Source of the DNA: Escherichia phage vB_EfeM_pEP20
Length of the DNA stretch: 64,000 nucleotides
Strand: one strand, 5' to 3'
Sequence record: OQ743992
Positions 1-64,000 of the stretch are shown here, in pieces; positions within the stretch are counted from its first letter, which is position 1; each line of letters starts with the position of its first letter. The notes below the pieces were generated by a model that saw only the letters and a list, made by a program, of their open reading frames with translations, did not search any database and had not been told where the DNA came from. The position numbers were made by a program, and so were the translations under genes.

Positions 1-997
1 GATTAGCATTCTGCTCTTTATCAATTTCCATCTTCTTAATCATATACTTCAAAGGTGGTTCTTTAGGAGCTACAAAATCTCTGGGAATGCCAAACATATC
101 ATACAGTGTGGCAGCATTATAGTAAACCCACTCATGAAGAAGCTTTGTATTTAACCCAACTACAGCACGTCCTTCGGAGAAGATATAATACGACCATTTC
201 TCTTCACTTTCAACTACTTCATCTAAGATTACTTTAATCTCTGGAAGAATTTGTTGGAAAGCTTTTTGCCACTCATCATCTCTTAAAGTTTCTTTTAAAA
301 CTTCAATATCAATTTTAGTGTGAAGGATTTCGTCAAGCATAATCTTCTGGACAGCTTGAGCAATACCTTGAAATTTATCTTGAGCATCAAGTGCAAAAGT
401 ACATGCAAAGGATGCCATAAAAGAAATACCTTCAAGTGCAGTCACTGCAAATAGACCTTTTAGAATCACTTTATGGAAGTGCAAAGGGTCTTTATCCAGA
501 AGTGAGTCACGGACATAACTCAGTCGATAGTTTATACCTTCATCCAGCAATTCTTCAAGAACACGATTCACAGTTTTTAATCGGTCTTGTACAGCAATGT
601 TCTGGTTAATCTCATCTAAGATTGTTTCAGGATTTTTAATACACTGTCTTACAATCTCCGAGTAAGTAAGAGCATGTAGGTTTTCAATCTCAGACTGCTT
701 CATAATTGCAGTTGCATAAATGTCATCAGAGATGAATGGTGCAAAGGCAAACGCTAAGCTCTTAGCAACTTGGGTATCTGCTTCCCACTGCCACTTAAGA
801 ATCTCAAGCATTACACCTGACATTGATGCTGGTACACTCTCAAAATCAAGACGTGATTGTTCAAAAGGGAACTCATCTTCTGACCAGTCTTGTGCTTTTT
901 GTTGTTTATATAGCTCAAAGATTTTTGGGTAGTGCTTATTAAGTGAGTCGAATGTTTTTCTCTCACCACCTAAAAAGATTGGGTGTTGGTTAATCAT
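1..997 (-). CDS. nrdB: ribonucleotide reductase class Ia small subunit (NrdB); C-terminus cut by window edge
   Basis: Minus-strand translation from ATG at 997 (MINQHPIFLGG...) is open to position 1 and shows NrdB di-iron signatures (LHALTYSE, ALEGISFMASFACTFAL, DEILH). Start overlaps the upstream ORF stop (ATGA). Not in the ORF track because it is truncated. Confidence 0.85.
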   Translation of the reverse strand, partial: MINQHPIFLGGERKTFDSLNKHYPKIFELYKQQKAQDWSEDEFPFEQSRLDFESVPASMSGVMLEILKWQWEADTQVAKSLAFAFAPFISDDIYATAIMKQSEIENLHALTYSEIVRQCIKNPETILDEINQNIAVQDRLKTVNRVLEELLDEGINYRLSYVRDSLLDKDPLHFHKVILKGLFAVTALEGISFMASFACTFALDAQDKFQGIAQAVQKIMLDEILHTKIDIEVLKETLRDDEWQKAFQQILPEIKVILDEVVESEEKWSYYIFSEGRAVVGLNTKLLHEWVYYNAATLYDMFGIPRDFVAPKEPPLKYMIKKMEIDKEQNAN

Positions 998-1335
998 AGC
1001 GTGATTTCTCCTTTCTTTATCATCTCTAAGGCTTGTTTTCTGTCTAAAACTTCCCAATTTTCTTTGTTAAACATGTCATAAGGTCTTGCATAGATTTTAC
1101 CATCTGCTGTAGAGATGTAAGAGACACCATCGACCCATGAGTCATCATTTTGTTTTATCATCACATCTGTGCTACTTACATAGTACAGTGTTTTCCGAGG
1201 TTTGTGGAGCAAGTATATGGGTCTCTCATGTTTTTCTATTAAGTCTTTCATAGTTTCTCCAAAGTTAATTTTAGAGGGTCTTTTACGACCCTCATAGTTA
1301 TTAAAACTAAACACCACAACCCTCGCAATAAGCAT
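994..1335 (-). CDS. hypothetical protein (113 aa) between nrdA and nrdB
   Basis: Track ORF with start/stop overlaps to both neighbours; no recognisable motif. Confidence 0.5.
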   Translation of the reverse strand: MLIARVVVFSFNNYEGRKRPSKINFGETMKDLIEKHERPIYLLHKPRKTLYYVSSTDVMIKQNDDSWVDGVSYISTADGKIYARPYDMFNKENWEVLDRKQALEMIKKGEITL

Positions 1336-3541
1336 CTTGCAGTGCAGATTTACCTACACCAATGCGACTGTTAAGGTAGTACATGGTTTTCATACCTACT
1401 GAGTTGGCATAAATCATGTACTTCAAAGCTTGAGCTAATGATACCTTCTTAGCTTTTGCGTAGTCAACATAGAAATCTGAAGAGATAGCTTGACCAGTGA
1501 ACTTTTGAACAATTGCATAACAATCAATCAGGTCAAAGGTGTCAATATCCCAAGCAATTTCATAGACATACTTCAACTCTTCGTAATCTGGAACAATAAA
1601 TAGTACGTTACCAGTTGCAGACTTTTTAGTTAAAATAAAGTCACGAATTGGATACAAGCCGTTTGTCGTATTAGTTGCCAGTGAAGAACTCTCATTAGGC
1701 ATGTAAGCTTCTAATACAGAGTTACGGATTCCACCATTTTCTTTAATACGTTGTGCTAAGTCATCCCAATCATAACGAAGTTTTGCATCATGCTTCTCAT
1801 CAATCTTCCTGTTAGCTGTCTTCTGAGGAACCCAACCTTCAGGATACTTCGTGAACTGCATATACTCAGGTACACCACGCTCTTTAGCAAGTCTTAAAGA
1901 AGCTTCGTGTAAGTAGTAAGAGTGCATTTCAGCAAGTTCATGAAGCTTCGTCTTACCTGCTCTTGAAGAATAGTTCACGTAGTTTTTTGCAAGGTAATGA
2001 GCCACATTTGTAAGGCCAATCCCAACAGAGCGACGCTTCTGAACATGGTTGCGCATCGACGGATACGGATAATCCATAAGGTCAATAACGGAGTCAACCA
2101 TTGCAAGAGCATAATAAGCAACGTCAGCGTATTCATCTTCTGAAATTCTCCCTGCAACCAAACTAGCTAGGAAGCAAAGAGCTACCTCACCATCCTCTTT
2201 CACAGCATCATCTCTGTAAAGGTCTGTCTCTTTCTCAAAGCCATACACTGGCAACACAATTTCCATACAAAGATTTGACATCTTCAAAGGCTCTTTGAAT
2301 GGTGTATGTGTGTTTGCATTATTTGTGAAGAATGGATACACACGACCTGTTGCATAACGCTGCTGGATAAACAGTTTAGCAATTTCACGAGCCTTTACTC
2401 GTCTGTGCTTAACACCTGAATGTACTGCGTGACCAACTGCCATAGCAAACTCATCAGCAGATGCTGTGTAGAACATGTCATAGAGTCTTGGTGCATCCTT
2501 GTAAGAGAATAGCAACCAGTCTGTATCATATTGAACGCACTGCCAGAAATAATCATTTGTACCAAATGAGTAGTCCATCTCGTTAATACGTTTAGAAGGA
2601 ACCGTTGTAGGGTGCTTCAAACGCAGTAAATCTTCAATCTGCGGGTCTAGAGCAGTGTAGAAGTTGTTAGCTGAACCACCACGGCTCTTCTGTTTGTTTG
2701 CCTCTACAGATGAACGTACAAGCTTGTAATAAGGCAGTTTACCCATATGCTCAATAGTATTTTGACGGATACCATCACCAATAGTGCGAGTCTCCATCAG
2801 CATTCCAATACCAGCTTGCTTTGTGGTCATGTCATAGGCAACCTTTGCGGCAATACCTAGAGATTCAGCAGTATCATTCGCTTTAATCAAACAGCATGAC
2901 GCATAACCTGATTTAGTAGCTCTTAAACCATTCAGATAAGGCGTAGGAGCATTAATCTTCAGGTCAGATAGGTAAGTGTACAGCTTAATAACATCTTGTA
3001 GTCTACGGTGCTTTGGTTGCTTCTCAAAGGCTTTCATAGCCATACCCATAAACATAAACTGTGGTGACTCAAAAAGTCTTCCCGTTTTAATATCACGGAT
3101 ACCATACTTGTCTCTAAACTGTTTCAACACTGCATAGCCGTAAGATATATCTTTTGAGTGCACAATGTACCCTTGCAGATATTCAAGTTCTTCCTGAGAA
3201 TAGTCCATCTTCTCCCAAAGTCCTGCTCTCTCCATATTTTTAACGAAGGTAACCAGCGTAGGAACCTTAGTAAAGCCTCCAAAGGCTTCTTTGTAGATAA
3301 TACCCAGAAGTAGCCGTCCAGCCATGTCTGAGTACTCTTGGGTTTGTTTATCAACACAAACATCAATCATGGCTTGGTGCATCTCTTTTGTAGTGCAACC
3401 CTCGTAGACACGCTTCATGGCTTCCATAGTGACTTCTGACCAGATAATTCCACGCTTGTCTGCCCATGATGCCCACTTATTAAGTCTTTCTGGGTCAAAG
3501 CTTACTACTGTACCGTTTGATTTTTTAATTGTCTTAATCAT
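1307..3541 (-). CDS. nrdA: ribonucleotide reductase class Ia large subunit (NrdA)
   Basis: 744 aa ORF with the catalytic NLCMEIVLP motif and C-terminal CEGC tail typical of class I RNR alpha. Confidence 0.9.
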   Translation of the reverse strand: MIKTIKKSNGTVVSFDPERLNKWASWADKRGIIWSEVTMEAMKRVYEGCTTKEMHQAMIDVCVDKQTQEYSDMAGRLLLGIIYKEAFGGFTKVPTLVTFVKNMERAGLWEKMDYSQEELEYLQGYIVHSKDISYGYAVLKQFRDKYGIRDIKTGRLFESPQFMFMGMAMKAFEKQPKHRRLQDVIKLYTYLSDLKINAPTPYLNGLRATKSGYASCCLIKANDTAESLGIAAKVAYDMTTKQAGIGMLMETRTIGDGIRQNTIEHMGKLPYYKLVRSSVEANKQKSRGGSANNFYTALDPQIEDLLRLKHPTTVPSKRINEMDYSFGTNDYFWQCVQYDTDWLLFSYKDAPRLYDMFYTASADEFAMAVGHAVHSGVKHRRVKAREIAKLFIQQRYATGRVYPFFTNNANTHTPFKEPLKMSNLCMEIVLPVYGFEKETDLYRDDAVKEDGEVALCFLASLVAGRISEDEYADVAYYALAMVDSVIDLMDYPYPSMRNHVQKRRSVGIGLTNVAHYLAKNYVNYSSRAGKTKLHELAEMHSYYLHEASLRLAKERGVPEYMQFTKYPEGWVPQKTANRKIDEKHDAKLRYDWDDLAQRIKENGGIRNSVLEAYMPNESSSLATNTTNGLYPIRDFILTKKSATGNVLFIVPDYEELKYVYEIAWDIDTFDLIDCYAIVQKFTGQAISSDFYVDYAKAKKVSLAQALKYMIYANSVGMKTMYYLNSRIGVGKSALQDAYCEGCGV

Positions 3542-3557
3542 TTTTGAATCCTACAGG

Positions 3558-3581
3558 TGAAAAGAGCCTCCGAAGAGGCTC
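3558..3581 (-). terminator. rho-independent terminator/attenuator upstream of nrdA
   Basis: Minus-sense hairpin GAGCCTC-TTCG-GAGGCTC followed by TTTTCACC, then the nrdA RBS. Confidence 0.5.
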
Positions 3582-3587
3582 CCTAGT

Positions 3588-3962
3588 TTAAATCTTGAAA
3601 ATTTGCTCATTCTGCCACATATCGTAAAACTTATCACTTACTTTTGTGACTGAAGAAGTGTGCATACAATTCAGTAAGAACCATGAGGATGTATTATCCT
3701 CCATAAGTGTTTCAAGTTTTTGTGTGGCATTCACATCCATGTCTGAAACAACGTAATTACCTCGCATCTTGCAAACAATTCTTCCAAACAAGATTGCACT
3801 TCTACCTCTTCGGTCGTCACAGTACATAACTGTGTCTCCGTGCTTAACATCTTGTCCGATACTATCAACACCTAATTTAGCACCTGAGATAATGTCATCA
3901 TAAGATAACTTTTTTTGCTTTAGACACGGTATTTCTCCAAGTTTCTTTTTAGATATAGCCAA
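3588..3962 (-). CDS. hypothetical protein (124 aa)
   Basis: Track ORF in a same-strand gene string. Confidence 0.5.
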   Translation of the reverse strand: MAISKKKLGEIPCLKQKKLSYDDIISGAKLGVDSIGQDVKHGDTVMYCDDRRGRSAILFGRIVCKMRGNYVVSDMDVNATQKLETLMEDNTSSWFLLNCMHTSSVTKVSDKFYDMWQNEQIFKI

Positions 3963-4252
3963 CCATAGTCAGTTCTTTCTACACCCATGAAGAGTGGAGC
4001 CATTACAACTTTACCAAAAGTATTCCTGTGTTGACAGATTTCAAAAGAATACTCTTTCTCAATATCAATCCCGTATTTGTATAGGACTGCTTTTAAAACT
4101 TGTTCATTATCCAGAAGTGTATCTGGAGTCTCACCATACTTCTCAAGTAACGGGTCATTCATAAACACCGTCATAGAGATATTGTAGTTTGAGAAGTGGC
4201 TCTTCTGAGCCACACCTTCTTTATTAATGTTCTGTGAATCCATTATAACCAA
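3920..4252 (-). CDS. hypothetical protein (110 aa)
   Basis: Track ORF, tightly packed with neighbours. Confidence 0.5.
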   Translation of the reverse strand: MVIMDSQNINKEGVAQKSHFSNYNISMTVFMNDPLLEKYGETPDTLLDNEQVLKAVLYKYGIDIEKEYSFEICQHRNTFGKVVMAPLFMGVERTDYGWLYLKRNLEKYRV

Positions 4253-4979
4253 CCCCTTTTAACCAGCACTTCAGGTTATTAGCATCATAATTCAGTTTCG
4301 GGTATGAGGTTACATGGAACTGCTCACCATCATAGTAGACAATATCTGCAATCCATAGTCCGTTCTCTTTACAGAAATCTTTATCTGCTTTAGAGGTAAT
4401 TGGATTAACTTCTACAAAACCATCTACACCCAAATCCTTTAAGCTACATACAATACCTTTGCAGATAACGCATGTATCAGATACTACCACAAAAAGTTCT
4501 TGGCTTTCAAGTTCTACAATGTATTCACCAAGTTGAACTTTAGGGAGATTTGATTGCTTCATAATCTTCCCATCGGCTGCACGGGCAATCGCATACCACT
4601 CTTTACCATCAACTACTGACATTCTGATGATACACTCTTGACCAGTACGCTTCTCAATATCTGCAAGACGTTTTAAAGCTTCTTCATAGTCGTCTGTGTA
4701 CTTCAGGTCATTATTATGGCAAACAGCTTCCATAGCACCATTGTGGTCATGTTGTGACAGATAAATTAGACCGTCAAGAACATATTGCAAATCTGCCTGA
4801 GCATCCAGTGTCTCAATGGGGTCTTTCTCTTCAATTGCTTTTACAAGCTCTTTTGCTTCTTCAAGCATACACAGAGACTGGGATTTCAAAGATTCCCAAT
4901 ACTCATCACTGTAAGGTTGCTTTTGGGTGTTTCCGCAACGAAGATTCCAGTTTTTTACTGATTCTCTTGAGTTAAACAT
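4224..4979 (-). CDS. hypothetical protein with glutaredoxin/NrdH-like CxxC C-terminal region
   Basis: 251 aa; C-terminal VVVSDTCVICKGIVCSLKDLGVDGFVEV resembles a redoxin CxxC module; sits in the RNR neighbourhood. Confidence 0.45.
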   Translation of the reverse strand: MFNSRESVKNWNLRCGNTQKQPYSDEYWESLKSQSLCMLEEAKELVKAIEEKDPIETLDAQADLQYVLDGLIYLSQHDHNGAMEAVCHNNDLKYTDDYEEALKRLADIEKRTGQECIIRMSVVDGKEWYAIARAADGKIMKQSNLPKVQLGEYIVELESQELFVVVSDTCVICKGIVCSLKDLGVDGFVEVNPITSKADKDFCKENGLWIADIVYYDGEQFHVTSYPKLNYDANNLKCWLKGVGYNGFTEH

Positions 4980-5217
4980 TCGGACTCCTTAAAAATCTAT
5001 TAACTTTTAGCTCTCGTGTTTCAATATATTCCAGATGCTCACGTAACTCTTGACGTTTAAGCATTAGGTGCTGCATTTGAGATTCAACAGCTTCAACTTC
5101 TTTAATTATTGACTCTCTGGCATTTGCAAGAATGCGCTCAAGTTCTTCAATCTTGCTGTCAACCTTTGCTACATGGCTCACAGCTTTACTTTTGTTAAAC
5201 ATTTTATTCTCTCTCAA
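4972..5217 (-). CDS. hypothetical coiled-coil protein (81 aa)
   Basis: Track ORF rich in E/L/R/K heptad-like sequence. Confidence 0.45.
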   Translation of the reverse strand: MRENKMFNKSKAVSHVAKVDSKIEELERILANARESIIKEVEAVESQMQHLMLKRQELREHLEYIETRELKVNRFLRSPNV

Positions 5218-5223
5218 TAGTTA

Positions 5224-5721
5224 TCAAGCACAGTTTGATTTCATTACCTTATGGATTCTTTTTTCAGCATCTTCATAAGTTTCTTTAGTAATAAACTTAA
5301 TTGCTGCAATATTGGCATTGTAGAAGAGTCTGAGCTTAGAGTCAATCCTTTTTGTCATGACATCGAATTTATGTTGAAGGTTTGCTTCGCCATAAACTAG
5401 ACCACCTTTCGTGTAGTAGGTTTGGATAATGTAAAAGTCAAAAAATTCTTTTCCAAAGCTCTCAATATCCTTTTTAATATACTCAGAAGAAGTCTCATAA
5501 GTCATCCAATCACTCTCCTTAGTGACTACCTTCTTCCGAGTCTTACCAGCAACTTTTCTTTTGGTCACACTATTAAGCTGTTTCTTTCCGATATAATATT
5601 GTCCGGTTTTCTTACAGTGTACTAAATAGACAAAGCCAAAATGTTTAGTGGGGTCAACTTCCCCACATAAAGATACCCAATGACCATAGGTAGGACAATT
5701 GCCAAATCCTTTAATCTTCAT
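5224..5721 (-). CDS. putative GIY-YIG family endonuclease (free-standing homing-endonuclease-like)
   Basis: N-terminal FGFVYLVHCKKTGQYYIGKK fits the GIY-(10-11 aa)-YIG pattern, followed by a basic region. Confidence 0.5.
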   Translation of the reverse strand: MKIKGFGNCPTYGHWVSLCGEVDPTKHFGFVYLVHCKKTGQYYIGKKQLNSVTKRKVAGKTRKKVVTKESDWMTYETSSEYIKKDIESFGKEFFDFYIIQTYYTKGGLVYGEANLQHKFDVMTKRIDSKLRLFYNANIAAIKFITKETYEDAEKRIHKVMKSNCA

Positions 5722-6751
5722 TCATACACGGCTCCCAATTATATTTCTTAAAAGAGAAATTATCTTTTGGATTTCTCTCTTGATATGCTATCCAGAAATG
5801 CTGCTCCATTAACTCTAATGGTGTCTTTGTGATAGTCTGTCCATCCCATGATACATAGGTGTATGACTCTTTTTTAGCATAGAGTTCATAGATAGCATCA
5901 AGGCACTCTTTATAGGTCTCTTTACCATCTAAAGCATTCATCACAGCTACTTTACCAGCACCTTTAAGGCCGAAGTAGTTATCTGCATTATCCCCAGCAA
6001 CAGCCTGATAACACAAGAATTTAAAACCTACACCAACTGTTTTTGCAGCTTTTGGTTTTGATTTGATAGGACAATCCCAGATATCTCCAACATTATTGTC
6101 AGCAATAAAAATTAGTGGTGACTTCTCATAGGTCATATCAATACAATAAGTCCCTTCAGCTTGTCGAAGGTCTTTGTCAATACTCATAAGAGCAGCCTTC
6201 TTACCCATCTTTTCAGCTTTAGCAATTACGATGGAGTCGGCTTCGAAGCCTCCCTTTAAGAGCTTGAACTCTGGTCTTGACAGAAGATATTCACGACAAG
6301 CAACTAAGTGTGTTGGTGTGACAGCATCTTTACGGTTACCTTGATATTGGTGCTCAAGACCTTTCACGTCTTTATGTTTATGTACACCTTTCTCTGTTAA
6401 GTAACCTACCCAAGTTCTTTCTTTACCAACAACCTTAAGCCATTCCTGAAGAACCTGCTGAGTAGCCATGATAGCTTCTTTTTCACTCTTAGCTTCTTTC
6501 CAAGTCTGTCTTTCCCATTCATCTTCATCAAATGCTAGGCCAAGCTCTTCTACAAGGATTCTCTGGTCTGCTAACCATCTTGCAGCATCTTTTGCATTAT
6601 CAAATGGTTCAGATTCTTCTGCTGTGAGTTTATTGACATATTTATATTTTGCTTTCTCAACTACACAAGCACCTTTATAGGCAATACTATCAGAGTCAAT
6701 AAAGACATGTGTAACTGAATCGGGAAGTTTTGTTAGCGTATACTTCTCCAT
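5711..6751 (-). CDS. 5'-3' exonuclease / flap endonuclease (FEN family)
   Basis: 346 aa with acidic N-terminal cluster (HVFIDSDS) and H3TH-like CYQAVAGDNADNYFGLKGAGKVAVMNAL, as remembered for phage T5 D15-type exonuclease. Confidence 0.75.
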   Translation of the reverse strand: MEKYTLTKLPDSVTHVFIDSDSIAYKGACVVEKAKYKYVNKLTAEESEPFDNAKDAARWLADQRILVEELGLAFDEDEWERQTWKEAKSEKEAIMATQQVLQEWLKVVGKERTWVGYLTEKGVHKHKDVKGLEHQYQGNRKDAVTPTHLVACREYLLSRPEFKLLKGGFEADSIVIAKAEKMGKKAALMSIDKDLRQAEGTYCIDMTYEKSPLIFIADNNVGDIWDCPIKSKPKAAKTVGVGFKFLCYQAVAGDNADNYFGLKGAGKVAVMNALDGKETYKECLDAIYELYAKKESYTYVSWDGQTITKTPLELMEQHFWIAYQERNPKDNFSFKKYNWEPCMNED

Positions 6752-6813
6752 TGTGACTCTCCATATGAAAAAGCCCCATACTAAGTACAGGGCTTTAAAG
6801 TAACTTTTAGAGA

Positions 6814-7671
6814 TTAGTCTTCTGTATCGAAGTCTTCATCTCCTTCGTCATCTGGGTCTGGCAAGTCTTCGTCGTCACCATCATCAGAATCATTCGAAGG
6901 TTTGTGGTCTTTTGCGTCTTCTTCAGTGATTTCACCGTTATCTTCAACACCATCAAGACCAAGCATAGCCAGTTCGTCTTCATCCAGTTCAGGTTCGCCA
7001 TTAGCACCGTTACCACCAGTGTAAGGTACAAGGGTATCAATGATAAACTGTTCCTGAATAGGTTTTGTCAGAACATTGTTCTCAAAGGTGTAGAAGTGAG
7101 TAGAAAGAATCACACTACCAAAAGAACCATTACCAACTGCAATATCTGGATGAATTACATCATAGTTCTTGTCATCTTCATGCTTATCAGATGCTTGAGC
7201 TTTGATTTTCTTCATCGGCTGTTTAACAGCTACACGCTTACCATTTACTTCTTCAATCAGCATTACAGGGAATGACTGTTTAGCTGTCCACACAGCACCA
7301 TCTTTATAAGCTGCTGCACGACTTACTTTCAAGATGTAGTAAGTGTCTGCTTCAAAAGGTGGTTTGCAACCAAACTTCTCTTCGAAGTCATCTGCATCAA
7401 CTGCTTCAGTAGTAACTTTATCCCAACCTTCTGGGTTTTTCTTAGACTTAGTGAACTCTTTAAACAGCTTGTTACCATCTTCTGCCAGAATTGAAACACT
7501 ATAGTTGCAGTCTTTTCCTGGGAATTTCTTATCAATGGATTTACCTTTTCCCGGACGTGGTGAAGTGTTCAGGTAATAAAACCAAACATCTTTCAGCAGG
7601 TAACGCAGAGTTTGACGTTCAGTACCATTGTACTTCTCTACCGGAGCTTTCATTTTAACAACTTTAGACAT
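6814..7671 (-). CDS. single-stranded DNA-binding protein (putative)
   Basis: 285 aa ending in a strongly acidic tail (DDGDDEDLPDPDDEGDEDFDTED), the hallmark of phage/bacterial SSB C-termini; located among replication genes. Confidence 0.6.
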   Translation of the reverse strand: MSKVVKMKAPVEKYNGTERQTLRYLLKDVWFYYLNTSPRPGKGKSIDKKFPGKDCNYSVSILAEDGNKLFKEFTKSKKNPEGWDKVTTEAVDADDFEEKFGCKPPFEADTYYILKVSRAAAYKDGAVWTAKQSFPVMLIEEVNGKRVAVKQPMKKIKAQASDKHEDDKNYDVIHPDIAVGNGSFGSVILSTHFYTFENNVLTKPIQEQFIIDTLVPYTGGNGANGEPELDEDELAMLGLDGVEDNGEITEEDAKDHKPSNDSDDGDDEDLPDPDDEGDEDFDTED

Positions 7672-7743
7672 TATTTAAACCTCTATCTCAATTTATGAAG
7701 AGTACCAATTCTAATTTGTTGATACTCTATTGTCAAACATTAA

Positions 7744-7893
7744 TTACTGGAAGTTGTGCTTATCTTTAGAAGCTGCTTTACGTGCAGTTTTTCCAGTTCT
7801 TACACGCTTCTCTTCATAGTATTTTGCTGGTTTTCCAGCAGTGGCTTTTAAGGAATCCCCAAAAACTTTTTCAAATGCTTTAGAGTGTTTCAT
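7744..7893 (-). CDS. small basic hypothetical protein (49 aa)
   Basis: Hand-found ORF (MKHSKAFEKVFGDSLKATAGKPAKYYEEKRVRTGKTARKAASKDKHNFQ) below the track cut-off; start overlaps the next gene. Confidence 0.3.
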   Translation of the reverse strand: MKHSKAFEKVFGDSLKATAGKPAKYYEEKRVRTGKTARKAASKDKHNFQ

Positions 7894-8183
7894 GATATTC
7901 TCCGATATACTTGATATTCAAACACATTTTCTTTAATTATAAACAGCCAACCAATATTATGTCGAGGTATAGTAATAGTGACTGTTATTATACTGTGATG
8001 GAACTTTTCTTCTACCTCAACGCCTCCATCACATTTCATGTAGAGCATTCTATAGAACCTATCAACCTTTGTCAAACACTCTTCCTGAAATTCATTTAAA
8101 CTTTTTTCTTCAAAGAAGGGTATGAACCCCTCTCTTTTATAACTATCACTCAGTTTCGAATGGGCAGTCATCTGCATCCTCAC
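7890..8183 (-). CDS. hypothetical protein (97 aa)
   Basis: Track ORF. Confidence 0.4.
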   Translation of the reverse strand: MRMQMTAHSKLSDSYKREGFIPFFEEKSLNEFQEECLTKVDRFYRMLYMKCDGGVEVEEKFHHSIITVTITIPRHNIGWLFIIKENVFEYQVYRRIS

Positions 8184-10137
8184 TTAATACAGGTGGAATC
8201 GTTGAGCTTTGACGCTGCTCTTCAGTATAAACTTCACCAGTCTCACGGTCAAACACTTCATCCTCGTAATGAGGTAAGGAGTCATCATAATGGTCTTCAG
8301 CTTCACCAATACCAAACTGTTGACGAATATTCTCTGCTGCACCATCAATGTCAACACCACACCCAGAAGCTTTGATAAGACGTCCTGTGTCTGGATTGTA
8401 CCAAGTATGACCAGCGATACCTGTTGACTTACCATGACGACGACACTTAGTTAACTTGATTTTTGTCAAGTTTTTCTTAACAGGGTCTGGGTCAACCTTG
8501 TTACGCATTAACAGAATGTTGTTCATGGAAATCTGGAAGTATGCACCAGAACCCTTAATGTCCTCTTCAGAGATATCTCCACCTTCAGAGTTAGCTTTCT
8601 GACCACCTGCACTCTTACGAACGTGACAGACGTTAACCTGTGCATACTGATAGCGTTTGCAACGACGCAGTAGTTCAGACAAAACTTCCTCTTCATCAGT
8701 ATCAGAACGTGACAGAGCCAACGTAATAGGGTCAAGAATAATAATCTTACAGTCTAAACTGTTAACAAGATAGTCAACAAATTCCAGCAGGTTATCTTGG
8801 TCAATTGCCCCTTGATGGTCAACGATATGGATACGACGGCCTTTAGATAGTTCTGCGTGTGCTTCCTTCAATTCATCCCAATCACGTTCGTCATAAGGAA
8901 TCTCAGAAATCTGCTTGCTTAGGTGAATTGCACAGAGCATCTCCATCAACTCTTCATAGGTGTCTTCTACAGGAATTACACCGATATTGTAATCAGTTTC
9001 TTTCCAAGCTGAATAAATCATCTCACGAGTGTAAGCTGACTTACCTACTGAAGATGGTGCTGCAATAGTTGTAATCTCACCTAAACCATAACCACCATAA
9101 GTCAGCCTGTTCAAATCCCCGAAAGATTCTGGGAAAGGAATCAATGGAATCTGACCACGATTCTTCATTGCCTCAAAACCATCTGCAAAGTTCTTGATAC
9201 CAGCAGGACAGTAACGAGGTGCATTGTAGATACGCTGCTTAAATCCTTCCAGAACTGTGTCTTTCTCTTTATAGAACTTTGTCCACCATTCATTAAGGTC
9301 TTTTACACCTTCTGGATACTGGAACAAACGAACCTTCTCAATAGGTAAGATGCCAGCAGCCTCTTTTGTTGCTTTAGCACCTGCTTCATCGTTATCAAAG
9401 CACAAGTAAATCTCATCAAATGATGTGATGTACTGATAGTTGTCTTTGATAGACTTAATGTTTGCACCTGATGGAACAGATACGTGACAGTAATTCTTAC
9501 GACGAGACTTATCTTTAATTGCCAGAGAAGTCATGTAGATAGCTGTCGCACATTCCATCTCACCTTCCCAGATGAATAGTCGGTTCCCACCTTCTGGAGC
9601 AATCCATGAACCGAACATTGCCAGTTCACCTTTAATATCTCCAACACCACCTGAAAAGTCTTTTAACTTACCACGTAGGTGTTCTTTTGGATGGTCTTCT
9701 GGGTAACGGTGACGAACACGGTAACCAACATGTTCTAGCTTGCCATCTTCATTACGTTTGTAAGTCGGATAGAAATGTGCATCAATTTCACCGTCACTAT
9801 CAATGTCAACCTTAATACCTAAACGCTCAAGGACTTTTGCAGGAATCTTCCTGTCTTTCAAATCCATTGCTTCTAGGTTTTCTTTTACATCATCTAAATC
9901 CATTCCACGGAAAGTACGGTTTTTATTATCTGAACCAGTAGAATAAGTGCTCACGATTTGTCCTTTATCAAAATCCCACTCTGGGAAACCTTTGTTACAG
10001 CTAAAGCAAGTCATCGAATAAGAACCATCGTCATGATGGTAGATTGAACCCGCATCTGATGAACCACAACGTGGACATGCACAATGACCAATAAACTGAC
10101 CAGCCTCTTTCAATTTACGACCTTTAGACATTAGCAC
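8146..10137 (-). CDS. DNA primase-helicase (zinc ribbon + primase + DnaB-like helicase)
   Basis: 663 aa; N-terminal CPRCGSSD...CFSCNKG zinc ribbon, central primase-like region, C-terminal P-loop (APSSVGKSAYT) in a DnaB/gp4-like helicase region. Confidence 0.8.
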   Translation of the reverse strand: MLMSKGRKLKEAGQFIGHCACPRCGSSDAGSIYHHDDGSYSMTCFSCNKGFPEWDFDKGQIVSTYSTGSDNKNRTFRGMDLDDVKENLEAMDLKDRKIPAKVLERLGIKVDIDSDGEIDAHFYPTYKRNEDGKLEHVGYRVRHRYPEDHPKEHLRGKLKDFSGGVGDIKGELAMFGSWIAPEGGNRLFIWEGEMECATAIYMTSLAIKDKSRRKNYCHVSVPSGANIKSIKDNYQYITSFDEIYLCFDNDEAGAKATKEAAGILPIEKVRLFQYPEGVKDLNEWWTKFYKEKDTVLEGFKQRIYNAPRYCPAGIKNFADGFEAMKNRGQIPLIPFPESFGDLNRLTYGGYGLGEITTIAAPSSVGKSAYTREMIYSAWKETDYNIGVIPVEDTYEELMEMLCAIHLSKQISEIPYDERDWDELKEAHAELSKGRRIHIVDHQGAIDQDNLLEFVDYLVNSLDCKIIILDPITLALSRSDTDEEEVLSELLRRCKRYQYAQVNVCHVRKSAGGQKANSEGGDISEEDIKGSGAYFQISMNNILLMRNKVDPDPVKKNLTKIKLTKCRRHGKSTGIAGHTWYNPDTGRLIKASGCGVDIDGAAENIRQQFGIGEAEDHYDDSLPHYEDEVFDRETGEVYTEEQRQSSTIPPVLSEDADDCPFETE

Positions 10138-10324
10138 CTCTTCGTTGCAGTTCTGCCTTCAATCCATTTTCAATCTTGTCCAGTTCATGAATCTCATCTG
10201 CAATCTCTTTCCTTCGTGATTCAACTCTCTTAAGACGTTCAATCATTACCTCATTGGAAAGAGATGAGAGTTCCACTAAACGATGGTCAATAACCTTAAA
10301 ATTATCTTTTACTCTCATCTTCAT
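10124..10324 (-). CDS. hypothetical protein (66 aa)
   Basis: Track ORF, coiled-coil-like. Confidence 0.4.
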   Translation of the reverse strand: MKMRVKDNFKVIDHRLVELSSLSNEVMIERLKRVESRRKEIADEIHELDKIENGLKAELQRRGANV

Positions 10325-10332
10325 TCTCTCTT

Positions 10333-11076
10333 TTAAATTTTCAGGATAGCTCTTAGCTTACTTTCAAGGTCTGCAAGAGTACCATTATTATGGATAATGT
10401 CACGCGCATATTTGGTAGAAATTCCATTTTCTGAAACATGTGATGAAACCTTGTCCACATTGTCTCTTTTTACTTCAATAGTCTGGTGTGCAAATCTACT
10501 CAGCCACTCAGCTTCAGAGTCAAACCTTAAGTCACTGATTAAAACAACACCCTCTTGATTCATAAGTGAACAAGATTCAAAGAAGCGAGCCATTCGTTTT
10601 TCAAGGTCTTTAGCCCAGAATTTGTCACCCATAACTTTACGGATAACTTCGGTGCCCCAAATCTGTTGAATCTGTCTTGATGAGAATTTATACTTTTTAC
10701 TAAATCCAAGACGTGTTAATATGGTAGGTTTAGCAACCTTCTTCAGTTCCATAATTAATCGTCCTGTTAACTCTGACATAAGTTTGAAGTCCGTATGGTA
10801 ACGTTCGCCTCTGAAGGTAAACTCCATAGCTTCTGTAACTTTGAACAGGAGTTCAGAGTATGATAAATCAAAAACCTGTGGAATCTCTTTAGTTTCACCG
10901 TACAGGTCATTCCAAGTCAGGTCAAATATCTTTGATGCAGAGAGTTTAAGATTATCTGCATAGGCCATCACTTCAACATTGTAGCCGTACTCATCCTCTA
11001 AGATGTTCTTCACAATAGAACATGAAGTGTCTTTTCCAGAACGTGCCTTTCCAGTAAATGCAATAATATTACTCAT
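10333..11076 (-). CDS. deoxynucleoside monophosphate kinase (T4 gp1-like, putative)
   Basis: 247 aa; P-loop FTGKARSGKDT at N-terminus and overall layout resembling phage dNMP kinases (recalled). Confidence 0.65.
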   Translation of the reverse strand: MSNIIAFTGKARSGKDTSCSIVKNILEDEYGYNVEVMAYADNLKLSASKIFDLTWNDLYGETKEIPQVFDLSYSELLFKVTEAMEFTFRGERYHTDFKLMSELTGRLIMELKKVAKPTILTRLGFSKKYKFSSRQIQQIWGTEVIRKVMGDKFWAKDLEKRMARFFESCSLMNQEGVVLISDLRFDSEAEWLSRFAHQTIEVKRDNVDKVSSHVSENGISTKYARDIIHNNGTLADLESKLRAILKI

Positions 11077-11095
11077 TCTATCTCCCTTAATTACT

Positions 11096-11120
11096 AAAAA
11101 GCCCCCAACTAAGGAGGCTT
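11096..11120 (-). terminator. rho-independent terminator candidate (minus strand)
   Basis: Imperfect hairpin GCCCCC-AACTAA-GGAGGC, followed on the minus strand by TTTTT. Confidence 0.35.
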
Positions 11121-11137
11121 GTAAGATTTATAAAGAC

Positions 11138-11950
11138 TTAGTGCAGTTGGTCACTAGTAATCTGTGATTGCTCTTTTTCAGCCATAGCTGAGACTTGCTT
11201 CACAAAATCGTCACCAAAGTTAATGCGCAGTTTTTCTTCAATGATTGAAGCGCCAATGTTTACCAAAACATCATTGATTGCTTGCATACTGACACCACCA
11301 GTCATCTCCTCAACGAACTCAATGGTTACCCCCAACATCTGAGAAAGTTGGATTAGTGCAACGATATTCATCATTGTAGAGATAGCTGGAATCATCAGAG
11401 CAACCTTCACCTGTAGCGGTTCTACATCAGCTACAGAGTCATCTTTCACAGCTTCTGCTAAAGAGTCTTTAGTTTGCTGGATAATCTCTTTGATTCGTGG
11501 GTTTAACTCTTCTACACCCCAATCAAGTTTTTCATATCGTGACAGCTTCTCTTCCATTCGCTTCTCAAGAGCAGCCATAACAGCACTTGTTGACGAAATT
11601 AACAGGTCAACTAGCTCATCATAACCTAAGAGCAGTAGTGAGTCTTTTTCTTCAGAGGTCATGGCAATATAGTCATTTTTCTGCATCTCATAGAAAATGA
11701 ACTCTGCAAGAGCATCAACACCTACAACGATAGATGCTAAAGCAAGTGTTTTATCACACAGCATCATATTAACCTGTTCTGCAAAAGCACCGTTATCAGA
11801 CTTGTCTTTAGGCAAGTTATAGCTTGCAGGCATAAACTGTTCTGTGTAGTTGTTTCCACGAAGAATCATAGCCATGCTTTCTACGGCATTGATTAAGAAT
11901 GCTTCGCCAATACCTTTTTCTTCAAGCATCTGGTCTACAGTAGTGTTCAT
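11138..11950 (-). CDS. hypothetical protein (270 aa)
   Basis: Track ORF. Confidence 0.5.
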   Translation of the reverse strand: MNTTVDQMLEEKGIGEAFLINAVESMAMILRGNNYTEQFMPASYNLPKDKSDNGAFAEQVNMMLCDKTLALASIVVGVDALAEFIFYEMQKNDYIAMTSEEKDSLLLLGYDELVDLLISSTSAVMAALEKRMEEKLSRYEKLDWGVEELNPRIKEIIQQTKDSLAEAVKDDSVADVEPLQVKVALMIPAISTMMNIVALIQLSQMLGVTIEFVEEMTGGVSMQAINDVLVNIGASIIEEKLRINFGDDFVKQVSAMAEKEQSQITSDQLH

Positions 11951-11951
11951 A

Positions 11952-12374
11952 TTATTTCTCTCTCAGTTGGTTAAGTTTCTTTCTAGAACATTTTAAGTTT
12001 TCGGATGAAGAAAAGTCAAGTGTCTTTTCAGAACGTGGATAGTAATGTCTATCCCAAGAAGTTTCAACATCATTAATCAGTGACGCTAGATTACACAGGT
12101 CTGTACCACTTTGCAACCTCTTTTTAAGAGAATCTAGTAAAGCAACCGTGTCTTTAGCTTTACGTCTAGCTGTAGCAACATCTTTCATATGCTCAAATAC
12201 AGAGCATTTTAAGTCATCTTCGTAGTCTTCAGACAACTCTATTTCATGTTGTATATCAACCATTCTCCTGTGATGGTGAGCATATTCCCGTTGAGCAGCA
12301 ATGTCAAGTTCTTCCAACTTCTGCAAAGCCCTAACAAAGTCAGCTATGTCTGGGTGAACAAACATTTTCTGCAT
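11952..12374 (-). CDS. hypothetical protein (140 aa)
   Basis: Track ORF; first gene of the leftward block. Confidence 0.5.
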   Translation of the reverse strand: MQKMFVHPDIADFVRALQKLEELDIAAQREYAHHHRRMVDIQHEIELSEDYEDDLKCSVFEHMKDVATARRKAKDTVALLDSLKKRLQSGTDLCNLASLINDVETSWDRHYYPRSEKTLDFSSSENLKCSRKKLNQLREK

Positions 12375-12550
12375 GTAAGCCTCTTTTAAGTAACTATTAA
12401 GTTTTAATCTTTTATCTTAACGTATTCTATACGTTATACTTTAAAGCTTTTTAAAAGCTATTAAATAATCTTTTAAGAGTTTTAAAGTATCTGTATAGTT
12501 AAACTGTTAAGTAACCTTTTAAGTAAAAACCCACTTCGCAAAGATTAACA

Positions 12551-12572
12551 CCTTGTCAAGTACATTGTCAAC
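12551..12572. promoter_or_regulatory. conserved 22-mer CCTTGTCAAGTACATTGTCAAC (first copy) in divergent intergenic region upstream of DNA polymerase
   Basis: Tandem TTGTCAA half-sites 12 bp apart; TATAAT at 12581-12586. Confidence 0.45.
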
Positions 12573-12631
12573 TTGCTTTTTATAATTTTTTGCAGTAATG
12601 TATGAGGTTAATGATTTTAGAGGGAGTAAAA

Positions 12632-14815
12632 ATGGAAAACGTAGATTTTAAAAACTTACATTTAGTTGGTGATACAGAAACTGATGGTTTACTCCTTGAG
12701 TTCACTAAAGTACACGTAATGGCTTTCGCAGACTATAAATCTGACGATGAAGAGCCACCTGTATGGGTCTTTACAGATGAGCCTATCCTCGGTCACAAGT
12801 ATACCAAGTACATTAAGGGTGGTTTGCGTGAAGGTGTTGAGTTTGCGTTAAAGGCAAAACGGCTTTGCATCCATAATGGTCTGGGTTATGACTGGTGGGT
12901 TTTCAATCACATTGCACCTGATTTATGGAACTTTGATAATCCAAAGTGTAAGCCGTGGAGTAATTTCTTTCAGGATTCTCTTATCCAGTCTCGTGTTCAG
13001 TGGATGGATAGACCAACTCCAAAAGGCTATAAAGGTGCTCATGGCTTGGCAGCGTGGGGTGCTCGTGTTGGTGTTCGTAAACCAGAGATTGAACATTGGG
13101 GTGTGTGGAATGCAGAAATCTTCACTCGTGTTGTAGAAGATATCCGTATTAACGCCAAAACTAAACGTGCACTGGATAATGAATATCTCAAACTTAAGAA
13201 GTGTGGTATAGACACTTATGAAACCTATATGAGAGCTAAAGAAACATCTTTCTGGATGAGTCAACAAGCTATCAATGGTTGGAAAGCTGATAAAGAGCTT
13301 ATGGAGTTCCATGTAAAGGAACTTGACAAGTTGACTAATGAGCTTGCTTCAGAAGTTGAACCACATCTTCCTCCAACTATTAAGACCAAAGGTAAAGTCA
13401 CTGGAGAAGAGTTTGCAAAAGCTTGGAATGAATATGTTGAAACATTCGGTCATGCAGATGGACTGAAGAGAATTACAAAGTACCCTAAGACGAAGTATCG
13501 CCAACAGGTACGTAACGGTGAGATGCAGACATACGAAATCAAGCCATTTGGGAAGCCAACTACAAAGATTTTTAACATTGAAAAGCGGAATTGCTATACA
13601 CCAACCAACTCCGTAACTGGTGAAGAGTACAAGGAAGGTTTTGTAGCAATGAAGGATGCTCGTGCAATTTGCAATGAGTTGAATGCAAAGATTGGTAAGA
13701 AGTGCAAAGACTGGAAGCCAGTAAAAACAGTTAAAACTGTGAAGTACTATAACAGCCATGTTGTTAACCACTTTGAACTTGAGTCAAGTCGCTACACAGG
13801 TTTGATTGATGCACCATATACACCAATTGAGTTCGAAGTTTCTCGTATGACTCAGGTAGCAGTTGTTAAAGACTACTTGAAATCAGTTGGTTGGATTCCA
13901 GATGACTGGAACTACAAGAAAGACTCAGATGGTCGTCCTGTTAAGGTTTGTCGCTTCAAAGACAACAAAAAGATGATTACAAAACATCCTAAGTGGGATG
14001 AGATGGTGGAACGGTGTGGTTTGAGTTATGTTGAACACGAAGGTGTCCAGTACATTGAACATAACTGGTCTGTTAAGAAGTACACAGATTTGCTTGAGCC
14101 TTGCTTAATCCGTACTTCACCAAAACTTACTGAATCATCTTATGACACGATTGAAGGTGAGCTTGGACAGAAGATTGCGAAATACTATACTTTGATGCAC
14201 CGACGTAGAACTATTGAGAACTCAAAAGATGATGAAAAAGGTTGGTTGAACCAGATTCGTCCTGATGGTCGCCTTAGTGCTGGTGCAATGGTGTTTGGTA
14301 CTTCAACTGGACGTATGACACAATATGGTATTGTAAACGTGCCGTCTGGTGCTGCTGTCTATGGAGCACCTATGAGGGAGGTCTGGACTTGTGAAGAAGG
14401 TACTAATATTGTTTCAGCCGACATGAATAGCGCCCAACTTGTGCTACTGTGTAACTTTATGGGCGATAAAGATTTCACTAAAGCGGTGACAGAGGGTAAA
14501 GAAGAGGTTGAATTTGTCAAACAAGAGGATGGTAGATACTATTGCAAACATTTTGACCAGTATCTAAACCCAGCTATTGACAAGTATTTACATTATGATT
14601 CTGAAAATGACTTATACGTGGTGTACTCAGGGACTGATGCACACACTTTGAATAGTATCTACTTCAGTCTTAATAAAGAGGAAGACATCTTGACATGTCG
14701 AGCTACTCAGGATACAAGTCTTCTTCAAGAAATTAGTAAAGGTCGTAAGAAAGCCAAAAATGGCATCTATGCGTCAGTGGCGCATGTAAAACGTTGTGAA
14801 TTGCTGGAAGCCTAA
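12632..14815 (+). CDS. DNA polymerase (family A), N-terminal segment: 3'-5' exonuclease domain and polymerase domain up to the O-helix
   Basis: ATG at 12632 preceded by AGGGAG. Exo motifs (LVGDTETDGL, HNGLGYDWW). Ends in RKKAKNGIYA, the first half of the PolA O-helix; the reading frame then runs into a stop. Confidence 0.8.
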   Translation: MENVDFKNLHLVGDTETDGLLLEFTKVHVMAFADYKSDDEEPPVWVFTDEPILGHKYTKYIKGGLREGVEFALKAKRLCIHNGLGYDWWVFNHIAPDLWNFDNPKCKPWSNFFQDSLIQSRVQWMDRPTPKGYKGAHGLAAWGARVGVRKPEIEHWGVWNAEIFTRVVEDIRINAKTKRALDNEYLKLKKCGIDTYETYMRAKETSFWMSQQAINGWKADKELMEFHVKELDKLTNELASEVEPHLPPTIKTKGKVTGEEFAKAWNEYVETFGHADGLKRITKYPKTKYRQQVRNGEMQTYEIKPFGKPTTKIFNIEKRNCYTPTNSVTGEEYKEGFVAMKDARAICNELNAKIGKKCKDWKPVKTVKTVKYYNSHVVNHFELESSRYTGLIDAPYTPIEFEVSRMTQVAVVKDYLKSVGWIPDDWNYKKDSDGRPVKVCRFKDNKKMITKHPKWDEMVERCGLSYVEHEGVQYIEHNWSVKKYTDLLEPCLIRTSPKLTESSYDTIEGELGQKIAKYYTLMHRRRTIENSKDDEKGWLNQIRPDGRLSAGAMVFGTSTGRMTQYGIVNVPSGAAVYGAPMREVWTCEEGTNIVSADMNSAQLVLLCNFMGDKDFTKAVTEGKEEVEFVKQEDGRYYCKHFDQYLNPAIDKYLHYDSENDLYVVYSGTDAHTLNSIYFSLNKEEDILTCRATQDTSLLQEISKGRKKAKNGIYASVAHVKRCELLEA

Positions 14816-15575
14816 GTCTGTAAAGATATGGTAATCAGCAGCGAAGTCTCTGTTAGGACTCCTAAAACAAAGGAGAGAGACAATGGCAGGTTACGAAGAG
14901 AGATTATGCACTGAGTGTGGTACGGAGTTTAAACCATATCAATACAATCAGAAACGGTGCAGAAGTTGTGTATTAAAGTTTGACAGAAGGGCAGAACACA
15001 GGGTTCTTACTAAGAAATGCCCTAGTTGTGAGAAGGTGTTCATGCCGAGAACAGCAAGGCAAGTTTATTGTTCGTCACATTGCGGTGAGAAAGGTAGAGT
15101 TAAGAATTACTACCTAAGAACATATGGATTGGAAAGAGGAGAGGTTGAGGCTCTACTCCGTGACTGTGATTACAAATGTCAAATTTGTGGCGGTGAAGGT
15201 TTTATCATGAATGGTTCACGACACAAGGCTAAACTTGTTGTTGACCATGACCATAAAACCGGAAAGGTAAGAGGTATGTTATGCCACAATTGCAACAGAG
15301 CTTTGGGGTTGCTTGCAGATAGTGTTGATAACATGCAAAGAGCAATTGACTATCTAAGCAAATGATATAACTATAGAGATTCCTAACAGAGAAACGTTCA
15401 GAGACTATCGAAAAGCATACTTAACGTATGAACTGAGTAGAGTAGGGTGGTAAGCTAATGACCATTCCCAAGTGCAACGGTAGTATTACTACTACGTGAT
15501 ATAGTCCGACACTCCGTAGAAATGCGGAGAAGTTCATAAGAGAACTGGTACACCTTGCGAGTGTATTGACCAGAT
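14774..15575 (+). mobile_element. intervening sequence in the DNA polymerase gene carrying an HNH endonuclease ORF; probable self-splicing group I intron (boundaries approximate)
   Basis: O-helix is split: exon 1 ends ...KNGIYA, exon 2 resumes VLFGAGDEKFAK. The second part has no RBS or ATG. The inserted ORF has its own RBS. Confidence 0.55.
14883..15365 (+). CDS. HNH homing endonuclease
   Basis: 160 aa; cysteine-rich N-terminus and the HNH core VVDHDHKTGKVRGMLCHNCNRALG; RBS AAAGGAGAGAGA upstream. Confidence 0.8.
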   Translation: MAGYEERLCTECGTEFKPYQYNQKRCRSCVLKFDRRAEHRVLTKKCPSCEKVFMPRTARQVYCSSHCGEKGRVKNYYLRTYGLERGEVEALLRDCDYKCQICGGEGFIMNGSRHKAKLVVDHDHKTGKVRGMLCHNCNRALGLLADSVDNMQRAIDYLSK

Positions 15576-16133
15576 GTATTGTTCGGTGCAGGTGATGAGA
15601 AGTTTGCTAAGACGATTAAAGCATCTACAACTGAGGAAGGTGCTTTAACTAAGCAAACATACTTTGTACGTCTCCCTAAAATTAAGAAGCTGCTGGATAA
15701 TTTAGAAGCAGACTTCAAAGCCACTAAGAAGGCTCTTGAAGAGGTATTTGGTAAGACTGCCGCAATCTCTAAAGGGGGTTTTGTAAAGGTTGCTGGAGCT
15801 TGGTTGTGGTGTAAATCTCCACATAAGTTATTGAATTATTTGCTTATGGGTTCTGAAAGTCAGGTTCAGAATGAAGCCATCAACCTTGCTTGTAGAAGAA
15901 CTTGTGAAGAGGGTCTTACAAAGTTGAATGGTCGAAAACCAGCTATTGGCGCTAGATTGCTTTTAGCATATCACGATGAGAATAGTTGGGAGTGCCCAGA
16001 AGACATGACGCAGGATGTTAAAGCAGTAATTGACTGGATGTATGGTCAAGCGTCAAGAAATTTAGGGCTTAAGAAAGAAACGCTTGTTACGGGCACTGGT
16101 AAGGTTGGTAAAAGCTGGCTTGAAGTACACTAA
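15576..16133 (+). CDS. DNA polymerase (family A), C-terminal segment (second half of O-helix to motif C)
   Basis: Frame opens after a stop at 15567-15569 with VLFGAGDEKFAKTI and includes the motif C-like LLAYHDE; the track start at 15579 is a non-ATG codon. Confidence 0.75.
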   Translation, partial: VLFGAGDEKFAKTIKASTTEEGALTKQTYFVRLPKIKKLLDNLEADFKATKKALEEVFGKTAAISKGGFVKVAGAWLWCKSPHKLLNYLLMGSESQVQNEAINLACRRTCEEGLTKLNGRKPAIGARLLLAYHDENSWECPEDMTQDVKAVIDWMYGQASRNLGLKKETLVTGTGKVGKSWLEVH

Positions 16134-16194
16134 TTAGTATTGACAAGGTGCTCATGGAAGAGTACCTTATACAATATCTTGTATAGGAGGACAT

Positions 16195-16413
16195 ATGACA
16201 CTTTCAGAGATTGAAGTTCAGTTGCAATGTGCAGGTTATTCTCAAAAAGAGATTGAAGGGATGTTTATTGTTCTTTGCAGTAGCTGTAGGAATTTGAAGG
16301 TAAACCCTGAAGTTCTACGTAGAGTAGATATCTTTATTGCTGGAGGTAAAATCGCAAAAGATAAGACAGGCTACTTAAAAGGTGAGCGTGTAAATATTGA
16401 GAGTTTACTATGA
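16195..16413 (+). CDS. hypothetical small protein (72 aa), paralog of 16616-16828
   Basis: RBS AGGAGG then ATG; shares the C-terminal GKIAKDKTGYLKGERVNIE motif with the downstream paralog. Confidence 0.5.
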   Translation: MTLSEIEVQLQCAGYSQKEIEGMFIVLCSSCRNLKVNPEVLRRVDIFIAGGKIAKDKTGYLKGERVNIESLL

Positions 16414-16619
16414 GCCACCGTGGAAGAACCCATGCAGCAATGATGAAAGGTGCTTCAAAGGAAACTATCAAGAACCGTAAGCAGAAGTTGTTTGAGAGAA
16501 TGAACAGGCTAATTGACAATTCATCTCTTTCAGGTTCTGAGAAGGTTTTCTTGAAAGGTAATCTGAAAAGCATTGCACAAGAACTTATTGATATTGAATA
16601 TTGGAGACATCAAAAATGA
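16410..16619 (+). CDS. hypothetical protein (69 aa)
   Basis: Track ORF with ATGA overlap to the upstream gene. Confidence 0.45.
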   Translation: MSHRGRTHAAMMKGASKETIKNRKQKLFERMNRLIDNSSLSGSEKVFLKGNLKSIAQELIDIEYWRHQK

Positions 16620-16828
16620 CACTTGCAGACGTTATTCAGCAACTTCACGATAATTGCTACACTCCAGAGTTGATTCAAGAGATGCTTATTGTGGTGATGC
16701 CTAGTAAGTTCGTAAAAGGTTTTAATAGTGAATCTTTAAAGTCTGCGCATATCCTTATTGTTGACGGTAAGATTGCAAGAGACCGCACAGGAGTCCTTAA
16801 GGGTGAACGTATCAGTATTGACCTCTGA
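16616..16828 (+). CDS. hypothetical small protein (70 aa), paralog of 16195-16413
   Basis: ATG at 16616 after GGAGA; C-terminus GKIARDRTGVLKGERISID matches the paralog. Confidence 0.5.
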   Translation: MTLADVIQQLHDNCYTPELIQEMLIVVMPSKFVKGFNSESLKSAHILIVDGKIARDRTGVLKGERISIDL

Positions 16829-16845
16829 GTATTGGGAACACCAAA

Positions 16846-17001
16846 ATGAAACGCAAAGTAAAATTATTTAGTTTATATGGGAGAGTCGGTAAAGGTTTTG
16901 ATTGGCAACTGCTACGCTCAGATGTTAAAAGCAACGAATTAGCACAACTCATCATAAACTACCGGCGTACATACAGAGAAGTAGAACATCGTGAACAATA
17001 A
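16846..17001 (+). CDS. small basic hypothetical protein (51 aa)
   Basis: Hand-found ORF MKRKVKLFSLYGRVGKGF... below the track cut-off. Confidence 0.3.
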   Translation: MKRKVKLFSLYGRVGKGFDWQLLRSDVKSNELAQLIINYRRTYREVEHREQ

Positions 17002-17016
17002 AACAGGAGATGTGTT

Positions 17017-17253
17017 ATGTGGAAAGCAGTAATTACACTTGGTGTTATTTTTCTAACTGGCTGCAACCCTTCTTATGAAGATAAGAATGCTTCTTATAGC
17101 CTCCCACCAGAAATGCAAGATTGTAAGGTCTATAAGTTACATGGTGATGCCATAAGCAGAGATATTGTTGTTGTCAGATGTCCAAACTCTCAAACAACAA
17201 CATCTTATAGCTATGGCAAAAATGGTCAATCACACACTACTGTTATTGAGTGA
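17017..17253 (+). CDS. putative lipoprotein (78 aa)
   Basis: Signal peptide with lipobox (VIFLTGC); RBS AGGAGA upstream. Confidence 0.5.
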   Translation: MWKAVITLGVIFLTGCNPSYEDKNASYSLPPEMQDCKVYKLHGDAISRDIVVVRCPNSQTTTSYSYGKNGQSHTTVIE

Positions 17254-17263
17254 GGTTTTCAAG

Positions 17264-17470
17264 ATGGAAGTCCTAGTAAACTATATCTATTGTTATGATG
17301 TTGTTCACTCCACTACAACCGTAGCTCAACGTAATCCAATCGTCCCACGAGAAGGTGAGTTGGTTCGCATCGAGGGTTGGACTTACACTGTGGGAAGCAT
17401 CATTCATAAGTTTGATGTTGCTGGTGATGTTCAAGTTATCGACGTAGAGATTGGTGGTAAGAGAAAATGA
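17264..17470 (+). CDS. hypothetical protein (68 aa)
   Basis: ATG at 17264 chosen over the overlapping longer track ORF (17165). Confidence 0.45.
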   Translation: MEVLVNYIYCYDVVHSTTTVAQRNPIVPREGELVRIEGWTYTVGSIIHKFDVAGDVQVIDVEIGGKRK

Positions 17471-17658
17471 ACAAAGAAGACAAGCATAAAAATGCTGTAC
17501 GAACTCCTGATGGAAAGGTTCAATCCTTCATCCTGACAGTTGGTGGAAAGCCGTTTCGTTGCCACTGCGGAGCAAACTGTTTTCATAAACCAGATAAAAA
17601 TGACTTAGAGCTTTACGCATGTAATGCTTGCAATACTTGGTATCACTCAGAGGAATAA
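17467..17658 (+). CDS. hypothetical cysteine-rich (zinc-finger-like) protein
   Basis: 63 aa with CHCGANC...CNAC cysteine pairs. Confidence 0.45.
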   Translation: MNKEDKHKNAVRTPDGKVQSFILTVGGKPFRCHCGANCFHKPDKNDLELYACNACNTWYHSEE

Positions 17659-17659
17659 A

Positions 17660-18763
17660 ATGACAATACTGTACAAACAAAATAAAGACGGCTCTTTTAA
17701 CGTCTGGTCATGCGTTGCTGTAGGTGACAAAGTTATTACAACCTACGGTAAAGAAAATGGCAAGATGATGTTTGAAGAGTACACAGTAGAACCGAAAAAC
17801 ATCGGTAAAAAGAATGAGCGTAACGCTGAACAGCAAGCTCTCTTTGAAGTTGCTGCTAAGTATAAAAAGCAAGTTGACCGCAAAGGCTATGCTTACACAA
17901 AAGAGTCTGCACAGAATACTGAGAAGGTAGGTGTGCAGCTTGCTCATGATGCTGCAAAGGTTAGTCATGCAAAGTATTTGAAATTCCCTGCTGATGCTCA
18001 ACCGAAGCTTGATGGTGTCCGTTGTAGGATTTCGAGGCACTTAAGCATTGGTAGTGTATTTACAGCATACTCTCGTGAGAATACTGTTTATAAAATCCCT
18101 ACTGAACTAATACCTGACATTATGGCAATGTTAAGGCTCCACAAAGATGTTGATGAATTTGATGGAGAGATTTATGCTCATGGGTGGGACTTAGAAGATA
18201 TCGTCTCCATGATTAAAAATGAAGACAATCCTGACAGACACTTGCTCAAGTTTTACTGGTACGATATCTGTGACAGTACTAAGACGTGGCCTGAGCGTAG
18301 AGATATTATTGAGACTTCACCACTGAATGACTTTAGAGACGGCTGTAAAGTTGTTCCTGTTAAGTCTCGTCGTGTAAATTCTTGGGAAGAGTTTGATGAA
18401 GCTCATGATAAGTGGGTTGAAGCCAAGTTTGAAGGTGCAATGTACCGTTCAATCTCTGAAGACTCCTTCTATGAGTGTTGTCACCGTTCATACTTCTTGA
18501 TTAAGCACAAGAAGATGCACACTGAAGAGTTTAAAGTGACTGGTGTAAAGACTGATAAGCGTGGTCATGGCAAGTTCGTTGTAGAGACTCTTCCTAACGT
18601 CTTTGTAGATGTCTCATGGAAGACTACTCATGAGAAGAAACAGTATCTTGCTGAACATCCTGAAGAGTTTATCGGGAAACCTTTGACGGTTCAGTTCCAG
18701 AAGATGACTCGTAAAGGTTCTTTACAGTTCCCTGTTGGCCTCGTTATACGAGATTATGAATAA
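17660..18763 (+). CDS. ATP-dependent DNA ligase (putative)
   Basis: ATG at 17660 after GAGGAA; contains KLDGVR, matching the ligase adenylation motif KxDGxR; about 367 aa like small phage ligases. Confidence 0.65.
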   Translation: MTILYKQNKDGSFNVWSCVAVGDKVITTYGKENGKMMFEEYTVEPKNIGKKNERNAEQQALFEVAAKYKKQVDRKGYAYTKESAQNTEKVGVQLAHDAAKVSHAKYLKFPADAQPKLDGVRCRISRHLSIGSVFTAYSRENTVYKIPTELIPDIMAMLRLHKDVDEFDGEIYAHGWDLEDIVSMIKNEDNPDRHLLKFYWYDICDSTKTWPERRDIIETSPLNDFRDGCKVVPVKSRRVNSWEEFDEAHDKWVEAKFEGAMYRSISEDSFYECCHRSYFLIKHKKMHTEEFKVTGVKTDKRGHGKFVVETLPNVFVDVSWKTTHEKKQYLAEHPEEFIGKPLTVQFQKMTRKGSLQFPVGLVIRDYE

Positions 18764-18769
18764 AAGTTG

Positions 18770-18797
18770 TTGACATAGAAAATTTGGTGAGTATACT
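18770..18797 (+). promoter_or_regulatory. sigma70-like promoter candidate
   Basis: TTGACA (18770-18775), 16-nt spacer, TATACT (18792-18797), just downstream of the ligase stop. Confidence 0.45.
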
Positions 18798-18839
18798 GAG
18801 CAGCATAAACCAACTGGTACTCACCAGCATCACTTAAGA

Positions 18840-19140
18840 ATCTTTAAGAGGGGTTTTTAAGTGAGGTATGGTAAGGCGCGGTGAGGTCAGGTAATGTGAT
18901 GTTTGGTTTGGTGCGGTGATGTGCTGTCCGGTAATGTCCGGTGCGGTAAGGTATGGGTAGTTAGTCTCAGCTACATTAAAATGAAACTTACCTTTTTAAA
19001 AGGTCTTTAAGAGGGTTTTTTAATAAGGTCTGGTGTAGTAGGGTTGGGCATGGTATAGTCCGGTGTGGTGTGGCACGGTATGGGTGGATGGTAGTAGCCA
19101 CGTTAAAAATCTACCAAGTTTCTAAAGAGTCTTCTGTTGA
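18840..19140. repeat. GGT-periodic repeat block R1 with conserved flanking modules
   Basis: About 300 bp non-coding with GG spaced every 6-8 nt and conserved modules (AAGGTCTTTAAGAGGGTTTTT header, GGTATGGGTAGTTAGTCTCAGCTACATTAAAATGA tail) shared with R2. Confidence 0.6.
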
Positions 19141-19173
19141 GGGTTCTTTACAAACAACTTAACAATCAACTAA

Positions 19174-19779
<606 letters not shown>

Positions 19780-19781
19780 TT

Positions 19782-20222
19782 ATGAATACAAAAGCATTAG
19801 CAGCAAAGTTTAGTTACGGTGACACTGTATCACATTCTGAGATGGACACCTTCTTAGGTATTGTGAAGCCAACTTATCAAGGCGACATTGTTAAGTACGA
19901 AGATGAAATGAAGGCTTATGCACTTACACGTCTAAACCGACTTGAGAAGTTTATTGAGAAGCTTCTTAAAGAAGAGAAGATTTATCTGGTTGCTTCAATG
20001 GGTGTTGGTTATCGTGTGGTTGAACCTAAACATCAAGCAACTATTGCAAAACGTAAAATGTCTGGTAAGATTGGTCGAGCTTTAAAGCAAGCCACTCAAG
20101 CTATTGAGAATGTGAACACTATGGAACTTAGCCATCAAGAACGCTCACGACTGATTGAACAGCAAAACCACTTAGCTGCTATGAAAGCTAACATTAACAA
20201 GCAACGTAGAAAACCTTTCTAA
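19782..20222 (+). CDS. hypothetical protein (146 aa)
   Basis: Track ORF 3 nt after the upstream stop. Confidence 0.5.
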   Translation: MNTKALAAKFSYGDTVSHSEMDTFLGIVKPTYQGDIVKYEDEMKAYALTRLNRLEKFIEKLLKEEKIYLVASMGVGYRVVEPKHQATIAKRKMSGKIGRALKQATQAIENVNTMELSHQERSRLIEQQNHLAAMKANINKQRRKPF

Positions 20223-20230
20223 GTTGACTA

Positions 20231-20257
20231 GGTAGCCTCTTCGGAGGCTCCTTTTTA
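20231..20257 (+). terminator. rho-independent terminator
   Basis: Hairpin AGCCTC-TTCG-GAGGCT followed by CTTTTT. Confidence 0.6.
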
Positions 20258-20259
20258 AA

Positions 20260-20520
20260 AGGTCTTTAAACAGGGTCTTTTAATAAGGTGCGGTGCTGTC
20301 CTGTTCTGTAGTGTCTGGTAAGACCTAGTAATGTTCGGTCAGGTATGGGTAGTTAGTCTCAGCTACATTAAAATGAGACTTACATCACTTAAGAGTCTTT
20401 TAAGAGGGTTTTTAAGTGAGGTGTGGCACGGTAATGTTAGGTAGGGTCAGGTCAGGTCAGGTGAGGTAAGGTAAGGTAATGTATGGAAGGATGGCAGTAG
20501 CCTTATAAAAAATCTGCCAA
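20260..20520. repeat. GGT-periodic repeat block R2 (second copy of the R1 module family)
   Basis: Same headers and tails as R1 in swapped order, with GGTCAGGTCAGGTCAGGTGAGGTAAGGTAAGGTAATG. Confidence 0.6.
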
Positions 20521-20537
20521 ATAAGCTATAAAATCTG

Positions 20538-20566
20538 TTGACAAGTCAGGTGTTATAGCCTATTTT
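20538..20566 (+). promoter_or_regulatory. sigma70-like promoter candidate
   Basis: TTGACA (20538-20543), 17-nt spacer, TATTTT; precedes gene at 20611. Confidence 0.35.
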
Positions 20567-20610
20567 TATACTCAATGTAATACAAAATTTAATATAGCTT
20601 TGAGGTTATT

Positions 20611-20994
20611 ATGAAAAAGGTTTTATTAGCCGCTGCAATGGTTATGGCAATGAATTTACCAGTCAATGCAACAGAACTTCCAAATGTAGACTTATCAGGT
20701 GTTCCAGAAGACACTTGTCAGATTGTTAAAGGTGTTGCTTTGGCTAATGGTGAGTTACTTAAACCAATCTCTGAAGAGTCTTTAACAGAGATGACTGACA
20801 AGGTAACTGACTATCAGTATCGTGTTCTTGGAGAGTATTTCCTGCAATCTGCAAATATTAAAGAAAAGCACCATGATGATATTGATGTACAGACTATGCT
20901 TAATCATCGTATTCAGTTTAAAGAAGATTTGATGCAAAAAGCTATGTATGGTGTTGAGTATTTCTTAGAAAACAGAAGCTGCACAGGTATTTGA
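20611..20994 (+). CDS. hypothetical secreted protein (127 aa)
   Basis: N-terminal signal peptide MKKVLLAAAMVMAMNLPVNA. Confidence 0.5.
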   Translation: MKKVLLAAAMVMAMNLPVNATELPNVDLSGVPEDTCQIVKGVALANGELLKPISEESLTEMTDKVTDYQYRVLGEYFLQSANIKEKHHDDIDVQTMLNHRIQFKEDLMQKAMYGVEYFLENRSCTGI

Positions 20995-20995
20995 T

Positions 20996-21208
20996 ATGGC
21001 TCTTAAAAAGTTACATCCCAGAAGCGGTTATGGTAAGATAATTGATGATACAGATGGCTTTACAGTCTTTACAGTTATCTGTCAAGATGATTCACAGATT
21101 GAGAAGACTCTTGATGATTATCTTAACGATGTACGTGAAAAGGTTAGGGCTACAAACATAGATTCATTGATTGACACTTCACGTAAACGGAAGAAGAAAG
21201 ATGAATGA
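20996..21208 (+). CDS. hypothetical protein (70 aa)
   Basis: Track ORF. Confidence 0.4.
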   Translation: MALKKLHPRSGYGKIIDDTDGFTVFTVICQDDSQIEKTLDDYLNDVREKVRATNIDSLIDTSRKRKKKDE

Positions 21209-21500
21209 GGTTTTTGACCCTTATGCTCCACAAGATGGTTGGGAGGCTGACAGAGAGGCTGAAATGGAGAGTTATATTTGTCCAATGGATGTAGACGAAA
21301 TGAGAGATTTCGTTGCACATCGTTTTAAGAGAGAGATTAAATCCAGAGGTCTTTCTCAAGAGCAAGTTGCTAAAATTTGTGGTATCTCTCAGGCTCGTGT
21401 ATCCAACATAATTAATCTCACTGGTAATGTCTCTCTTGAGTTTATGTTGGAAGTATGTGAAAAATTTGGTGTTAATTTTAATTTAAGGCTGGCAGATTAA
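21201..21500 (+). CDS. putative helix-turn-helix DNA-binding protein
   Basis: ATG at 21201; LSQEQVAKICGISQARVSNIIN resembles an XRE-type HTH. Confidence 0.5.
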   Translation: MNEVFDPYAPQDGWEADREAEMESYICPMDVDEMRDFVAHRFKREIKSRGLSQEQVAKICGISQARVSNIINLTGNVSLEFMLEVCEKFGVNFNLRLAD

Positions 21501-21501
21501 T

Positions 21502-21861
21502 ATGAAACGTGAAAACATTATCCACTCTGAAAACTTCGCATTAGGTTTTTATGGTGTACCGACTCACCTTGAAAAGTATTATGGTGTGAAGATTCTTTCC
21601 AATCTCATTATGGCTTACAAAGATGGTAAGATTAAGCATACTGAGAAGAAACGTGTCATGGGTTATATGGCTGTAGGTTCAGCAATCTCTAACATTAAGC
21701 TGGAAACAACTAGCAGTCAGATTGTAAAAGACCACTTCATCAAAGAGCTTTACCAGAATCTTGATGGTGTAGATGTTCAGGCTGTTTGGCTGGATGTTGA
21801 TGGTCACAACTACACAAGTTTCGTTTTCAAAAACGATGACATTAAGTGTCTGTTCCCATAA
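21502..21861 (+). CDS. hypothetical protein (119 aa)
   Basis: Track ORF. Confidence 0.45.
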   Translation: MKRENIIHSENFALGFYGVPTHLEKYYGVKILSNLIMAYKDGKIKHTEKKRVMGYMAVGSAISNIKLETTSSQIVKDHFIKELYQNLDGVDVQAVWLDVDGHNYTSFVFKNDDIKCLFP

Positions 21862-21874
21862 TAGGTGATTAACT

Positions 21875-22390
21875 ATGATTGATATCTACTTACAAGATGC
21901 TCATGCAGATTTCCTTAAAGCGATGCTTAAAAAGTTTATGGCTTCACAGTATGAGAATGAAGCATCTTTTAAAATAGTTACATGTGGCGATGAAGCTGGT
22001 TTTGTTGAGATTGAACATGAAGGTTCTGGAAAGACTGTTTGTAAGTTACCGGATAGCATGTTCTCTAGCACATTCTTAACAAAGAATAGCATAAATGTTA
22101 AGCTTGTGCCTCAGATTGAAACATACTCTGGTACAGATTACCCTAAAGGTTTTAAGTCACTGATGAAGTACTTCTTAGATGTCTTTGTGAGTAATCTTCT
22201 GAGAGAGGTAAAAGAAAGTCGTACAGTGTTGACTGTAGAGAATATGGGAGGCACTATTAGGGTTACTTCTGACTGTTTTGTTATGAGCCTCTTCGACTTC
22301 GTTCCTAAGAACTTTGATGGTATTCTGGATGAAGAAGACGACTGTGTAGACTTTATATTGGTTCTTGAGCCAGTTTTTGAGGTTAAATAG
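21875..22390 (+). CDS. hypothetical protein (171 aa)
   Basis: Track ORF. Confidence 0.45.
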   Translation: MIDIYLQDAHADFLKAMLKKFMASQYENEASFKIVTCGDEAGFVEIEHEGSGKTVCKLPDSMFSSTFLTKNSINVKLVPQIETYSGTDYPKGFKSLMKYFLDVFVSNLLREVKESRTVLTVENMGGTIRVTSDCFVMSLFDFVPKNFDGILDEEDDCVDFILVLEPVFEVK

Positions 22391-22651
22391 ATGAAAATTG
22401 AACACTGCTATGAGTCTGATGGAACACCTATCCGTTGTCCACATTGTGGATGTACAGACTTGCAAGGTGAGGTAAGTGAAATAGTAAACGGTCATATCGC
22501 TGAAGAGAGTACAAGGTGTACAGGGTGTAATGAAATTATCGCTTTCTGGGCCTATGGTTCATACCAACCGTCTCCACATTTTATCTACCATCGTAGTAAA
22601 GCTGTGAAGATTGTTATCAACTGGTTTATTAAGAAAGGATTTACAAAATGA
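22391..22651 (+). CDS. hypothetical zinc-ribbon protein (86 aa)
   Basis: CPHCGC ... CTGCN cysteine pairs. Confidence 0.45.
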   Translation: MKIEHCYESDGTPIRCPHCGCTDLQGEVSEIVNGHIAEESTRCTGCNEIIAFWAYGSYQPSPHFIYHRSKAVKIVINWFIKKGFTK

Positions 22652-23193
22652 TTAAATTAATCTTTGCAAGTGGTGAAAATGGGGAGTTTGGTACTCCAAC
22701 TGGTATGCCGTGGCCTAGACATAAACAGGACATGCAAGAATTTAAGAGACTCACTAAAAACAACTTAGTGGTAATGGGTAATGAGACTTTTAAGACTCTG
22801 GGTAGTAAACCTTTACCAGAACGTGCAAACCTAATCTTAACAAACTCTGTACCATACTTAGGTATAGACTTTGGCAAAGATGATGTAATGTATGCTAAGA
22901 CCAGTAAAGAGTCTTTTGGAGCATTTTTGAAGTATCTTGACAGCTCTATTGATGAAGATGTCTTTGTAATTGGTGGTGCAGGTATCCTTGTCAATGCTTT
23001 ACCGTATGCTGATGTAGTGTTCCATACAGTTTTCCATAAAGTTACTGAAGAGGCCACTGTTCATTTACCTTTTGAAAACTTCTTTGAAAAGTTGTATGAT
23101 AACCGTGTATTTACAAAGGTACAGTCAAAACCATCAGAGGATGGTAAAGCAACTTTTGAAATTTATGTTCCACAAGTAAAAGGACACTTTTGA
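22648..23193 (+). CDS. dihydrofolate reductase
   Basis: 181 aa with DHFR signatures (GMPW, VVMGNETFKTL, VIGGAGIL). Confidence 0.8.
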   Translation: MIKLIFASGENGEFGTPTGMPWPRHKQDMQEFKRLTKNNLVVMGNETFKTLGSKPLPERANLILTNSVPYLGIDFGKDDVMYAKTSKESFGAFLKYLDSSIDEDVFVIGGAGILVNALPYADVVFHTVFHKVTEEATVHLPFENFFEKLYDNRVFTKVQSKPSEDGKATFEIYVPQVKGHF

Positions 23194-23194
23194 T

Positions 23195-24094
23195 ATGTCA
23201 CAAGCAGATTCAAGTTATAAAAATATCCTGAACCATGTTTTATCAGTTGGTGAACTGCGTACTACACGAACTGGAGATGTTATCTCTGCATTTGCTCCAC
23301 CTCAGTTTCGTTTTGATATGCGAACTGGTTTCCCGCTCTTAACATCTAAACAGGTGTTTACACGGCAAGTTATTGGGGAAGCTCTATGGTTCCTGAACGG
23401 TGAGAATAAGCTGGGTGAACTTCGTTACCGTACTTGGGGTGAAAATGACGGAGAACGCTGGACTATCTGGTCAGATGATTTTAAACGCTGGTTAAGCTCT
23501 AACTATTCTTCTGAACAAGATTGGTTAGAGGATGCAGGTGGAAGAATCTACGGAGTTCAGTGGAGAAACTTTGAAGGTCATAATGGTTGTGTTGTAGACC
23601 AGTTAGAGACCTTAGTAACGAAGATGAAGGGTGATATCACAGACCGTTACATGCTTGTTAATGCTTGGAATGCAGCAGATATTGCAGCAAACTTAATGGC
23701 TCTAGCACCTTGTCATGTTCTGTTTCAGATTTATATCACTAACGAGGGTGAAGTTGACTTACAATGGTATCAGCGTTCTGTAGACACCTTTTTAGGACTT
23801 CCGTTTAATATTGCATCTTATGGATTTATTCTGGAAGTTCTTTGTAAGATGACTGGATACACTCCACGGTACTTGATAGGTGTTTTTGGAGATACTCAGA
23901 TTTATCAGAATCATATGAAGCAGGTTTATGAACTGATGAACAATGAAGAGTTTCATGCACCGACTTTTGAGATTGGTTTACAGCTTAACACTTTAAGTGA
24001 CTTAAAACATCTCACTGCAAGTGACTTTATCGGTGGTATTAACAATTACCAACATGCAGGAAAGATTGAAGCACCTTTGTCAGTAGGTAAATAA
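23195..24094 (+). CDS. thyA: thymidylate synthase
   Basis: 299 aa with RTGDVISAF, ALAPCHVLFQIYI (active-site Cys) and DTFLGLPFNIASYG. Confidence 0.85.
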   Translation: MSQADSSYKNILNHVLSVGELRTTRTGDVISAFAPPQFRFDMRTGFPLLTSKQVFTRQVIGEALWFLNGENKLGELRYRTWGENDGERWTIWSDDFKRWLSSNYSSEQDWLEDAGGRIYGVQWRNFEGHNGCVVDQLETLVTKMKGDITDRYMLVNAWNAADIAANLMALAPCHVLFQIYITNEGEVDLQWYQRSVDTFLGLPFNIASYGFILEVLCKMTGYTPRYLIGVFGDTQIYQNHMKQVYELMNNEEFHAPTFEIGLQLNTLSDLKHLTASDFIGGINNYQHAGKIEAPLSVGK

Positions 24095-24096
24095 AA

Positions 24097-24132
24097 CAAA
24101 AAAAAAAAAAAGGCTCCCGTAAAAAGGAGCCT
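24097..24132. terminator. bidirectional rho-independent terminator between convergent blocks
   Basis: A14 run, then hairpin AGGCTCC-CGTAAAAA-GGAGCCT; read from the minus strand the hairpin is followed by a long T run. Confidence 0.65.
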
Positions 24133-24138
24133 TAAACT

Positions 24139-24510
24139 TTACTTTTCAGTATTCTTTGTGTTCTTTTCAGTAATAGCTTGGAGAGCTGATACTGATTGAG
24201 CCAGATTGTTCACACTATCAGAGAATTTATCAAGAGTCTTAGTAAGTTTTGCGTTCTCACCCTTAACATTCTCTAACTGAACTTTCTGGTTCTCCATCCC
24301 TAGCTGAAGCAGCCTCATATCAGACTGTAAATCACGAATAGCTGAATAATTACTTTTGGAATAATTATCTAACTGCTGTAACTTTGTTGTGATAGACACT
24401 TCTTGTTTACCATCCGAAACTTGCATGGTGGTATACATCCCAATAACACTAAAAATACCAACTACAATTGCACCAATATTATTTTTAAAAGCTTCCTCTA
24501 GCCACTTCAT
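24139..24510 (-). CDS. hypothetical membrane-anchored coiled-coil protein (123 aa)
   Basis: N-terminal hydrophobic segment then coiled coil; function not assignable. Confidence 0.45.
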   Translation of the reverse strand: MKWLEEAFKNNIGAIVVGIFSVIGMYTTMQVSDGKQEVSITTKLQQLDNYSKSNYSAIRDLQSDMRLLQLGMENQKVQLENVKGENAKLTKTLDKFSDSVNNLAQSVSALQAITEKNTKNTEK

Positions 24511-24704
24511 TTATTCTCCCCCTTAAAAGCTTTTTCTAAGTTATCTACGAACTCATCATCAATAGGTGTGTCTGTTTTACTAGCAAGATATCTTGCAAGC
24601 CTAAAGAACACTTTCTCAATCATGTATTCACTTAGAAGGGATAAAATGAGTTTCCAGAAGAAGCTACCTAGATTTTTTAGAAGAATTGCTAGGATTGTAG
24701 GCAT
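24507..24704 (-). CDS. hypothetical small membrane protein (65 aa)
   Basis: Hydrophobic N-terminal segment. Confidence 0.4.
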   Translation of the reverse strand: MPTILAILLKNLGSFFWKLILSLLSEYMIEKVFFRLARYLASKTDTPIDDEFVDNLEKAFKGENK

Positions 24705-24783
24705 TTAATCACCTCATCAGCCAAGATGGTGAGAATACCCATAAAGAATATTAACACCATCTTAACAATCAGTCAACAAGGGA

Positions 24784-27141
24784 TTAAGCAGTTCTTACCC
24801 AAGCCATTAACTTATAGAACTGGTTAGTAACACTAAATGCTGAACCAGAACCAGTACCACCTGTGTTACCGCTAACTGTGTGGCTGTGAGCACCAATACC
24901 AACAGTGTGCGCGTGGTTGCCAGTTGTGTTGGTTACACCTGTCCAAGTTCTTGACGCGTGGAAATCAGCAGCAGCACCGTAAGTGAAGTCAGAGCCTGTG
25001 AAGCCATGTGAAGCCTGAGCACTACCCATCTGAAACGCACCGCCCGCAGTGTAGAATGCACTGTTATCACTTCTGAACCAACCAACCACACCAGAAATCT
25101 CCATGTTACCTCTATCGTGAGCATGGTTGCCAGTCGTATTTGTCGCCTTAGTACCATAATCAAATGATGAAGTGGTAGAAGAGAAACTATGCGTGTGTGA
25201 AGGTAAGTTACCAACAGATAACGTTACAGAGTCTGAACCCCCAGTTGTAGCAACATCTGAACCGTTTGCTGCTGCAATTCTAATAGTTCTACCAACACCA
25301 TTATTCAGGTACGTCCAAGTTAGACCAGGAAGTGCTGTATTAGGGTTAACATTACTGTTAAACCACGTCACAATACCTACTGGATAGATTTTATTCAGGT
25401 CTGTAGAGTTACTAATTGCTTCTGCAATCTTCTGGTCAGTTTCAGCTTTAGTGTATGCACCAATCTCTGAAGGGGTAGGTTTCTGAGCTTCAGTGTAAAC
25501 CTTAGACCATTCAACCTCAAAGCCAAGTGTGTCTCTGGCTGACCTGTACCACATCCCACCATTTTTCGATTCAAATCTTAATTGTGCAGATGGTGTTAGA
25601 GCTTTCGCATTAGAGGCCATGTGCAAGACTAAACGGTTTTGCCCGCTAGATTTTGTCTCAAGATAGATTCCTGAGGGTTGGTCCCAAGCCACACCACCAG
25701 CAGCCTCGGTCTTCGAAGCTCTGAATGCTGACCAGAAATACTTTGAATCGGCTTCGGCTTTACCGTAATACCTTGCATCAAAGTTTGTGAAGTTGCTAGG
25801 TTGTACTTGACCACCAATTACTAAGTTTGCATTAATTGATACTTCGGAACCAATGCTTAGGCTTTTACCAGTTTTATAGTTATACAAACTAACAGTGTCA
25901 CTACCGTCGTCATTGCCAACATACCACCTATTCGTTCCATCATAATCCTTACCCCTAATGTAAAGTGCGGCGGTTGATTTTCCTTGTAACACGAGAGCTT
26001 CACCATTAGTGTTAATAACCTGCTTTGCAGTGAACGTGTTACTTCCATTAGTTCTTGCAATCGTACTTAATGTTGCTGCCGGAATATATCTAGAGTCGAT
26101 GTTAGCCCAATCTGAAGGTTGAACTTGACCAGTGATTCTGACATTTTTATTTGCTGATACTCCAGCAGCATCTAAGACCAAAGAGGTGTTAGTGGTGTAG
26201 TTGTAGATAGTTACACCATCACCTGAGCTACCTTTACCAAAATACCATAAGTTCCCGCCTTCATAATCTTTTGCAAGTAGATACAGGGATTCGTTTGCTG
26301 ATGCACATTGCAATGTGATAGCAGCAGCATTCGAGATAACACTCATAGTCCTAAATGTATTAGCACCTGTAAAAGTGTTATTACCAGCTAACTGTGCAAA
26401 TCTCTGATTAGCGACTGTCTGAGTAAAGTATCTAGCATCTAAGTTAGAGAAATCTGAAGGTTGGACTTGACCAGTGATTCTAAGTGACTTATTAAATGCT
26501 GCTGTTGCATCAAGGGTTAACATTGCACCAGTAGCATGATTGTACAAATATACATTAGTACTGTTTGCATTTCCCTGTCCAACATACCAAGTTTGCTGGT
26601 TATTAGAATCTCTACCTTGAATATATGAAGCACCTGCATTGGTTGCCTTCTTAAGAGTTAACTGCTCACCATCAGTTACGATTGCTTGCCTAATGCTGAA
26701 GTTATTTGTGACAGCAAGCCTTGCATATCTTGCATCATTCTCTTCATTAGTTCTCATACCAAGTTCATTAGGGCTTGGTTTATTCAAAGTATGATAAACA
26801 GTTGCCGACCTTGAAGCATCTGCAATAGTGAGTTTAAGACCATTTGAGTTAATTTTAAAAGTCTTTAAAATATCCCCAATAGTAATCTCAGAAGAATCTG
26901 TTGGGTCAAATACAGCCTTACCACCGTAAAGTAACTTGACAATACCTAAATCCCCCGTCATAGTGCTCCCAGCAATCTGAACAAACCTTTCTAGTTTGAA
27001 GGAAGCTAAGAAGTCTTGATAGGTCATTCTACGGTCTTCGTCGCCCAACATTTCAGGTCTTTTCTTAACTCTGATGTGCAATAGGTCTTCTGAACGAATT
27101 GTGTCGATTGAGTTTAATTGACTCAATTTGTAATCTGCCAT
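24784..27141 (-). CDS. tail fiber protein with three internal repeats and His-box C-terminal domain
   Basis: 785 aa; about 80-aa triplicated repeat (..LYNxxTGxxL...RITGQVQPSDxxNxDxRY); C-terminal GNHAH/GAHSH boxes. Confidence 0.7.
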   Translation of the reverse strand: MADYKLSQLNSIDTIRSEDLLHIRVKKRPEMLGDEDRRMTYQDFLASFKLERFVQIAGSTMTGDLGIVKLLYGGKAVFDPTDSSEITIGDILKTFKINSNGLKLTIADASRSATVYHTLNKPSPNELGMRTNEENDARYARLAVTNNFSIRQAIVTDGEQLTLKKATNAGASYIQGRDSNNQQTWYVGQGNANSTNVYLYNHATGAMLTLDATAAFNKSLRITGQVQPSDFSNLDARYFTQTVANQRFAQLAGNNTFTGANTFRTMSVISNAAAITLQCASANESLYLLAKDYEGGNLWYFGKGSSGDGVTIYNYTTNTSLVLDAAGVSANKNVRITGQVQPSDWANIDSRYIPAATLSTIARTNGSNTFTAKQVINTNGEALVLQGKSTAALYIRGKDYDGTNRWYVGNDDGSDTVSLYNYKTGKSLSIGSEVSINANLVIGGQVQPSNFTNFDARYYGKAEADSKYFWSAFRASKTEAAGGVAWDQPSGIYLETKSSGQNRLVLHMASNAKALTPSAQLRFESKNGGMWYRSARDTLGFEVEWSKVYTEAQKPTPSEIGAYTKAETDQKIAEAISNSTDLNKIYPVGIVTWFNSNVNPNTALPGLTWTYLNNGVGRTIRIAAANGSDVATTGGSDSVTLSVGNLPSHTHSFSSTTSSFDYGTKATNTTGNHAHDRGNMEISGVVGWFRSDNSAFYTAGGAFQMGSAQASHGFTGSDFTYGAAADFHASRTWTGVTNTTGNHAHTVGIGAHSHTVSGNTGGTGSGSAFSVTNQFYKLMAWVRTA

Positions 27142-27187
27142 TATAAATTTTCCTCTTAAAAGGGGCTACAAAGCCCCTGTAAAGAAA

Positions 27188-28363
27188 TTAAGCTGTTCTC
27201 TGCCATACATATACGACAAAAGATGGCTGCTCAACACTGAAAGCTTGACCACCACCCACAGAACCAGATGTCCCTGAGTGTGTATGTTCAGAGTTAGAGA
27301 CAGTAACAGTACCCGTATGACTGTGTGAACCAATATTAACAGTGTGGCTATGAGCACCAATTGCAACAGTATGGCTATGAGCACCAGATGATGCAGTTGT
27401 GCCTGAGAAGCTATGGGTGTGAGCACCTGCTAAATCAGTATAAATATTATTATCAATCCCAGCATAAGCAGATGCAGTAATAGCATTTGACCCACTTCTA
27501 TCATTACCCCTCAGTGGTACTCTATGGTTATGGTTACCATCATTACTTGTCGTGCCGCTAAACGTATGAGTGTGAGCACCAGCACTATTAGTCGTTTTTG
27601 TACCGTAATCAAAAGTTGATGTACTTTTTGAACCATAATCAAAACTAGAGATAGATACGCTTGCAGAGTGTGTGTGACCACCACCTGTTAGATAGATAGA
27701 GTGAGTATGTGCTGGTAAATTATTATTTGTTAATGCTACAGTCTGAGAACCAAACGTTGAACCAACAGGTCTAGAATCTGTATCATAACCAACTAGTGCT
27801 CTACCTTTAGAAACTAACTCCCAAGTACCTCCACAAAGCAAGTAAGTGGATGGGTTAGCAGAGTTAACAGATAGATGAATAGTCCCTACTGGATATGATG
27901 CTTGAATAGCTTTGTATAAATTATTCACTGCTCTCGCGGTAGCGTACTTATCAGCATCTTCGTTGTACAGGTTAGATGTTGTCCAGTTCTGAACATTACT
28001 TAAACCGACCTGTGCTTTAGTTGTATTGTGTGGGTTACTTTTGTCGTCAATATGCTGCTGAATTAAGTTATTCACTTCATCTGACGACATAATTTGTAGA
28101 TTAGCTCTTGCCTCAGCAACATTTACAATGTCTGACAAGTTATTAGCTGCAACTAATTGAAGAGAGTTAATAACATTATCAAGACCTACTTGTGATTTAG
28201 TTACACCATGAGGGTTATTCCTCAAAGATGCGTGAGGTGATAACAACTGTTCAAGCGTACATCTTTTATCCTCAACACCTTGCTTAAGATGGAAGATATC
28301 ACTCAAATCAATTGGTAAGGCCGCTTGTGGCAAGGCACTAATTTGAATTTCACCTACTGCCAT
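27188..28363 (-). CDS. tail fiber protein (paralogous His-box C-terminal domain)
   Basis: 391 aa; dense HTHS/HSHT boxes toward the C-terminus and the same terminal ...AFSV...RTA as the larger fiber. Confidence 0.7.
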   Translation of the reverse strand: MAVGEIQISALPQAALPIDLSDIFHLKQGVEDKRCTLEQLLSPHASLRNNPHGVTKSQVGLDNVINSLQLVAANNLSDIVNVAEARANLQIMSSDEVNNLIQQHIDDKSNPHNTTKAQVGLSNVQNWTTSNLYNEDADKYATARAVNNLYKAIQASYPVGTIHLSVNSANPSTYLLCGGTWELVSKGRALVGYDTDSRPVGSTFGSQTVALTNNNLPAHTHSIYLTGGGHTHSASVSISSFDYGSKSTSTFDYGTKTTNSAGAHTHTFSGTTSNDGNHNHRVPLRGNDRSGSNAITASAYAGIDNNIYTDLAGAHTHSFSGTTASSGAHSHTVAIGAHSHTVNIGSHSHTGTVTVSNSEHTHSGTSGSVGGGQAFSVEQPSFVVYVWQRTA

Positions 28364-28365
28364 TA

Positions 28366-28668
28366 TTAAGCTCCTACATATTCATATGTGTAAAGGTTTC
28401 TTGTACTTGTTGATGCAGTCCCAGTCTCAGACTTAATCAGATTCCAGCCATTAGCCACTAAATCTGGTTGCTCGGTTGCATATGAGCGAACTTCACCAAC
28501 AGTGCCATTTACTTTATTCAGCAGGTAGTTGATAATATAGTTGAACCACTGTCTACCCATAGGCTCACCCTTTAAAAGACCTGTCTCTTGAATTTCTGGT
28601 GGTGGTAAAACTTTTAACTGATTACCATCAGTATCCACTTCATTTGTAGACCAATTTAAAACTGCCAT
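28366..28668 (-). CDS. hypothetical tail protein (100 aa)
   Basis: Position in the tail module. Confidence 0.45.
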
Positions 28669-29522
28669 TAAGAATTTCCTTCTTGTTGTGATTTATCTTT
28701 TCTGCCTTTGACAATTTGTGCAACCTCAGCCATGATTCCATATGCACCACCTGCAACAGCTTCTTTACCAACGATGAAATATCCACTATTATTAGACCTA
28801 TCTACAGTCATGTAATCATCACTCTGTGAGTTTGCTGTTCTGTCAACCTTAAAGTAACCATCAATAACACCAGTATCTGCAAGACTACCTACTAAGTTAG
28901 ACTCCAGAGAGCCACCAGCGTTATTTGTGACAAGACCTCTGTTAGCATCAGTTACAAACCAGTTCTCTTTATCATCCACAATAGCAAGTGCTGAATCAGC
29001 AACCTCTACAGGTGTCCAAGCAGTCCCCTTTAAAGTAACATCTCTTAAGATAACAGCAGAACCAGTGGTTGTTGCAGAAATCTTTGATAGCGTATATGCA
29101 GCATCAAGAACGTTTTTTCTGGTGTTAATACGGATAACGATACCACCAGTCTTAGGAGTAATATGCTCAAAAATCTGAGAGAAAGTTGCACCATATAGCG
29201 TCATAATTGCTTTTTGCAAGAATGTTGGAGTAGTGTCAGAGCGTCTTAGGAAGATTTGGATATAAAGCATAGCTCTATATGTTTCATCATCAGCACCTAA
29301 AGGTCTAGGAACTTTAATCAGTGAGCCAATATTATCAAGTTGTTGGCCTACTGACGTCCTAATATTTCTCTCTGTGTGCATCTGCCAGCAAACATCCTCT
29401 AATGTTTGTAACTCATCAGTGATTGCTTTCAAGATACTTGTGTAGATAAACTTATCTTTAAACTGTGTTACAGTTCGTTCATCAAGTGTTTTGTAATAAA
29501 CACTATCAATCTTTTCAAACAT
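28668..29522 (-). CDS. hypothetical tail/baseplate protein (284 aa)
   Basis: Position in the tail module. Confidence 0.5.
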
Positions 29523-29524
29523 TA

Positions 29525-30993
29525 TTACTCCTTAGTGATGGTATACTGGCTACTTTCCCAAACAGTATATTGGTCACCGTCAACAGTAATTCTTGCTGTA
29601 GTATACTGCCCGTCACTAGGTGGAACTGATTGGTTATTTGATAATGCTACTTTAACTTCATTAATCTCAATACCTTTAATTACGTCATAGATATGTCCAT
29701 AGGTTCTGTTAGGGATAACATCATTACCAACCTTAAGAGTTCTTCCGTAGGCATTAATACCTTGTACAATGCTGTCTCTGATATCCTCTTCAGGGATTGT
29801 CAAGCTTTCTTCATCATATAAAGAGTAAGAGACTTTAACAAATGCGTATTTTGGTGTTGGTCTGCTGAAATAAATATTATGTGCCAAACCACCTAAATCA
29901 TGGGCTGTACCAAAAATTGAGCCATAAGCCCTAATACCAGCAGGTTTTGTATCCCAGATTGCTTGAGCTACATTATCATTTTGACCACCAACTACGACAA
30001 TCTTAAAAGATTTTGGTGGGAGACCTTCTGAGTTTGTCTCTTCAGTATCATTTTCAACACCTGAAGCATCTGAGACACCTTGAACTCTTTTAACAGCAGC
30101 TACAATTGCATCTAAAGTCCCTACACCAGTAACTGCTAAGGATTCTAAATATCTCTGTCTAAGTTCTGTGTCAGTTTCTTCGTTTCTACCAGTTGTTAAG
30201 TCATATCTGTTATAAATACTGTCAAGACCATCAACAGTTGTCTCAATCTCAATAAGCGTACCAGCCAAAGCAGGGGTAGCACCCACCTCTTCAGCTACTA
30301 CATCTGAAATAGTTGTAATTTTTGTAAAGGTCAGAAATGTTGTCGCAGTGACAACCATAGGGTTTGTTCTGGCAATGATATCACCCTCATCTTTATAGAC
30401 TCTCAATGATGCTCCATCATTAATGACTTCTGCCTTTGCTACAATACCACCATTAATAGCTTCTGCTAATTTTGTTAGAAGTGTGGTGATTGTGTCTGAT
30501 GAGGTTGGTTTATATGAGAAAATGACGTTATCAATAATAATAACATAATCTGCATCAGTTCGTAAAGAGTTAACTTCAAGGACAGCTTCAACACAATATG
30601 ATGGGGTTAGGGTAATGTTGTTAACTGGATAAAAGATATTTCCGGCAGTACTTCTTAATCTTGTTGTTGAAGGAATGGTAGCACCAGTCGTTCCAGTAAA
30701 CTCTACCTGACCTCTTGTTGCCTGTGCAACATATCTATATACAGCATTTAAAGCTGTAATATCATCAAGGTTAAAGCCTTCGGCCTTGTCAATTGTTCCA
30801 CCGTCATAGACTTCTGATAGAATCTCATGGGTATCTGCTAAAGACCTTGCAATTGAAGCTAGGAAGAGTCCTAATTGACTATCTTCAGAAACGTCAAGGT
30901 TTGGTGAAATATCTCTAAGAAGTCTTGATTTGATATTATCAAAAATCTCCTGATATCTTAGAGTTTGTAATCCTGTTGTAGTTAGTCCTGCCA

Positions 30994-30994
<1 letters not shown>
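29525..30994 (-). CDS. putative baseplate structural protein (489 aa)
   Basis: Size and position between baseplate-sized genes and fibers; no motif confirmed. Confidence 0.5.
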
Positions 30995-36378
<5,384 letters not shown>

Positions 36379-36379
<1 letters not shown>

Positions 36380-36618
36380 TACATTTTTCCTGCTCTTCTA
36401 AGTTCGTTGTAAGCAATTTCCTCTTTATACGACCTCTGAATTTCAAGAAATTGTCTCAATGATAATAAATCAGAGAATGTCATAGCAAAGAGTTGGTCAA
36501 GTGTTTCTTTACACCCTTCCATACCATAAATAGCAAGCACAAATTTCATCTCGTCTGCTTCTTCATAGGTTGCCTCTACAGCAGCATCAGTTAGTGGTGT
36601 CTGTAGAGTGTTACCCAT
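36379..36618 (-). CDS. putative tail assembly chaperone (79 aa)
   Basis: Small acidic ORF between chaperone-position gene and tape measure. Confidence 0.4.
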
Positions 36619-36620
36619 GT

Positions 36621-37019
36621 TTACTGAGAAGTTAGGCTTTTGAAAATGCTTGCTTCGAAAAAACTTCCGAAGTTTGCCTCCAGCGCAAATGCTAAGTAAT
36701 CAATAAATTCACCATAGTTTGCTTGGAAGTATGTATCAATATTAAGTGGGAAGTCATCAACAGTTGCCCCTTGAAATAGCAGGGTAGCCATTTCTTCAAG
36801 GTTAATTTCTTCAATTCTGTCAAAACAAGCCTCAACAAGTTCTTTAAATGGAACCATTGGAACTTCTTTCTTATCTTTATCAGTCAGACTTGATAGCATC
36901 TGTGCAAAAGTTGGAACAACAATTTTACCCAACTTCATAGACATCTTAATACCATCTCTTGCCCCAAGCAGAACGATATTTACTTTCTTACCATTAATTA
37001 CTCTAGCTTCTGTTTTCAT
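36621..37019 (-). CDS. putative tail assembly chaperone (132 aa)
   Basis: Position between tube and tape measure. Confidence 0.45.
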   Translation of the reverse strand: MKTEARVINGKKVNIVLLGARDGIKMSMKLGKIVVPTFAQMLSSLTDKDKKEVPMVPFKELVEACFDRIEEINLEEMATLLFQGATVDDFPLNIDTYFQANYGEFIDYLAFALEANFGSFFEASIFKSLTSQ

Positions 37020-37040
37020 TGTGATTCCTTAATACTTTTA

Positions 37041-37080
37041 AAAGAAACAAAAAAGGGGAAGACCTTTTAAAGTCTCCCCC
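37041..37080 (-). terminator. rho-independent terminator (minus strand)
   Basis: Imperfect GGGGAAGACC/GGTCTCCCCC hairpin; on the minus strand it is followed by a T-rich run. Confidence 0.45.
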
Positions 37081-37092
37081 TTATAGGATTTA

Positions 37093-37539
37093 TTAAACAC
37101 TTGACGCTGGAATTGTAGAAGTGTAGTCTAGCTTCTCACAACCAAAAATCCAAGTTTTAGAGTTCTGGTCACGACCAAGTTCAATCTGAGGTAGTTCCTG
37201 CAACCAAGCATTAATACCGGTTGCCAGAACAGAGCCTGATGGGTCGTAGATTACGAAGTTAGAAGAGATATCTTCTTCAAGTTCCATATTGTCTTGTTTA
37301 GCTTGAATTGCAGAAAGCATCTGATTAGAGAGAGAAGTCTGCATTAGCTCAATCTCAATAGTACCTGTCTTGTCTGCATTTCTTGTCAGAGCAACCTGAC
37401 CACCCGCACCTACAACTGGTGTGATAAGTGGTGATGTTCTCTGTAGACGTAAGAATGAATCTGGAGCAAAGCCTTCAATAGCAATGCCGTTCCAGCTACA
37501 TACAACGTCTTTAGGGGAATATTGCTGATACATAGCCAT
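37093..37539 (-). CDS. tail tube protein (putative)
   Basis: 148 aa directly downstream of the sheath gene. Confidence 0.55.
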   Translation of the reverse strand: MAMYQQYSPKDVVCSWNGIAIEGFAPDSFLRLQRTSPLITPVVGAGGQVALTRNADKTGTIEIELMQTSLSNQMLSAIQAKQDNMELEEDISSNFVIYDPSGSVLATGINAWLQELPQIELGRDQNSKTWIFGCEKLDYTSTIPASSV

Positions 37540-37554
37540 TCCAATTTACCTCTA

Positions 37555-38907
37555 TTATTCGTAAGCCACTGTACCTTTCAAGTCAACATCCAAGATAGCC
37601 CCTGCTAAGATACCTGAGAAGGTAACATCTTTCAGGATACGAGCTTTCTTGTCTGCTAAAGCAACTTGAGAGGCTTTAGGAACATTAACTGTGTAAGATG
37701 ACAGGAAGTTTCTGTTGACTGCTCTTTGTAGAGAGGTTTCAATGACTTGACGAATACGGGTAATACCAGTATCATCATAAGTAATCTTACCACCCTTCTG
37801 GTTAATTAGCAAGTCTCTCAGAGAAGTTTTCAGGTCTGATTCTAACCAGTCAACACCACGGATGATATCAATCCATTCCCCACCAGAAGTAATCCCTCTA
37901 CGAACCACTGGAACACCACCATCAAGGTCAATAAAGTTACAGTGACGTGCATCTAAAGCTGACTTCTGAATACTTGTCAGAGGTCTCTGATTAGATGGTT
38001 GTAGAGAAGCAGCTACACCAGTTAACTGTGCGTTACCCCAAGCAATTGAACCTGCATCATATGGAGCACCATAAGCAATGTATGCCATTTCTGGATAGTC
38101 TTCTGCTGCTGTGTGATGCCACAAGCAAACGGTACGAGTGTACTGACTCTTAGCAAGCTGTGCTGGAACATCATTTGAACTAGCTAATTCTGTACCTTGC
38201 AGTGCTGTTACATCAGAGTTAGCTGTAAAGAAAATCTTCTTACGAGCTTGAATCTCAGAAGCCATTGCTAAGACAAACTGTTGAGTTCTGTCTTCTGCTG
38301 CAATGAAATACCAGTCAGTTGAATAAGCTTCAATAGCTGCCAGAGCAGTCGATGCTGTGTCAGCAGTTGTACTTGCAATTGACACTGTTTGTGCTGTAGT
38401 AGTAACCTTCACGAAGTCGTTCACACCAGCTTTGGTGATTACCATTGTTGCTGAACCGCCAGCACCAGTTACATTGACAGTGACCTTATCTTTAATTGTT
38501 GGGTCAGCTTCAATCTGTGTTTTGAACTGCTGTAGCACTTTCTCAGCGGTATCTGATGTCTGTGCTGTATACTGGAATGGCTGGGAAACTCCACCGCTCA
38601 CAGCTACAGTTAAAGAATAATCTGTGCTCTCAGCAACCTCATCAGGAATTGATACAGTGTACTGCATAGCACGTCTACCAATATAAAGCTGGGTTACTTT
38701 AGGAGTCTGACTCCAAAGTTGTTTAGCAGCCTTATATGCAGCAGAGTTTTCATCGAAATCTTCAGCAACTTCAGTTAAGGAAGTGTAACCACGGACTCTT
38801 TCTTCAAAGTTATCTGTTGAAGCTAAAAATAGTGGTAGCCCAAAACCTTCTCTTGTAGTTCCTGCGGTGTTCAATGTAATATCTACATTAACAATTGGAT
38901 TCCACAT
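37555..38907 (-). CDS. tail sheath protein (putative)
   Basis: 450 aa, size and position canonical for a contractile-tail sheath. Confidence 0.65.
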   Translation of the reverse strand: MWNPIVNVDITLNTAGTTREGFGLPLFLASTDNFEERVRGYTSLTEVAEDFDENSAAYKAAKQLWSQTPKVTQLYIGRRAMQYTVSIPDEVAESTDYSLTVAVSGGVSQPFQYTAQTSDTAEKVLQQFKTQIEADPTIKDKVTVNVTGAGGSATMVITKAGVNDFVKVTTTAQTVSIASTTADTASTALAAIEAYSTDWYFIAAEDRTQQFVLAMASEIQARKKIFFTANSDVTALQGTELASSNDVPAQLAKSQYTRTVCLWHHTAAEDYPEMAYIAYGAPYDAGSIAWGNAQLTGVAASLQPSNQRPLTSIQKSALDARHCNFIDLDGGVPVVRRGITSGGEWIDIIRGVDWLESDLKTSLRDLLINQKGGKITYDDTGITRIRQVIETSLQRAVNRNFLSSYTVNVPKASQVALADKKARILKDVTFSGILAGAILDVDLKGTVAYE

Positions 38908-39507
38908 TTATTTTACCCCTTTGGAGTCTACATCTAGATGGATAGTGTATTCTGGTGGCTCTTGCCCTTCTTCGTAAGCTAATTCACCATCAACAATGAC
39001 ACGCTCAATAATACTTCCACGTTCATCCTTCAGGACTGAATTTTTTACAAGAGTTACAACAAGAGGCGCAGAATTTTCGAAATCTGTATTAAGATAAGTA
39101 TAGTCATTTGGGATAGCTCCAGTGTCTAAAACTGTAGCTCCCGTCTCTTCAAGAATTAAATCCCTGACTGAACTCATCTCTAATCGTTGTTTAAGCTCAA
39201 GCATGATGCTGTGAGCACCTTTACCATTCACCGTAATTAGTACAGGAATCTGAAAAGCAATTCTGTAGCAAACTACATCATCCTCAACAAACTTATCAAG
39301 AACCCAACCATAAGGTGTTGCAGCATCTTGACAATATACGGTAATAAATGGCTGGTCAGGTTTTAAACCTTTGTCATTTGAGTTATCAGAAGGGTAATCC
39401 CTAATTACATTTGGTCTATTATTTTTATCACGAGCTAGTCTGTGACCAATAACATCCACTAAGGTTCTAACTAGACCTTTTTCAAGTTCTGCTGTTTCTA
39501 ACTGCAT
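38908..39507 (-). CDS. hypothetical head-tail joining/tail completion protein (199 aa)
   Basis: Position between capsid and sheath genes. Confidence 0.45.
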   Translation of the reverse strand: MQLETAELEKGLVRTLVDVIGHRLARDKNNRPNVIRDYPSDNSNDKGLKPDQPFITVYCQDAATPYGWVLDKFVEDDVVCYRIAFQIPVLITVNGKGAHSIMLELKQRLEMSSVRDLILEETGATVLDTGAIPNDYTYLNTDFENSAPLVVTLVKNSVLKDERGSIIERVIVDGELAYEEGQEPPEYTIHLDVDSKGVK

Positions 39508-39883
39508 TCATTTTATCCCTTCTAATAATGATATATTCATAATGGGACGTATGGGCTAATTGCTGTGACCAATCCATAGTCATAAATACTTCATACTCAT
39601 GACCATCAATCATAACAATATCAGACTCATTCCACTCTACATCATCTGAAGTTCTAAGTTTATATGTAGTATACAGGATTCTTGTATCGGTAAGTCTAAT
39701 ACCTTCCGGTAAAGCAATCTGTGTACCATTCTTTACAGAACCTTTGATATATGGCTGGATATTACCTTTACAGTTAACCTCTACAATATCTTGTGAAGCT
39801 ACCCAATCACCATCATCATTGTAATAACCATCTTCAGAGGCTTTGCGCTTTACTACAAAGCTGTGTCTGTTTAAGAGTCTCAT
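39482..39883 (-). CDS. hypothetical head-tail protein (133 aa)
   Basis: Position. Confidence 0.45.
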   Translation of the reverse strand: MRLLNRHSFVVKRKASEDGYYNDDGDWVASQDIVEVNCKGNIQPYIKGSVKNGTQIALPEGIRLTDTRILYTTYKLRTSDDVEWNESDIVMIDGHEYEVFMTMDWSQQLAHTSHYEYIIIRRDKMNAVRNSRT

Positions 39884-40362
39884 TTTTTAATACCCTTCTT
39901 AGTAGAAATTTTATAAGCAAGGTTATCCCTTAAGTCACCTGTCTCAACAAGAGGTGCATTAAAGCCTTTTTTCTTGACTGTGGAAGGTGCGTTAGGAGGG
40001 AGGATAGCAGAATTACCAAAACCTCTTTTAATTGCCTTTTGAGCATTCTTTGCAAATGCTTCTAGGGTATTTGAAGGGTCTGTGTTGAGACTGCTAAGTT
40101 GCTTATATAGATTCTTCTTAGTCTGCTCTAACAAGGTCTGTCTGTTTAGCATCATAGTGATTTCAAACAACCTACGATATACTTTACCAGAAGCTGAGGG
40201 AACCCCAATAACTTCTTGCAAATACATTAAAGCAGGATAAGAAAAACCAGAGCTATGTTGACCTTGTTCTTGAAAATACCCAACTTGAGCATTAGCCGTT
40301 TGCAAGTTCTTCATAGCCCCGACTAATTTTGCTCTAGCGGGGTGAATAACCCTTTTAACCAT
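39880..40362 (-). CDS. hypothetical head-tail protein (160 aa)
   Basis: Position. Confidence 0.45.
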   Translation of the reverse strand: MVKRVIHPARAKLVGAMKNLQTANAQVGYFQEQGQHSSGFSYPALMYLQEVIGVPSASGKVYRRLFEITMMLNRQTLLEQTKKNLYKQLSSLNTDPSNTLEAFAKNAQKAIKRGFGNSAILPPNAPSTVKKKGFNAPLVETGDLRDNLAYKISTKKGIKK

Positions 40363-40811
40363 TATTCATCTCGCTCGATAATAAATACGCCATTAACACG
40401 GTTGCAGTAATCTCTGCCTTCGTATCTGGCAGCATCACCATATTCTGTGTATTTCTTGACAGAGCAAGGATTCTGACGACGCATATCAATATCGCACTGG
40501 TTAATACCACCTGCATAGGGTAGTCCTGAAACAGAGCTTTTAACAAGGTCGTCATAAACAGCTTTAAGAGATTTGAATCTGGAAGAGTTACGTAAATAAA
40601 CACCACCAACCTTCTCATCTCCCATCTTGGCTACTTGAAAGAGTAAATATTTAAGAGCTTTGATGGCTGCTTTCTTTTCATCCTTTCCAGATTCTAGATA
40701 GAACCACTCTAGCACAGACTGTTCAATAAGAATTTCATCATTATTGGTGTCTGTGCAGAGGATTCTTACTCTATCAAGAGGGTTATTGGCTGGGTCGCCT
40801 GTATAACACAT
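40362..40811 (-). CDS. hypothetical head completion/connector protein (149 aa)
   Basis: Position immediately after the major capsid gene. Confidence 0.45.
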   Translation of the reverse strand: MCYTGDPANNPLDRVRILCTDTNNDEILIEQSVLEWFYLESGKDEKKAAIKALKYLLFQVAKMGDEKVGGVYLRNSSRFKSLKAVYDDLVKSSVSGLPYAGGINQCDIDMRRQNPCSVKKYTEYGDAARYEGRDYCNRVNGVFIIERDE

Positions 40812-40832
40812 TCATAACCCTCCTTAAGAATA

Positions 40833-41939
40833 TTAGTCTGGTTTAGCGTCAGAACGAACGTCTACCAGCAACTGAGGACGTGTGCAGTATGGTAGCATGT
40901 AAGAGTGAGCTTCAAAGTCAATACCTTCGTCACGGTCTTTTTCGTATTCGAATACGTACAGTTCCTGACCAAGTGTATTTGCATAACCCATCTTAGGACA
41001 TGGACCATATGCCACTTCGAAGATGTTGTTTGCTTCACCCAACATAGAGACGTTAGGGAAAGCATGACCTACACCAACAGTTGCTGCTACGCTGTCAATG
41101 CTCACCAGAGTGTGAACCTTACCACGCTTGTCTTTGAACTTACCGTTGTACTGGACAAACTTAACACCACCGTAGTAGAAAGTGTTCATGTGAGCCTGAA
41201 CGCCGTCAGTACCACCAGTTCTCAGAGAACCAGTAATCTGTTGCCAAGCCAGCGGAGTCTGCTGTGCAAGATAAGCGTCACGAATCTTAGGATGCTTAAC
41301 CAGTTTGCTGAAGAATAAACGGTCAACAACTACGTGAATTTCTTCACCGTTGATTACAGTGCCAGTCTTAGCTTCGTCTTCCATGTGCATACGCAGTTCT
41401 TCAATAGAAGCGTCGATGTCAGCATTAGGGTTGTCAAGGTCGAAGTAAACAGTCTTCTTCTCAACGTCGAACTGCTTGTACAGGTCAGCATACAGAGTAC
41501 CACGAGCATCAACAACTTTACCCTTCAGAGCTTGCATAAACAGGAACTCACGAGTAATATCGAACTTGGTACGAATCTTCATCAGCTTCTTAGCACGTAC
41601 TACAGCTTCAGTAGTCAGTTCGTTTGCAGTGCCTGGCTGACGTACACCCTGAATTTCATCAGGAGTAATGCTTTCAACTTCTTTGAAGTACATCATTGGG
41701 AAGCTGATTTGACGAACACGCTCAGGTGCGCTAGTCTCTGCTTTACGGCTATCACGGTCTACCGCATCAAGCAAGCTAACATCCCAATCAGTCAAATCCA
41801 TAAGGAAAGTAGTTTGGGTGATTGGTGCTGAACGGAACAGACCTAAGTTGGAAATATACCCATAAGTATTTGGGATAGACTGGACTTCACCAGTCAGGTC
41901 AGCAAGGAAAAATCTGCTTTTTTCAGAATTAGTCAACAT
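40833..41939 (-). CDS. major capsid protein (lambda gpE-like)
   Basis: 368 aa following protease and decoration genes; C-terminal ...MLPYCTRPQLLVDV recalls the lambda E C-terminus. Confidence 0.7.
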   Translation of the reverse strand: MLTNSEKSRFFLADLTGEVQSIPNTYGYISNLGLFRSAPITQTTFLMDLTDWDVSLLDAVDRDSRKAETSAPERVRQISFPMMYFKEVESITPDEIQGVRQPGTANELTTEAVVRAKKLMKIRTKFDITREFLFMQALKGKVVDARGTLYADLYKQFDVEKKTVYFDLDNPNADIDASIEELRMHMEDEAKTGTVINGEEIHVVVDRLFFSKLVKHPKIRDAYLAQQTPLAWQQITGSLRTGGTDGVQAHMNTFYYGGVKFVQYNGKFKDKRGKVHTLVSIDSVAATVGVGHAFPNVSMLGEANNIFEVAYGPCPKMGYANTLGQELYVFEYEKDRDEGIDFEAHSYMLPYCTRPQLLVDVRSDAKPD

Positions 41940-41972
41940 TGTAAAATTCTCCAGAATGTCTTATTATTGTTA

Positions 41973-42350
41973 TTACAGGCCAGTTGGTACGAAATCGATA
42001 CCTTTAGCAGCCAGAGCTGTCTTGACTGCGGCAGCATCAACACCTGACTCAAGAGTAAGCAGGTCTTTTAGTTCTGCGTCGCGGTAAATACCAACAACTT
42101 TCAACTGACCGTGGTAAGACAGTTGCAGGTCTGCATAGAAGTTAACGATACATACCGAATCAGCCTGAGCTTCTTGCCCTGCTGTAACTTTAGTACCGTC
42201 TGCCTTCAGAACCTCACCTACACGATATTCTGTAGATGCCTGTGGGGTGTACTCTTTACGAGAGTGGCCTGTTGGGGTAACCTGTTCCCAAAGAATGATA
42301 TCATTCAGAGGTTCTCTTTTACCTAACTTAGTAAAACCTTGATATGCCAT
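41973..42350 (-). CDS. putative head decoration protein
   Basis: 125 aa between protease/scaffold and major capsid genes. Confidence 0.45.
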   Translation of the reverse strand: MAYQGFTKLGKREPLNDIILWEQVTPTGHSRKEYTPQASTEYRVGEVLKADGTKVTAGQEAQADSVCIVNFYADLQLSYHGQLKVVGIYRDAELKDLLTLESGVDAAAVKTALAAKGIDFVPTGL

Positions 42351-42361
42351 TATTGTGTTCC

Positions 42362-43708
42362 TTATTTGATAAGAGATTTTAGAGCATTCTGGAGAGCCAG
42401 TTTGCGTTGTTCAGCGGTGTCTTCGGAAGCATTCTTAGCTGGTTCTTTTTCTTCTTCAACTAAATCAGCTTCGCCGTCATTACCCACTTCTTCCATAGCG
42501 TTGGAATGTTCAAGAACAGCACCAGCAGTTTCTTTCAGCTTGGTAATTTCTGATTCTTTTTCTTCCATTGCAGAAGCATGGGACGCGATAGTTTCATTAA
42601 GTTTCTGGTTAGCACCTTCCATAGCATTCATAAACAGAACACTCAGAGGGTTATCAAGACCAGCACCTAAAATAGTCGTTGCAGCTTCTTTTGCATCAAA
42701 TCCAAAAGCTTCAGCAGAAGCAGAAATCTTATTAGTCAAATCTGACAAAGCAGCTTCCTGTTCTTTAGCTTTCATTTGAGCAACCTGAAGACGCAAAGCT
42801 TCTAGTTCTTGCTTTTCTTGTTCAGTCATTTCTTCACCTGAATTGTTAACGTTTAAACTTACAGGAGCCTCTTCAGAACCTTGTAAGTAATTTAAGAAAT
42901 CATCTTGAGACATGATTGAGTTAATTAAACCAAGTTCAAGAGCTTCCTGAGCAGAATAAACATTCGCCTCAGTATTCTTTACAGCTTCTTCAGAGAGATT
43001 ACGAGATTCAGCTACAAAACCTGTAAAGGTTGCGTAGGTATCATTAATTCTCTTTTGAAGTCTTTCTTTGCTTTCTTCTGAAAGTGCTTGGAATGGTGAA
43101 CCCATACCTTTAAACTCACCAGCTTTGATGACGTTAATTGTTACGCCATTCTTTTCAAATGCCTTAGTTAATTCCTGATGAACCATGATTACACCAATAG
43201 AACCAACATCTGCATCTGGTGATGCAATAATTTCTTCAGCAGAAGATGCAAGAGCATATGCAGCGGAACAAGCGAACTCATCTACATAAGCAATAATTTT
43301 CTTTTGGCCTCTTGAAGCCATAATGTGACGTGCTAATTCAAAGCAACCTGAAGCTTCACCACCACCAGAATCAATGTGCAGAACAATAGTCTTGATTGAC
43401 TCATCTGCTAAAGCTTCGTCAAAGCCTCTGCGTAAACCTTCATAAGAGCTTAAACCACCTGTGCACATTGCATCAATGAATGTCATACGATGAGTTAAAC
43501 CACCCATAATAGGGATAATGGCAATATCATCTTTTACTTTTAAAAGACTTCTTGCTTCACCTTTGGGTTTATCAAAGTTTACTGCTGCTTGGACATCACC
43601 CAGCAATCTGTTATTCACATAAGTTGCTGCTGAGTGAGCTAATGATTCAGTGGCTAGTAAAGGTTGGTTGAATAATCTATCAGCAAGTCTGAAGATATTC
43701 GAACTCAT
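42362..43708 (-). CDS. prohead protease (S49/ClpP-like) fused to scaffold-like coiled-coil domain
   Basis: 448 aa; ...HIDSGGGEASG... and ...DEFACSAAYALASSA... resemble S49 peptidase motifs; C-terminal half is E/K/A-rich coiled coil. Confidence 0.7.
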   Translation of the reverse strand: MSSNIFRLADRLFNQPLLATESLAHSAATYVNNRLLGDVQAAVNFDKPKGEARSLLKVKDDIAIIPIMGGLTHRMTFIDAMCTGGLSSYEGLRRGFDEALADESIKTIVLHIDSGGGEASGCFELARHIMASRGQKKIIAYVDEFACSAAYALASSAEEIIASPDADVGSIGVIMVHQELTKAFEKNGVTINVIKAGEFKGMGSPFQALSEESKERLQKRINDTYATFTGFVAESRNLSEEAVKNTEANVYSAQEALELGLINSIMSQDDFLNYLQGSEEAPVSLNVNNSGEEMTEQEKQELEALRLQVAQMKAKEQEAALSDLTNKISASAEAFGFDAKEAATTILGAGLDNPLSVLFMNAMEGANQKLNETIASHASAMEEKESEITKLKETAGAVLEHSNAMEEVGNDGEADLVEEEKEPAKNASEDTAEQRKLALQNALKSLIK

Positions 43709-43719
43709 TTTTACTCACC

Positions 43720-44052
43720 CTATTTGTTTAAATCTACAGAGACTGAAGAGATAACATAGATACCTTCTTCAGCAAAGAATTGAGGTTTGCTAAGAGCACC
43801 AGTTGCCACGCATTTATCGTTAGCATCCCACAAGCTATAGTGTGAGACCGTTGCAGAAGCTGGAACAGTAATGTTAACTGTGTCTTCTGAGGCAATTAAG
43901 CCATTATCCGGTTCAGAAAAATAAATAGCCACTGGCTGAGTAACCTTATTTGCTGTAGGGTCTGCCGTTGGGTCTACATTGTGTAAAATAATAGTCGTTG
44001 GGGTTAGCGTGGCGAGGATTTTATTCTTACCATCAATAGTTAATGTTCCCAT
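43720..44052 (-). CDS. hypothetical protein (110 aa)
   Basis: Track ORF in head module. Confidence 0.45.
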   Translation of the reverse strand: MGTLTIDGKNKILATLTPTTIILHNVDPTADPTANKVTQPVAIYFSEPDNGLIASEDTVNITVPASATVSHYSLWDANDKCVATGALSKPQFFAEEGIYVISSVSVDLNK

Positions 44053-44552
44053 TAATTAAACCTTACTTTTTGTTTAAGGACTGTTGAATGGTTACCAGAT
44101 TCATCTACCACATTTACAATCATATCATATACTTTACCTTTGACAAGTACTTTGTAATCATTTTGTGAAAAAATGTATTCAAGTCTGTTTGTTTCTTTAT
44201 TAACTGTCATTGGAGATTGAAATGCAGTGTCGAGGGTAATGAAAGCGGCTTCAATGCTATTAACATTGATACGTTTATTCTCGCAGTTATATAACTTTAC
44301 ACCCAAAAGGCATGAACTGTCAAATGGAATTTTAACAATTTCACTACAATTTCCTGAAATAAACGGTTTACCACTCATTGGTGCATCAAGTAACCTACAA
44401 ATAGTGAAAACGTCAGAGATTCCACCATCACTAACATAACCTGAAAGGCTGACCCTTGAGCCAGCCTCTACAGATAACTTATCAGTAATGATAAGGACAC
44501 CCCTATACGAATGCACTCGTGTAGCATTTGAAATAGAGATAACTTCAGCCAT
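44052..44552 (-). CDS. hypothetical protein (166 aa)
   Basis: Track ORF in head module. Confidence 0.45.
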   Translation of the reverse strand: MAEVISISNATRVHSYRGVLIITDKLSVEAGSRVSLSGYVSDGGISDVFTICRLLDAPMSGKPFISGNCSEIVKIPFDSSCLLGVKLYNCENKRINVNSIEAAFITLDTAFQSPMTVNKETNRLEYIFSQNDYKVLVKGKVYDMIVNVVDESGNHSTVLKQKVRFN

Positions 44553-46027
44553 TATTTATTTGCCTTATTTGCTGTGCTTGGGTCTTTCGCTGAAGGTGTC
44601 TTTGCAGTACCTTCTCCAGCGGTCTTATAACCATCTCCTGAACGGCTTTGGCTATTTGGAGAAAGCTTTTCAGATACTGGCTGAGACTCATCAGCAGGAG
44701 GAAGACCAATATGCTCTCTAAGTTTGTTAGATAGCTCTTTGTCAACTTCCAAAGCACCTACTGCAACAGTCTTCTGAATATAAGAACCAATTGCTTCAAG
44801 GTCTGGAGTTTCGATATCATCATATGTGATTTGTACATGTTCTTCATCATCCCACATATTAAGAGCATAAGTCTGTGCAACTAAATCACGGTTAATTACG
44901 TTCTTAATTTGCTTCAGCAGAATATCTACTGACATGGCTAATAGGCTTGTCTTAGAATCTGCAAGAGAGAATGAACCATATTTTGACTGACCCATAGCAA
45001 GAACATCTGACATGAATGCCATCATAATCTGCTTGGAATATCTATCAATAATAGAACCTGTATCATATGCTTTAGCACCCTGTCTAGAAACTAATGAGAA
45101 CTCAAAGATATCCTCTTTAGTATCTGGGTCGATATATCTAGGCCAGATTAAACCTGCTCTGTCATTAGCAATCATATCATTAACAACAGTTTTGCAGTAT
45201 TGTACGAAAGCTTTCTTTTCAGGTTCTGCATTTTCATCCAGATAATCTGGAGGTAAACCAATCTTTGGCATACCCACTAAGTCTCTTGAAACACCAACAG
45301 CTTCATACTCTTCAATCTGTACCTTATACTTCCACGGTACATAAGCGTTAAGCAATGGTGAACGACCTTCTGGGTTACCATACTCATCGTCATACTTAAA
45401 CAGCATGAATTTAGCTCGTGGAAGTTTTCTTGTTAGTGGTCTTTCTCCAAGATTAATTGCTCCAGCAATATGTGAAACATTTCTCAGATTTTGTCTGACA
45501 CCAGTAACTTTTCTAAAGTCTTCGTCAAAATACCACTTATCAAGTGTTGACTGGTTTCTGATTGGTAATTTAGCCCACCCAATTAGACCATCATCAAATT
45601 TTGACTGGTACTTTCCTTTTTTACCCTGACGTTTCTTATAAACCTTTTCGTTAACACAGAACCCATAAGTGCAGAATGACATTACAGAGTTAATAAAATC
45701 TGCCCAATCATGCTCCATGTCATCCATTAAAGAATTAAAGAAGTCTGCTCTTTCAAGCATTTTAGGGTCTTGCTCTTTTCCCTTTGGAGGTACGAATCTC
45801 CAGTTGACTTTTCTGACAAACATCTTAATAATATTTACAGATGCTGCTACAGCAGGGTCACGCATCATTAATTGGAAAGTTTTAATACTTTCGGGGAACC
45901 TTAGTGCCTGACGAGGTTCTTCATAGATTCTACCATTCTTAACCTTCAGACCCAAAGAACCTACTTCACCCATTCTAAATGGTGGTAAGCTTTCTTGTGT
46001 TTCTGTAATTTCTGCCATTCTTCTCAC
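44552..46027 (-). CDS. portal protein (putative)
   Basis: 491 aa immediately downstream of large terminase. Confidence 0.65.
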   Translation of the reverse strand: MRRMAEITETQESLPPFRMGEVGSLGLKVKNGRIYEEPRQALRFPESIKTFQLMMRDPAVAASVNIIKMFVRKVNWRFVPPKGKEQDPKMLERADFFNSLMDDMEHDWADFINSVMSFCTYGFCVNEKVYKKRQGKKGKYQSKFDDGLIGWAKLPIRNQSTLDKWYFDEDFRKVTGVRQNLRNVSHIAGAINLGERPLTRKLPRAKFMLFKYDDEYGNPEGRSPLLNAYVPWKYKVQIEEYEAVGVSRDLVGMPKIGLPPDYLDENAEPEKKAFVQYCKTVVNDMIANDRAGLIWPRYIDPDTKEDIFEFSLVSRQGAKAYDTGSIIDRYSKQIMMAFMSDVLAMGQSKYGSFSLADSKTSLLAMSVDILLKQIKNVINRDLVAQTYALNMWDDEEHVQITYDDIETPDLEAIGSYIQKTVAVGALEVDKELSNKLREHIGLPPADESQPVSEKLSPNSQSRSGDGYKTAGEGTAKTPSAKDPSTANKANK

Positions 46028-46034
46028 CTAGCTA

Positions 46035-47651
46035 TCAACGTCTAAGCCCCTCATATGGGTTTCCTCTCACTAAGTCTGTGTGAGCACCCATTGATGGTGG
46101 CTTGAATAATTTAACTTCATTAAGACTGTTGAAAGCATCACTGGTAGCATCCACTTGGTCATCTTTAGTTTTACCATCACCACAAAAACCTTCAAGTTCT
46201 TGGAAATAAGCTTCGTTCCAACTACCTCTCAAGACTTTTACAAGTCCAGCTTCAGAAGCAGCAGAAAACCCCGCAAAGCGGGTAACTTTATCTTTATTTG
46301 TTGGTTTAGCTCTTGCGCGATAACCTTTCTCGGCAAGTTTCCTGATGAGGGATGTTGCATAGGATTTACCAGCAGCGCCTGGGTCTTGAGGGATAAAAAT
46401 ACCAGTTCGCTTACCGTCACTTTCAGCAGTCAAATTAATTTGTGTTTCGACTCCAGAGGGTCTATCTCTAAATCTTACTACATCAATGATATAATAGCAA
46501 CCGTCTTTTTTAGATTTACCCATCTTAACACCCGCTGTCCAGTCTGGGTTAGGGTTAATTTCAGATGGTAAAGTCGCTGCTAAGTCCCATGCTCTGACAT
46601 CAAATACGTCTTCTGGGAGTGAATCAACAATCTCACACCACTGTCTTTGCCAATAGTTTGAACCTTCTGCACGAGCCTTCCAGTTACCGAAACGAAGTCT
46701 TGCAACGTTTACAGGTGTGTTGTTTTCCAACTTACCACGATATTTAGGTTCTAAGAAGTCAAGAATTGGGTTATCATCAATCGTACCAGAGATGAAGGTG
46801 TATGTTTGAGGAATCTCAAGAGGGAACATTTCAAGAATCTTGTCTCTCTCCCAATCAGAAACCATCACACCATCATTCATAACATACCAACGAATACGAC
46901 CGCACTTCTCAGGGTCTGGGTAACCTTCTTCATCTAAGAAAGGCTCTACCCAATCATAAATGAAGTGGTCTCTATCTGGGTTCATAGAAATCTTCATGTA
47001 TGAGTCACTTTCAGCACCAGAACGTAGACGAGTCTGTAGGTATGAAATCTGTGAAGCAGAGAAGTGTGTACCTTCGTCAAAGTAGATAGCTGAGTATTCA
47101 ATACCCTGATGACCTTCAGCGTGCTTTTCAAGTTCTAGGTAGGTAAACTTGATAGTTGCCCCAGAAGGGAATGTGATAGTCATCTTCTGCTCATGAGGAA
47201 CCCCACCAAACTTACCAAATAGTTTCTTTGCAGCAGGCCATAAACCACCTTGTAACTGTGTTGTATTTTGACGGAAATATACAGCATTATAGTTAGGGTC
47301 TTCAATAAACCTTAAAGAGTCCATTAATAATGCAGCAGTTTTACCAGCACCAGCAGCACCACCATAGAGAACCAAGTCAGCATTAGTATTTAAAAAGACC
47401 TCTTGAGAACCCGGCTGAGGGGCTACATAGTTCTTATCAGTCATCAATTTGAAGATAAGTCTAACTTGGTCTGGTGTGTATCTTAATAAAGTCAGAATTT
47501 GAGTTGGAAGGAATTTAGAGGGGTCTTTACCGTATGATTTGATAATTTCTTTTACTTCATCAGGAAGCCCCAACTCTCCAGCTAGGACTTTCCTAACATC
47601 TTCCACTCGCTTCTGCTTAATAGCATTTAAGTCCATTAAGCACCTCCGCAA
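46035..47651 (-). CDS. terminase large subunit
   Basis: 538 aa; Walker A LYGGAAGAGKT, Walker B-like AIYFDEGTH, C-terminal nuclease-like acidic motifs. Confidence 0.85.
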   Translation of the reverse strand: MRRCLMDLNAIKQKRVEDVRKVLAGELGLPDEVKEIIKSYGKDPSKFLPTQILTLLRYTPDQVRLIFKLMTDKNYVAPQPGSQEVFLNTNADLVLYGGAAGAGKTAALLMDSLRFIEDPNYNAVYFRQNTTQLQGGLWPAAKKLFGKFGGVPHEQKMTITFPSGATIKFTYLELEKHAEGHQGIEYSAIYFDEGTHFSASQISYLQTRLRSGAESDSYMKISMNPDRDHFIYDWVEPFLDEEGYPDPEKCGRIRWYVMNDGVMVSDWERDKILEMFPLEIPQTYTFISGTIDDNPILDFLEPKYRGKLENNTPVNVARLRFGNWKARAEGSNYWQRQWCEIVDSLPEDVFDVRAWDLAATLPSEINPNPDWTAGVKMGKSKKDGCYYIIDVVRFRDRPSGVETQINLTAESDGKRTGIFIPQDPGAAGKSYATSLIRKLAEKGYRARAKPTNKDKVTRFAGFSAASEAGLVKVLRGSWNEAYFQELEGFCGDGKTKDDQVDATSDAFNSLNEVKLFKPPSMGAHTDLVRGNPYEGLRR

Positions 47652-47657
47652 ATAGAA

Positions 47658-47858
47658 TTATTCAGAGTCTGTAGCAGTCTCTTCTTTCTTAACTTCGAAC
47701 TTTGCATCAACAGCGTCAAGAAGTGCATCCATAGAGGCTTCTTTGATATCAATACCTGTTGCTACAGATAATCTGTCTGCAATTGCCATGATAGTGTTCT
47801 GCATAAATTCTAGCTTTTTGTTAGCTTCATAAAGTTCTTTATAAACGGTCTCGCTCAT
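47658..47858 (-). CDS. hypothetical small protein upstream of terminase (66 aa)
   Basis: RBS GGAGAAAA then ATG; too small to call terminase small subunit. Confidence 0.45.
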   Translation of the reverse strand: MSETVYKELYEANKKLEFMQNTIMAIADRLSVATGIDIKEASMDALLDAVDAKFEVKKEETATDSE

Positions 47859-47894
47859 TATGTTTTCTCCAAATAATTAACCATGTTTCTCCTT

Positions 47895-47918
47895 AAAAAA
47901 GACGGTACAGAGACCGTC
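47895..47918 (-). terminator. rho-independent terminator (minus strand) between tRNA array and structural block
   Basis: Hairpin GACGGT-ACAGAG-ACCGTC, followed on the minus strand by TTTTTT. Confidence 0.5.
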
Positions 47919-48080
47919 AAGGAGAAACCACAATGTACGTCAGAGACATACTGTATAAGTCTTCTTATAAAGTATAACTCTGTAAAAAAGCCCTGTCTAA
48001 AAATACTCTTCGGTAGCGAAAGGAAGAATACTTATAGCAGGGCATTATTATTATTTTAATTGAGAGAGAGTAAAATAACT

Positions 48081-48156
48081 TGGAGAATCCGAAGGGACTC
48101 GAACCCTTATAAACCTGTTTTGCAGACAGGCACATAGCCATTTCTGTCACGGATTC
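48081..48156 (-). tRNA. tRNA-Cys (anticodon GCA)
   Basis: Hand-folded: perfect 7-bp acceptor, anticodon loop CTGCAAA, T-arm AAGGG-TTCGAGT-CCCTT, discriminator U, CCA encoded. Confidence 0.75.
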
Positions 48157-48160
48157 AAAT

Positions 48161-48253
48161 TGGAGGAAGATACCAGACTTGAACTGATACACCGATTTCT
48201 CAGCTACTGGCAGTTTAGCAAACTGCTCCCTTACCTTTTAGGGTTAATCTTCC
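48161..48253 (-). tRNA. tRNA-Ser (anticodon GCT), class II
   Basis: Perfect acceptor GGAAGAT/ATCTTCC, anticodon loop TTGCTAA, about 20-nt variable arm, T-loop TTCAAGT. Confidence 0.75.
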
Positions 48254-48254
48254 A

Positions 48255-48989
48255 TTATTTCTGTAATGCGTTCTTCATTTCTGGTGTTGCAATAGTGTCA
48301 ATTACACCAGTTTTACAAGCATCATCAAACCAGTCTGGTAAGATACCTGCTAAGAACCCATTGATATTCGTTTTAAGGTACTCTGCAATAAGGGCAGCTT
48401 CTTCTTCAATCATCTGCACAACTTCATCTGCATAAGCTGTAATCTTTGAGATACCTTCATTAATCTTGCTAACAGCTTGGTTAGCTAAATCAGAAATAGT
48501 ATCAAGACCTTTATCAATAGCATCTTGTAAGTCACTTAATACATCGTTAACACCGTCTAGTGCACTGTTAATTGTGTCAATAGCTTTTTGACCATATTCT
48601 GTAGCAACACCCATAATACCACTAAATGGTGTACAACCAACTTGCTCTCCTGCTGCACCCATAACATTGGAATATCCTTTTGCTACCTGCATACGTGATG
48701 AAAACTCATCAATGGACTTTTGACCGTAATCTGTCAGTGTCTTAGTGGTTGATGTAGTGCTTGTCAGACTCGTTGTAAAGCTGTTAAGCAGAACTGTTGT
48801 AAGTCCAGCGGCAACAAGTTTATCCTTTATTGTAGGGTCTGTTACAGAGCTAATAGAGCTTACAAGTGATGTAGAGGCAGCTACGGTTCCACCGAGAACT
48901 GCTGCACCAGTAATAAGGGGATTAGAAAACCCTCTACCGGTTTTTAAGAGACCAAAAATCTCCTTACCTTGTTCTGTCATCTCTTTCAT
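48255..48989 (-). CDS. hypothetical protein with hydrophobic segment and coiled-coil region, embedded in the tRNA array
   Basis: Start taken at ATG 48989 (MKEMTEQ...) behind AAAGGTG; the longer track start would overlap a tRNA-like gene. Confidence 0.45.
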   Translation of the reverse strand: MKEMTEQGKEIFGLLKTGRGFSNPLITGAAVLGGTVAASTSLVSSISSVTDPTIKDKLVAAGLTTVLLNSFTTSLTSTTSTTKTLTDYGQKSIDEFSSRMQVAKGYSNVMGAAGEQVGCTPFSGIMGVATEYGQKAIDTINSALDGVNDVLSDLQDAIDKGLDTISDLANQAVSKINEGISKITAYADEVVQMIEEEAALIAEYLKTNINGFLAGILPDWFDDACKTGVIDTIATPEMKNALQK

Positions 48990-49005
48990 TAAGCACCTTT
49001 GAAAT

Positions 49006-49080
49006 TGGTAGTTCAGTGGGATTTGAACCCTCTTCTCATGTTTTTCAGACACGCGCTTTAACCATATAAGCTACTTGGAC
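49006..49080 (-). tRNA. tRNA-like gene with Phe-type anticodon arm (GAA); acceptor stem does not pair, possible pseudo-tRNA
   Basis: Good D-arm (GCTT/AAGC) and anticodon arm (loop CTGAAAA), T-loop TTCAAAT, but 5' GTCCAAG cannot pair with 3' TGAACTA. Confidence 0.35.
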
Positions 49081-49087
49081 TATAAAT

Positions 49088-49163
49088 TGGGGTGACCTAC
49101 GGGATTTGAACCCGTATAGACCATGTTCACAGCATGGGTCATTACCATTTATGATAAGGCCAC
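49088..49163 (-). tRNA. tRNA-His (anticodon GTG)
   Basis: Acceptor GTGGCCT/AGGTCAC, D-stem TCAT/ATGA, anticodon loop CTGTGAA, T-arm ACGGG-TTCAAAT-CCCGT. Confidence 0.7.
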
Positions 49164-49194
49164 ATTTAAGGACTCTCGTAAGAATCCTTAGAAG

Positions 49195-49270
49195 TGGCAG
49201 CGGCATAAGGATTTGAACCTTAATAAGACAGCTTCAGAGACTGCTGCATTGCCAGTTATGCTATACCGCT
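49195..49270 (-). tRNA. tRNA-Gln (anticodon CTG)
   Basis: Acceptor AGCGGTA/TGCCGCT, D-stem GCAT/ATGC, anticodon loop CTCTGAA. Confidence 0.6.
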
Positions 49271-49275
49271 AAATT

Positions 49276-49354
49276 TGGTACTCCATATCGGATTCGAACC
49301 GATACATAACACAGATTTTAAGTCTGGCCTCTCTGCCAATTGGAGTAATGGAGC
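49276..49354 (-). tRNA. tRNA with Leu-type anticodon TAA but short variable arm (atypical)
   Basis: Acceptor GCTCCAT/ATGGAGT, perfect T-arm ATCGG-TTCGAAT-CCGAT, Leu-like D-loop AATTGGCAGAG, anticodon loop CTTAAAA, discriminator A, variable region only about 7 nt. Confidence 0.5.
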
Positions 49355-49356
49355 AT

Positions 49357-49432
49357 TGGCGGGGGATGCTGGAATTGAACCAGCTTCTTCGATTTCAAAG
49401 ACCGAGGTTTTAACCTTGTAAACTAATCCCCT
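49357..49432 (-). tRNA. tRNA-Gln (anticodon TTG)
   Basis: D-stem GTTT/AAAC, anticodon arm TCGGT-CTTTGAA-ATCGA, T-arm GCTGG-TTCAATT-CCAGC; first acceptor pair mismatched. Confidence 0.6.
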
Positions 49433-49440
49433 TTAAATCT

Positions 49441-49998
49441 TTACTTTCTTAGTGGATGAATAAAGAATGCCAACATAACTCTTTCCCTTGAGAATGCTCT
49501 TTCTTCTGGGACAACACTTTTTAGTTTCCATCCAATATAAATTCTCCAGTAAAACTGTTTACCAAAGACTTTAATTGATGGGATAAAAGCGAATAATCCC
49601 CAAGCATTACTGTTCCACATTAGGAGATAACCAGTCTGATTATCTTCAGGGTCAGAACTTACGTTGATATTACCTTTCCACTTAGTAACATCTTTTACAT
49701 CTCTTCCTAATACATGGTAAGAGAAGTTATAAGCTTTGTTTCTCCAGAGCCATCCAACTCTCTGCATATAAACACCAAGCTTACCAATCTTTCTAATCTT
49801 AGCCCATCTCTCAACGTGGCCTTTGTCACCATCAATCGGGTTGTCATAGGTCTCCATCCATCTGAATCCAAAAGGTAGATGCCCTTTCTTCTCGCTGTAG
49901 AATGGAACCACAAATGGTGCTAAGATTACTGCTAAGATTGCTGCAAATGGTTCTAGCAAAGCTAGGAAAATCCATGAAGCATATTTTAAATATCTCAT
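49441..49998 (-). CDS. hypothetical membrane protein (185 aa) inside tRNA array
   Basis: N-terminal hydrophobic helices (IFLALLEPFAAILAVILAPFVVPF). Confidence 0.45.
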   Translation of the reverse strand: MRYLKYASWIFLALLEPFAAILAVILAPFVVPFYSEKKGHLPFGFRWMETYDNPIDGDKGHVERWAKIRKIGKLGVYMQRVGWLWRNKAYNFSYHVLGRDVKDVTKWKGNINVSSDPEDNQTGYLLMWNSNAWGLFAFIPSIKVFGKQFYWRIYIGWKLKSVVPEERAFSRERVMLAFFIHPLRK

Positions 49999-50237
49999 CG
50001 TCTAATCCTTGTAAGGAGATAAGTGTTATTATTTGTTTCTGAGTTTTCTGGTAACATTGTCTCAAAATTGACACTTTTAAGTTGTCTTCCACCAAAGTAA
50101 TGACCAATAAATTTTTCTACTCTTATTGGGTCGCATTCCCAGCCGACTTTCAAGAAAATGTGGGTATCTATAGTGGGAACCCTTACAAACTCAACACTAT
50201 TGGAATTTTCATGTTCAACGACTATTAATGTTTGCAT
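49995..50237 (-). CDS. hypothetical protein (80 aa) inside tRNA array
   Basis: Track ORF with overlap to downstream gene. Confidence 0.4.
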   Translation of the reverse strand: MQTLIVVEHENSNSVEFVRVPTIDTHIFLKVGWECDPIRVEKFIGHYFGGRQLKSVNFETMLPENSETNNNTYLLTRIRR

Positions 50238-50245
50238 AAATCCCT

Positions 50246-50321
50246 CTTACTTAATTGGCGCAGGATAAGGGATTCGAACCCCTATTAACAGCTTCGTAGA
50301 CTGTTGCTCTATCCATTTGAA
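50246..50321 (-). tRNA. tRNA-Arg (anticodon ACG)
   Basis: Perfect acceptor GCAGGAT/ATCCTGC, anticodon loop CTACGAA, T-loop TTCGAAT. Confidence 0.7.
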
Positions 50322-50326
50322 CTAAT

Positions 50327-50404
50327 CCTGCAAAATTGGTGTTCCAAGACGGATTCGAACCGTCACTAGTACAAGGTTTGAGCTTGCATCCTCTGCCAAT
50401 TGGG
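50327..50404 (-). tRNA. tRNA with Leu-type anticodon CAA but short variable arm (atypical)
   Basis: Acceptor GTTCCAG/TTGGAAC, Leu-like D-loop AATTGGCAGAG, anticodon arm GCAAG-CTCAAAC-CTTGT, perfect T-arm GACGG-TTCGAAT-CCGTC, discriminator A, 6-nt variable region. Confidence 0.5.
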
Positions 50405-50405
50405 A

Positions 50406-50480
50406 TACTGGAACATGGTACTCACTAAAGGACTTGAACCTTTTTCTTCATCTTGTAAGGGTGATGTTTTACCATATAAA
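50406..50480 (-). tRNA. tRNA-Val (anticodon TAC)
   Basis: Acceptor ACTCGCT/AGTGAGT, D-stem GTTT/AAAC, anticodon loop CTTACAA, T-arm AAAGG-TTCAAGT-CCTTT. Confidence 0.65.
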
Positions 50481-50577
50481 CTAAGCGAGTGTGAAAAGAG
50501 GTCTGAAGTTGTGCCGCTAACTCAACTCCGTGGAATTTGTTACGGTCTTCAGTTGACTCAAAGCGGTCTTTCACTTG

Positions 50578-50653
50578 ACCTCTAAATTGGTGCTCCCACA
50601 AGGATTCGAACCCTGATAAGTTGCTTACAAGGCAACCGTAATAGCCAATTATA
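50578..50653 (-). tRNA. tRNA-Thr (anticodon TGT)
   Basis: Acceptor GCTCCTA/TGGGAGC, anticodon arm GTTGC-CTTGTAA-GCAAC, T-loop TTCGAAT. Confidence 0.65.
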
Positions 50654-50660
50654 CGATAGG

Positions 50661-50735
50661 AGCATTAATTTGGAGCATCCAGAGGGAATCGAACCCTCAA
50701 CCTCAGTTTGGAAGACTGTAATTTTCCCGTTTAAA
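50661..50735 (-). tRNA. tRNA-Gly (anticodon TCC)
   Basis: Perfect acceptor GCATCCA/TGGATGC, anticodon loop CTTCCAA, T-arm GAGGG-TTCGATT-CCCTC. Confidence 0.7.
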
Positions 50736-50741
50736 CTATGG

Positions 50742-50817
50742 ATGCACTAATTGGTGGAGTCACTGAGAATTGAACTCAGTTCCCAAGTTTGCAAAACTCG
50801 AATTTTAACCATATAAA
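50742..50817 (-). tRNA. tRNA-Ala (anticodon TGC)
   Basis: Acceptor GGGGTCA/TGACTCC with the G3-U70 pair, anticodon loop TTTGCAA, T-arm CTGAG-TTCAATT-CTCAG. Confidence 0.75.
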
Positions 50818-50824
50818 CTATGAC

Positions 50825-50900
50825 CCCCATTGTTTGGTACAGGTGGATGGAATTGAACCCATCGTCTTACTGATTAAGAGTCAGCCGCATAACCATTTTG
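50825..50900 (-). tRNA. tRNA-Lys (anticodon CTT)
   Basis: Acceptor GCAGGTG/CACCTGT, anticodon arm GCTGA-CTCTTAA-TCAGT, T-stem GATGG/CCATC. Confidence 0.6.
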
Positions 50901-50907
50901 CTACACC

Positions 50908-50984
50908 TGCATTAATTTGGTACACCTAGAGAGATTCGAACTCACACTGAGCAGATTCTAAGTCTGCTGCCTCTACCAGTTGGG
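50908..50984 (-). tRNA. tRNA with Leu-type anticodon TAG but short variable arm (atypical)
   Basis: Acceptor GCACCTA/TAGGTGT, Leu-like D-loop CAACTGGTAGAG, perfect anticodon arm GCAGA-CTTAGAA-TCTGC, T-loop TTCGAAT, discriminator A, 5-nt variable region. Confidence 0.5.
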
Positions 50985-51249
50985 CTATAGGTGCATTAAA
51001 TCTTTTTAGAGAACTTCTAAGAACCTAAGCAACAAGGTTCCACAACAAGCTGTAATAACCTTAGAAGCCCTCTAAAAAGACCTAAATAGGTCTTTGCATA
51101 GTCTTGTTTAATCCGGTGACTAGAACCTTTGGAGAGCTTGATATTATCTCTTCTCCGTGACACCTACTAGGTGCTTTATCAGTGTGTACGACAATACACG
51201 AGGGATAAACCGAAAATGCGAGCAAGCATGGACGGTATAAATCTTATTA

Positions 51250-51339
51250 GGCGGTAAGTAAAGGAGTCGAACCCTCACCGTATCTCTACAGTGGCAACTG
51301 TTTTCAAGACAGTTTGGCTACCATTAGCCGCTACCTACC
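51250..51339 (-). tRNA. tRNA-Ser (anticodon TGA), class II
   Basis: Acceptor GGTAGGT/ACTTACC, perfect anticodon arm ACTGT-CTTGAAA-ACAGT, 20-nt variable arm, T-loop TTCGACT; CCA not fully encoded. Confidence 0.65.
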
Positions 51340-51352
51340 CCTAATAAGACTT

Positions 51353-51435
51353 TGGCATGGGACGGAGGAGTTGAACCACTTTGAAACGGTTTTGGAGGCC
51401 GTTGCTCATGCCTTAGAGTCTTAACATCGTCCCAT
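51353..51435 (-). tRNA. tRNA-like gene with Trp-type anticodon loop (CCA) and expanded 5' D region (atypical)
   Basis: Perfect 7-bp acceptor ATGGGAC/GTCCCAT with discriminator G and CCA; loop CTCCAAA on stem ACGG/CCGT; about 8 extra nt before the D-arm and a weak T-stem. Confidence 0.4.
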
Positions 51436-51587
51436 ACTTTAATTCGAAGCTTACCGTATTTTCGCAACACTGTAAAGCCCCTTCTCAGATTATTTACATG
51501 TTCTGGAAAACATGAGATACAGACCACCTCCTTACACGGAGACCCGATAAGGTCGTCTAAGCAATCTGCTAACTATTTGGCACACCC

Positions 51588-51664
51588 TACAGGATTCGAA
51601 CCTGTAACTAACGATTTAGAAGACCGTTGCTCTATCCAATTGAACTAAGGGTGCATTAATCTTT
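51588..51664 (-). tRNA. tRNA-Arg (anticodon TCT)
   Basis: Acceptor GCACCCT/AGGGTGT, D-stem GTTC/GAGC, anticodon arm ACGGT-CTTCTAA-ATCGT, T-arm ACAGG-TTCGAAT-CCTGT. Confidence 0.7.
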
Positions 51665-51991
51665 AAAGACTCTCTTAGAAAGCCCTTAAAGATGCCCACC
51701 TTATTAATCATACCGTGGGCTAGTACGCCAAATTCTTTGATGAGGGATTGGAAGACCTCACTGGTGTTTAGCCTATCAAGCTACTGCCAGAAAAACATTG
51801 TCGTTTGCATTTATTTTAAATTTGCAAAATAGACGCTACGCAACGAAAACTATTCAGAATATGTACAACAAATTTCCCCACATTGTGTTACGTCTAACGC
51901 TCATGTATTGGTGTTTGAATTATACATATTATGAATCATTTTTAGTTACTATAAAGCGGTCACATCTCAATGTCAACAACTTTATTGAAAT

Positions 51992-52067
51992 TGGTGCTGG
52001 TAGGTGGAATCGAACCACCGATATTCCCTTATCAGGGGAGTGTTATAACCTTCTTAACTATACCAGC
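51992..52067 (-). tRNA. tRNA-Ile (anticodon GAT)
   Basis: Perfect acceptor GCTGGTA/TACCAGC, D-stem GTTA/TAAC, anticodon loop CTGATAA, T-arm GGTGG-TTCGATT-CCACC. Confidence 0.7.
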
Positions 52068-52068
52068 T

Positions 52069-52145
52069 TGGAGGTTCAGATGGGAATCGAACCCACATTC
52101 ATAGGGCTTATGAAACCCCTGCATTACCTTATCTGCGACTGAACC
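52069..52145 (-). tRNA. tRNA-Met (anticodon CAT)
   Basis: Acceptor GGTTCAG/CTGAACC, anticodon arm with three consecutive G-C pairs and loop TTCATAA, T-arm GTGGG-TTCGATT-CCCAT. Confidence 0.65.
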
Positions 52146-52149
52146 ATAT

Positions 52150-52225
52150 TGGTAGAAGTAGAGGGATTCGAACCCATCGCCTGTCAGATTAAAAGTCTGC
52201 CGCATCACCATTCTGCTACACTTCC
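52150..52225 (-). tRNA. tRNA-Lys (anticodon TTT)
   Basis: Acceptor GGAAGTG/TACTTCT (two G-U pairs), anticodon loop CTTTTAA, T-loop TTCGAAT with a weak stem. Confidence 0.55.
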
Positions 52226-52229
52226 ATTA

Positions 52230-52373
52230 AATTATCTTTGTAGATAAGCTACCCAGACTTGCTTAAGGTCTGTAGCGATGTGCCTTTTTGGGTTTAAATC
52301 TAGAATTTACCCTTTCACCCTTTGTGGTCGCATACTCACAGGTAAGCTTAATAACTTATCTACAAAGATAATT
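52230..52373. repeat. 19-bp perfect inverted repeat (AATTATCTTTGTAGATAAG) enclosing about 106 bp
   Basis: Arms at 52230-52248 and 52355-52373 are exact reverse complements; the enclosed sequence holds hairpin CCCAGAC-TTGCTTAAG-GTCTG. Confidence 0.6.
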
Positions 52374-52374
52374 A

Positions 52375-52506
52375 CCAGACCGTTGTTTATCATCTTAAGT
52401 GCTACCATTACACCAACTCGACATCTGCCGAGTGAAGGAATCGAACCTTCGCCTTTTCTTTACCGGAGAAATAGATTGTTTAAAGTTTGCTGTAAACGGT
52501 CTTCTG
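52375..52506 (-). ncRNA. candidate Y-RNA-like ncRNA U1 with embedded tRNA-like module (YrlA-like architecture)
   Basis: Minus-sense 5' CAGAAGACCGUUUACAGCAAAC ... ACGGUCUGG 3' with termini pairing (AGACCGU/ACGGUCU); interior has hairpin UUUCU-CCGGUAA-AGAAA, T-arm GAAGG-UUCGAUU-CCUUC, closed acceptor-like hairpin ACUCGGC-AGAU-GUCGAGU, D-arm GUG-UAAUGGUAG-CAC. Confidence 0.5.
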
Positions 52507-52519
52507 TAAATTTGTTGAG

Positions 52520-52604
52520 CCAGACCAAGTTTTAAATTTTTCAAAATTAAATTGGCTTGAAATTTTAAGTAACTTGCTGAATTTGGTCTTCTGCTCCTTT
52601 AAAG
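52520..52604 (-). ncRNA. candidate Y-RNA-like ncRNA U2
   Basis: Minus-sense 5' CAGAAGACCAAAUUCAGCAAG ... UUGGUCUGG 3'; terminal stem AGACCAA/UUGGUCU covaries with U1/U3. Confidence 0.45.
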
Positions 52605-52690
52605 AATACTCGTAAGAACTCTTTAAGGGAGGGGCTAAATAGCCCTCTCAAACATCATTTTGAAATACTTATTATAATTTGGCGGTTACG

Positions 52691-52768
52691 AAGGGATTCG
52701 AACCCTCATCATCTCCCGTGACAGGGGAGTATTTTAACCAGATTAAACTACATAACCTTCATTTGGTG
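52691..52768 (-). tRNA. tRNA-Asp (anticodon GTC)
   Basis: Acceptor GGTTATG/CGTAACC, perfect anticodon arm CTCCC-CTGTCAC-GGGAG, T-loop TTCGAAT. Confidence 0.7.
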
Positions 52769-52774
52769 TGCCGT

Positions 52775-52862
52775 GTAGGAGTCGAACCTACCGAGTCTTA
52801 ATGACAAGGGATTTACAGTCCCCACCGCTACCATCTACGGGATAACGACACATTTAAATTTG
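52775..52862 (-). tRNA. tRNA-Tyr (anticodon GTA), class II
   Basis: Acceptor GTGTCGT/ACGGCAC, anticodon loop CTGTAAA, long variable arm, T-arm GTAGG-TTCGACT-CCTAC. Confidence 0.65.
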
Positions 52863-52871
52863 GCGGTTAGT

Positions 52872-52948
52872 CAGGGATTCGAACCCTGTGCCATTCGCTT
52901 AACAGGCGACCGCACATACCTTATGTGCTTCCTAACCTTAATACATTG
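52872..52948 (-). tRNA. tRNA-Asn (anticodon GTT)
   Basis: D-stem GCAC/GTGC, anticodon loop CTGTTAA, T-arm CAGGG-TTCGAAT-CCCTG; last acceptor pair mismatched. Confidence 0.65.
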
Positions 52949-52959
52949 CCAGACCGTGT

Positions 52960-53020
52960 TTTTTCTTTTATCCACAAAAAAGTAGTTTGTTGCTGAATAC
53001 GGTCTTCTGCAAAATTGGAG
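52960..53020 (-). ncRNA. candidate Y-RNA-like ncRNA U3
   Basis: Minus-sense 5' CAGAAGACCGUAUUCAGCAAC ... CACGGUCUGG 3'; internal hairpin CUUUUUU-GUGGAU-AAAAGA. Confidence 0.45.
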
Positions 53021-53026
53021 GCGGGT

Positions 53027-53103
53027 GCAGGAGTCGAACCTGCCGATACCATGCTAATGAGACATGTGAGACGCCCTTTCTCTATACCCGCAATTCTTAA
53101 TGA
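53027..53103 (-). tRNA. tRNA with anticodon CAT (second Met, or Ile2 if lysidine-modified)
   Basis: Anticodon arm CATGT-CTCATTA-GCATG, T-arm GCAGG-TTCGACT-CCTGC; first acceptor pair mismatched. Confidence 0.6.
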
Positions 53104-53114
53104 CCAGACCAAAT

Positions 53115-53187
53115 CTCTTCTTTGTCCGATTTCGTGTCAGATGAATAAGCTTAAGTTTGCTGTAATTGGTCTTCTGTCAAAACTGGC
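53115..53187 (-). ncRNA. candidate Y-RNA-like ncRNA U4
   Basis: Minus-sense 5' CAGAAGACCAAUUACAGCAAAC ... UUGGUCUGG 3'; same conserved 5' core and covarying terminal stem as U2. Confidence 0.45.
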
Positions 53188-53194
53188 GTTCCAG

Positions 53195-53272
53195 AAGGGA
53201 TTTGAACCCTCAAATATCCACTTTGAAAGAGTGGTGACTTTACCATTTTGTCTACTGGAACATTAATTTGGT
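53195..53272 (-). tRNA. tRNA-Glu (anticodon TTC)
   Basis: Perfect acceptor GTTCCAG/CTGGAAC, perfect anticodon arm CCACT-CTTTCAA-AGTGG, T-loop TTCAAAT. Confidence 0.7.
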
Positions 53273-53279
53273 CTCTGTT

Positions 53280-53356
53280 GGAGGACTTGAACCTCCGGCC
53301 TTACCGCCCCAAACGGAACGCTCTACCAAGCTGAGCTAAACAGAGATAAACTTTTC
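53280..53356 (-). tRNA. tRNA-Pro (anticodon TGG)
   Basis: Perfect acceptor CTCTGTT/AACAGAG, D-stem GCTC/GAGC, anticodon loop TTTGGGG, T-arm GGAGG-TTCAAGT-CCTCC. Confidence 0.7.
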
Positions 53357-53475
53357 AAACTCTATGTAACCACTTTAACATTATTTTTTAGTGGTTGTCA
53401 AGAACTTTTTTTAAAATATTTTTCAGTATCTTAGAAAAGCTCTCATTTCGTTTCTATGTAGAACATATTAAAGGG

Positions 53476-53501
53476 TATTAAACACATTGTCAATACCCTT
53501 T
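53476..53501 (-). terminator. hairpin downstream of the Ro60-like gene (terminator or promoter-overlapping operator)
   Basis: Minus-sense GGGTATT-GACAATGTGTTT-AATACCC followed by TTTAATAT; the same stretch contains TTGACA, so it may be a promoter for the tRNA array instead. Confidence 0.35.
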
Positions 53502-53511
53502 TTAAAACTTT

Positions 53512-54927
53512 TTACCAGATGTAACGGTCAATCATTACTGCTTTGAGCATTACGCTGATTGGGTCAAACTTCTCACCACCGAGCAGAGCTTTTAAAGTGG
53601 CTGGAGAGAACCCTGATACCATTGCTACACCGTTATCCTTAACAGACACTTCGCAAGTACCATTACGGTTTGCTAAGTACCAGAATACCAGTTGTGGCAT
53701 TTCGTATCCAGCTTTTTTGTACTTACTACGAATTGCTTCAAAGTTTGTACGACCATTTGCACCATCAACCTGATTGAACTCCATATCAGAGAAGATGATA
53801 AGCTTACTTGGCATATCTTTCTGAGTCAAGTTGTTTCTCTTACCTGTCTCAAGAATACGGTCAAAAGCTGCTTGTAAGTTAGTTGAGCCATATTCAACAT
53901 GACGCATCACCTGACGATGACGGTTTTTCAAATCACCACTCAGTTCGATGAAATGAGGGTTTGTTGAATAAACCATTAACTCATTCTTAAAGCAACCCGT
54001 ATTGCGTTCTGCTACATACAAGGCAAGGGATACACCAATATCAAGGGCAGTGATTGAACCAAGATTCACCCAAGACATTGAGCTTGAAACATCAGTCATA
54101 CACAGGATGTTCTCACCTTCTGCCATCCAGTTTGGTAGTGCTTTCCACTGCTCATTAGCCACATCTGCATTACCATACTTAATAGATTTAATCACATCGT
54201 ATGGGTAAACAGCACCAGCGTTAATCTTAACCTCACCCTTTGAGAGTGACTCGATGTAAGCTTTGTAACGTTCCCCATCTTTACGGTTAAAGAGTTTTTG
54301 GTAACGTGCAGTAGCGAGTGAAGGAATCTTGCTGTAGTCAATCTTACCAAACTCATTAGCAGAGATTTTTTGCTCAACCGTATCAGACAGTGCAGATAAC
54401 AGTGTGCGATACTCCTTCTCACTTAAGTTTGCAAACTTACAGAAACGTTTTACAAACTGTTTGTGGCGTGGTTTTACTCGTGGTAACCACTTAGCCGCTA
54501 AACCTGCTGTTGCAGGGTCTAGTAATGCTGCTTCTAAATGTTTGAAGGCATCTGTCTCAAAACGAGTGCCTACGAAGATTTTGAAGTCATCAAAACGACC
54601 AAGTTCTGCAATCTTATCCATAATGCGAAGAACCTGTGTAGGTTCTAAAACTTTATCTTCAATCGCTTGAAGTAAAACAGTTCGGAAAGCTTTACGCTCA
54701 CCCATACCTTCTCGTACATCTCGCATATGCAGTAAAATACGAACTGCAACATCAACATCCTCACGCAAAGCTTTGTAGAACAGGTCTGGTAAGATTTCTA
54801 CATTGCTACGGCTTGAGCCAGCGGCTTTGTAAAAGTCTACCAGAGCAGACATTGATGAAGTATGGTTTACAGCACCATTTTCAGTTCGACCTGCATGAAG
54901 GTGCGCATGTTTAAATAACTCGCTCAT
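53512..54927 (-). CDS. Ro60-like protein (TROVE-like helical N-terminal region + von Willebrand A domain with MIDAS motif)
   Basis: 471 aa; helical N-terminal 260 aa, then DVSSSM MIDAS motif and a C-terminal region that aligns from memory with the Ro60 vWA domain (DVSASM...LGSI, GSTN vs GGTD, IFSDME vs VFTDNE). Confidence 0.5.
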   Translation of the reverse strand: MSELFKHAHLHAGRTENGAVNHTSSMSALVDFYKAAGSSRSNVEILPDLFYKALREDVDVAVRILLHMRDVREGMGERKAFRTVLLQAIEDKVLEPTQVLRIMDKIAELGRFDDFKIFVGTRFETDAFKHLEAALLDPATAGLAAKWLPRVKPRHKQFVKRFCKFANLSEKEYRTLLSALSDTVEQKISANEFGKIDYSKIPSLATARYQKLFNRKDGERYKAYIESLSKGEVKINAGAVYPYDVIKSIKYGNADVANEQWKALPNWMAEGENILCMTDVSSSMSWVNLGSITALDIGVSLALYVAERNTGCFKNELMVYSTNPHFIELSGDLKNRHRQVMRHVEYGSTNLQAAFDRILETGKRNNLTQKDMPSKLIIFSDMEFNQVDGANGRTNFEAIRSKYKKAGYEMPQLVFWYLANRNGTCEVSVKDNGVAMVSGFSPATLKALLGGEKFDPISVMLKAVMIDRYIW

Positions 54928-55007
54928 ATTTTACTCTCTTCTCTCATTGTTGTTTGATGTGACAGACTTTAGAGCAACTTTGTAGAGTCTGTCAACACCT
55001 TTTAAAA

Positions 55008-55379
55008 TTATTTTTTAAGAGTCGCTACAGCAGAGAACGTTGGTTTGTTATCTGTCTGAGGCTGACCACCATTATCAGGGGTCTTCTTAGTGTCTGCTGC
55101 AATTGCTTTCATCTCACCTGCTGAGTGTGTCATGATAGTTTTACCAGCTTCCATCATCGACTTTAGGTTTACATCGTCAGTCGTCAAACCAAACTCTGCA
55201 AGCTTAGCAGCATCCCTTGTAACAATCGCCTCAAACAACTTTGCAGCAAACTCAGCAGAATTATCAATGGTCAGTTGAGCTTTTACGAGAGAGCTTTTGT
55301 TACGTGAGCCTTTCGGTCTTCCAGATGGGTTTCCGGACTGGCCTTTTTTAAACTGGCCTTTGTTTGTTCTGTTTTTCAT
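55008..55379 (-). CDS. hypothetical basic protein (123 aa)
   Basis: Track ORF with Gly/Lys-rich N-terminus (GNPSGRPKGSRNK). Confidence 0.45.
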   Translation of the reverse strand: MKNRTNKGQFKKGQSGNPSGRPKGSRNKSSLVKAQLTIDNSAEFAAKLFEAIVTRDAAKLAEFGLTTDDVNLKSMMEAGKTIMTHSAGEMKAIAADTKKTPDNGGQPQTDNKPTFSAVATLKK

Positions 55380-55508
55380 TGGTATGCCTCTTATAAGACC
55401 TCTTAAAAGGCTTTTAAGATAAAAGATAGATATCCAGAAAGATATCTGTTTAAATAGCCTTTTTAGAGGAACCTTTTAAGTTATCTTCTAAGTATTTATA
55501 AGCCTACA

Positions 55509-55530
55509 CCTTGTCAAGTACTTTGTCAAC
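55509..55530. promoter_or_regulatory. conserved 22-mer CCTTGTCAAGTACTTTGTCAAC (second copy) in divergent intergenic region
   Basis: Matches 12551-12572 at 21 of 22 positions; reverse complement carries two TTGACA boxes. Confidence 0.45.
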
Positions 55531-55620
55531 AACTTTTTTAACTTGCAATAGTTCTTGACTTGTTGTATGGATTACTGTACCATCTTACTTAAAGCTGTAG
55601 GTCTGCCTTGTTCTACAAAG

Positions 55621-55790
55621 GAGACTTAATGAGAAAATCAAATAAACCGAAGAAAGGTAAGAATACCAATCACTGCAAGGAATCAAAAAGGGTAGAGTTA
55701 ATCTACTATTCATCCTCTGAAATTGGTCTGTACCTGTTCTTTCAAAATTACAGAAGACAAGAGGATTATCTATGTGTAGTTCCCAATTAG
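55621..55790 (+). CDS. hypothetical small basic protein
   Basis: ATG at 55621 after AAGGAGA; shorter than the track ORF. Confidence 0.3.
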
Positions 55791-56005
55791 AAATCGCAGA
55801 TATTATAGATTTATATCAAACTGCAAAGAGTCATGGCTATATAACCTCAATTGGAAAGAATAGTCACTATGATGCTTTGACTGGAATGTATTTCAGGGCA
55901 ATGGCTCAATCTAGTGAACAACACTTAATGGTTTCTTCCAGTGAGTTTACTTCGTTTCTCTATTGCAGCAAAATTATAAATCGCAGGAGAACTGAAAAAT
56001 GTTAA
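55772..56005 (+). CDS. hypothetical protein (77 aa)
   Basis: Track ORF. Confidence 0.4.
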   Translation: MCSSQLEIADIIDLYQTAKSHGYITSIGKNSHYDALTGMYFRAMAQSSEQHLMVSSSEFTSFLYCSKIINRRRTEKC

Positions 56006-56589
56006 CAGTAAGTTTTAATTACAATAGTGATGGTTCTGTATCAATTAATTCACCATATGCAAATGACCTACTTAAAGAGCTAGTCAACCAGTGTGATAGA
56101 GGTCTTCACTATGTTCAAAATTCTTTTAAACAGAAGACTATTGCTAATAACTTGATGCGTGTAACAGTGACGACATCGAATCCAAATTATGACTTTGATA
56201 GTGAAAGTCCGTACTCATTAGTTGCACTTGGAGAGAGCAGCCAATTCAAACTTGTTTGCCACGACTCAGAAACATTCCTTAAGGTATTTTCCAACCTTAT
56301 CCATAATAATAAGTATAGTTACGTTGATGGTAGTGTAAACTTCTATCCAGCAAACTATACATGTTTGTTGGTTGATAATATGAGGAAAAGTAAGCAAGAG
56401 CCTACAGAAATTTCATTTGATGTGAACTCTAGTCCAGACGCAGAAACAAGTAAGAACTTTGATATGAGTTACGCATTGTCACTCAGTAAGAAATCCGAGT
56501 TCATTGATTATGTCAATGGATTTGGTTTTAAGTTTGATGAGAGTATGAATCTTAAAAAACTTAAGAACCTACTTAAGACCAAAGCTTAA
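55999..56589 (+). CDS. hypothetical protein (196 aa)
   Basis: Track ORF followed by a terminator-like hairpin. Confidence 0.5.
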   Translation: MLTVSFNYNSDGSVSINSPYANDLLKELVNQCDRGLHYVQNSFKQKTIANNLMRVTVTTSNPNYDFDSESPYSLVALGESSQFKLVCHDSETFLKVFSNLIHNNKYSYVDGSVNFYPANYTCLLVDNMRKSKQEPTEISFDVNSSPDAETSKNFDMSYALSLSKKSEFIDYVNGFGFKFDESMNLKKLKNLLKTKA

Positions 56590-56597
56590 GTGTGAAT

Positions 56598-56620
56598 AGG
56601 GGCTGATGCCCCTTTAACTA
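56598..56620 (+). terminator. rho-independent terminator candidate
   Basis: Hairpin AGGGGC-TGAT-GCCCCT followed by TTAACTATTT. Confidence 0.45.
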
Positions 56621-56636
56621 TTTATAAGGATATTTA

Positions 56637-57008
56637 ATGAAAGCTAAGAGTGCAAAAGACTTTTATTGCTTCCTACAATCCTATATCAATTCCGTGCAAA
56701 ATGGTGAAAGGTACAACCTTAATGATGTTATCCCAACACCTTTGACATGGAGACTCAGTAAATGGCCTGAAGAAGATATTACACCAACAAGCGAACAACG
56801 TACCTACAAACCTGAAATCAATATTCCAGATTCTGAGAATCTATTATATCCAATGTTCCATATTGTTGGTCTTGGAAGATTCCTTATGGATATCCAGTAT
56901 GTAATTGGTAAAGGTTATAAGGTTAAAGGCGTTGTTGTTGGTGATGTATCTCCGCATCACAAAGGTTATTTTAGACTAAACGCACATTTAGAGGCTAAAA
57001 AGAAATGA
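56637..57008 (+). CDS. hypothetical protein (123 aa), paralog of the N-terminal domain of the next gene
   Basis: Shares layout and motifs with residues 1-120 of the 57005-58138 product. Confidence 0.5.
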   Translation: MKAKSAKDFYCFLQSYINSVQNGERYNLNDVIPTPLTWRLSKWPEEDITPTSEQRTYKPEINIPDSENLLYPMFHIVGLGRFLMDIQYVIGKGYKVKGVVVGDVSPHHKGYFRLNAHLEAKKK

Positions 57009-58138
57009 TTAAAGCAAAGACTTACCCAGACTTCAAAGAGTTTGTGAAGGGCTTCATTGCAAATGTAAAGGCTGGTAAGAGATATGATTTTAGAACATAT
57101 CAAGAGGCTATTTTACCACTCACCTATAGTTCGTATTGGCCTGAAGCTGATATTGCAGAAGTTAAGAAGTTTGACTACAACCCAGACTATAAAGTCCCAT
57201 TTAGTGATGAGTTGCTTTACAGTGTTGGTGCTCAAATGAGAACTTCTGACTTCTTCATGGACTTACAATATGCAATTATCAATGGTAAAGACGTTGATAC
57301 AGTTTATTGTGAATGGCTGGCAAGAGTTAAACCATTCTCAATGTTGAATGCTAAGTTGAAGGATGCTATCAAGCCACCAGCAATTACTCAGCAACCAACA
57401 GGTCAAACAGTCAATGAGGGTGGCACACTTACTCTAAGCATTCTAGCAACTAACGCCACTGGATATCAGTGGAAAAAGGATGGTGAGGACATCCCTAGTG
57501 CCAATTCTGCAACTTATACAAAACAGTCAGTAGCACCTTCTGACGCTGGTGCATACACTTGTGTTGTATCTGGAGAGGGTGGAACAAGTGTTACCTCAGA
57601 TGCAGCAACAGTGACTGTGAACGCACTACCTGTGATTACCAAGCAACCTTCTAACCAGACTATTAATGAAGGTGGAAACATCAACTTAGCAGTTACTGCA
57701 ACTGGTGCAACTGGCTACCAATGGAAGAAAGATGGTTCTGACATTCCTTCAGCTACAAATGCTACCTATAGCAAGTCTGGTGCTCTGCCAGTAGATGCAG
57801 GTTCATACACTTGCGTTGTAACAGGTGCAGGTGGCTCTGTAACGTCTAACGCTGCAACAGTTACTGTGAATGCACTTCCAGTAATCACTCAACAGCCAAC
57901 CAATCAAGAAATCAATGAAGGTGAGACCTTAACACTGAATGTTGTGGCAACAGGTGCAACGGGTTACCAGTGGAAGAAAGGTGAGGAAGATATCCTCGAT
58001 GCAACCGCTGCAACTTACACTAAAGAAGGTGCAACCGCTGCTGATTCGGGAAGCTACACCTGTGTAGTTACTGGTGCAGGTGGCTCTGTCACATCTAACG
58101 CAGCAACAGTTACAGTTAGTCCAGTAGGAGGGGCATAA
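57005..58138 (+). CDS. protein with three tandem immunoglobulin-like (I-set-like) repeats
   Basis: Three copies of about 85 aa each containing ATGYQWKKDG ... D(A/S)G(A/S)YTCVV(T/S)GAGG ... ATVTV. Confidence 0.6.
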   Translation: MIKAKTYPDFKEFVKGFIANVKAGKRYDFRTYQEAILPLTYSSYWPEADIAEVKKFDYNPDYKVPFSDELLYSVGAQMRTSDFFMDLQYAIINGKDVDTVYCEWLARVKPFSMLNAKLKDAIKPPAITQQPTGQTVNEGGTLTLSILATNATGYQWKKDGEDIPSANSATYTKQSVAPSDAGAYTCVVSGEGGTSVTSDAATVTVNALPVITKQPSNQTINEGGNINLAVTATGATGYQWKKDGSDIPSATNATYSKSGALPVDAGSYTCVVTGAGGSVTSNAATVTVNALPVITQQPTNQEINEGETLTLNVVATGATGYQWKKGEEDILDATAATYTKEGATAADSGSYTCVVTGAGGSVTSNAATVTVSPVGGA

Positions 58139-58602
58139 TGCAACTCTCAAGAAAAGGTTTAGATGCTATTAAGTTCTTCGAGGGTCTGGAGTTAGAGGCT
58201 TACGAAGATTCTGCCGGAATCCCAACAATCGGGTATGGGACAATCCGTATTGACGGAAAACCTGTTAAGATGGGTATGAAGATTACCGCTGAACAAGCTG
58301 AACAGTATCTTCTCGCAGATGTTGAAAAGTTCGTTGCAGCAGTGAACAAAGCCATCAAGGTTCCAACTTCTCAGAACGAGTTTGATGCACTTGTAAGTGA
58401 AACATACAACATTGGCATTACAGCTATGCAGGACTCTACATTTATCAAGCGCCACAATGATGGTAATAAGGTAGGTTGTGCAGAAGCTATGCAATGGTGG
58501 AACAAGGTTACAGTCAAAGGTAAGAAGGTCACTTCAAACGGCCTGAAAAACAGACGTAGAATGGAAGCTGACATTTATCTTGACAGCGTATATCCAAAGT
58601 AA
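58138..58602 (+). CDS. endolysin (GH24 lysozyme family)
   Basis: 154 aa; FEGLELEAYEDSAGIPTIGYGT matches the T4/lambda-type lysozyme catalytic E-D-T region; RBS GGAGGGG. Confidence 0.8.
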   Translation: MQLSRKGLDAIKFFEGLELEAYEDSAGIPTIGYGTIRIDGKPVKMGMKITAEQAEQYLLADVEKFVAAVNKAIKVPTSQNEFDALVSETYNIGITAMQDSTFIKRHNDGNKVGCAEAMQWWNKVTVKGKKVTSNGLKNRRRMEADIYLDSVYPK

Positions 58603-58612
58603 TATCTTCATA

Positions 58613-58645
58613 GGCTCCTTCTGGAGCCTTTTTTTTTTTTTTTTT
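58613..58645 (+). terminator. strong rho-independent terminator
   Basis: Hairpin GGCTCC-TTCT-GGAGCC followed by a long uninterrupted T run. Confidence 0.8.
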
Positions 58646-58664
58646 ATTTTCTAAGGAGAAAACT

Positions 58665-59063
58665 ATGAAACTTTGGGCTGATGACGTTGGGACTTTTAAG
58701 TACACTCGCAATGGCTCAATGGTGAGAATCATTGGGAGTAACATTGTTACAATTGGTGATAGAGTGCACACAATGTTCACTGTTGAGTTAGCTGAACTCT
58801 CACCTATTGAATCTGCTAACAACGGCCTGTTCAAGTTTGAGACTTACCATGTAAATGAACACGGGCAGTTTAATACTCTAGGGGAAAGTGGCCTTGATAT
58901 TATTTCAGAACACCCCTTGACAAGAGAGCAGCTTGCGAGTTACTATAAAACAGTTCTTGAAAGGACTTTGGCAACACATGAGCATGAGGCCAGATACCAC
59001 ATAGAACGATGTGAAGTTTTAAGAGCAAAAATCGAACAAGCAGAGAGAGGTTTTTATGAATAA
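58665..59063 (+). CDS. hypothetical protein (132 aa)
   Basis: Track ORF after RBS AAGGAGA. Confidence 0.5.
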   Translation: MKLWADDVGTFKYTRNGSMVRIIGSNIVTIGDRVHTMFTVELAELSPIESANNGLFKFETYHVNEHGQFNTLGESGLDIISEHPLTREQLASYYKTVLERTLATHEHEARYHIERCEVLRAKIEQAERGFYE

Positions 59064-59451
59064 TAATAGTCATATCCACGTTAAAGTTGATGTCAGTCGT
59101 TACAGCGAAAATGAAGAATTAGACCTGCAAGATGCTCTTCTCTTTGAGAAGAATGGTAATCCCCATTTGCATTTTGAAGGTACAAACACATATCTCCACA
59201 GATGCCGAGATGATGCAGATGGTTGCCCTGTTTTTGCTTGGTATAATTTAGAGTTTCCACTTTATGCCATCCACTACCCAGATGGTGGAGAAGACTGGAC
59301 AACTCAATCAATCTTTGATGAGCTTAACGGTATTCCAGTTGAGCAAGAAGAGCAGGAGCCTATTGAGCTGACCTTCACCTTCGTCAAAGAAGAGGCGGTT
59401 GGTGATTTGTCAGTAACTGAAGCTATTCAGGTAACACAGGTCATTCGTTAA
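59056..59451 (+). CDS. hypothetical protein (131 aa)
   Basis: Track ORF. Confidence 0.5.
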   Translation: MNNNSHIHVKVDVSRYSENEELDLQDALLFEKNGNPHLHFEGTNTYLHRCRDDADGCPVFAWYNLEFPLYAIHYPDGGEDWTTQSIFDELNGIPVEQEEQEPIELTFTFVKEEAVGDLSVTEAIQVTQVIR

Positions 59452-59744
59452 TGAGTAAAGTGCAGGTTGTTTTCCCTATTTGTGACTTCTCACTAGAGCG
59501 TGAACTTGACCTGTACGAAGAAATTACTGACGAAATTATCTGGTCTGTTGTAGAAGAGGCTATCAAGAAACTGTATGGTGGCCTCTTAAATCCATCAAGT
59601 AAAAAGCTCAACACTAAACAAGTAGCTGATACGTACACTTCATATGATGCCTACAACAAACCTTTTGAGAATACCTGCTTTGACCTTATGGTAGGTAATA
59701 ATAAAGTCAACTATTTCTTCGTCAGAGAGTTTAACGATGAGTAA
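59451..59744 (+). CDS. hypothetical protein (97 aa)
   Basis: Track ORF. Confidence 0.45.
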   Translation: MSKVQVVFPICDFSLERELDLYEEITDEIIWSVVEEAIKKLYGGLLNPSSKKLNTKQVADTYTSYDAYNKPFENTCFDLMVGNNKVNYFFVREFNDE

Positions 59745-60081
59745 GCTCAATGTCACAGTGTACAAAAACTTCTCAGACATCAAAGAGTCTTTAACCAATA
59801 AGCTTGACATGCAACGGAAAAGACTCTTTTTAATGTATGACATTGATAACTACAACCACCCTAAAGAGTTTAATTACAAAGATGGTACAAAGGTTGTTGA
59901 ATTTGAAGATTCTGTAACGGTGTATGTCAAACATGACTTACCAGCAAAGTACATAGGGATGTTAGAGTACTATATATTCAAGCATACAGGTATGCGTGGT
60001 GAGTCTGTCAAGATATCTTCTATAGAAGTTTTTGAGAAACCTAACACACAACTTAAAAAGTATTTAATGAGGAAACTGTAA
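59737..60081 (+). CDS. hypothetical protein (114 aa)
   Basis: Track ORF. Confidence 0.45.
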   Translation: MSKLNVTVYKNFSDIKESLTNKLDMQRKRLFLMYDIDNYNHPKEFNYKDGTKVVEFEDSVTVYVKHDLPAKYIGMLEYYIFKHTGMRGESVKISSIEVFEKPNTQLKKYLMRKL

Positions 60082-60662
60082 TGTCAGAAGAACATGAGCA
60101 TATCCAACCAGAAGTTACATTAGTCAAACATTTCGGGAATGTAGAAGGCTGTGTAGCACTTTTTCAGACCAACATCAATTCCCCAGTCAAACTGTGCAAA
60201 TTGACGATAAACACCAACAATATCAGTGTATGTGTGAATGAAGAAGTCCAATACTTCAAATTCAATGATAAAGAGGTTGATGCTGCACTATTAAAATATA
60301 GAGCAAATCTTGAAAAAGATATTGACCATAAAGAGGTGGTAAGTCTCTTTGCAGACCTTCATAAGCTTCTTGATAAGGTTGAAAAAAGAACATACTACAT
60401 GAATAATGGCTCTATCATTACCACTATGATTTCACCATGTATCTCTGAGCCAATCTTCACAGATGATGGTGCTTACTACATCGTAGCTTCGGCAGTATCT
60501 GATTGGTGGTTAAAGAACAATGCCCTGAAAACAGTGATTGAGGCTATCAGAGAGCACATCCCTACATTCAGTCCGTGGAAAGGGAAAGGTGATGAATTTA
60601 TCGCACTATTGAGTGAAGAGAGTAACAAGCGTAGCGCATTACTGCCTAAAAAATACTCTTGA
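60081..60662 (+). CDS. hypothetical protein (193 aa)
   Basis: Track ORF. Confidence 0.5.
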   Translation: MSEEHEHIQPEVTLVKHFGNVEGCVALFQTNINSPVKLCKLTINTNNISVCVNEEVQYFKFNDKEVDAALLKYRANLEKDIDHKEVVSLFADLHKLLDKVEKRTYYMNNGSIITTMISPCISEPIFTDDGAYYIVASAVSDWWLKNNALKTVIEAIREHIPTFSPWKGKGDEFIALLSEESNKRSALLPKKYS

Positions 60663-60734
60663 CCGAATATACAATATTAACTATGATGGGAGCTATCGAG
60701 AGGTAGTTCCCTTTTTAGTTTCTGGAGAATAGAT

Positions 60735-61280
60735 ATGCCTAAAGTGAAAGAACACGATAAAATTATTTTGTATGTTAAACAGAACCCTTCAAAGAGTGTG
60801 GAGGCTGTTGTAACACATGTCTCGCACACTGGCACAGTTTATTTTCGACCACTGAAGAACTTAGACTTTGACATAACACAAAGCTACACATTTAGTACCT
60901 CTGCAAGACTGTGCGCAGGAACTGTTTACTCAACTGCTGAGATTGAGTCTTTAGCTTTCACAGGTGCTTACAAGGACTTTATCGGGATTGCTTTAAAGGG
61001 CTCTGAGGAATCTTTTAAATTTTTCATGGATGCTGCTAATGGTGGTCGTAGATATACCATTCCAGTCTTTAAGAAAGTTGATACAGAGATTGTCAACAAG
61101 TGCGAAGAAATTAGCAGTGACCTGAAGGAACTTAAAACATCTGTGCAGAATGCAATTTACATTATTGAAAAGAATCACTTAGAAGTTCTTTTCAGAGATA
61201 TGCTGAAAGCAGGGTTTACTCCAGACGAAATTACAAGAGAAACTCAACGTCAGTTCAGAAATGCTATGGTAAAAGAATGA
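60735..61280 (+). CDS. hypothetical protein (181 aa)
   Basis: Track ORF. Confidence 0.5.
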   Translation: MPKVKEHDKIILYVKQNPSKSVEAVVTHVSHTGTVYFRPLKNLDFDITQSYTFSTSARLCAGTVYSTAEIESLAFTGAYKDFIGIALKGSEESFKFFMDAANGGRRYTIPVFKKVDTEIVNKCEEISSDLKELKTSVQNAIYIIEKNHLEVLFRDMLKAGFTPDEITRETQRQFRNAMVKE

Positions 61281-61495
61281 AAAAACTAACTACAGTTGAA
61301 GACTACTACAAACTATCCCTGTTAGAACAGTATCGTAGAAGCCAGAATATCAGGAAATGCTACGGTAAACACGCTGAAGGTGACTTTTACCGTTGCTATG
61401 ATGCAGATTTAAAAGGTGTAACACCTAGAGGGAAAGTCCTGCAAAGACTTGTTGACCTTGAGTGGAACAAACGATTGAGAGGTGTTGGAAAATGA
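61277..61495 (+). CDS. hypothetical protein (72 aa)
   Basis: Track ORF. Confidence 0.45.
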   Translation: MKKLTTVEDYYKLSLLEQYRRSQNIRKCYGKHAEGDFYRCYDADLKGVTPRGKVLQRLVDLEWNKRLRGVGK

Positions 61496-61995
61496 TTTAC
61501 GAAGAAAGATACAAGATAGATTTTCAGGATACTCGCCATCAGACTTCTTTAAGAGTGACGAAACCAAATGGAGATACTGGTATCATAGCTCATTTTGGTG
61601 GTGATTATTGGTACGGTACAGGTTGCTTTGAAGGCTACAATAAAGAATATTTGAAAGCTTTCTACAGAGACTTTACAAATGACTACAACAGGGTTGTTGA
61701 CGAAAAGAATAAGTGTATTAAGCATGAATACCATGCCAGAGGTTGTCTGAATATTGCTATGATACTGGTTTTCTTCTTAGCAACATTACTAGCCGTCTCA
61801 GCAATCAGCTACATAGCTCAAGACTCGACTATTACACAGATTACTGCAAAGGTACATGCTATTTGGTACTTGTACGCTGTTCCTTTAGCTGGTATCATCA
61901 TCTCACTACTAAGATTCAGAGTTCATAAGAAACGACTTAAGGACTCTGAGGTTAAACTTGAAGAGGTAAGTAAAGAATGCAACCTACAATTATAG
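61492..61995 (+). CDS. hypothetical membrane protein
   Basis: ATG at 61492 after GAGGTG; two hydrophobic helices in the C-terminal half. Confidence 0.45.
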   Translation: MIYEERYKIDFQDTRHQTSLRVTKPNGDTGIIAHFGGDYWYGTGCFEGYNKEYLKAFYRDFTNDYNRVVDEKNKCIKHEYHARGCLNIAMILVFFLATLLAVSAISYIAQDSTITQITAKVHAIWYLYAVPLAGIIISLLRFRVHKKRLKDSEVKLEEVSKECNLQL

Positions 61996-62071
61996 CTGTA
62001 TGTGTTCGTTTTGCAATCGCTGAAATGATTAACAAGGCAATCTTGAAAGATGCTTATGGAGAAACTAAGTA

Positions 62072-62296
62072 ATGATTAAGACACCTGTACCAATTTTTGG
62101 ATTTCCTTCTATTGAAGAGTTCAAAGTTTATCTTGATAAAAACTTCTACAATGAGCAGCCTGTTACTCTGCTGAAGAGTGACTTATCAGAGCTTCTTGAT
62201 ATGGTTATCAAGGCAACTTCTGAGAAGGAACCTGAACAGAAAGCTGAGAAGAAGACTAGTAAGAAATCCGATAAGAAGGCTGAAAAGTCTGAGTAA
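62072..62296 (+). CDS. hypothetical protein (74 aa) with lysine-rich C-terminus
   Basis: Track ORF. Confidence 0.45.
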   Translation: MIKTPVPIFGFPSIEEFKVYLDKNFYNEQPVTLLKSDLSELLDMVIKATSEKEPEQKAEKKTSKKSDKKAEKSE

Positions 62297-62349
62297 TAAC
62301 TTGAGGGGTTACTTGATAGCCCCTTTGTAGAAACTTAGAAGGTAGCGAA

Positions 62350-62814
62350 ATGAAAATTAAAGAAGTCGTTCAAAAAGCCATGCTTAACAATTCAACTAAA
62401 CATGAAATGTACATAGAGATTTGTGATAAACTGAATTGTTCAAGACATGCTGCTAAGGTTCTTGTAAGTTGCTTTATCTGGGAATGCTCAGAGGCTTACA
62501 TGCAATATGTAGCGTTTGAAAGTTCTCACTTACTAGGTGATGTAGAAGTTGGTGAGAAGCTAAAAGAACCTGAGATGAAAACAGTTCCTAAAGTTGGTAA
62601 TGTATACCCTCTTAAAGACTTCAAGACTGGAAAGATTGTTGCAAAAGGTGTAGTAGAATCTGTTTATCACGATGGTAAATACTTACTTAAAATATTTGAG
62701 TATGATAGCCACTACACACACTTATGTGGGATTACATTCTTAGTAACAGAAGAAGACCTCATTAAGAACAACGGCAATAAGTTTGCAGTTCCAGCTTACC
62801 AAGTTTTACGATAA
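62350..62814 (+). CDS. hypothetical protein (154 aa)
   Basis: Track ORF. Confidence 0.5.
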   Translation: MKIKEVVQKAMLNNSTKHEMYIEICDKLNCSRHAAKVLVSCFIWECSEAYMQYVAFESSHLLGDVEVGEKLKEPEMKTVPKVGNVYPLKDFKTGKIVAKGVVESVYHDGKYLLKIFEYDSHYTHLCGITFLVTEEDLIKNNGNKFAVPAYQVLR

Positions 62815-62818
62815 TGGT

Positions 62819-63376
62819 ATGATAGATATGGAAAAAGATAACTTAAAAGAAGTTGAAGGCAACTACCTAGTCCTTGATTGGAGTGATGTGCAAGAAGCTC
62901 TCTCCAAAGAGAGTCTTAGCATACTAGAGCAACTTATCTTCTCAGTAAGGCATATCAGAGAAGTTAAAAATGGTAAAGAGCCATTAGAAGGAATCTTTGT
63001 AGAGAAGTCTTATCCGTTCTATGAAGACACTTTGCAGAAAGTTAAGATGTACTTTAAACAGAAGAATCGTAAAGCGGTCACTATGGTATCTCTTGGTGGA
63101 CAGAGCATGTCTGTGATGGAAGATATCAACCCTAAGAGACCGAGTAAAGGTGTTTGTATAAAAATCACAGGTCATGAAGAGTATATCTCAGTGGATGACT
63201 TTAGTTTATTCTGCAATGGTTCTTGTGTCTTTAATGGTTTTCACTATGATATCCGAGTGTACCCAATCAAGGGAGATGATATCATGATGCAGGTATTCGA
63301 TAATAACAATGGATTTACTCATTTTTATCAGACAACCAAGTCATCATTGAAAACAGTTCTGGAAACACTGATTTAA
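62819..63376 (+). CDS. hypothetical protein (about 185 aa)
   Basis: ATG at 62819 chosen; the track start at 62783 overlaps the upstream gene. Confidence 0.45.
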   Translation: MIDMEKDNLKEVEGNYLVLDWSDVQEALSKESLSILEQLIFSVRHIREVKNGKEPLEGIFVEKSYPFYEDTLQKVKMYFKQKNRKAVTMVSLGGQSMSVMEDINPKRPSKGVCIKITGHEEYISVDDFSLFCNGSCVFNGFHYDIRVYPIKGDDIMMQVFDNNNGFTHFYQTTKSSLKTVLETLI

Positions 63377-63385
63377 AATATCTTA

Positions 63386-63412
63386 AGAGCCTCCTTAATT
63401 GGGGGCTTTTTA
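63386..63412 (+). terminator. rho-independent terminator candidate
   Basis: Hairpin GAGCCTCC-TTAATT-GGGGGCT followed by TTTTTAATTTTT. Confidence 0.5.
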
Positions 63413-63479
63413 ATTTTTATAAAATTTTATCGGTTGTCCCAACCTCTGGGTCACCATCATATGTGAATAAAATATCTAT

Positions 63480-63760
63480 CCTTCTTAACAGCCTTCTTAA
63501 TCTTACTCTCTATATAGTTATATAGTACTATATAGTATCTTAGTAACTATCTAGTGGTCTTAATAGCCCCTCTGTATAACCCTTCTAAATAGCCTTCTAA
63601 CAAGCCCTCTAATAAGCCTTCTAAACAACCTATACAATCACCTTAACCACCTCTCTATAGCCTCTTAGAAGCCCCTATACACCTCTTAATCTCTATGTCA
63701 GCTATGTTACCCTCTATAGGTGTTCACTAGGTGTTACTAAGCCTCTATATAGACTGTTTT
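63480..63760. repeat. cluster of short direct repeats (iteron-like) in non-coding right edge
   Basis: CCTTCTTAA x2, TATATAGT x3, (A)GCC(T/C)TCTAA(N)A x4, CTCTATAG x3, followed by an AT-rich stretch. Confidence 0.55.
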
Positions 63761-64000
63761 AACAAACTTAACAGGAATATCTTTACAGACCTTATCTCAC
63801 AAGGTCTAACACGGTACTAACAAGGTATCTTATAAGCCTGTTTATACCTGTATTTTTAAAAGGCTGTATAGGTAATTATTCAGAATTTTAAAATTTTTAT
63901 AAAATAGGACTATCAAGTCATTTTTTAGGGTCTTTGAAGGAACTGAAAAATATCTGTAGAGTTGATTCGGTAGAATCTACCTCATGATGTATATCTGCTT

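What the first reader, a model, noticed from the sequence alone, without database searches (positions are those of the whole stretch)
52230..52373. 19-bp perfect inverted repeat enclosing 106 bp between tRNA-Lys and element U1
AATTATCTTTGTAGATAAG at 52230-52248 is exactly complemented at 52355-52373. A 19-bp perfect repeat is unlikely by chance in this region. The enclosed sequence holds a miniature of the U motif (CCCAGAC-TTGCTTAAG-GTCTG). Possibilities are a long-stem RNA processing structure, a miniature inverted-repeat element, or a homing endonuclease target.
Basis: seen in the sequence. Interest (0 to 1): 0.5.

Follow-up and report, generated by a model that had tools for sequence, protein, structure and literature searches.

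The report
Pseudoknotted structured RNA in phage tRNA operon
The inverted repeat is the 24-base-pair closing stem of a conserved, roughly 144-nucleotide folded non-coding RNA that Felix O1-like phages encode just upstream of their lysine tRNA, in an operon of tRNAs and Y-RNA-like RNAs downstream of a Ro60-like protein gene; it is not a mobile element, and its function is not known.

Summary
AATTATCTTTGTAGATAAG at 52230-52248 is exactly complemented at 52355-52373. It is the only long inverted repeat in the 64 kb window.

The window is a Felixounavirus tRNA cluster transcribed on the minus strand. On that strand the repeat extends through G·U pairs to a 24-bp helix (P1). P1 closes an RNA with a 4-bp inner helix (P2), a hairpin with a palindromic loop (P3), and a 5-bp hairpin (P5) stacked on P1. 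The P5 loop pairs with the bases just after the P1 5' strand, forming a pseudoknot.

P1, P2, P5 and the pseudoknot keep pairing through compensatory changes across nine lineages whose neighbouring protein is only 53-99% identical. The element always lies 3-8 nt upstream of tRNA-Lys(UUU). It is single copy, absent from E. coli genomes, matches no Rfam family and is not coding.

It lies 1.1 kb downstream of a DUF2828/vWA protein whose model matches Ro60, beside four Y-RNA-like RNAs, one of them tRNA-like. I read it as a new structured RNA released by tRNA processing, possibly working with the Ro60-like particle. An RNase III processing role is the main rival. The mobile-element and homing-target readings are rejected.

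The parts
52230..52373 (-). The whole structured RNA (about 144 nt), here called the IR RNA: P1, J1/2, P2 enclosing P3, and P5
   Evidence: Minimum free energy -48.3 kcal/mol, z = -5.3. The covariance model scores 152.5 bits on the minus strand and 50.3 bits on the plus strand. Homologues occupy the same place in Ounavirinae-like phages.
52350..52373 (-). P1 5' strand (RNA positions 1-24), AAUUAUCUUUGUAGAUAAGUUAUU. This is one arm of the inverted repeat.
   Evidence: It forms 24 pairs with 52230-52253. Seven P1 pairs show changes on both sides among 28 variants.
52230..52253 (-). P1 3' strand (RNA positions 121-144), GGUAGCUUAUCUACAAAGAUAAUU. It is followed by UAAU and then tRNA-Lys.
52343..52349 (-). 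J1/2 segment AAGCUUA, the pseudoknot partner of the P5 loop
   Evidence: Loop and partner covary: UAAGC/GCUUA (type A), UUAGC/GCUAA (type B and L044), UAAGCAA/UUGCUUA (type C), AAGCAA/UUGCUU (type D), UGAACAA/UUGUUCA (L128), UAGUAA/UUACUA (type F).
52328..52331 (-). P2 5' strand, GCGA
   Evidence: It pairs with UCGC at 52275-52278. Six sequence versions of this helix occur across lineages, all complementary.
52275..52278 (-). P2 3' strand, UCGC, followed by UA and then P5
52290..52312 (-). P3 hairpin, GGGU-AAAUUCUAGAUUUAA-ACCC. Its loop carries the 6-nt palindrome UCUAGA (52299-52304).
   Evidence: The stem covaries: GGGU/ACCC, AGC/GCU, GGGAC/GUCCC. The loop palindrome is UCUAGA in types A and B, ACUAGU in type C and AACGUU in type E. 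There is none in type D.
52254..52272 (-). P5 hairpin, CAGAC-CUUAAGCAA-GUCUG. It abuts the P1 3' strand, which allows coaxial stacking.
   Evidence: 100% paired, with 2 of 5 pairs changed on both sides. Present in all nine lineages.
52150..52225 (-). tRNA-Lys(UUU), always 3-8 nt downstream of the IR RNA. Its 5' end is the presumed RNase P cut that makes the 3' end of the IR RNA.
   Evidence: ARAGORN. The adjacency holds in L042, L043, L044 and L125-L129 even though the upstream neighbour differs. The RNase P step is inference.
52374..52510 (-). U1, a neighbouring Y-RNA-like RNA with YrlA topology: a bulged closing helix, the motif UUUACAGCAA, a V arm, a T arm (GAAGGUUCGAUUCCUUC), an acceptor-like stem-loop and a D arm (GUGUAAUGGUAGCAC)
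   Evidence: Fold. Sub-threshold tRNA match of 24.7 bits. Topology as described for YrlA in PMC4201824. Its last two bases overlap the first two bases of P1.
53512..54927 (-). Gene for a Ro60-like protein (DUF2828 + DUF7788/vWA), at the head of the tRNA/ncRNA cluster
   Evidence: Pfam. AlphaFold2 model with pLDDT 88.5. Top Foldseek matches are Ro60 entries 9nfa, 2i91, 2nvo and phage phiLo 9l5y, at E about 1e-8 and query-normalised TM 0.48-0.64.
53372..53493 (-). Two promoter-like sites upstream of the first tRNA (tRNA-Pro). No terminator-like site lies on the minus strand between them and the IR RNA.
   Evidence: These are consensus matches only.

Best explanation
The inverted repeat is the closing helix of a conserved structured non-coding RNA of about 144 nt, read from the minus strand. 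It lies inside the phage's polycistronic tRNA and small-RNA operon.

Shown: the RNA has a 24-bp terminal helix (P1) and a 4-5-bp inner helix (P2) that encloses a hairpin (P3). In most lineages the P3 loop carries a 6-nt palindrome. A 5-6-bp hairpin (P5) abuts the P1 3' strand. Its 9-nt loop pairs with the bases just after the P1 5' strand, forming a pseudoknot.

Inferred: the RNA is transcribed from the promoters upstream of tRNA-Pro. RNase P cutting at the 5' end of tRNA-Lys(UUU), 4 nt after P1, would make its 3' end. Maturation of the upstream RNA would make its 5' end. P1 would then clamp both ends and protect the RNA from exonucleases.

Proposed function, with lower confidence: it acts as a stable RNA in the same system as the four neighbouring Y-RNA-like RNAs and the Ro60-like protein encoded at the head of the operon. 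It might serve as a further RNA ligand or scaffold, possibly dimerising through the palindromic P3 loop.

My probabilities: about 0.9 that it is a selected RNA structure on the minus strand; about 0.6 that a stable excised RNA exists; about 0.3 that it works with the Ro60-like protein.
For: Structure. P1 plus P5 are 99.7% paired in 28 distinct variants. Nine pairs changed on both sides, against 4.6 ± 1.0 in shuffles (0 of 500 reached the observed value) and 0-1 in slid controls. RNAalifold finds the same helices.

Strand. The five column pairs that hold G·U pairs would be A·C mismatches on the plus strand. The covariance model scores 152.5 bits on the minus strand and 50.3 on the plus strand.

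Depth of conservation. The layout is the same in nine lineages. These are types A and B (Felixounavirus, Mooglevirus, Suspvirus), type C (L042, L125), type D (L043), type E (L044 Yersinia phage P778, L127, L128, L129) and type F (L126). Their arm sequences are unrelated, and every representative folds better than shuffles, with z from -3.6 to -7.2. The model recovers L126 (E = 0.011) and L043 (E about 1) at the expected place.

Inner helices. P2 occurs in six complementary sequence versions. The pseudoknot partner covaries with the P5 loop in 7 of 9 lineages.

Context. All 26 tRNAs are on the minus strand. Promoter-like sites lie upstream of tRNA-Pro and no terminator lies in between. The Ro60-like gene is 1.1 kb upstream. 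Four RNAs with a bulged closing helix and the CAGCAA motif lie next to the element, one with YrlA topology. RNAs of that kind accompany DUF2828 genes in 22 of 75 distant phage loci, with 30 hits on the gene strand, 4 on the opposite strand and 2 in shuffled sequence.

Literature. In the felixounavirus Bas63, the Ro60-like gp130 counters the ppl defence system. Its authors only guessed that partner Y RNAs lie in the tRNA array (PMC11482910).
Against: No expression or processing data were available, so the excised RNA is an inference.

The IR RNA has none of the sequence motifs known to bind Ro60 (GGUCCGA, GNCGAAG, CGAA). It matches no Rfam family, including Y_RNA and YrlA.

The P5 loop, the only part that resembles the Y-like U elements, appears to be engaged in a pseudoknot. 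That weakens the idea that it is a protein-binding copy of the U motif.

The IR RNA is confined to the Ounavirinae-like clade. It was not found in 75 more distant DUF2828 loci, nor in L050 and L130, so it is not a general partner of this protein family.

Phage SP116 lacks it, together with tRNA-Lys and half of U1. If that assembly is right, the RNA is dispensable in the laboratory.

The sequences form few independent lineages, so the shuffle statistics overstate significance. The pseudoknot is unclear in L127 and L129.
Confidence: 0.55

Rival explanations
1. It is purely a cis-acting processing and insulating element of the tRNA operon. The roughly 24-bp duplex would be an RNase III substrate, or an exonuclease block or folding insulator, that separates the upstream RNA from tRNA-Lys. 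The excised piece would have no function of its own.
For: P1 is long enough for RNase III; about two helical turns are needed (established knowledge). A second, unrelated long-stem hairpin has the same end sequences (UCUUU...AAAGAUUUAAU). It lies 6 nt upstream of tRNA-Leu(UAG) at 51001-51085 on the minus strand, with z = -6.1, and has a counterpart in L042. Thirteen-nt arms also flank tRNA-Ser(UGA) (I7). From my own recollection, not checked here, RNase III takes part in processing the phage T4 tRNA precursor.
Against: A simple cleavage stem does not explain the conserved interior. P2 keeps pairing in six sequence versions, P3 has conserved or palindromic loops, and P5 and its pseudoknot persist across lineages whose arms share no sequence. 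The hairpin upstream of tRNA-Leu has no such interior.
Confidence: 0.25
2. It is an unrecognised self-cleaving ribozyme or ligand-sensing RNA. The pseudoknotted junction would be an active site or a binding pocket.
For: The fold is compact and pseudoknotted, with semi-conserved unpaired bases near the junction: GRGUAKGC before P2 and AC before P5.
Against: No Rfam ribozyme or riboswitch family matched, even at E up to 10. No invariant core of nucleotides is shared by all nine lineages. The location inside a tRNA operon gives a riboswitch nothing obvious to regulate.
Confidence: 0.07
3. It is a DNA-level element: a cruciform or protein-binding palindrome, or a homing endonuclease target.
For: The arms form a perfect 19-bp DNA palindrome and the loop holds a 6-bp palindrome (TCTAGA). 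Homing endonuclease genes do occur in this tRNA cluster in relatives: an HNH gene lies between tRNA-Ile and tRNA-Lys in Felix O1, and another HNH gene lies upstream of tRNA-Ile in tootiki.
Against: Pairing is kept partly through G·U pairs, which exist only in RNA and only on the minus strand. The short internal helices and the pseudoknot covary. None of the fetched genomes has an insertion at this site.
Confidence: 0.03
4. It is a miniature inverted-repeat transposable element.
For: Terminal inverted repeats enclose about 100 bp.
Against: It is single copy in the window and has no match in E. coli genomes. It occupies a fixed syntenic position in about 245 of 251 relatives and diverges with them. 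The one absence examined is a T-arm recombination deletion that also removes neighbouring genes. No flanking target-site duplication is evident in the sequence read (GGT / TAAT).
Confidence: 0.01
5. It is part of the 85-aa open reading frame on the plus strand (52278-52535), which some records annotate as a hypothetical protein.
For: The ORF exists in the window and is annotated in phage AYO145A, where it is described as similar to a wV8 hypothetical protein.
Against: The ORF is absent or broken in the type B, C, D and F homologues. It also runs antisense through the tRNA-like U1.
Confidence: 0.01

Closest known systems
Bacterial and phage Y RNAs, including YrlA (Rfam RF02553; Chen et al. 2014, PMC4201824; phage phiLo Yrl1 and Yrl2, PMC12135203)
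   Same: Both are small RNAs whose 5' and 3' ends pair in a long stem, encoded on the same strand close to a Ro60-type gene, in several different copies per genome. The neighbouring U1 has the YrlA order of arms (stem, V, T, acceptor-like stem-loop, D).
   Different: The IR RNA has no T or D arm, none of the known Ro60-binding motifs and no Rfam match. Its partner protein, if it has one, belongs to the DUF2828 branch rather than to canonical TROVE/Rsr. Its interior is a pseudoknotted multi-helix junction.
Dictyostelium Class I RNAs (Rfam RF01414; Kjellin et al. 2021, PMC7919456)
   Same: The U elements beside the IR RNA, and similar RNAs next to DUF2828 genes in many phages, share four Class I features. 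They start with AAG or AGA. They have a short terminal stem. The motif (C)UUACAGCAA follows the 5' strand directly. They end with CUG(U/A). RF01414 is their best non-tRNA Rfam match, though below threshold. P5 of the IR RNA copies this layout in miniature.
   Different: All matches score 15-24 bits, against a gathering score of 41.5. In the IR RNA the motif sits in a hairpin loop that pairs elsewhere in the RNA. Whether Dictyostelium encodes a DUF2828 protein could not be checked.
Phage T4 stable RNAs C and D (species 1 and 2), encoded in the T4 tRNA cluster
   Same: They are stable small RNAs of 119-139 nt and, as far as I know, of unknown function. They are embedded in a phage tRNA operon and so are presumably released by tRNA-processing enzymes (annotation).
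   Different: There is no sequence or structural similarity. T4 rnaC carries a T-arm-like 3' domain and lacks a long terminal stem. T4 has no Ro60-like gene in the stretch examined.
RNase III processing stems (rRNA operon stems, phage T7 early mRNA sites)
   Same: Both are long, nearly perfect duplexes formed by sequences flanking a transcript segment within a polycistronic RNA.
   Different: This stem encloses a conserved structured domain rather than a mature rRNA or a simple loop. Cleavage was not tested.

Membership tests
Y RNA (partner of Ro60) | The 5' and 3' ends pair to form a terminal stem | tested here: met
   A 24-bp P1 supported by covariation.
Y RNA (partner of Ro60) | Encoded close to a Ro60-type gene | tested here: met
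   The 471-aa ORF 1.1 kb upstream on the same strand has a Ro60-like predicted fold: E about 1e-8, query-normalised TM 0.48-0.64. Caveat: the whole tRNA cluster is 'close' to this gene.
Y RNA (partner of Ro60) | A conserved Ro60-binding motif in the stem (GGUCCGA, GNCGAAG or CGAA) | tested here: not met
   No such motif occurs in P1 or elsewhere in 52230-52373 (motifs taken from PMC4201824 and PMC12135203).
Y RNA (partner of Ro60) | Matches the Rfam Y_RNA or YrlA covariance models | tested here: not met
   No match even at E up to 10.
Y RNA (partner of Ro60) | Physically bound by the Ro60 protein | not testable with these tools
   This needs immunoprecipitation or gel-shift assays.
YrlA-type tRNA-like Y RNA | T arm and D arm flanking an acceptor-like stem-loop | tested here: not met
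   The IR RNA has none of these. The neighbouring U1 (52374-52510) has all of them.
Stem + UUNCAGCAA RNAs next to DUF2828 genes (Class I-like) | A short stem beginning with AG and ending with CUG, with the unpaired motif U(U/A)C(A/C)GCAA directly after the 5' strand | tested here: inconclusive
   P5 has AGAC...GUCU-G and a CUUAAGCAA loop. However, it is internal rather than terminal, its loop varies (AGUAA, GAACAA, GCACAA), and the loop covaries with a partner in J1/2.
Miniature inverted-repeat transposable element | Multiple dispersed copies, and presence/absence polymorphism at otherwise intact sites | tested here: not met
   Single copy. No match in E. coli genomes. Fixed synteny. The only absence examined is a larger recombination deletion.
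Homing endonuclease target site | Some relatives carry an endonuclease gene or intron inserted at the site | tested here: not met
   No insertion in the 14 annotated loci or the 26 viral contigs examined.
RNase III substrate | A continuous duplex of about 20 bp or more | tested here: met
   P1 has 24 bp in the window and about 17 to 30 bp in the other lineages.
RNase III substrate | Staggered cleavage within the stem in vivo or in vitro | not testable with these tools
   This needs end mapping in rnc+ and rnc- hosts.
Known ribozymes and riboswitches (Rfam 15) | A match to a curated covariance model | tested here: not met

The most novel reading that the evidence does not exclude
The IR RNA would be a new class of pseudoknotted RNA that dimerises through its palindromic P3 loop. 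It would work with the phage's DUF2828-type Ro60 particle, whose gene in the related phage Bas63 counters the ppl defence system.

Its neighbours, the stem + UUNCAGCAA RNAs, would be the long-sought Y RNAs of this Ro60 branch. They would belong to the same RNA class as the Dictyostelium Class I RNAs, whose molecular role is still unclear.
Probability: 0.2. Interest if true: 0.8.

Novelty: new variant of a known kind. Interest (0 to 1): 0.62.

Why it matters
Large tRNA clusters in phages are usually annotated as tRNAs plus empty spacers or spurious ORFs. Here a spacer holds a deeply conserved, pseudoknotted RNA with no Rfam family. It lies beside Y-RNA-like RNAs and downstream of a Ro60-like gene. 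A recent preprint links that gene's homologue in phage Bas63 to evasion of a bacterial defence system, without having found its RNA partners.

Defining these RNAs gives concrete molecules to test: by Northern blot, by immunoprecipitation, and by deletion in Bas63 grown on ppl-carrying hosts. It corrects the 'hypothetical protein' annotation over 52278-52535. It also suggests a testable link between phage Ro60-type particles and the Dictyostelium Class I RNAs.

Tried and rejected
Rfam scans. The region was scanned at permissive thresholds. Nothing matched the IR RNA, and the U elements gave only sub-threshold tRNA and Class I matches. At gathering threshold, 14 distant loci gave only tRNAs.

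Protein sequence searches. Searches of the Ro60-like protein against PDB sequences found nothing, either as a single sequence or as a profile. Only the fold comparison showed the Ro60 relationship.

Literature searches that gave nothing useful. A search on 'TROVE' was swamped by the ordinary English word. 'DUF2828' returned only plant and tardigrade papers. Searches for felixounavirus transcriptomes and for a Dictyostelium TROVE protein found nothing relevant. Avesson et al. 2011, which lists the Class I RNA-binding proteins, is not held. I did not find Burroughs & Aravind 2016 in the library.

Unavailable or failed tools. The afdb50 fold search, meant to ask whether Dictyostelium has a DUF2828 protein, was not available. 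It was replaced by mononucleotide shuffles.

Alignment limits. The MAFFT alignment A2 misaligns P2 and the P5 loop between types A and B. Those helices were therefore checked by direct extraction rather than with the count of structure pairs.

Ideas rejected. The apparent insertions in phages S19cd and EC6 were second copies of a U repeat. Phage T4 rnaC and rnaD are not structural relatives. An extension of P5 by CUAC/GUAG was rejected in favour of extending P1, because type C keeps AGCUGU/ACAGCU there.

Full report
The sequence read shows AATTATCTTTGTAGATAAG at 52230-52248 and its exact reverse complement at 52355-52373, with 106 nt between them. The repeat finder extends the arms to 22 nt with one mismatch (I1). 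The 19-mer, allowing up to three mismatches, occurs nowhere else in the window; the expected count is 0.06, and 0 of 100 shuffles gave two matches. A window-wide scan for inverted repeats of at least 17 nt with arms no more than 400 nt apart returns only this one and an AT-only palindrome. The enclosed CCCAGAC-TTGCTTAAG-GTCTG lies at 52253-52273.

**2. Where it lies.** The window comes from a Felix O1-like phage: 257 records of Felixounavirus and related Ounavirinae match at 80-99% identity. ARAGORN finds 26 tRNA genes between 48081 and 53345, all on the minus strand. Promoter-like sites on the minus strand lie upstream of the first tRNA, at 53465-53493 and 53372-53401. No terminator-like site on that strand lies between them and the repeat. 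The element is therefore most simply part of a polycistronic minus-strand transcript. That is an inference.

**3. It is an RNA structure on the minus strand.**
- As minus-strand RNA the arms extend to 24 pairs, 21 Watson-Crick and 3 U·G. On the plus strand the U·G pairs would be A·C mismatches.
- The 152-nt stretch folds at -48.3 kcal/mol, with z = -5.3 against dinucleotide shuffles.
- I collected 26 distinct variants from annotated phages and IMG/VR contigs and two more from a lineage whose neighbouring protein is 62% identical.
- On that 28-sequence alignment, RNAalifold predicts the long helix P1 and the small hairpin P5.
- Counting pairs for P1 plus P5 gives 99.7% of cells paired. Nine pairs changed on both sides, against 4.6 ± 1.0 in column shuffles (0 of 500 reached the observed value) and 0-1 when the 3' partners are slid by one to three columns.
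- A covariance model built from this alignment scores the window at 152.5 bits on the minus strand and 50.3 on the plus strand.

**4. The same architecture occurs in much more distant phages.** I followed the neighbouring protein to relatives at 51-63% identity and fetched eight further contigs. Seven of them (L042, L043, L044, L125, L126, L127, L129), plus L128, carry the same layout 3-8 nt upstream of tRNA-Lys(UUU). The layout is a 17-30-bp terminal helix of unrelated sequence, a variable interior, and a 5-6-bp hairpin with a 7-9-nt loop abutting the 3' strand of the long helix. The upstream neighbour differs between lineages: U1 here, a hairpin RNA in L042, and tRNA-Ala in L126. The adjacency to tRNA-Lys(UUU) does not change. 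All nine lineage representatives fold better than shuffles, with z from -3.6 to -7.2. The model recovers L126 at E = 0.011 and L043 at E about 1 in the right place. It finds nothing in 75 loci from more distant phages. L050 and L130 also lack the element. The RNA is therefore confined to an Ounavirinae-like clade.

**5. The interior is also structured.**
- P2, a 4-5-bp helix, is present in every representative in six sequence versions: GCGA/UCGC, GAGU/ACUC, GCGG/CCGC, GCAC/GUGC, GUGAC/GUCAC and GCAAC/GUUGC.
- P2 encloses the hairpin P3. The P3 stem covaries: GGGU/ACCC, AGC/GCU, GGGAC/GUCCC, GUG/CAC, GCG/CGC.
- The P3 loop carries a 6-nt palindrome in most lineages: UCUAGA in types A and B, ACUAGU in type C, AACGUU in the four type E lineages. 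Type D has none, and type F is unclear.
- The P5 loop is complementary to the bases that follow the P1 5' strand by 0-6 nt, and loop and partner change together. The pairs are UAAGC/GCUUA (A), UUAGC/GCUAA (B and L044), UAAGCAA/UUGCUUA (C), AAGCAA/UUGCUU (D), UGAACAA/UUGUUCA (L128) and UAGUAA/UUACUA (F).
- Two lineages, L127 and L129, show no clear partner at that place.
- I read this as a pseudoknot that ties the junction together. It is the least certain helix, because the lineages are few.

**6. What it is not.**
- It is single copy and has no match in 5,426 complete E. coli genomes.
- It keeps its place in about 245 of 251 related records.
- The one absence I examined, phage SP116, is a deletion of roughly 250 nt. 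It fuses the T-loop of U1 to the T-loop of tRNA-Lys and removes half of U1, the whole element and two-thirds of the tRNA.
- No fetched genome has an insertion in the element. The two-piece matches in phages S19cd and EC6 were a second copy of a nearby repeat.
- The 85-aa plus-strand ORF that some records annotate over 52278-52535 is not conserved in types B, C, D or F.
- No Rfam family matches, even at E up to 10.

**7. The surroundings.**
- At the head of the cluster, ORF 53512-54927 (minus strand, 471 aa) carries Pfam DUF2828 and DUF7788. Sequence searches against solved structures found nothing.
- An AlphaFold2 model built on 40 homologues has pLDDT 88.5 and pTM 0.88. Its top nine Foldseek matches in the PDB are all full-length Ro60-type structures. 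They are animal Ro60, Deinococcus Rsr, and the Ro60 and TROVE-domain entries 9l5y and 9kop from Thermus phage phiLo (identified in PMC12135203). E ranges from about 1e-8 to 3e-7 and query-normalised TM from 0.48 to 0.64.
- A preprint on the felixounavirus Bas63 noted the same structural similarity for gp130 and showed that the gene counters the ppl defence system. Its authors only guessed that some 'tRNA genes' might be its Y RNAs (PMC11482910).
- Between the tRNAs the window holds four RNAs (Ua-Ud) that share a bulged closing helix, of the form NNNN-AGA-AGACCNN ... NNGGUCU-G-NNNN, followed by UU(N)CAGCAA.
It contains a V-like arm, a T arm, an acceptor-like stem-loop and a D arm, in the order described for bacterial YrlA RNAs (PMC4201824).

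**8. The U-type RNAs are a general companion of this protein family.** In 75 IMG/VR loci encoding relatives at 39-47% identity, I searched for one pattern: a 6-bp stem, then U(U/A)C(A/C)GCA(A/G), then the closing strand followed by (C/U)UG. It occurs 30 times on the gene strand in 22 loci, 4 times on the opposite strand and twice in shuffled sequence. Many of these RNAs contain T and D arms and give sub-threshold matches to Rfam YrlA, at E = 6e-4 and 6e-3. Others are only 50-62 nt long. Their best Rfam match is the Dictyostelium Class I RNA family (19.7-24.3 bits against a gathering score of 41.5), as is also the case for the U elements of the window. Class I RNAs are defined by a start of AAG, a short terminal stem, an 11-nt motif directly after the 5' strand and an end of CUGU (PMC7919456). 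The phage RNAs share all four features. Whether Dictyostelium has a DUF2828 protein could not be tested.

**9. How the element most likely works.** The structure and the strand are shown. The biogenesis is inferred from how tRNA operons are processed. RNase P cutting at the 5' end of tRNA-Lys, 4 nt after P1, would make the 3' end. Maturation of the upstream RNA would make the 5' end; in L126 that upstream RNA is a tRNA that abuts P1. P1 would then hold both ends in a duplex. The function is a proposal. The RNA sits in a cluster of Y-like RNAs under a Ro60-like gene, and P5 copies the Y-like module in miniature. It may therefore be a further RNA component of that particle. The palindromic loop could allow dimers, and phage phiLo Ro60 was reported to form dimeric assemblies with its Y-like RNA (PMC12135203).

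Four points count against this:
- It has no known Ro60-binding motif.
- The P5 loop appears to be paired within the RNA.
- The element is restricted to one clade.
- It is missing from phage SP116.

I put the Ro60 link at about 0.3.

**10. The main rival.** P1 may simply be a processing or insulating stem, for example an RNase III site. A second long-stem hairpin with the same end sequences lies 6 nt upstream of tRNA-Leu(UAG), at 51001-51085 on the minus strand. It folds with z = -6.1 and has a counterpart in L042. Short arms also flank tRNA-Ser(UGA) (I7). This fits a general use of duplexes in maturing this operon. It does not explain the conserved interior of the element studied here. The two roles are not exclusive.

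**11. Verdict.** The finding is real and is not chance. It is the closing helix of a previously undescribed, pseudoknotted structured RNA of Ounavirinae-like phages. The RNA is tied to tRNA-Lys(UUU) and lies in a Ro60/Y-RNA-like operon. It is closest in kind to Y RNAs and to the stable RNAs of phage tRNA clusters, but it fails the membership tests for every named family. I rate it a new variant of a known kind, with interest 0.62.

Noticed in passing
window 52374-52510 (- strand): U1 is a circularly permuted tRNA-like RNA with the YrlA order of arms. It has a bulged closing helix (AGACCGUU/AACGGUCU), the motif UUUACAGCAA and a V-like arm (UUUCU-CCGGUAA-AGAAA). These are followed by a T arm (GAAGG-UUCGAUU-CCUUC), an acceptor-like stem-loop (ACUCGGC-AGAU-GUCGAGU) and a D arm (GUGU-AAUGGUA-GCAC). 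ARAGORN does not call it, and Rfam tRNA scores it at 24.7 bits, below threshold.
   Followed up: partly
window 53101-53179, 52946-53012, 52517-52596 (- strand): Three further hairpin RNAs (Ua, Ub, Uc) share the same bulged closing helix, NNNN-AGA-AGACCNN...NNGGUCU-G-NNNN. The motif (A/U)UU(A)CAGCAA follows it directly. They lie between tRNA genes. Their best non-tRNA Rfam match is the Dictyostelium Class I RNA family, below threshold.
   Followed up: partly
window 53512-54927 (- strand): The 471-aa DUF2828 + DUF7788 protein has a Ro60-like predicted fold (TROVE-like repeats plus a vWA domain), which sequence searches against the PDB missed. More than 2,300 homologues were found, mostly in phages. 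At least 594 viral contigs encode one.
   Followed up: yes
L050-L124 (75 IMG/VR loci); for example L080 3898-4017, L109 5888-6491, L054 151-439, L071 4291-4398, L119 6188-7233: Very diverse phages carry one to five RNAs with the same signature beside their DUF2828 gene and on the same strand. The signature is (A/U)AG, a 5-7-bp stem, UU(A)CAGCAA, a variable middle, the closing strand and CUG(A/U). Some are 50-62 nt long, like Dictyostelium Class I RNAs. Others enclose a tRNA-like domain, like YrlA. I found no description of this association in the papers I could search.
   Followed up: partly
window 51001-51085 (- strand): A second long-stem RNA hairpin (about 26 bp, z = -6.1) lies 6 nt upstream of tRNA-Leu(UAG). 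Its end sequences resemble those of P1 (UCUUU...AAAGAUUUAAU). A counterpart lies in L042 at 9906-9993.
   Followed up: partly
window 51239-51251 and 51340-51352: Thirteen-nt inverted arms (92% complementary) bracket tRNA-Ser(UGA), in the manner of the processing stems that flank rRNAs.
   Followed up: no
L002 (Salmonella phage SP116) 1486-1560: A deletion of about 250 nt fuses the T-loop of U1 to the T-loop of tRNA-Lys(UUU). It shows that tRNA-like T arms act as recombination substrates within the cluster. If the assembly is right, it also shows that the IR RNA, U1 and this tRNA are dispensable.
   Followed up: yes
window 51353-51440 (- strand); the same element in L045 near 7848 and L042 near 9616: There is a tRNA-like sequence with a good T arm (GGGGUUCAACUCCUC) and a CCA-like 3' end that ARAGORN does not call. 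A possible anticodon loop reads CUCCAAA. It may be a degenerate or unusual tRNA.
   Followed up: no
window 52299-52304 and the equivalent loops in relatives: The apical loop of P3 holds a 6-nt palindrome whose sequence changes between lineages while it stays palindromic (UCUAGA, ACUAGU, AACGUU). That pattern is expected for loop-loop dimerisation. It is absent in type D.
   Followed up: partly
window 52278-52535 (+ strand): The 85-aa ORF annotated as a hypothetical protein in several felixounavirus records overlaps the IR RNA and runs antisense through U1. It is not conserved in related lineages and is very probably not a gene.
   Followed up: yes
L014 (Felix O1) 217-702; L008 (tootiki) 1-348: HNH homing endonuclease genes are inserted among the tRNA genes in some relatives. 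In Felix O1 the gene lies between tRNA-Ile and tRNA-Lys, where the window has tRNA-Met.
   Followed up: no

What the first reader, a model, noticed from the sequence alone, without database searches (positions are those of the whole stretch)
52375..53187. Family of four conserved structured elements (U1-U4) interleaved with tRNA genes: candidate phage Y-RNA-like ncRNAs
Four copies (52375-52506, 52520-52604, 52960-53020, 53115-53187) share, on the minus sense, an invariant 5' core CAGAAGACC and a 3' end GGUCUGG. The bases next to the core change in a compensatory way (GU...AC in U1/U3, AA...UU in U2/U4), so a 7-8 bp terminal stem closing each element is preserved by covariation. That points to a selected RNA structure rather than a DNA site. 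Each sits between tRNA genes on the tRNA-coding strand, just downstream of a Ro60-like gene. A conserved terminal helix formed by the RNA ends is how Ro60 binds Y RNAs, and bacterial Y RNAs are typically encoded next to the Ro ortholog. A looser fifth relative lies at 50481-50577.
Basis: partly seen in the sequence, partly recalled or inferred. Interest (0 to 1): 0.85.

Follow-up and report, generated by a model that had tools for sequence, protein, structure and literature searches.

The report
Phage Y-like RNAs beside Ro60-like gene
Four small structured RNAs tucked between the tRNA genes of this Felix O1-type phage belong to a previously undescribed RNA family that sits next to a Ro60-like ring-protein gene in very different phages. 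They are probably that protein's RNA partners, and one of them is a circularly permuted tRNA.

Summary
The four elements are real. Corrected minus-strand spans are U1 52373-52508, U2 52518-52595, U3 52947-53011 and U4 53102-53178.

Each has an outer 3-bp helix that covaries between copies, an AGA/G internal loop, a 7-bp helix, and the single-stranded motif WUWCAGCAA.

The main new result is comparative. The same module sits beside DUF2828 genes, on the gene strand, in phages of Klebsiella, Campylobacter, Mycobacterium, Listeria, Staphylococcus and Enterococcus and in many metagenomic contigs. It is a 7-bp stem of any sequence whose outer base lies exactly 10 nt 5' of CAGCAA, with a G after the 3' strand. 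I counted 56 hits near 73 genes, against about 1-2 in controls. A profile trained only on those distant phages ranks U1-U4 as the top four hits in this window.

U1's interior is a circularly permuted tRNA, with the architecture of bacterial YrlA.

Neither Rfam 15 nor the searchable literature describes this family. One preprint only guessed that Y RNAs hide among these tRNA genes.

Protein-RNA binding is inferred, not shown.

The parts
53512..54927 (-). Gene for a 471-aa Ro60-like protein: an alpha-helical repeat ring plus a vWA domain with an invariant DxSxS motif. It appears to be the orthologue of Bas63 gp130.
53372..53493 (-). Two sigma-70-like promoters (TTGACA-17/18-TAATAT and TAAAGT) upstream of tRNA-Pro. 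They are the likely start of the tRNA/Y-like RNA transcription unit.
   Evidence: These are consensus matches only. No terminator-like site was found on the minus strand between 53345 and 52226.
53102..53178 (-). U4, a 77-nt Y-like RNA between tRNA-Glu and tRNA-Met. Outer helix GAC/GUC, internal loop AGA/G, helix AGACCAA/UUGGUCU, motif UUACAGCAA.
   Evidence: Family profile score 29.4 bits.
52947..53011 (-). U3, a 65-nt Y-like RNA between tRNA-Met and tRNA-Asn. Outer helix UGC/GCA, helix AGACCGU/ACGGUCU, motif AUUCAGCAA.
   Evidence: Family profile score 33.3 bits. It is the top hit of covariance model R1 in the window, at 21.5 bits.
52518..52595 (-). U2, a 78-nt Y-like RNA downstream of tRNA-Asp. 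Outer helix AGC/GCU, helix AGACCAA/UUGGUCU, motif AUUCAGCAA.
   Evidence: Family profile score 26.0 bits.
52373..52508 (-). U1, a 136-nt Y-like RNA with the YrlA-type architecture. Outer helix UAC/GUA, helix AGACCGU(U)/(A)ACGGUCU, and the CAGCAA motif at 52487-52492.
   Evidence: Family profile score 41.5 bits. The alignment of orthologues is 96.8% paired, against 44-53% when the partners are slid.
52398..52471 (-). Circularly permuted tRNA domain inside U1. Anticodon-like arm 52455-52471, T arm 52434-52450, 7-bp acceptor-like hairpin 52416-52433, D arm 52398-52414. The break lies at tRNA position 26|27.
   Evidence: The Rfam tRNA model matches the 3' two-thirds at 24.7 bits. After re-permutation, ARAGORN calls it tRNA-Thr(GGU); it finds nothing in the native order. 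The acceptor-like hairpin shows three compensatory double changes across genera.

Best explanation
U1-U4 are small non-coding RNAs that work like Y RNAs for the phage's own Ro60-like protein.

Proposed steps:
1. They are co-transcribed with the tRNA genes from the promoters at about 53400-53490.
2. They are released when RNase P and the tRNA 3'-end enzymes cut out the neighbouring tRNAs. This step is inferred.
3. Their 5' and 3' ends pair into a terminal helix.
4. The ring protein encoded just upstream recognises a fixed module in that helix. The module consists of:
   - the base of a 7-bp stem (A-U, G-C, R-Y), with an unpaired G just 3' of it;
   - the single-stranded UUACAGCAA, which starts exactly 10 nt from the outer base of the stem.
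   This step is inferred from conserved synteny and conserved geometry.
5. The variable interior is the effector part. In U1 it is a permuted tRNA body that could recruit or decoy tRNA-binding enzymes, as proposed for bacterial YrlA.
6. The RNP probably acts in RNA surveillance or counter-defence during infection.
For: The module is strongly associated with DUF2828 genes outside this phage group.
- In 73 DUF2828 loci outside the Ounavirinae (the subfamily holding Felixounavirus, Suspvirus and Mooglevirus), 532 kb in all, it occurs 56 times. All 56 are on the gene strand, within 700 nt upstream or 1000 nt downstream of the gene, and they fall in 39 loci.
- Block shuffles give a mean of 1.0 such hits (maximum 3). 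The opposite strand gives 10 hits over the whole 532 kb.
- 25 permuted hexamers give a mean of 1.8 hits (maximum 6).
- Named examples are Klebsiella FBKp34, Campylobacter F368, Mycobacterium Snenia, Listeria LMSP-25, Staphylococcus 6ec and Enterococcus EF1.

Features the search did not demand are also conserved.
- G follows the 3' strand in 85 of 89 instances.
- Pair 1 is A-U in 73 of 89, and pair 2 is G-C in 80 of 89.
- Position 9 is U in 81 of 89.
- Pairs 4-7 use all four Watson-Crick types.

Blind test: a profile built only from phages outside the Ounavirinae ranks U1-U4 first to fourth in this window.

The protein has the Ro60 fold.

U1 is a permuted tRNA with a covarying acceptor hairpin. 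This matches the YrlA layout of 5' motif, V, T, acceptor stem and D (PMC4201824).

The module also occurs where there are no tRNA genes, so it is tied to the protein gene rather than to tRNA processing.

Published precedents:
- The Ro60 of phage phiLo binds two adjacent Y-like RNAs (PMC12135203).
- Bas63 gp130, from the same phage genus, is Ro60-like and counters the Ppl defence system. Its authors suspected that Y RNAs lie in the tRNA cluster.
Against: - There is no expression, end-mapping or binding data.
- The canonical Ro-binding motifs (GGUCCGA, GNCGAAN0-1G) are absent, and no Rfam Y RNA family matches at E<=10.
- The predicted folds are not unusually stable, with z-scores of -0.55 to -2.1.
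- Covariance model R1 separates the elements poorly from plain hairpins: U3 has E 0.056, U4 has E about 1, and U2 was not listed.
- gp130 alone, expressed from a plasmid or moved into T7, rescues phage from Ppl. That activity therefore does not need these RNAs.
- Only 39 of the 73 distant loci have a strict hit.
Confidence: 0.7

Rival explanations
1. The module is a real RNA element linked to the DUF2828 protein, but it is a substrate or a cis-regulatory site rather than a stable partner. Examples would be an autoregulatory operator copied into decoy RNAs, or a tag that directs RNAs to, or shields them from, a nuclease.
For: In the KVP40-like Vibrio phages the module-like sequence AGACAUU-UUA-CAGCAA lies in the gene's own 5' UTR. 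A possible partner strand overlaps the start codon. In Campylobacter, Listeria and Enterococcus phages the modules lie directly upstream of the gene.
Against: In this window and in contig L030 the modules lie downstream of the gene, separated from it by promoters and tRNA genes. There are four copies with closed terminal helices. That arrangement fits free RNAs better than an mRNA operator.
Confidence: 0.12
2. U1 is a split or permuted tRNA gene. RNase P and CCA addition would open the acceptor loop, giving a two-piece tRNA held together by the terminal helix. U2-U4 would be relics of that processing signal.
For: Re-permuted U1 is a complete cloverleaf with a 7-bp acceptor stem and discriminator A. 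M. smegmatis YrlA, which also has a 7-bp stem, is cut by RNase P and receives CCA in vivo (PMC4201824). Related phages carry normal-order tRNA-like genes, with CCA, that have the module inserted after the D arm.
Against: The anticodon is not conserved between orthologues (GGU, GGU, UAU), and position 33 is C in this phage. Most family members have no tRNA body at all.
Confidence: 0.06
3. The elements are spacer signals for tRNA precursor processing, or decayed tRNA pseudogenes, with no function of their own.
For: They sit in tRNA spacers. Some GenBank records annotate U1 as 'tRNA pseudogene' or 'tRNA-OTHER'.
Against: The same module occurs next to DUF2828 genes in many loci without any tRNA gene. 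The motif and its geometry are conserved across phages of four or more bacterial phyla. U1's helices covary.
Confidence: 0.04
4. The elements are DNA-level sites such as promoters, terminators, packaging signals or homing-endonuclease targets.
For: The stem is an inverted repeat, and the region does contain promoters that carry inverted repeats.
Against: The CAGCAA motif and the 3' G show strict strand bias. G-U wobbles are tolerated. The arms lie 40-110 nt apart and are not followed by a T run.
Confidence: 0.02

Closest known systems
Bacterial YrlA/YrlB Y RNAs with Rsr (Ro60) in Salmonella, M. smegmatis and many other bacteria (Chen et al. 2014, PMC4201824)
   Same: Several small RNAs are encoded next to the Ro60-type gene on the same strand. 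The 5' and 3' ends form the protein-binding stem. One RNA carries V, T, closed acceptor-stem and D arms in the same order as U1. The RNAs are processed from a common precursor.
   Different: The protein here is not detected by the TROVE Pfam model. The conserved RNA motif is CAGCAA at a fixed 10-nt spacing, not GNCGAAN0-1G. The RNAs are interleaved with tRNA genes. U1 also keeps a full anticodon-like arm, so it is a complete permuted tRNA.
Thermus phage phiLo Ro60 with Yrl1/Yrl2 (PMC12135203; PDB 9KOP, 9L5Y)
   Different: The phiLo protein is a TROVE-domain protein, and its RNAs carry the CGAA motif and lie upstream of the gene. Binding was shown experimentally there; it has not been shown here.
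Bas63 gp130 (Felixounavirus), a counter of the Ppl defence system (bioRxiv 10.1101/2024.10.10.617714)
   Different: That study only speculated that some annotated tRNA genes might be Y RNAs. The candidates found here are the spacers between the tRNA genes, not the tRNAs themselves. gp130 worked against Ppl without them.
Metazoan Y RNAs with Ro60
   Same: [quoted passage not shown]
   Different: There is no sequence similarity to the GGUCCGA/bulged-C helix, no match to the Rfam Y_RNA family, and a different mode of biogenesis.
Phage T4 species 1 and species 2 stable RNAs in the tRNA gene cluster (from my own knowledge, not checked here)
   Same: Small stable RNAs of unknown function that are encoded among phage tRNA genes and released by tRNA-processing enzymes.
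   Different: No link to a Ro60-like protein is known. I did not test for sequence similarity.
Circularly permuted tRNA genes of the red alga Cyanidioschyzon merolae (from my own knowledge)
   Same: The 3' half of the tRNA is encoded before the 5' half, with the acceptor ends joined by a short linker.
   Different: Those genes mature by circularisation at a bulge-helix-bulge motif and yield functional tRNAs. Here the anticodon is not conserved, no such machinery is known in the host, and the break at 26|27 carries a protein-binding module.

Membership tests
Y RNA / YrlA-type Ro60-associated RNA | Encoded close to, and on the same strand as, a Ro60-type protein gene | tested here: met
   U4 starts 334 nt downstream of the gene's stop codon, on the same strand. 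The same adjacency holds in 39 of 73 distant loci.
Y RNA / YrlA-type Ro60-associated RNA | The 5' and 3' ends pair into a terminal helix that carries conserved nucleotides and an unpaired residue | tested here: met
   There is a 3-bp outer helix, an AGA/G internal loop and a 7-bp helix. The A-U, G-C and R-Y base of the stem and the 3' G are conserved. Covariation is shown.
Y RNA / YrlA-type Ro60-associated RNA | Canonical Ro-binding sequence: GGUCCGA with a bulged C in animals, GNCGAAN0-1G in bacteria | tested here: not met
   No CGAA motif is present. The family-wide motif is UUACAGCAA.
Y RNA / YrlA-type Ro60-associated RNA | Match to a curated Y RNA covariance model | tested here: not met
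   The Rfam 15 scan at E<=10 returns only a weak tRNA hit inside U1. Distant loci return only tRNAs at the gathering threshold.
Y RNA / YrlA-type Ro60-associated RNA | At least one RNA per locus with a tRNA-like domain (T arm, closed acceptor stem, D arm) | tested here: met
   U1 has this domain. The same is seen in Klebsiella FBKp34 (L004 6688-6812) and in Snenia (L008 5524-5651).
Y RNA / YrlA-type Ro60-associated RNA | Physical binding to the Ro60-type protein | not testable with these tools
   This needs RIP, CLIP or EMSA.
Ro60 / TROVE protein family (the 53512-54927 product) | TROVE domain detected by sequence profile | tested here: not met
   Pfam finds DUF2828 and DUF7788 only. Sequence and profile searches of the PDB return no Ro60.
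Ro60 / TROVE protein family (the 53512-54927 product) | Ring of alpha-helical repeats closed by a C-terminal vWA domain | tested here: met
Ro60 / TROVE protein family (the 53512-54927 product) | MIDAS motif (DxSxS) in the vWA domain | tested here: met
   D279, S281 and S283 are invariant in 38 homologues.
tRNA (U1 interior) | Cloverleaf in the normal 5'-to-3' order, with a conserved anticodon | tested here: not met
   ARAGORN finds nothing in the native order and finds a tRNA only after re-permutation. The anticodon differs between orthologues.

The most novel reading that the evidence does not exclude
The stem-plus-CAGCAA module may be a portable handle for a phage Ro60-like protein, one that phages graft onto tRNA bodies. 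In U1 and its counterparts the tRNA is circularly permuted, so that the handle forms the RNA ends. In Klebsiella and Aeromonas phages the handle is instead inserted after the D arm of an otherwise normal, CCA-ended tRNA-like gene. The resulting RNP would present a tRNA mimic to the host. U1 might first be opened by RNase P and given a CCA end, producing a two-piece tRNA. The mimic could decoy or recruit tRNA-targeting defence nucleases or RNA-repair enzymes. That would amount to a widespread, previously unrecognised class of phage counter-defence RNPs.
Probability: 0.2. Interest if true: 0.9.

Novelty: new variant of a known kind. Interest (0 to 1): 0.75.

Why it matters
- The DUF2828 Ro60-like protein is common in phages. 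It was found in 709 of 50,697 GenBank phage records, and more than 2,300 homologues were scored.
- In one Felixounavirus this protein is an experimentally shown counter of a bacterial defence system. No RNA partner was known for it.
- This analysis names the candidate partners, with exact coordinates and a simple consensus. Binding, processing and knockout experiments can therefore be designed directly.
- It extends the Ro60/Y RNA partnership to a second, sequence-divergent protein branch that uses a different RNA recognition motif.
- It adds a clear case of a circularly permuted tRNA used as an RNA module in a bacterial virus.
- It also explains 'tRNA pseudogene' annotations in hundreds of phage genomes, and it could seed a new Rfam family.

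Tried and rejected
- **Rfam scans.** I scanned the window at the gathering threshold and at E<=10, and six distant loci at the gathering threshold. Only tRNAs and noise came back.
- **PDB sequence and profile searches with the protein.** Nothing relevant came back. Only the fold comparison worked.
- **NCBIfam.** No family matched.
- **A first, permissive stem-plus-motif scan.** It was too noisy to use. Fixing the 10-nt geometry removed the noise.
- **Covariance model R1, built from trimmed distant instances.** It has low information content and is penalised by the long variable interiors. It ranked U3 first and U4 fourth in the window, but it also picked up plain hairpins. I replaced it with a PWM-plus-pair profile that carries no length penalty.
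- **Minimum-free-energy z-scores.** They are unremarkable for U1, U2 and U4, so thermodynamic stability is not the evidence here.
Rejected as a family member.
- **An extra descriptor hit at 49905-49953 (minus strand).** It lies inside a 185-aa ORF and lacks the conserved 3' G, so I treat it as chance.
- **Aeromonas phiAS5.** No module lies next to the gene. Variants occur only inside tRNA-like genes about 2.3-2.7 kb downstream.
- **Literature searches** for DUF2828, Ro-like, and YrlA with phage. No description of this RNA family turned up.

Full report
**Source of the window.** The window comes from a Felixounavirus, a Felix O1-like myovirus. The region 52200-53600 is 96-99% identical to many E. 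coli and Salmonella phages of that genus. It holds 26 tRNA genes on the minus strand.

**Checking the observation.**
- CAGAAGACC occurs exactly four times between 52498 and 53176 on the minus strand. GGTCTGG occurs four times between 52375 and 53110 on the minus strand.
- Each pair brackets one element.
The 5' end of U2, and both ends of U3 and U4, are 11 nt too high.
- With the outer helix included, the elements are U1 52373-52508, U2 52518-52595, U3 52947-53011 and U4 53102-53178.
- The stated compensatory dinucleotides are present: GU/AC in U1 and U3, AA/UU in U2 and U4. They complete a 7-bp helix.

- An outer 3-bp helix that differs and covaries between the four copies: UAC/GUA, AGC/GCU, UGC/GCA and GAC/GUC. 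An AGA/G internal loop separates it from the main helix. It appears in every minimum-free-energy fold.
- A shared single-stranded WUWCAGCAA directly after the 5' strand.
- The interior of U1 is tRNA-like.

The 'fifth relative' at 50481-50577 is a different hairpin and is not a member of the family.

**The neighbouring protein.**
- The 471-aa product of 53512-54927 is DUF2828 plus DUF7788 in Pfam and PHROG 850 'RNA-binding protein'.
- Sequence searches of the PDB find nothing relevant.
- An AlphaFold model built on 38 homologues has pLDDT 89.8 and pTM 0.89.
- Its 12 best Foldseek hits in the PDB are all Ro60/TROVE structures aligned over the full length.
- The DxSxS MIDAS motif is invariant.
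- 'Ro60-like' is therefore correct at the level of fold, although the TROVE sequence profile does not detect the protein.

**Comparative evidence within the subfamily.**
- The four elements are kept in Suspvirus and Mooglevirus relatives.
- Single-sided changes there produce G-U wobbles, for example AGGCCAA, AGACUGU and AGACCGA against unchanged 3' strands.
- That is what an RNA helix on this strand predicts.

**Comparative evidence across distant phages.** tblastn finds the protein in 709 phage records from many host phyla. Reading the non-coding DNA beside the gene in distant phages showed the same module with unrelated stem sequences:
- Klebsiella phage FBKp34: GAAGAU, AGAAGAA and AGAAGCU stems, each followed by UUACAGCAAAU.
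- Campylobacter F368: two copies directly upstream of the gene.
- Mycobacterium Snenia: three copies downstream.
- Listeria LMSP-25: three copies upstream.
- Staphylococcus 6ec: three copies downstream.
- Enterococcus EF1: one copy upstream.

**Geometry of the module.** The outer paired base lies exactly 10 nt 5' of CAGCAA in every case.

**Statistics for the association.** I scanned with a descriptor that fixes this geometry. It requires at least 7 contiguous pairs, at most one G-U, and an interior of 15-150 nt.
- In 73 loci outside the Ounavirinae (532 kb), it gives 56 hits on the gene strand within 700 nt upstream or 1000 nt downstream of the gene, in 39 loci.
- Block shuffles give a mean of 1.0 (maximum 3). 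The opposite strand gives 10 hits over all 532 kb.
- With 25 permuted hexamers in place of CAGCAA, the same scan gives a mean of 1.8 hits and a maximum of 6.

**Conserved features the scan did not require** (89 non-redundant instances):
- G immediately after the 3' strand in 85 of 89.
- A-U at pair 1 in 73, G-C at pair 2 in 80, and R-Y at pair 3.
- U at position 9 in 81.
- An A-rich run before the 3' strand.
- Pairs 4-7 use all four Watson-Crick types. Pairing itself was a selection criterion, so the shuffle and permuted-motif controls are the unbiased statistics, not the percentage paired.

**Link to tRNA genes.** Many of these loci have no tRNA gene. In contig L030 the modules are again interleaved with tRNA genes, as they are here. 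The module therefore follows the protein gene, not tRNA processing.

**Blind test of membership.** A position-weight and pair profile trained only on the 53 instances from outside the Ounavirinae was run over both strands of the window.
- The top four hits are U1 (41.5 bits), U3 (33.3), U4 (29.4) and U2 (26.0).
- The next hit scores 19.4 bits. The maximum in 20 shuffled windows ranged from 12.9 to 21.7 bits.
- An Infernal model built from the same alignment is weaker, because the long variable interiors are penalised. It ranks U3 first (21.5 bits, E 0.056) and U4 fourth, but it also reports plain hairpins.

**U1 in detail.**
- The Rfam tRNA model aligns an anticodon-like arm, variable loop, T arm and 3' acceptor strand at 24.7 bits.
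- Directly after the discriminator A come a 3-nt linker, the 5' acceptor strand and a D arm with A14, G18, G19 and A21.
- When the two halves are swapped back into the normal order, ARAGORN calls a 74-nt tRNA-Thr(GGU). In the native order it finds nothing.
- Across 11 Ounavirinae orthologues the proposed structure is 96.8% paired, against 44-53% for slid controls.
- The acceptor-like hairpin shows three pairs with compensatory double changes: ACUCGGC/GUCGAGU, ACACG/CGUGU and ACCCUUC/GAAGGGU.
- The T and D arms are invariant.
- The anticodon is not conserved (GGU, GGU, UAU), so decoding is not under selection.
- The order 5' motif, V, T, closed acceptor stem, D, 3' strand is the one described for bacterial YrlA (PMC4201824).
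- Counterparts with T arm, 7-bp acceptor hairpin and D arm occur in FBKp34 and Snenia. T-loop motifs occur in several metagenomic instances.

**Mechanism.**
- Shown: the module, its geometry and its strand-specific association with the Ro60-fold gene; the permuted tRNA in U1; and promoter-like sites upstream of tRNA-Pro, with no terminator-like site before tRNA-Lys.
- Inferred: co-transcription with the tRNAs; release of the elements by RNase P and the tRNA 3'-end enzymes; binding of the module by the ring protein; and use of the variable interiors as effector or decoy parts.
- Precedents: Rsr with YrlA/YrlB (PMC4201824), and the phiLo Ro60 with Yrl1/Yrl2 and PNPase (PMC12135203).
- In Bas63, a phage of the same genus, the Ro60-like gp130 lies directly upstream of the tRNA genes and counters the Ppl defence. 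The authors only guessed that some annotated tRNA genes might be Y RNAs.
- gp130 alone also protected T7, so that particular activity does not need these RNAs. This is the main functional caveat.

**Comparison with known families.**
- The system works like Ro60 with Y RNAs, and U1 is built like YrlA.
- It fails two membership tests for canonical Y RNAs. The conserved Ro-binding sequence is absent, and no curated model matches.
- The protein fails the TROVE sequence test.
- I therefore file it as a new variant of a known kind: a second branch of the Ro60 fold with its own RNA recognition motif.
- I found no description of this RNA family in Rfam 15 or in the searchable literature.

**Verdict.** The finding is real and its interpretation is supported. 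It generalises to a widespread phage RNA family. Confidence in the RNP model is about 0.7, pending binding and expression data.

Noticed in passing
window 52226-52372 (minus strand): A 147-nt long-hairpin RNA lies between U1 and tRNA-Lys(UUU). Its MFE is -48 kcal/mol with z -7.2. It is conserved across Ounavirinae, with compensatory changes in its roughly 24-bp terminal stem. It contains an inner hairpin, CAGAC-CUUAAGCAA-GUCUG followed by G (CAAACC-CUUUAGCAA-GGUUUG in CHB7), that looks like a collapsed version of the module. Function unknown.
   Followed up: partly
window 54966-54995, 53465-53501, 53372-53401 (minus strand): Each of the three sigma-70-like promoters sits inside its own inverted repeat, which spans the -35 to -10 region. 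One example is AAAGGGTATTGACA...AATACCCTTT. The repeat sequence differs at each promoter.
   Followed up: no
L004 7003-7116 (Klebsiella phage FBKp34) and L006 about 8750-9140 (Aeromonas phage phiAS5): These are normal-order tRNA-like genes with an encoded CCA. After the D arm they carry a 26-43-nt insert made of a hairpin plus UUACAGCA, UUACGGCAA or UCCGCAA. That is the module in circularly permuted order relative to U1.
   Followed up: partly
L005 4964-5010 (Vibrio phage ValKK3; same sequence in L028): A module-like AGACAUU-UUA-CAGCAA lies in the 5' UTR of the DUF2828 gene itself. A possible partner strand, AAUGUC, overlaps the start codon. This suggests translational autoregulation.
   Followed up: no
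L009 (Listeria phage LMSP-25) 1960-3040 and 6808-8019: About 1 kb of non-coding, visibly structured sequence surrounds a tRNA upstream of the DUF2828 gene. An RtcB 'tRNA-splicing ligase' gene lies 1.3 kb downstream. This echoes the bacterial rsr-yrlBA-rtcBA operon.
   Followed up: no
window 50995-51249, 51340-51577, 51655-51991 (minus strand): These are further long non-tRNA spacers inside the tRNA cluster. They give weak, sub-threshold tmRNA-like Rfam hits (15-25 bits). Their nature is unresolved.
   Followed up: no
L029 1091-2880 (metagenomic viral contig): Five modules in a row lie upstream of the DUF2828 gene. Four contain a T-loop motif, and ARAGORN finds no tRNA. This is probably an array of permuted tRNA-like Y RNAs.
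   Followed up: partly

What the first reader, a model, noticed from the sequence alone, without database searches (positions are those of the whole stretch)
52375..52506. Element U1 contains a tRNA-like module (T-arm, closed acceptor-like hairpin, D-arm) inside the conserved terminal stem
Read on the minus sense, U1 has a canonical T-arm (GAAGG-UUCGAUU-CCUUC), then a 7-bp acceptor-like helix closed by a 4-nt loop instead of free ends (ACUCGGC-AGAU-GUCGAGU), then a D-arm with the GG-containing loop (GUG-UAAUGGUAG-CAC). An anticodon-arm-like hairpin with a non-canonical loop (CCGGUAA) lies upstream. It cannot be folded as an ordinary tRNA because no free 5' acceptor strand exists. This is the arrangement described for YrlA-type bacterial Y RNAs, where a tRNA-like domain is attached to the Ro-binding stem. 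I first read it as a circularly permuted tRNA and dropped that idea in favour of this one.
Basis: partly seen in the sequence, partly recalled or inferred. Interest (0 to 1): 0.8.

Follow-up and report, generated by a model that had tools for sequence, protein, structure and literature searches.

The report
Phage Y-like RNA with tRNA mimic
A 138-base non-coding RNA gene in the tRNA cluster of a FelixO1-type phage is built like a bacterial Y RNA: a protein-binding terminal stem that carries a tRNA look-alike whose acceptor ends are closed. It lies just downstream of a gene for a Ro60-shaped protein and belongs to a large RNA family, found across phages, that I found described nowhere.

Summary
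On the minus strand, 52509..52372 holds a terminal stem, a small hairpin, a canonical T-arm, a 7-bp acceptor-like helix closed by AGAU, and a D-arm.

The YrlA-type reading is supported in architecture.
- The gene 1 kb upstream (53512-54927, Pfam DUF2828+DUF7788) folds as Ro60; the top 11 PDB matches are all Ro60/TROVE.
- Three sibling elements share the same terminal module, AAG-stem-UUACAGCAA...stem-CUG.
- The module flanks DUF2828 genes in phages of Proteobacteria, Firmicutes, Actinobacteria and Campylobacter: 144 hits on the gene strand against 15 opposite.
- In at least 11 distant phages one member carries the same T / closed-acceptor / D core. Covariation is strong: 91% paired against about 45% in slid controls.
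- A model built only from the distant members finds U1 as the best hit in the window (44 bits, E 2e-9).

U1 is not a member of Rfam YrlA. It gives no hit, lacks the GNCGAA motif, and its partner is not a Pfam TROVE protein.

The terminal module matches the defining features of Dictyostelium Class I RNAs. I rate this a new variant of a known kind, of high interest.

The parts
52372..52509 (-). U1: the whole Y-like RNA element, from the outer helix 5' strand to the outer helix 3' strand (138 nt)
   Evidence: Sequence; fold; it is 95-99% conserved in about 200 Felixounavirus records and none annotates it as an RNA.
52487..52509 (-). 5' half of the terminal module: outer helix UUAC, internal loop AGA, inner helix AGACCGUU, then the single-stranded motif UACAGCAA
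   Evidence: Shared by all four elements in the window. The logo of 142 unique elements from 60+ loci reads AAG-stem-UUA-CAGCAA.
52372..52384 (-). 3' half of the terminal module: AACGGUCU, bulged G, outer helix GUAA. The conserved ...CUG end is here.
   Evidence: GGTCTGG occurs on the minus strand only at the four elements.
52455..52471 (-). Small hairpin UUUCU-CCGGUAA-AGAAA. It is the 'V' stem-loop in YrlA terms, or the anticodon arm of the permuted cloverleaf.
   Evidence: The loop is CUGGUAA in L011 and a 6-nt CGGUAA in L007-L009.
52434..52450 (-). T-arm GAAGG-UUCGAUU-CCUUC
   Evidence: In the 16-sequence alignment, 4 of its 5 pairs covary and 92.5% of cells are paired.
52416..52433 (-). 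Closed acceptor-like helix ACUCGGC-AGAU-GUCGAGU (7 bp, 4-nt loop, no CCA)
   Evidence: All 7 pairs show compensatory changes and 93% of cells are paired. The sequence is replaced but still pairs in L011 and L013.
52399..52413 (-). D-arm GUGU-AAUGGUA-GCAC, preceded by U8-G9 equivalents at 52415-52414
53102..53178 (-). Sibling element E1 (77 nt), between tRNA-Glu and tRNA-Met. Same terminal module, no tRNA-like core.
52946..53012 (-). Sibling element E2 (67 nt), between tRNA-Met and tRNA-Asn
   Evidence: It aligns end to end with Rfam Dicty_Class_I_RNA at 24.1 bits.
52517..52596 (-). Sibling element E3 (80 nt), ending 8 nt upstream of U1
53512..54927 (-). Gene for the presumed protein partner: 471 aa, Pfam DUF2828 + DUF7788, Ro60 fold (HEAT-repeat ring plus vWA domain with DVSSSM MIDAS motif)
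   Evidence: Relatives are annotated 'Ro-like RNA binding protein' in mycobacteriophages. The Bas63 gp130 description in 10.1101/2024.10.10.617714 fits this gene.
53372..53493 (-). Two sigma-70-like promoters between the protein gene and the first tRNA. They probably start the polycistronic tRNA/Y-like RNA transcript.
   Evidence: These are consensus matches only. No terminator-like site lies on the minus strand between them and U1.

Best explanation
U1 is a non-coding, Y-RNA-like partner of the phage's Ro60-fold protein, the DUF2828 gene at 53512-54927. It is transcribed with the tRNA array and cut out of the precursor.

Its base-paired ends, together with the adjacent single-stranded UUACAGCAA and the conserved A.G/A-U/G-C...CUG base of the stem, form the protein-binding module. 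U1 shares this module with three simpler sibling RNAs (E1-E3).

The rest of U1 is a tRNA mimic: T-arm, D-arm and a 7-bp acceptor helix whose ends are joined by a 4-nt loop. It can adopt the tRNA L-shape but cannot be charged.

By analogy with Rsr-YrlA/Yrn1-PNPase, the mimic would tether a tRNA-recognising host or phage factor to the ring protein, or act as a decoy for such a factor. This would serve the phage's contest with host RNA- or tRNA-directed defences.

The module probably arose from the junction of two tandem tRNA copies in a phage tRNA array.

Shown: the sequence anatomy, the conservation and covariation, the genomic linkage and the fold of the protein. Inferred: expression, processing, protein binding and the effector.
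For: 1. Anatomy.
3. Four elements with the same terminal module lie within 1.6 kb downstream of the gene, on its strand. None occurs elsewhere in the 64 kb.
4. The module recurs next to homologous genes in 60+ loci. There are 144 hits on the gene strand against 15 on the opposite strand. Of 142 unique elements, 124 lie within 2.5 kb of the gene. Examples are mycobacteriophage Snenia, Listeria LMSP-25, Staphylococcus 6ec and Campylobacter CP30A.
5. The stem sequence varies while pairing is kept, and CAGCAA is invariant.
6. At least 11 distant phages carry one member with the same T / closed-acceptor / D core. Across 16 such sequences, 91.4% of cells are paired against 43-49% in slid controls. 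Thirteen of 16 pairs have double changes, and 0 of 500 shuffles reach the observed score.
7. Model R1, trained without any Ounavirinae sequence, scores U1 at 44.4 bits (E 1.8e-9), the best hit in the window.
8. Rfam YrlA recognises the cores of the relatives: L031 41.4 bits, Snenia 39.3, L019 38.2.
9. The layout matches published YrlA biology. Several Y RNAs are encoded per locus, on the same strand within 4 kb of the Ro60 gene. One is tRNA-like. They are co-transcribed with tRNA.
10. Close relatives differ by 1-nt and 3-5-nt indels and by whole-helix replacement. That is incompatible with the small ORFs some records annotate here.
Against: - There are no expression, end-mapping or binding data for any member.
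- U1 itself is not detected by Rfam YrlA even at E<=10.
- The GNCGAA(N)G / GGUCCGA Ro-binding motif is absent.
- The protein does not match Pfam TROVE.
- Bas63 gp130 alone, from a plasmid or inserted into T7, counters the ppl defence. At least that activity therefore needs no phage-encoded RNA.
- The folding energy of U1 is not unusual (z -1.4).
- The 16 sequences used for covariation were partly picked by eye or by scans that required pairing. The percentage paired is therefore somewhat inflated. The R1 test on U1 is free of this bias.
Confidence: 0.72

Rival explanations
1. U1 is a genuine circularly permuted tRNA gene. The transcript would be circularised through its paired ends (for example by an RtcB-type ligase). 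RNase P and a 3' nuclease would then open it at the acceptor loop. The product would be a working tRNA-Thr(GGU), or a two-piece tRNA held together by the terminal stem.
For: - After in-silico un-permutation, ARAGORN at default settings calls a 71-nt tRNA-Thr(GGU) with a complete cloverleaf for U1 and L011, and a tRNA-Asp for L061.
- In about 7 of 17 relatives the acceptor loop begins with discriminator + CCA followed by a spacer.
- M. smegmatis YrlA, with a 7-bp acceptor stem, is cut by RNase P and receives CCA in vivo.
- The phage has tRNA-Thr(UGU) but no tRNA-Thr(GGU).
- An RtcB ligase gene lies 1.3 kb from the homologous gene in Listeria phage LMSP-25.
Against: - The U1 loop is only AGAU, with no CCA.
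- The anticodon-like loop has C33 instead of the near-universal U33, and it is a 6-nt loop in close relatives L007-L009.
- The hairpin varies in stem and loop size, or is absent, across relatives. That behaviour fits a YrlA 'V' arm, not an anticodon arm.
- The same terminal module is carried by many members with no tRNA-like interior.
- The terminal helix has a 3-nt/1-nt internal loop, not a bulge-helix-bulge splice motif.
Confidence: 0.1
2. U1 is a functionless relic: a decayed tRNA, or the fused junction of two tRNAs in a fast-evolving tRNA array. The surrounding repeats would be processing or recombination debris.
For: - The element sits inside a 26-tRNA array.
- Ordinary tRNA-tRNA junctions score up to 30.5 bits with model R1. 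A tandem tRNA-Met/tRNA-Met junction scores 41 bits. Such junctions are therefore plausible raw material.
- The sub-threshold tRNA-model hit (24.7 bits) looks like a pseudo-tRNA.
Against: - The architecture is kept, with compensatory changes, across phages whose partner proteins are only 33-47% identical, infecting different phyla.
- Within Ounavirinae the acceptor helix sequence is replaced twice and still pairs.
- The linkage is to the DUF2828 gene, not to tRNAs. Snenia carries its three elements directly downstream of the gene; its only tRNA in the locus is about 1.2 kb upstream of the gene. Staphylococcus phage 6ec also has three elements right after the gene; its only tRNA is about 1.4 kb further downstream.
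Confidence: 0.06
3. The elements act in cis. They could be binding sites through which the Ro60-like protein regulates its own mRNA or the tRNA precursor. They could instead be nuclease entry sites that guide processing of the polycistronic tRNA transcript. In either case they would not be free-standing trans-acting RNAs.
For: - In many phages the elements lie within 500 nt of the gene on the same strand: 73 of 142. They could therefore sit in its UTRs.
- In this window they lie between tRNAs with no promoter or terminator of their own.
Against: - Loci carry tandem arrays of 2-7 elements with elaborate, individually conserved interiors: tRNA mimics or 200-250-nt domains.
- In this window the elements are separated from the gene by promoters and two tRNAs.
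- The near-identical Dictyostelium Class I architecture belongs to abundant free cytoplasmic RNAs.
- Bacterial Y RNAs show the same adjacency and co-transcription with tRNA, and they are trans-acting.
Confidence: 0.1

Closest known systems
YrlA, the bacterial Y RNA with a tRNA-like domain (Rfam RF02553; Chen et al. 2014, PMC4201824)
   Same: - The order of elements is the same: protein-binding stem formed by the 5' and 3' ends, an optional V hairpin, T-arm, acceptor-like stem closed by a loop, D-arm.
- It is encoded on the same strand within a few kb of a Ro60-fold gene.
- Several Y RNAs occur per locus, and only one is tRNA-like.
- It is co-transcribed with tRNA.
- Relatives of U1 in other phages hit the YrlA model over the T/AS/D core at 26.7-41.4 bits.
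   Different: - U1 gives no YrlA hit, and no relative reaches the 69-bit cut-off.
- The GNCGAA(N)G motif is absent. It is replaced by AAG-stem-UUACAGCAA...CUG.
- The protein partner is Pfam DUF2828/DUF7788, about 13% identical to Ro60, not TROVE.
- U1 contains a complete permuted cloverleaf, including an anticodon-arm-like hairpin.
- Many relatives encode NCCA in the acceptor loop.
Dictyostelium Class I RNAs (Rfam RF01414; Aspegren 2004, Avesson 2011, Kjellin 2021 PMC7919456)
   Same: - The terminal module has the same defining features. [quoted passage not shown]
- AAG lies at the 5' base and CUG(U) at the 3' end, with that G pairing that C.
- The motif (CC)UUACAGCAA lies directly 3' of the 5' stem strand.
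- The interior is variable.
- Rfam RF01414 is the best non-tRNA hit on the short elements and coincides exactly with their ends (22.8-24.7 bits).
   Different: - All scores fall below the 41.5-bit cut-off.
- The phage elements are 50-250 nt, and U1 carries a tRNA mimic. Class I RNAs are 42-65 nt.
- Class I RNAs are eukaryotic genes with a DUSE promoter.
- The known direct binder is the RRM protein CIBP/Rnp1A.
- Whether Dictyostelium has a DUF2828 protein could not be checked, so homology is untested.
Circularly permuted tRNA genes (Cyanidioschyzon merolae type; from my own knowledge)
   Same: The 3' part of the cloverleaf precedes the 5' part, and the acceptor strands are joined by a short intervening sequence. 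In relatives that sequence starts with NCCA. Un-permutation restores a cloverleaf that ARAGORN accepts.
   Different: - The break point is at 26/27 and is occupied by a conserved protein-binding module that non-tRNA RNAs share.
- There is no bulge-helix-bulge motif.
- The anticodon loop is non-canonical and variable.
- The host is bacterial.
Deinococcus Yrn1/Yrn2, metazoan Y RNAs and Thermus phage phiLo Yrl1/Yrl2 (PMC12135203)
   Same: These are small RNAs whose paired termini bind a Ro60 ring and whose distal part recruits an effector (PNPase in RYPER). Phage versions exist and are proposed to subvert host RNA metabolism or defence.
   Different: They are recognised through the GGUCCGA/CGAA-type 5' strand motif and bind TROVE-family Ro60. 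Metazoan Y RNAs have no full T/AS/D mimic.

Membership tests
YrlA (Rfam RF02553) | Reaches the family covariance-model gathering score (69 bits) | tested here: not met
   U1 gives no hit at E<=10, even in a 161-nt search. Relatives in other phages reach 26.7-41.4 bits.
YrlA (Rfam RF02553) | tRNA-like domain in the order (V) - T-arm - closed acceptor-like stem-loop - D-arm, enclosed by a stem leading to the protein-binding end | tested here: met
   The layout is as described in PMC4201824 and as in the Rfam consensus structure shown.
YrlA (Rfam RF02553) | GNCGAA(N0-1)G motif near the 5' end (presumed Rsr contact) | tested here: not met
   The 5' region reads CAGAAGACCGUUUACAGCAAAC. It has no GNCGAA. 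The family-wide logo shows AAG-stem-UUACAGCAA instead.
YrlA (Rfam RF02553) | Encoded within about 4 kb of, and on the same strand as, a Ro60 (TROVE) orthologue | tested here: inconclusive
   A gene with the Ro60 fold lies 1.0 kb upstream on the same strand. It matches Pfam DUF2828/DUF7788, not TROVE.
YrlA (Rfam RF02553) | Bound by Rsr/Ro60 in vivo; carries psi55 and dihydrouridine made by TruB and DusA | not testable with these tools
   This needs RIP/CLIP and modification mapping.
Dictyostelium Class I RNA (Rfam RF01414) | Short stem joining the 5' and 3' ends, flanked by AAG (5') and CUGU (3'), with the G pairing the C | tested here: met
   U1 reads AAG-ACCGUU...AACGGU-CUGG. The definition is from PMC7919456. 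RNA ends are not mapped.
Dictyostelium Class I RNA (Rfam RF01414) | 11-nt motif CCUUACAGCAA next to the 5' stem strand (positions 3, 6, 9, 10, 11 invariant) | tested here: met
   U1 has GUUUACAGCAA. All five invariant positions match, as do 9 of 11 overall.
Dictyostelium Class I RNA (Rfam RF01414) | Reaches the gathering score (41.5 bits); length 42-65 nt; dictyostelid gene with a DUSE promoter | tested here: not met
   U1 scores 14.7 bits and sibling E2 24.1 bits. U1 is 138 nt and lies in a phage genome.
tRNA (Rfam RF00005 / ARAGORN) | Cloverleaf with free 5' and 3' acceptor ends, detected by tRNA finders | tested here: not met
   ARAGORN makes no call. The Rfam tRNA model gives 24.7 bits against a 29-bit cut-off, with broken acceptor pairs. 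Only after artificial un-permutation is tRNA-Thr(GGU) called.
Circularly permuted tRNA gene | 3' half upstream of 5' half, acceptor strands joined by an intervening sequence, complete cloverleaf on un-permutation | tested here: met
   for U1, L011 and L061 at default ARAGORN settings.
Circularly permuted tRNA gene | Canonical anticodon loop (U33, purine 37) and a splice or circularisation motif at the termini | tested here: not met
   The loop is CCGGUAA, with C33, and is 6 nt in L007-L009. The termini form a helix with a 3-nt/1-nt internal loop, not a bulge-helix-bulge.
Ro60 / TROVE protein (the partner gene) | HEAT-repeat ring plus C-terminal vWA domain with a MIDAS motif | tested here: met
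   The Foldseek top 11 hits are all Ro60 structures over about 520 aligned columns. D279, S281 and S283 (DVSSSM) are invariant in 40 homologues.
Ro60 / TROVE protein (the partner gene) | Sequence match to Pfam TROVE (PF05731) or to solved Ro60 chains | tested here: not met
   Pfam returns only DUF2828 and DUF7788. phmmer against PDB sequences finds nothing relevant.

The most novel reading that the evidence does not exclude
The module 'AAG - short variable stem - UUACAGCAA ... stem - CUG' is the RNA recognition element of a second, DUF2828-type branch of Ro60-like proteins. It defines a very large RNP class that I found described nowhere, present in hundreds of phage genomes across bacterial phyla.

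The Dictyostelium Class I RNAs have had no known function or wider distribution since 2004. On this reading they would be the eukaryotic members of the same class, and hence Y-RNA analogues bound by a DUF2828 protein. One candidate is the uncharacterised pull-down protein DDB_G0281243.

U1-type members would be tRNAs captured from tandem tRNA genes and wired into this module.
Probability: 0.35. Interest if true: 0.92.

Novelty: new variant of a known kind. Interest (0 to 1): 0.8.

Why it matters
- **It supplies the missing RNAs.** Relatives of this Ro60-like protein occur in 709 of 50,697 deposited phage genomes. In Bas63, the gene that appears to be the counterpart of this one is an experimentally shown anti-defence factor. 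The authors of that work could only guess that 'some tRNA genes are possibly Y RNAs'.
- **It extends Ro60/Y-RNA biology.** This branch has a different recognition motif, and in this branch tRNA mimicry arose from permuted tRNAs. Many of these still encode CCA.
- **It opens a test for an old question.** It gives a concrete entry point into the function of Dictyostelium Class I RNAs.
- **It has an annotation consequence.** These regions are currently left blank or annotated as tiny hypothetical ORFs in hundreds of phage records.

Tried and rejected
- **Rfam at gathering thresholds:** only tRNAs in the window. At E<=10 there is nothing on U1 except a sub-threshold tRNA hit and a weak Dicty Class I hit.
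- **Sequence search of the protein against PDB chains:** nothing relevant. The fold search was needed.
- **Literature.**
  - DUF2828, PF11443, IPR011205: no functional paper.
  - 'Ro-like' + phage: only genome announcements.
  - DDB_G0281243: one mention, function unknown.
  - Avesson 2011, Aspegren 2004 and the 2020 Annual Review are not held.
  - The supplementary tables of Chen 2014 are not held. I could not check its list of 22 phages. That search was seeded with TROVE-annotated proteins, so DUF2828 phages were probably outside it.
- **AFDB fold search,** meant to find a Dictyostelium DUF2828 protein: the library is unavailable.
- **Test of whether the stem-proximal base pairs are phage-specific,** as a signature of co-evolution with the protein: the difference is only weak (0.49 within loci against 0.41 between loci, confounded by register). 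I make no claim from it.
- **Protein-coding reading of the region,** covering the 85-aa antisense ORF 52278-52535 and the 33-39-aa ORFs annotated in ULIM3: rejected because of frame-breaking indels and helix replacements among close relatives.
- **Guessing the Bas63 accession:** failed, since MZ501111 is Bas51. The identity of gp130 with this gene rests on the paper's description plus taxonomy.
Full report
**What the window is.** The 454 bases around the finding are 95-99% identical to about 200 Felixounavirus genomes (FelixO1-like myoviruses of E. coli, Salmonella, Shigella and Citrobacter). No record annotates an RNA there. Some annotate 33-39-aa 'hypothetical proteins'. The finding lies on the minus strand inside a 26-gene tRNA array, 48081-53345.

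**The observation.**
- Outer helix: UUAC 52509-52506 with GUAA 52375-52372.
- Asymmetric internal loop: AGA opposite G.
- Inner helix: AGACCGUU 52502-52495 with AACGGUCU 52384-52377.
- Single-stranded motif: UACAGCAA 52494-52487.
- Hairpin: UUUCU-CCGGUAA-AGAAA 52471-52455.
- T-arm: GAAGG-UUCGAUU-CCUUC 52450-52434.
- Acceptor-like helix, 7 bp: ACUCGGC-AGAU-GUCGAGU 52433-52416.
- U-G spacer, then the D-arm GUGU-AAUGGUA-GCAC 52413-52399.

RNAfold recovers all of these helices, although the energy is not exceptional (z -1.4). ARAGORN makes no call. The Rfam tRNA model gives 24.7 bits (cut-off 29) across the hairpin, the T-arm and one acceptor strand, with broken acceptor pairs.

**Siblings and the neighbouring gene.** Three more elements on the same strand start with CAGAAGACCnn(A/U)UUaCAGCAA and end with nnGGUCUGG.
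- E1, 53178-53102.
- E2, 53012-52946.
- E3, 52596-52517.

The pattern occurs nowhere else in the 64 kb. Each folds as outer helix / AGA-G loop / inner helix, and the outer helix differs in sequence in each copy: GAC, UUGC, GAGC, UUAC. Only U1 has the tRNA-like interior.

One kilobase upstream, on the same strand, lies a 471-aa ORF (53512-54927). It matches Pfam DUF2828 and DUF7788 and nothing else. Its AlphaFold model (pLDDT 88, pTM 0.88) has Ro60/TROVE structures as its eleven best PDB matches. These include Xenopus Ro60, Deinococcus Rsr and Thermus phage phiLo Ro60. All align over the full length, at E 5e-8 to 3e-6, TM 0.5-0.66 and 12-16% identity. The vWA MIDAS residues D279, S281 and S283 are invariant in 40 homologues.

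**The family is wide.** tblastn finds the protein in 709 phage records. Among them are 95 mycobacteriophages, where it is annotated 'Ro-like RNA binding protein'. Phages of Listeria, Staphylococcus, Enterococcus, Bacillus, Campylobacter, Vibrio and Aeromonas also carry it.

I fetched 80 loci around homologues, 38-99% identical. I scanned them for a stem of at least 7 bp that ends 1-4 nt before CAGCA and closes with C(U/C/A)G.
- 144 hits fall on the gene strand and 15 on the opposite strand.
- Of 142 unique elements, 124 lie within 2.5 kb of the gene and 73 within 500 nt.
- Loci carry 1-7 elements each.
- The logo reads AAG - variable stem - (U)UA - CAGCAA ... stem - CUG.

The same arrangement appears in annotated phages.
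- Mycobacteriophage Snenia has three elements directly after the gene, followed by a terminator-like GC-rich hairpin and U-run (seen by eye).
- Listeria phage LMSP-25 has three elements before the gene.
- Staphylococcus phage 6ec has three elements after the gene.
- Campylobacter phage CP30A has two elements before the gene.

No Rfam family covers these elements at or near threshold.

**tRNA-like members elsewhere.** At least 11 distant phages carry a member of 96-135 nt with U1's layout. They are L019 (two), L026, L031 (two), L040 (two), L042, L061, L072, L073 (three), L076 and Snenia.

On a MAFFT alignment of 16 such elements, the T, acceptor and D helices are 91.4% paired, against 43-49% when the partner is slid by 1-3 columns. 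All seven acceptor pairs and four of five T-arm pairs show changes on both sides. None of 500 shuffles reaches the observed covariation score. Part of this set was chosen by eye or by scans that required pairing, so those figures lean high.

As an unbiased test I built a covariance model from 13 cores that excluded every Ounavirinae sequence.
- U1 is the model's best hit in the whole window: 52397-52456, 44.4 bits, E 1.8e-9.
- The next hits, at 30.5 bits or less, are ordinary tRNA-tRNA junctions with unpaired 'acceptor' columns.
- The two other Ounavirinae versions score 49.7 and 41.1 bits.

Within the subfamily the acceptor helix is ACUCGGC/GUCGAGU here, ACACG/CGUGU in L011 and ACCCUUC/GAAGGGU in L013, while the T and D arms stay identical.

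**Relation to YrlA.** The published description of YrlA fits the layout of this locus.
- Order of elements: 5' motif, optional V stem-loop, T, closed 'AS' stem-loop, D.
- Position: on the Ro60 strand, within 4 kb of the gene.
- Number: at least two Y RNAs per species, one of them tRNA-like.
- Transcription: together with tRNA.

The Rfam YrlA model detects the cores of several relatives: L031 at 41.4 bits, Snenia at 39.3, L019 at 38.2 and L076 at 26.7. In each case it aligns T, AS, D and the 4-bp enclosing stem but not the terminal region.

U1 itself gives no YrlA hit. No member reaches the 69-bit cut-off. The GNCGAA(N)G motif is absent and the partner protein is not a Pfam TROVE protein. U1 therefore works like YrlA, as far as sequence can say, but is not a member of that family.

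**The permuted-tRNA reading.** I opened the acceptor hairpin at its loop, removed the terminal module and its linkers, and joined the D-arm (+U26) to the small hairpin.
- ARAGORN at default settings then calls a 71-nt tRNA-Thr(GGU) with a full cloverleaf.
- L011 gives the same result, and L061 gives tRNA-Asp.
- Three others are called only at relaxed settings.

In about 7 of 17 relatives the acceptor loop begins with discriminator + CCA followed by a 4-15-nt spacer. This is seen in L013, L019 (two), L040 (two), L072 and L073c. A junction between two tandem tRNA-Met genes scores 41 bits with my model (L040 1979-2041).

The simplest origin is therefore the 3' two-thirds of one tRNA copy, the intergenic spacer and the 5' third of the next copy.

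Four points argue against a decoding function today.
- U1 has no CCA.
- Position 33 is C.
- Close relatives have a 6-nt loop.
- The hairpin is variable or missing in other members.

M. smegmatis YrlA, which also has a 7-bp acceptor stem, is cut by RNase P and receives CCA in vivo. Members with NCCA loops may be processed in the same way. U1, with its 4-nt loop, probably stays closed.

**Likely mechanism.**
- *Shown:* the anatomy, the conservation, the linkage and the protein fold.
- *Inferred:* the array is transcribed from sigma-70-like promoters at 53493-53372. The four RNAs are excised. Each binds the Ro60-like ring through the terminal module. U1's tRNA mimic then brings in, or sequesters, a tRNA-recognising factor.

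Two further observations point to RNA-damage conflicts. Of 58 loci scanned, 34 hold tRNA or tmRNA genes, always on the gene strand. An RtcB ligase gene and a band-7 protein gene lie near the homologues in LMSP-25 and Snenia.

One caution applies. gp130 alone rescues T7 from ppl, so the RNAs are not needed for every activity of the protein.

**Dictyostelium Class I RNAs.** The only non-tRNA Rfam family that repeatedly touches the short elements is RF01414, and each hit matches an element end to end.
- Sibling E2: 24.1 bits, local E 0.007, all six stem pairs formed.
- L039, L084 and L070: 22.8-24.7 bits.
- U1: 14.7 bits.

The published definition of Class I RNAs coincides with the phage logo. 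That definition has five parts.
- A start at AAG.
- A 6-bp stem of variable sequence with many compensatory changes.
- The motif CCUUACAGCAA, with five invariant positions.
- An end at CUGU, whose C pairs the 5' G.
- A variable interior.

Those RNAs were reported to be absent outside Dictyostelia. One of their four pull-down proteins, DDB_G0281243, is uncharacterised. DUF2828 occurs in plants and in mimivirus-like sequences. I could not test whether Dictyostelium has a DUF2828 protein, so this remains a lead.

**Verdict.** U1 is best described as a Y-RNA-like non-coding RNA with a permuted-tRNA mimic. It belongs to an RNA family, apparently undescribed, that accompanies DUF2828-type Ro60-like proteins in phages. 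I rate it a new variant of a known kind.

Noticed in passing
window 52231-52372 (minus strand), immediately 3' of U1: A 147-nt region folds into a very stable structure closed by a 23-bp stem (-47 kcal/mol, z -5.7, 0 of 200 shuffles). Compared with L011/L013, the closing stem keeps pairing through compensatory changes. Inside is a mini hairpin CAGAC-CUUAAGCAA-GUCUG (CAAACC-CUUUAGCAA-GGUUUG in relatives) whose loop resembles the UUACAGCAA motif. It may be a fifth, minimal binding site or a separate ncRNA. It has no Rfam hit.
   Followed up: partly
window 52946-53012 (E2); L039 5795-5844; L084 2623-2678; L070 7528-7581: The short stem+CAGCAA elements are matched end to end, below threshold (22.8-24.7 bits), by Rfam Dicty_Class_I_RNA. 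The published Class I features (AAG start, variable 6-bp stem, CCUUACAGCAA, CUGU end) equal the phage consensus.
   Followed up: partly
L013 8461-8578; L019 5377-5509 and 5751-5881; L040 7947-8065 and 8154-8288; L072 7469-7602; L073 5118-5240: In these tRNA-like relatives the loop closing the acceptor helix begins with discriminator + CCA (GCCA, CCCA, ACCA) followed by a 4-15-nt spacer. It looks as if a tRNA 3' end and an intergenic spacer were retained. Such members may be cut by RNase P, as M. smegmatis YrlA is.
   Followed up: partly
L061 8328-8428; L064 8191-8315: Two members embed a tRNA-like sequence in other topologies. L061 has the normal order (D arm, anticodon arm with CUUUUAA loop, T arm) inside the terminal stem. 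L064 starts with acceptor 3' strand + GCCA + spacer, then a whole 5'-to-T-arm tRNA, so it is permuted at the T-arm/acceptor junction.
   Followed up: no
L017 353-565 and 2595-2841; L018 864-1108; L021 7471-7721; L037 4793-5032; L044 7521-7762; L069 5657-5895; L076 5434-5674; L080 3595-3825: Some members of the stem+CAGCAA family are 200-250 nt long with large interiors unlike tRNA. L021, L037 and L044 share interior sequence blocks (for example GAAGUAUAGUAG..CCGUCGAAG, GAGAUAUAGCUGCCGAGC). This suggests further conserved effector domains.
   Followed up: no
L084 1428-1979 (Listeria phage LMSP-25): A ROOL RNA match (88.5 bits, E 1.7e-16, just under the 99.1-bit cut-off) lies among the tRNAs about 1 kb upstream of the DUF2828 gene and its three stem+CAGCAA elements.
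   Followed up: no
L084 5808-7019; L083 738-1670: Gene neighbours recall bacterial Rsr/Rtc RNA-repair loci. A 'tRNA-splicing ligase' (RtcB) lies 1.3 kb downstream of the DUF2828 gene in LMSP-25. A band-7-like membrane protein and a tRNA-Tyr lie upstream in Snenia.
   Followed up: no
L040 1979-2041: The junction between two tandem tRNA-Met genes scores 41 bits with the T/closed-acceptor/D model. That is nearly as high as genuine elements, and it illustrates how such modules could arise from tandem tRNA duplication.
   Followed up: partly
window 52598-52679 (minus strand): The 82 nt between tRNA-Asp and element E3 form two hairpins, GAGAGGGCUAUUUAGCCCCUC and a 9-bp stem (z -2.8, 0 of 200 shuffles). 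Their role is unknown.
   Followed up: no
58 related loci: In 34 of 58 loci around DUF2828 genes, tRNA or tmRNA genes lie within about 6 kb, always on the gene's strand. Seven loci (L049, L054, L066, L068, L070, L074, L078) have a phage tmRNA a few kb from the gene.
   Followed up: partly
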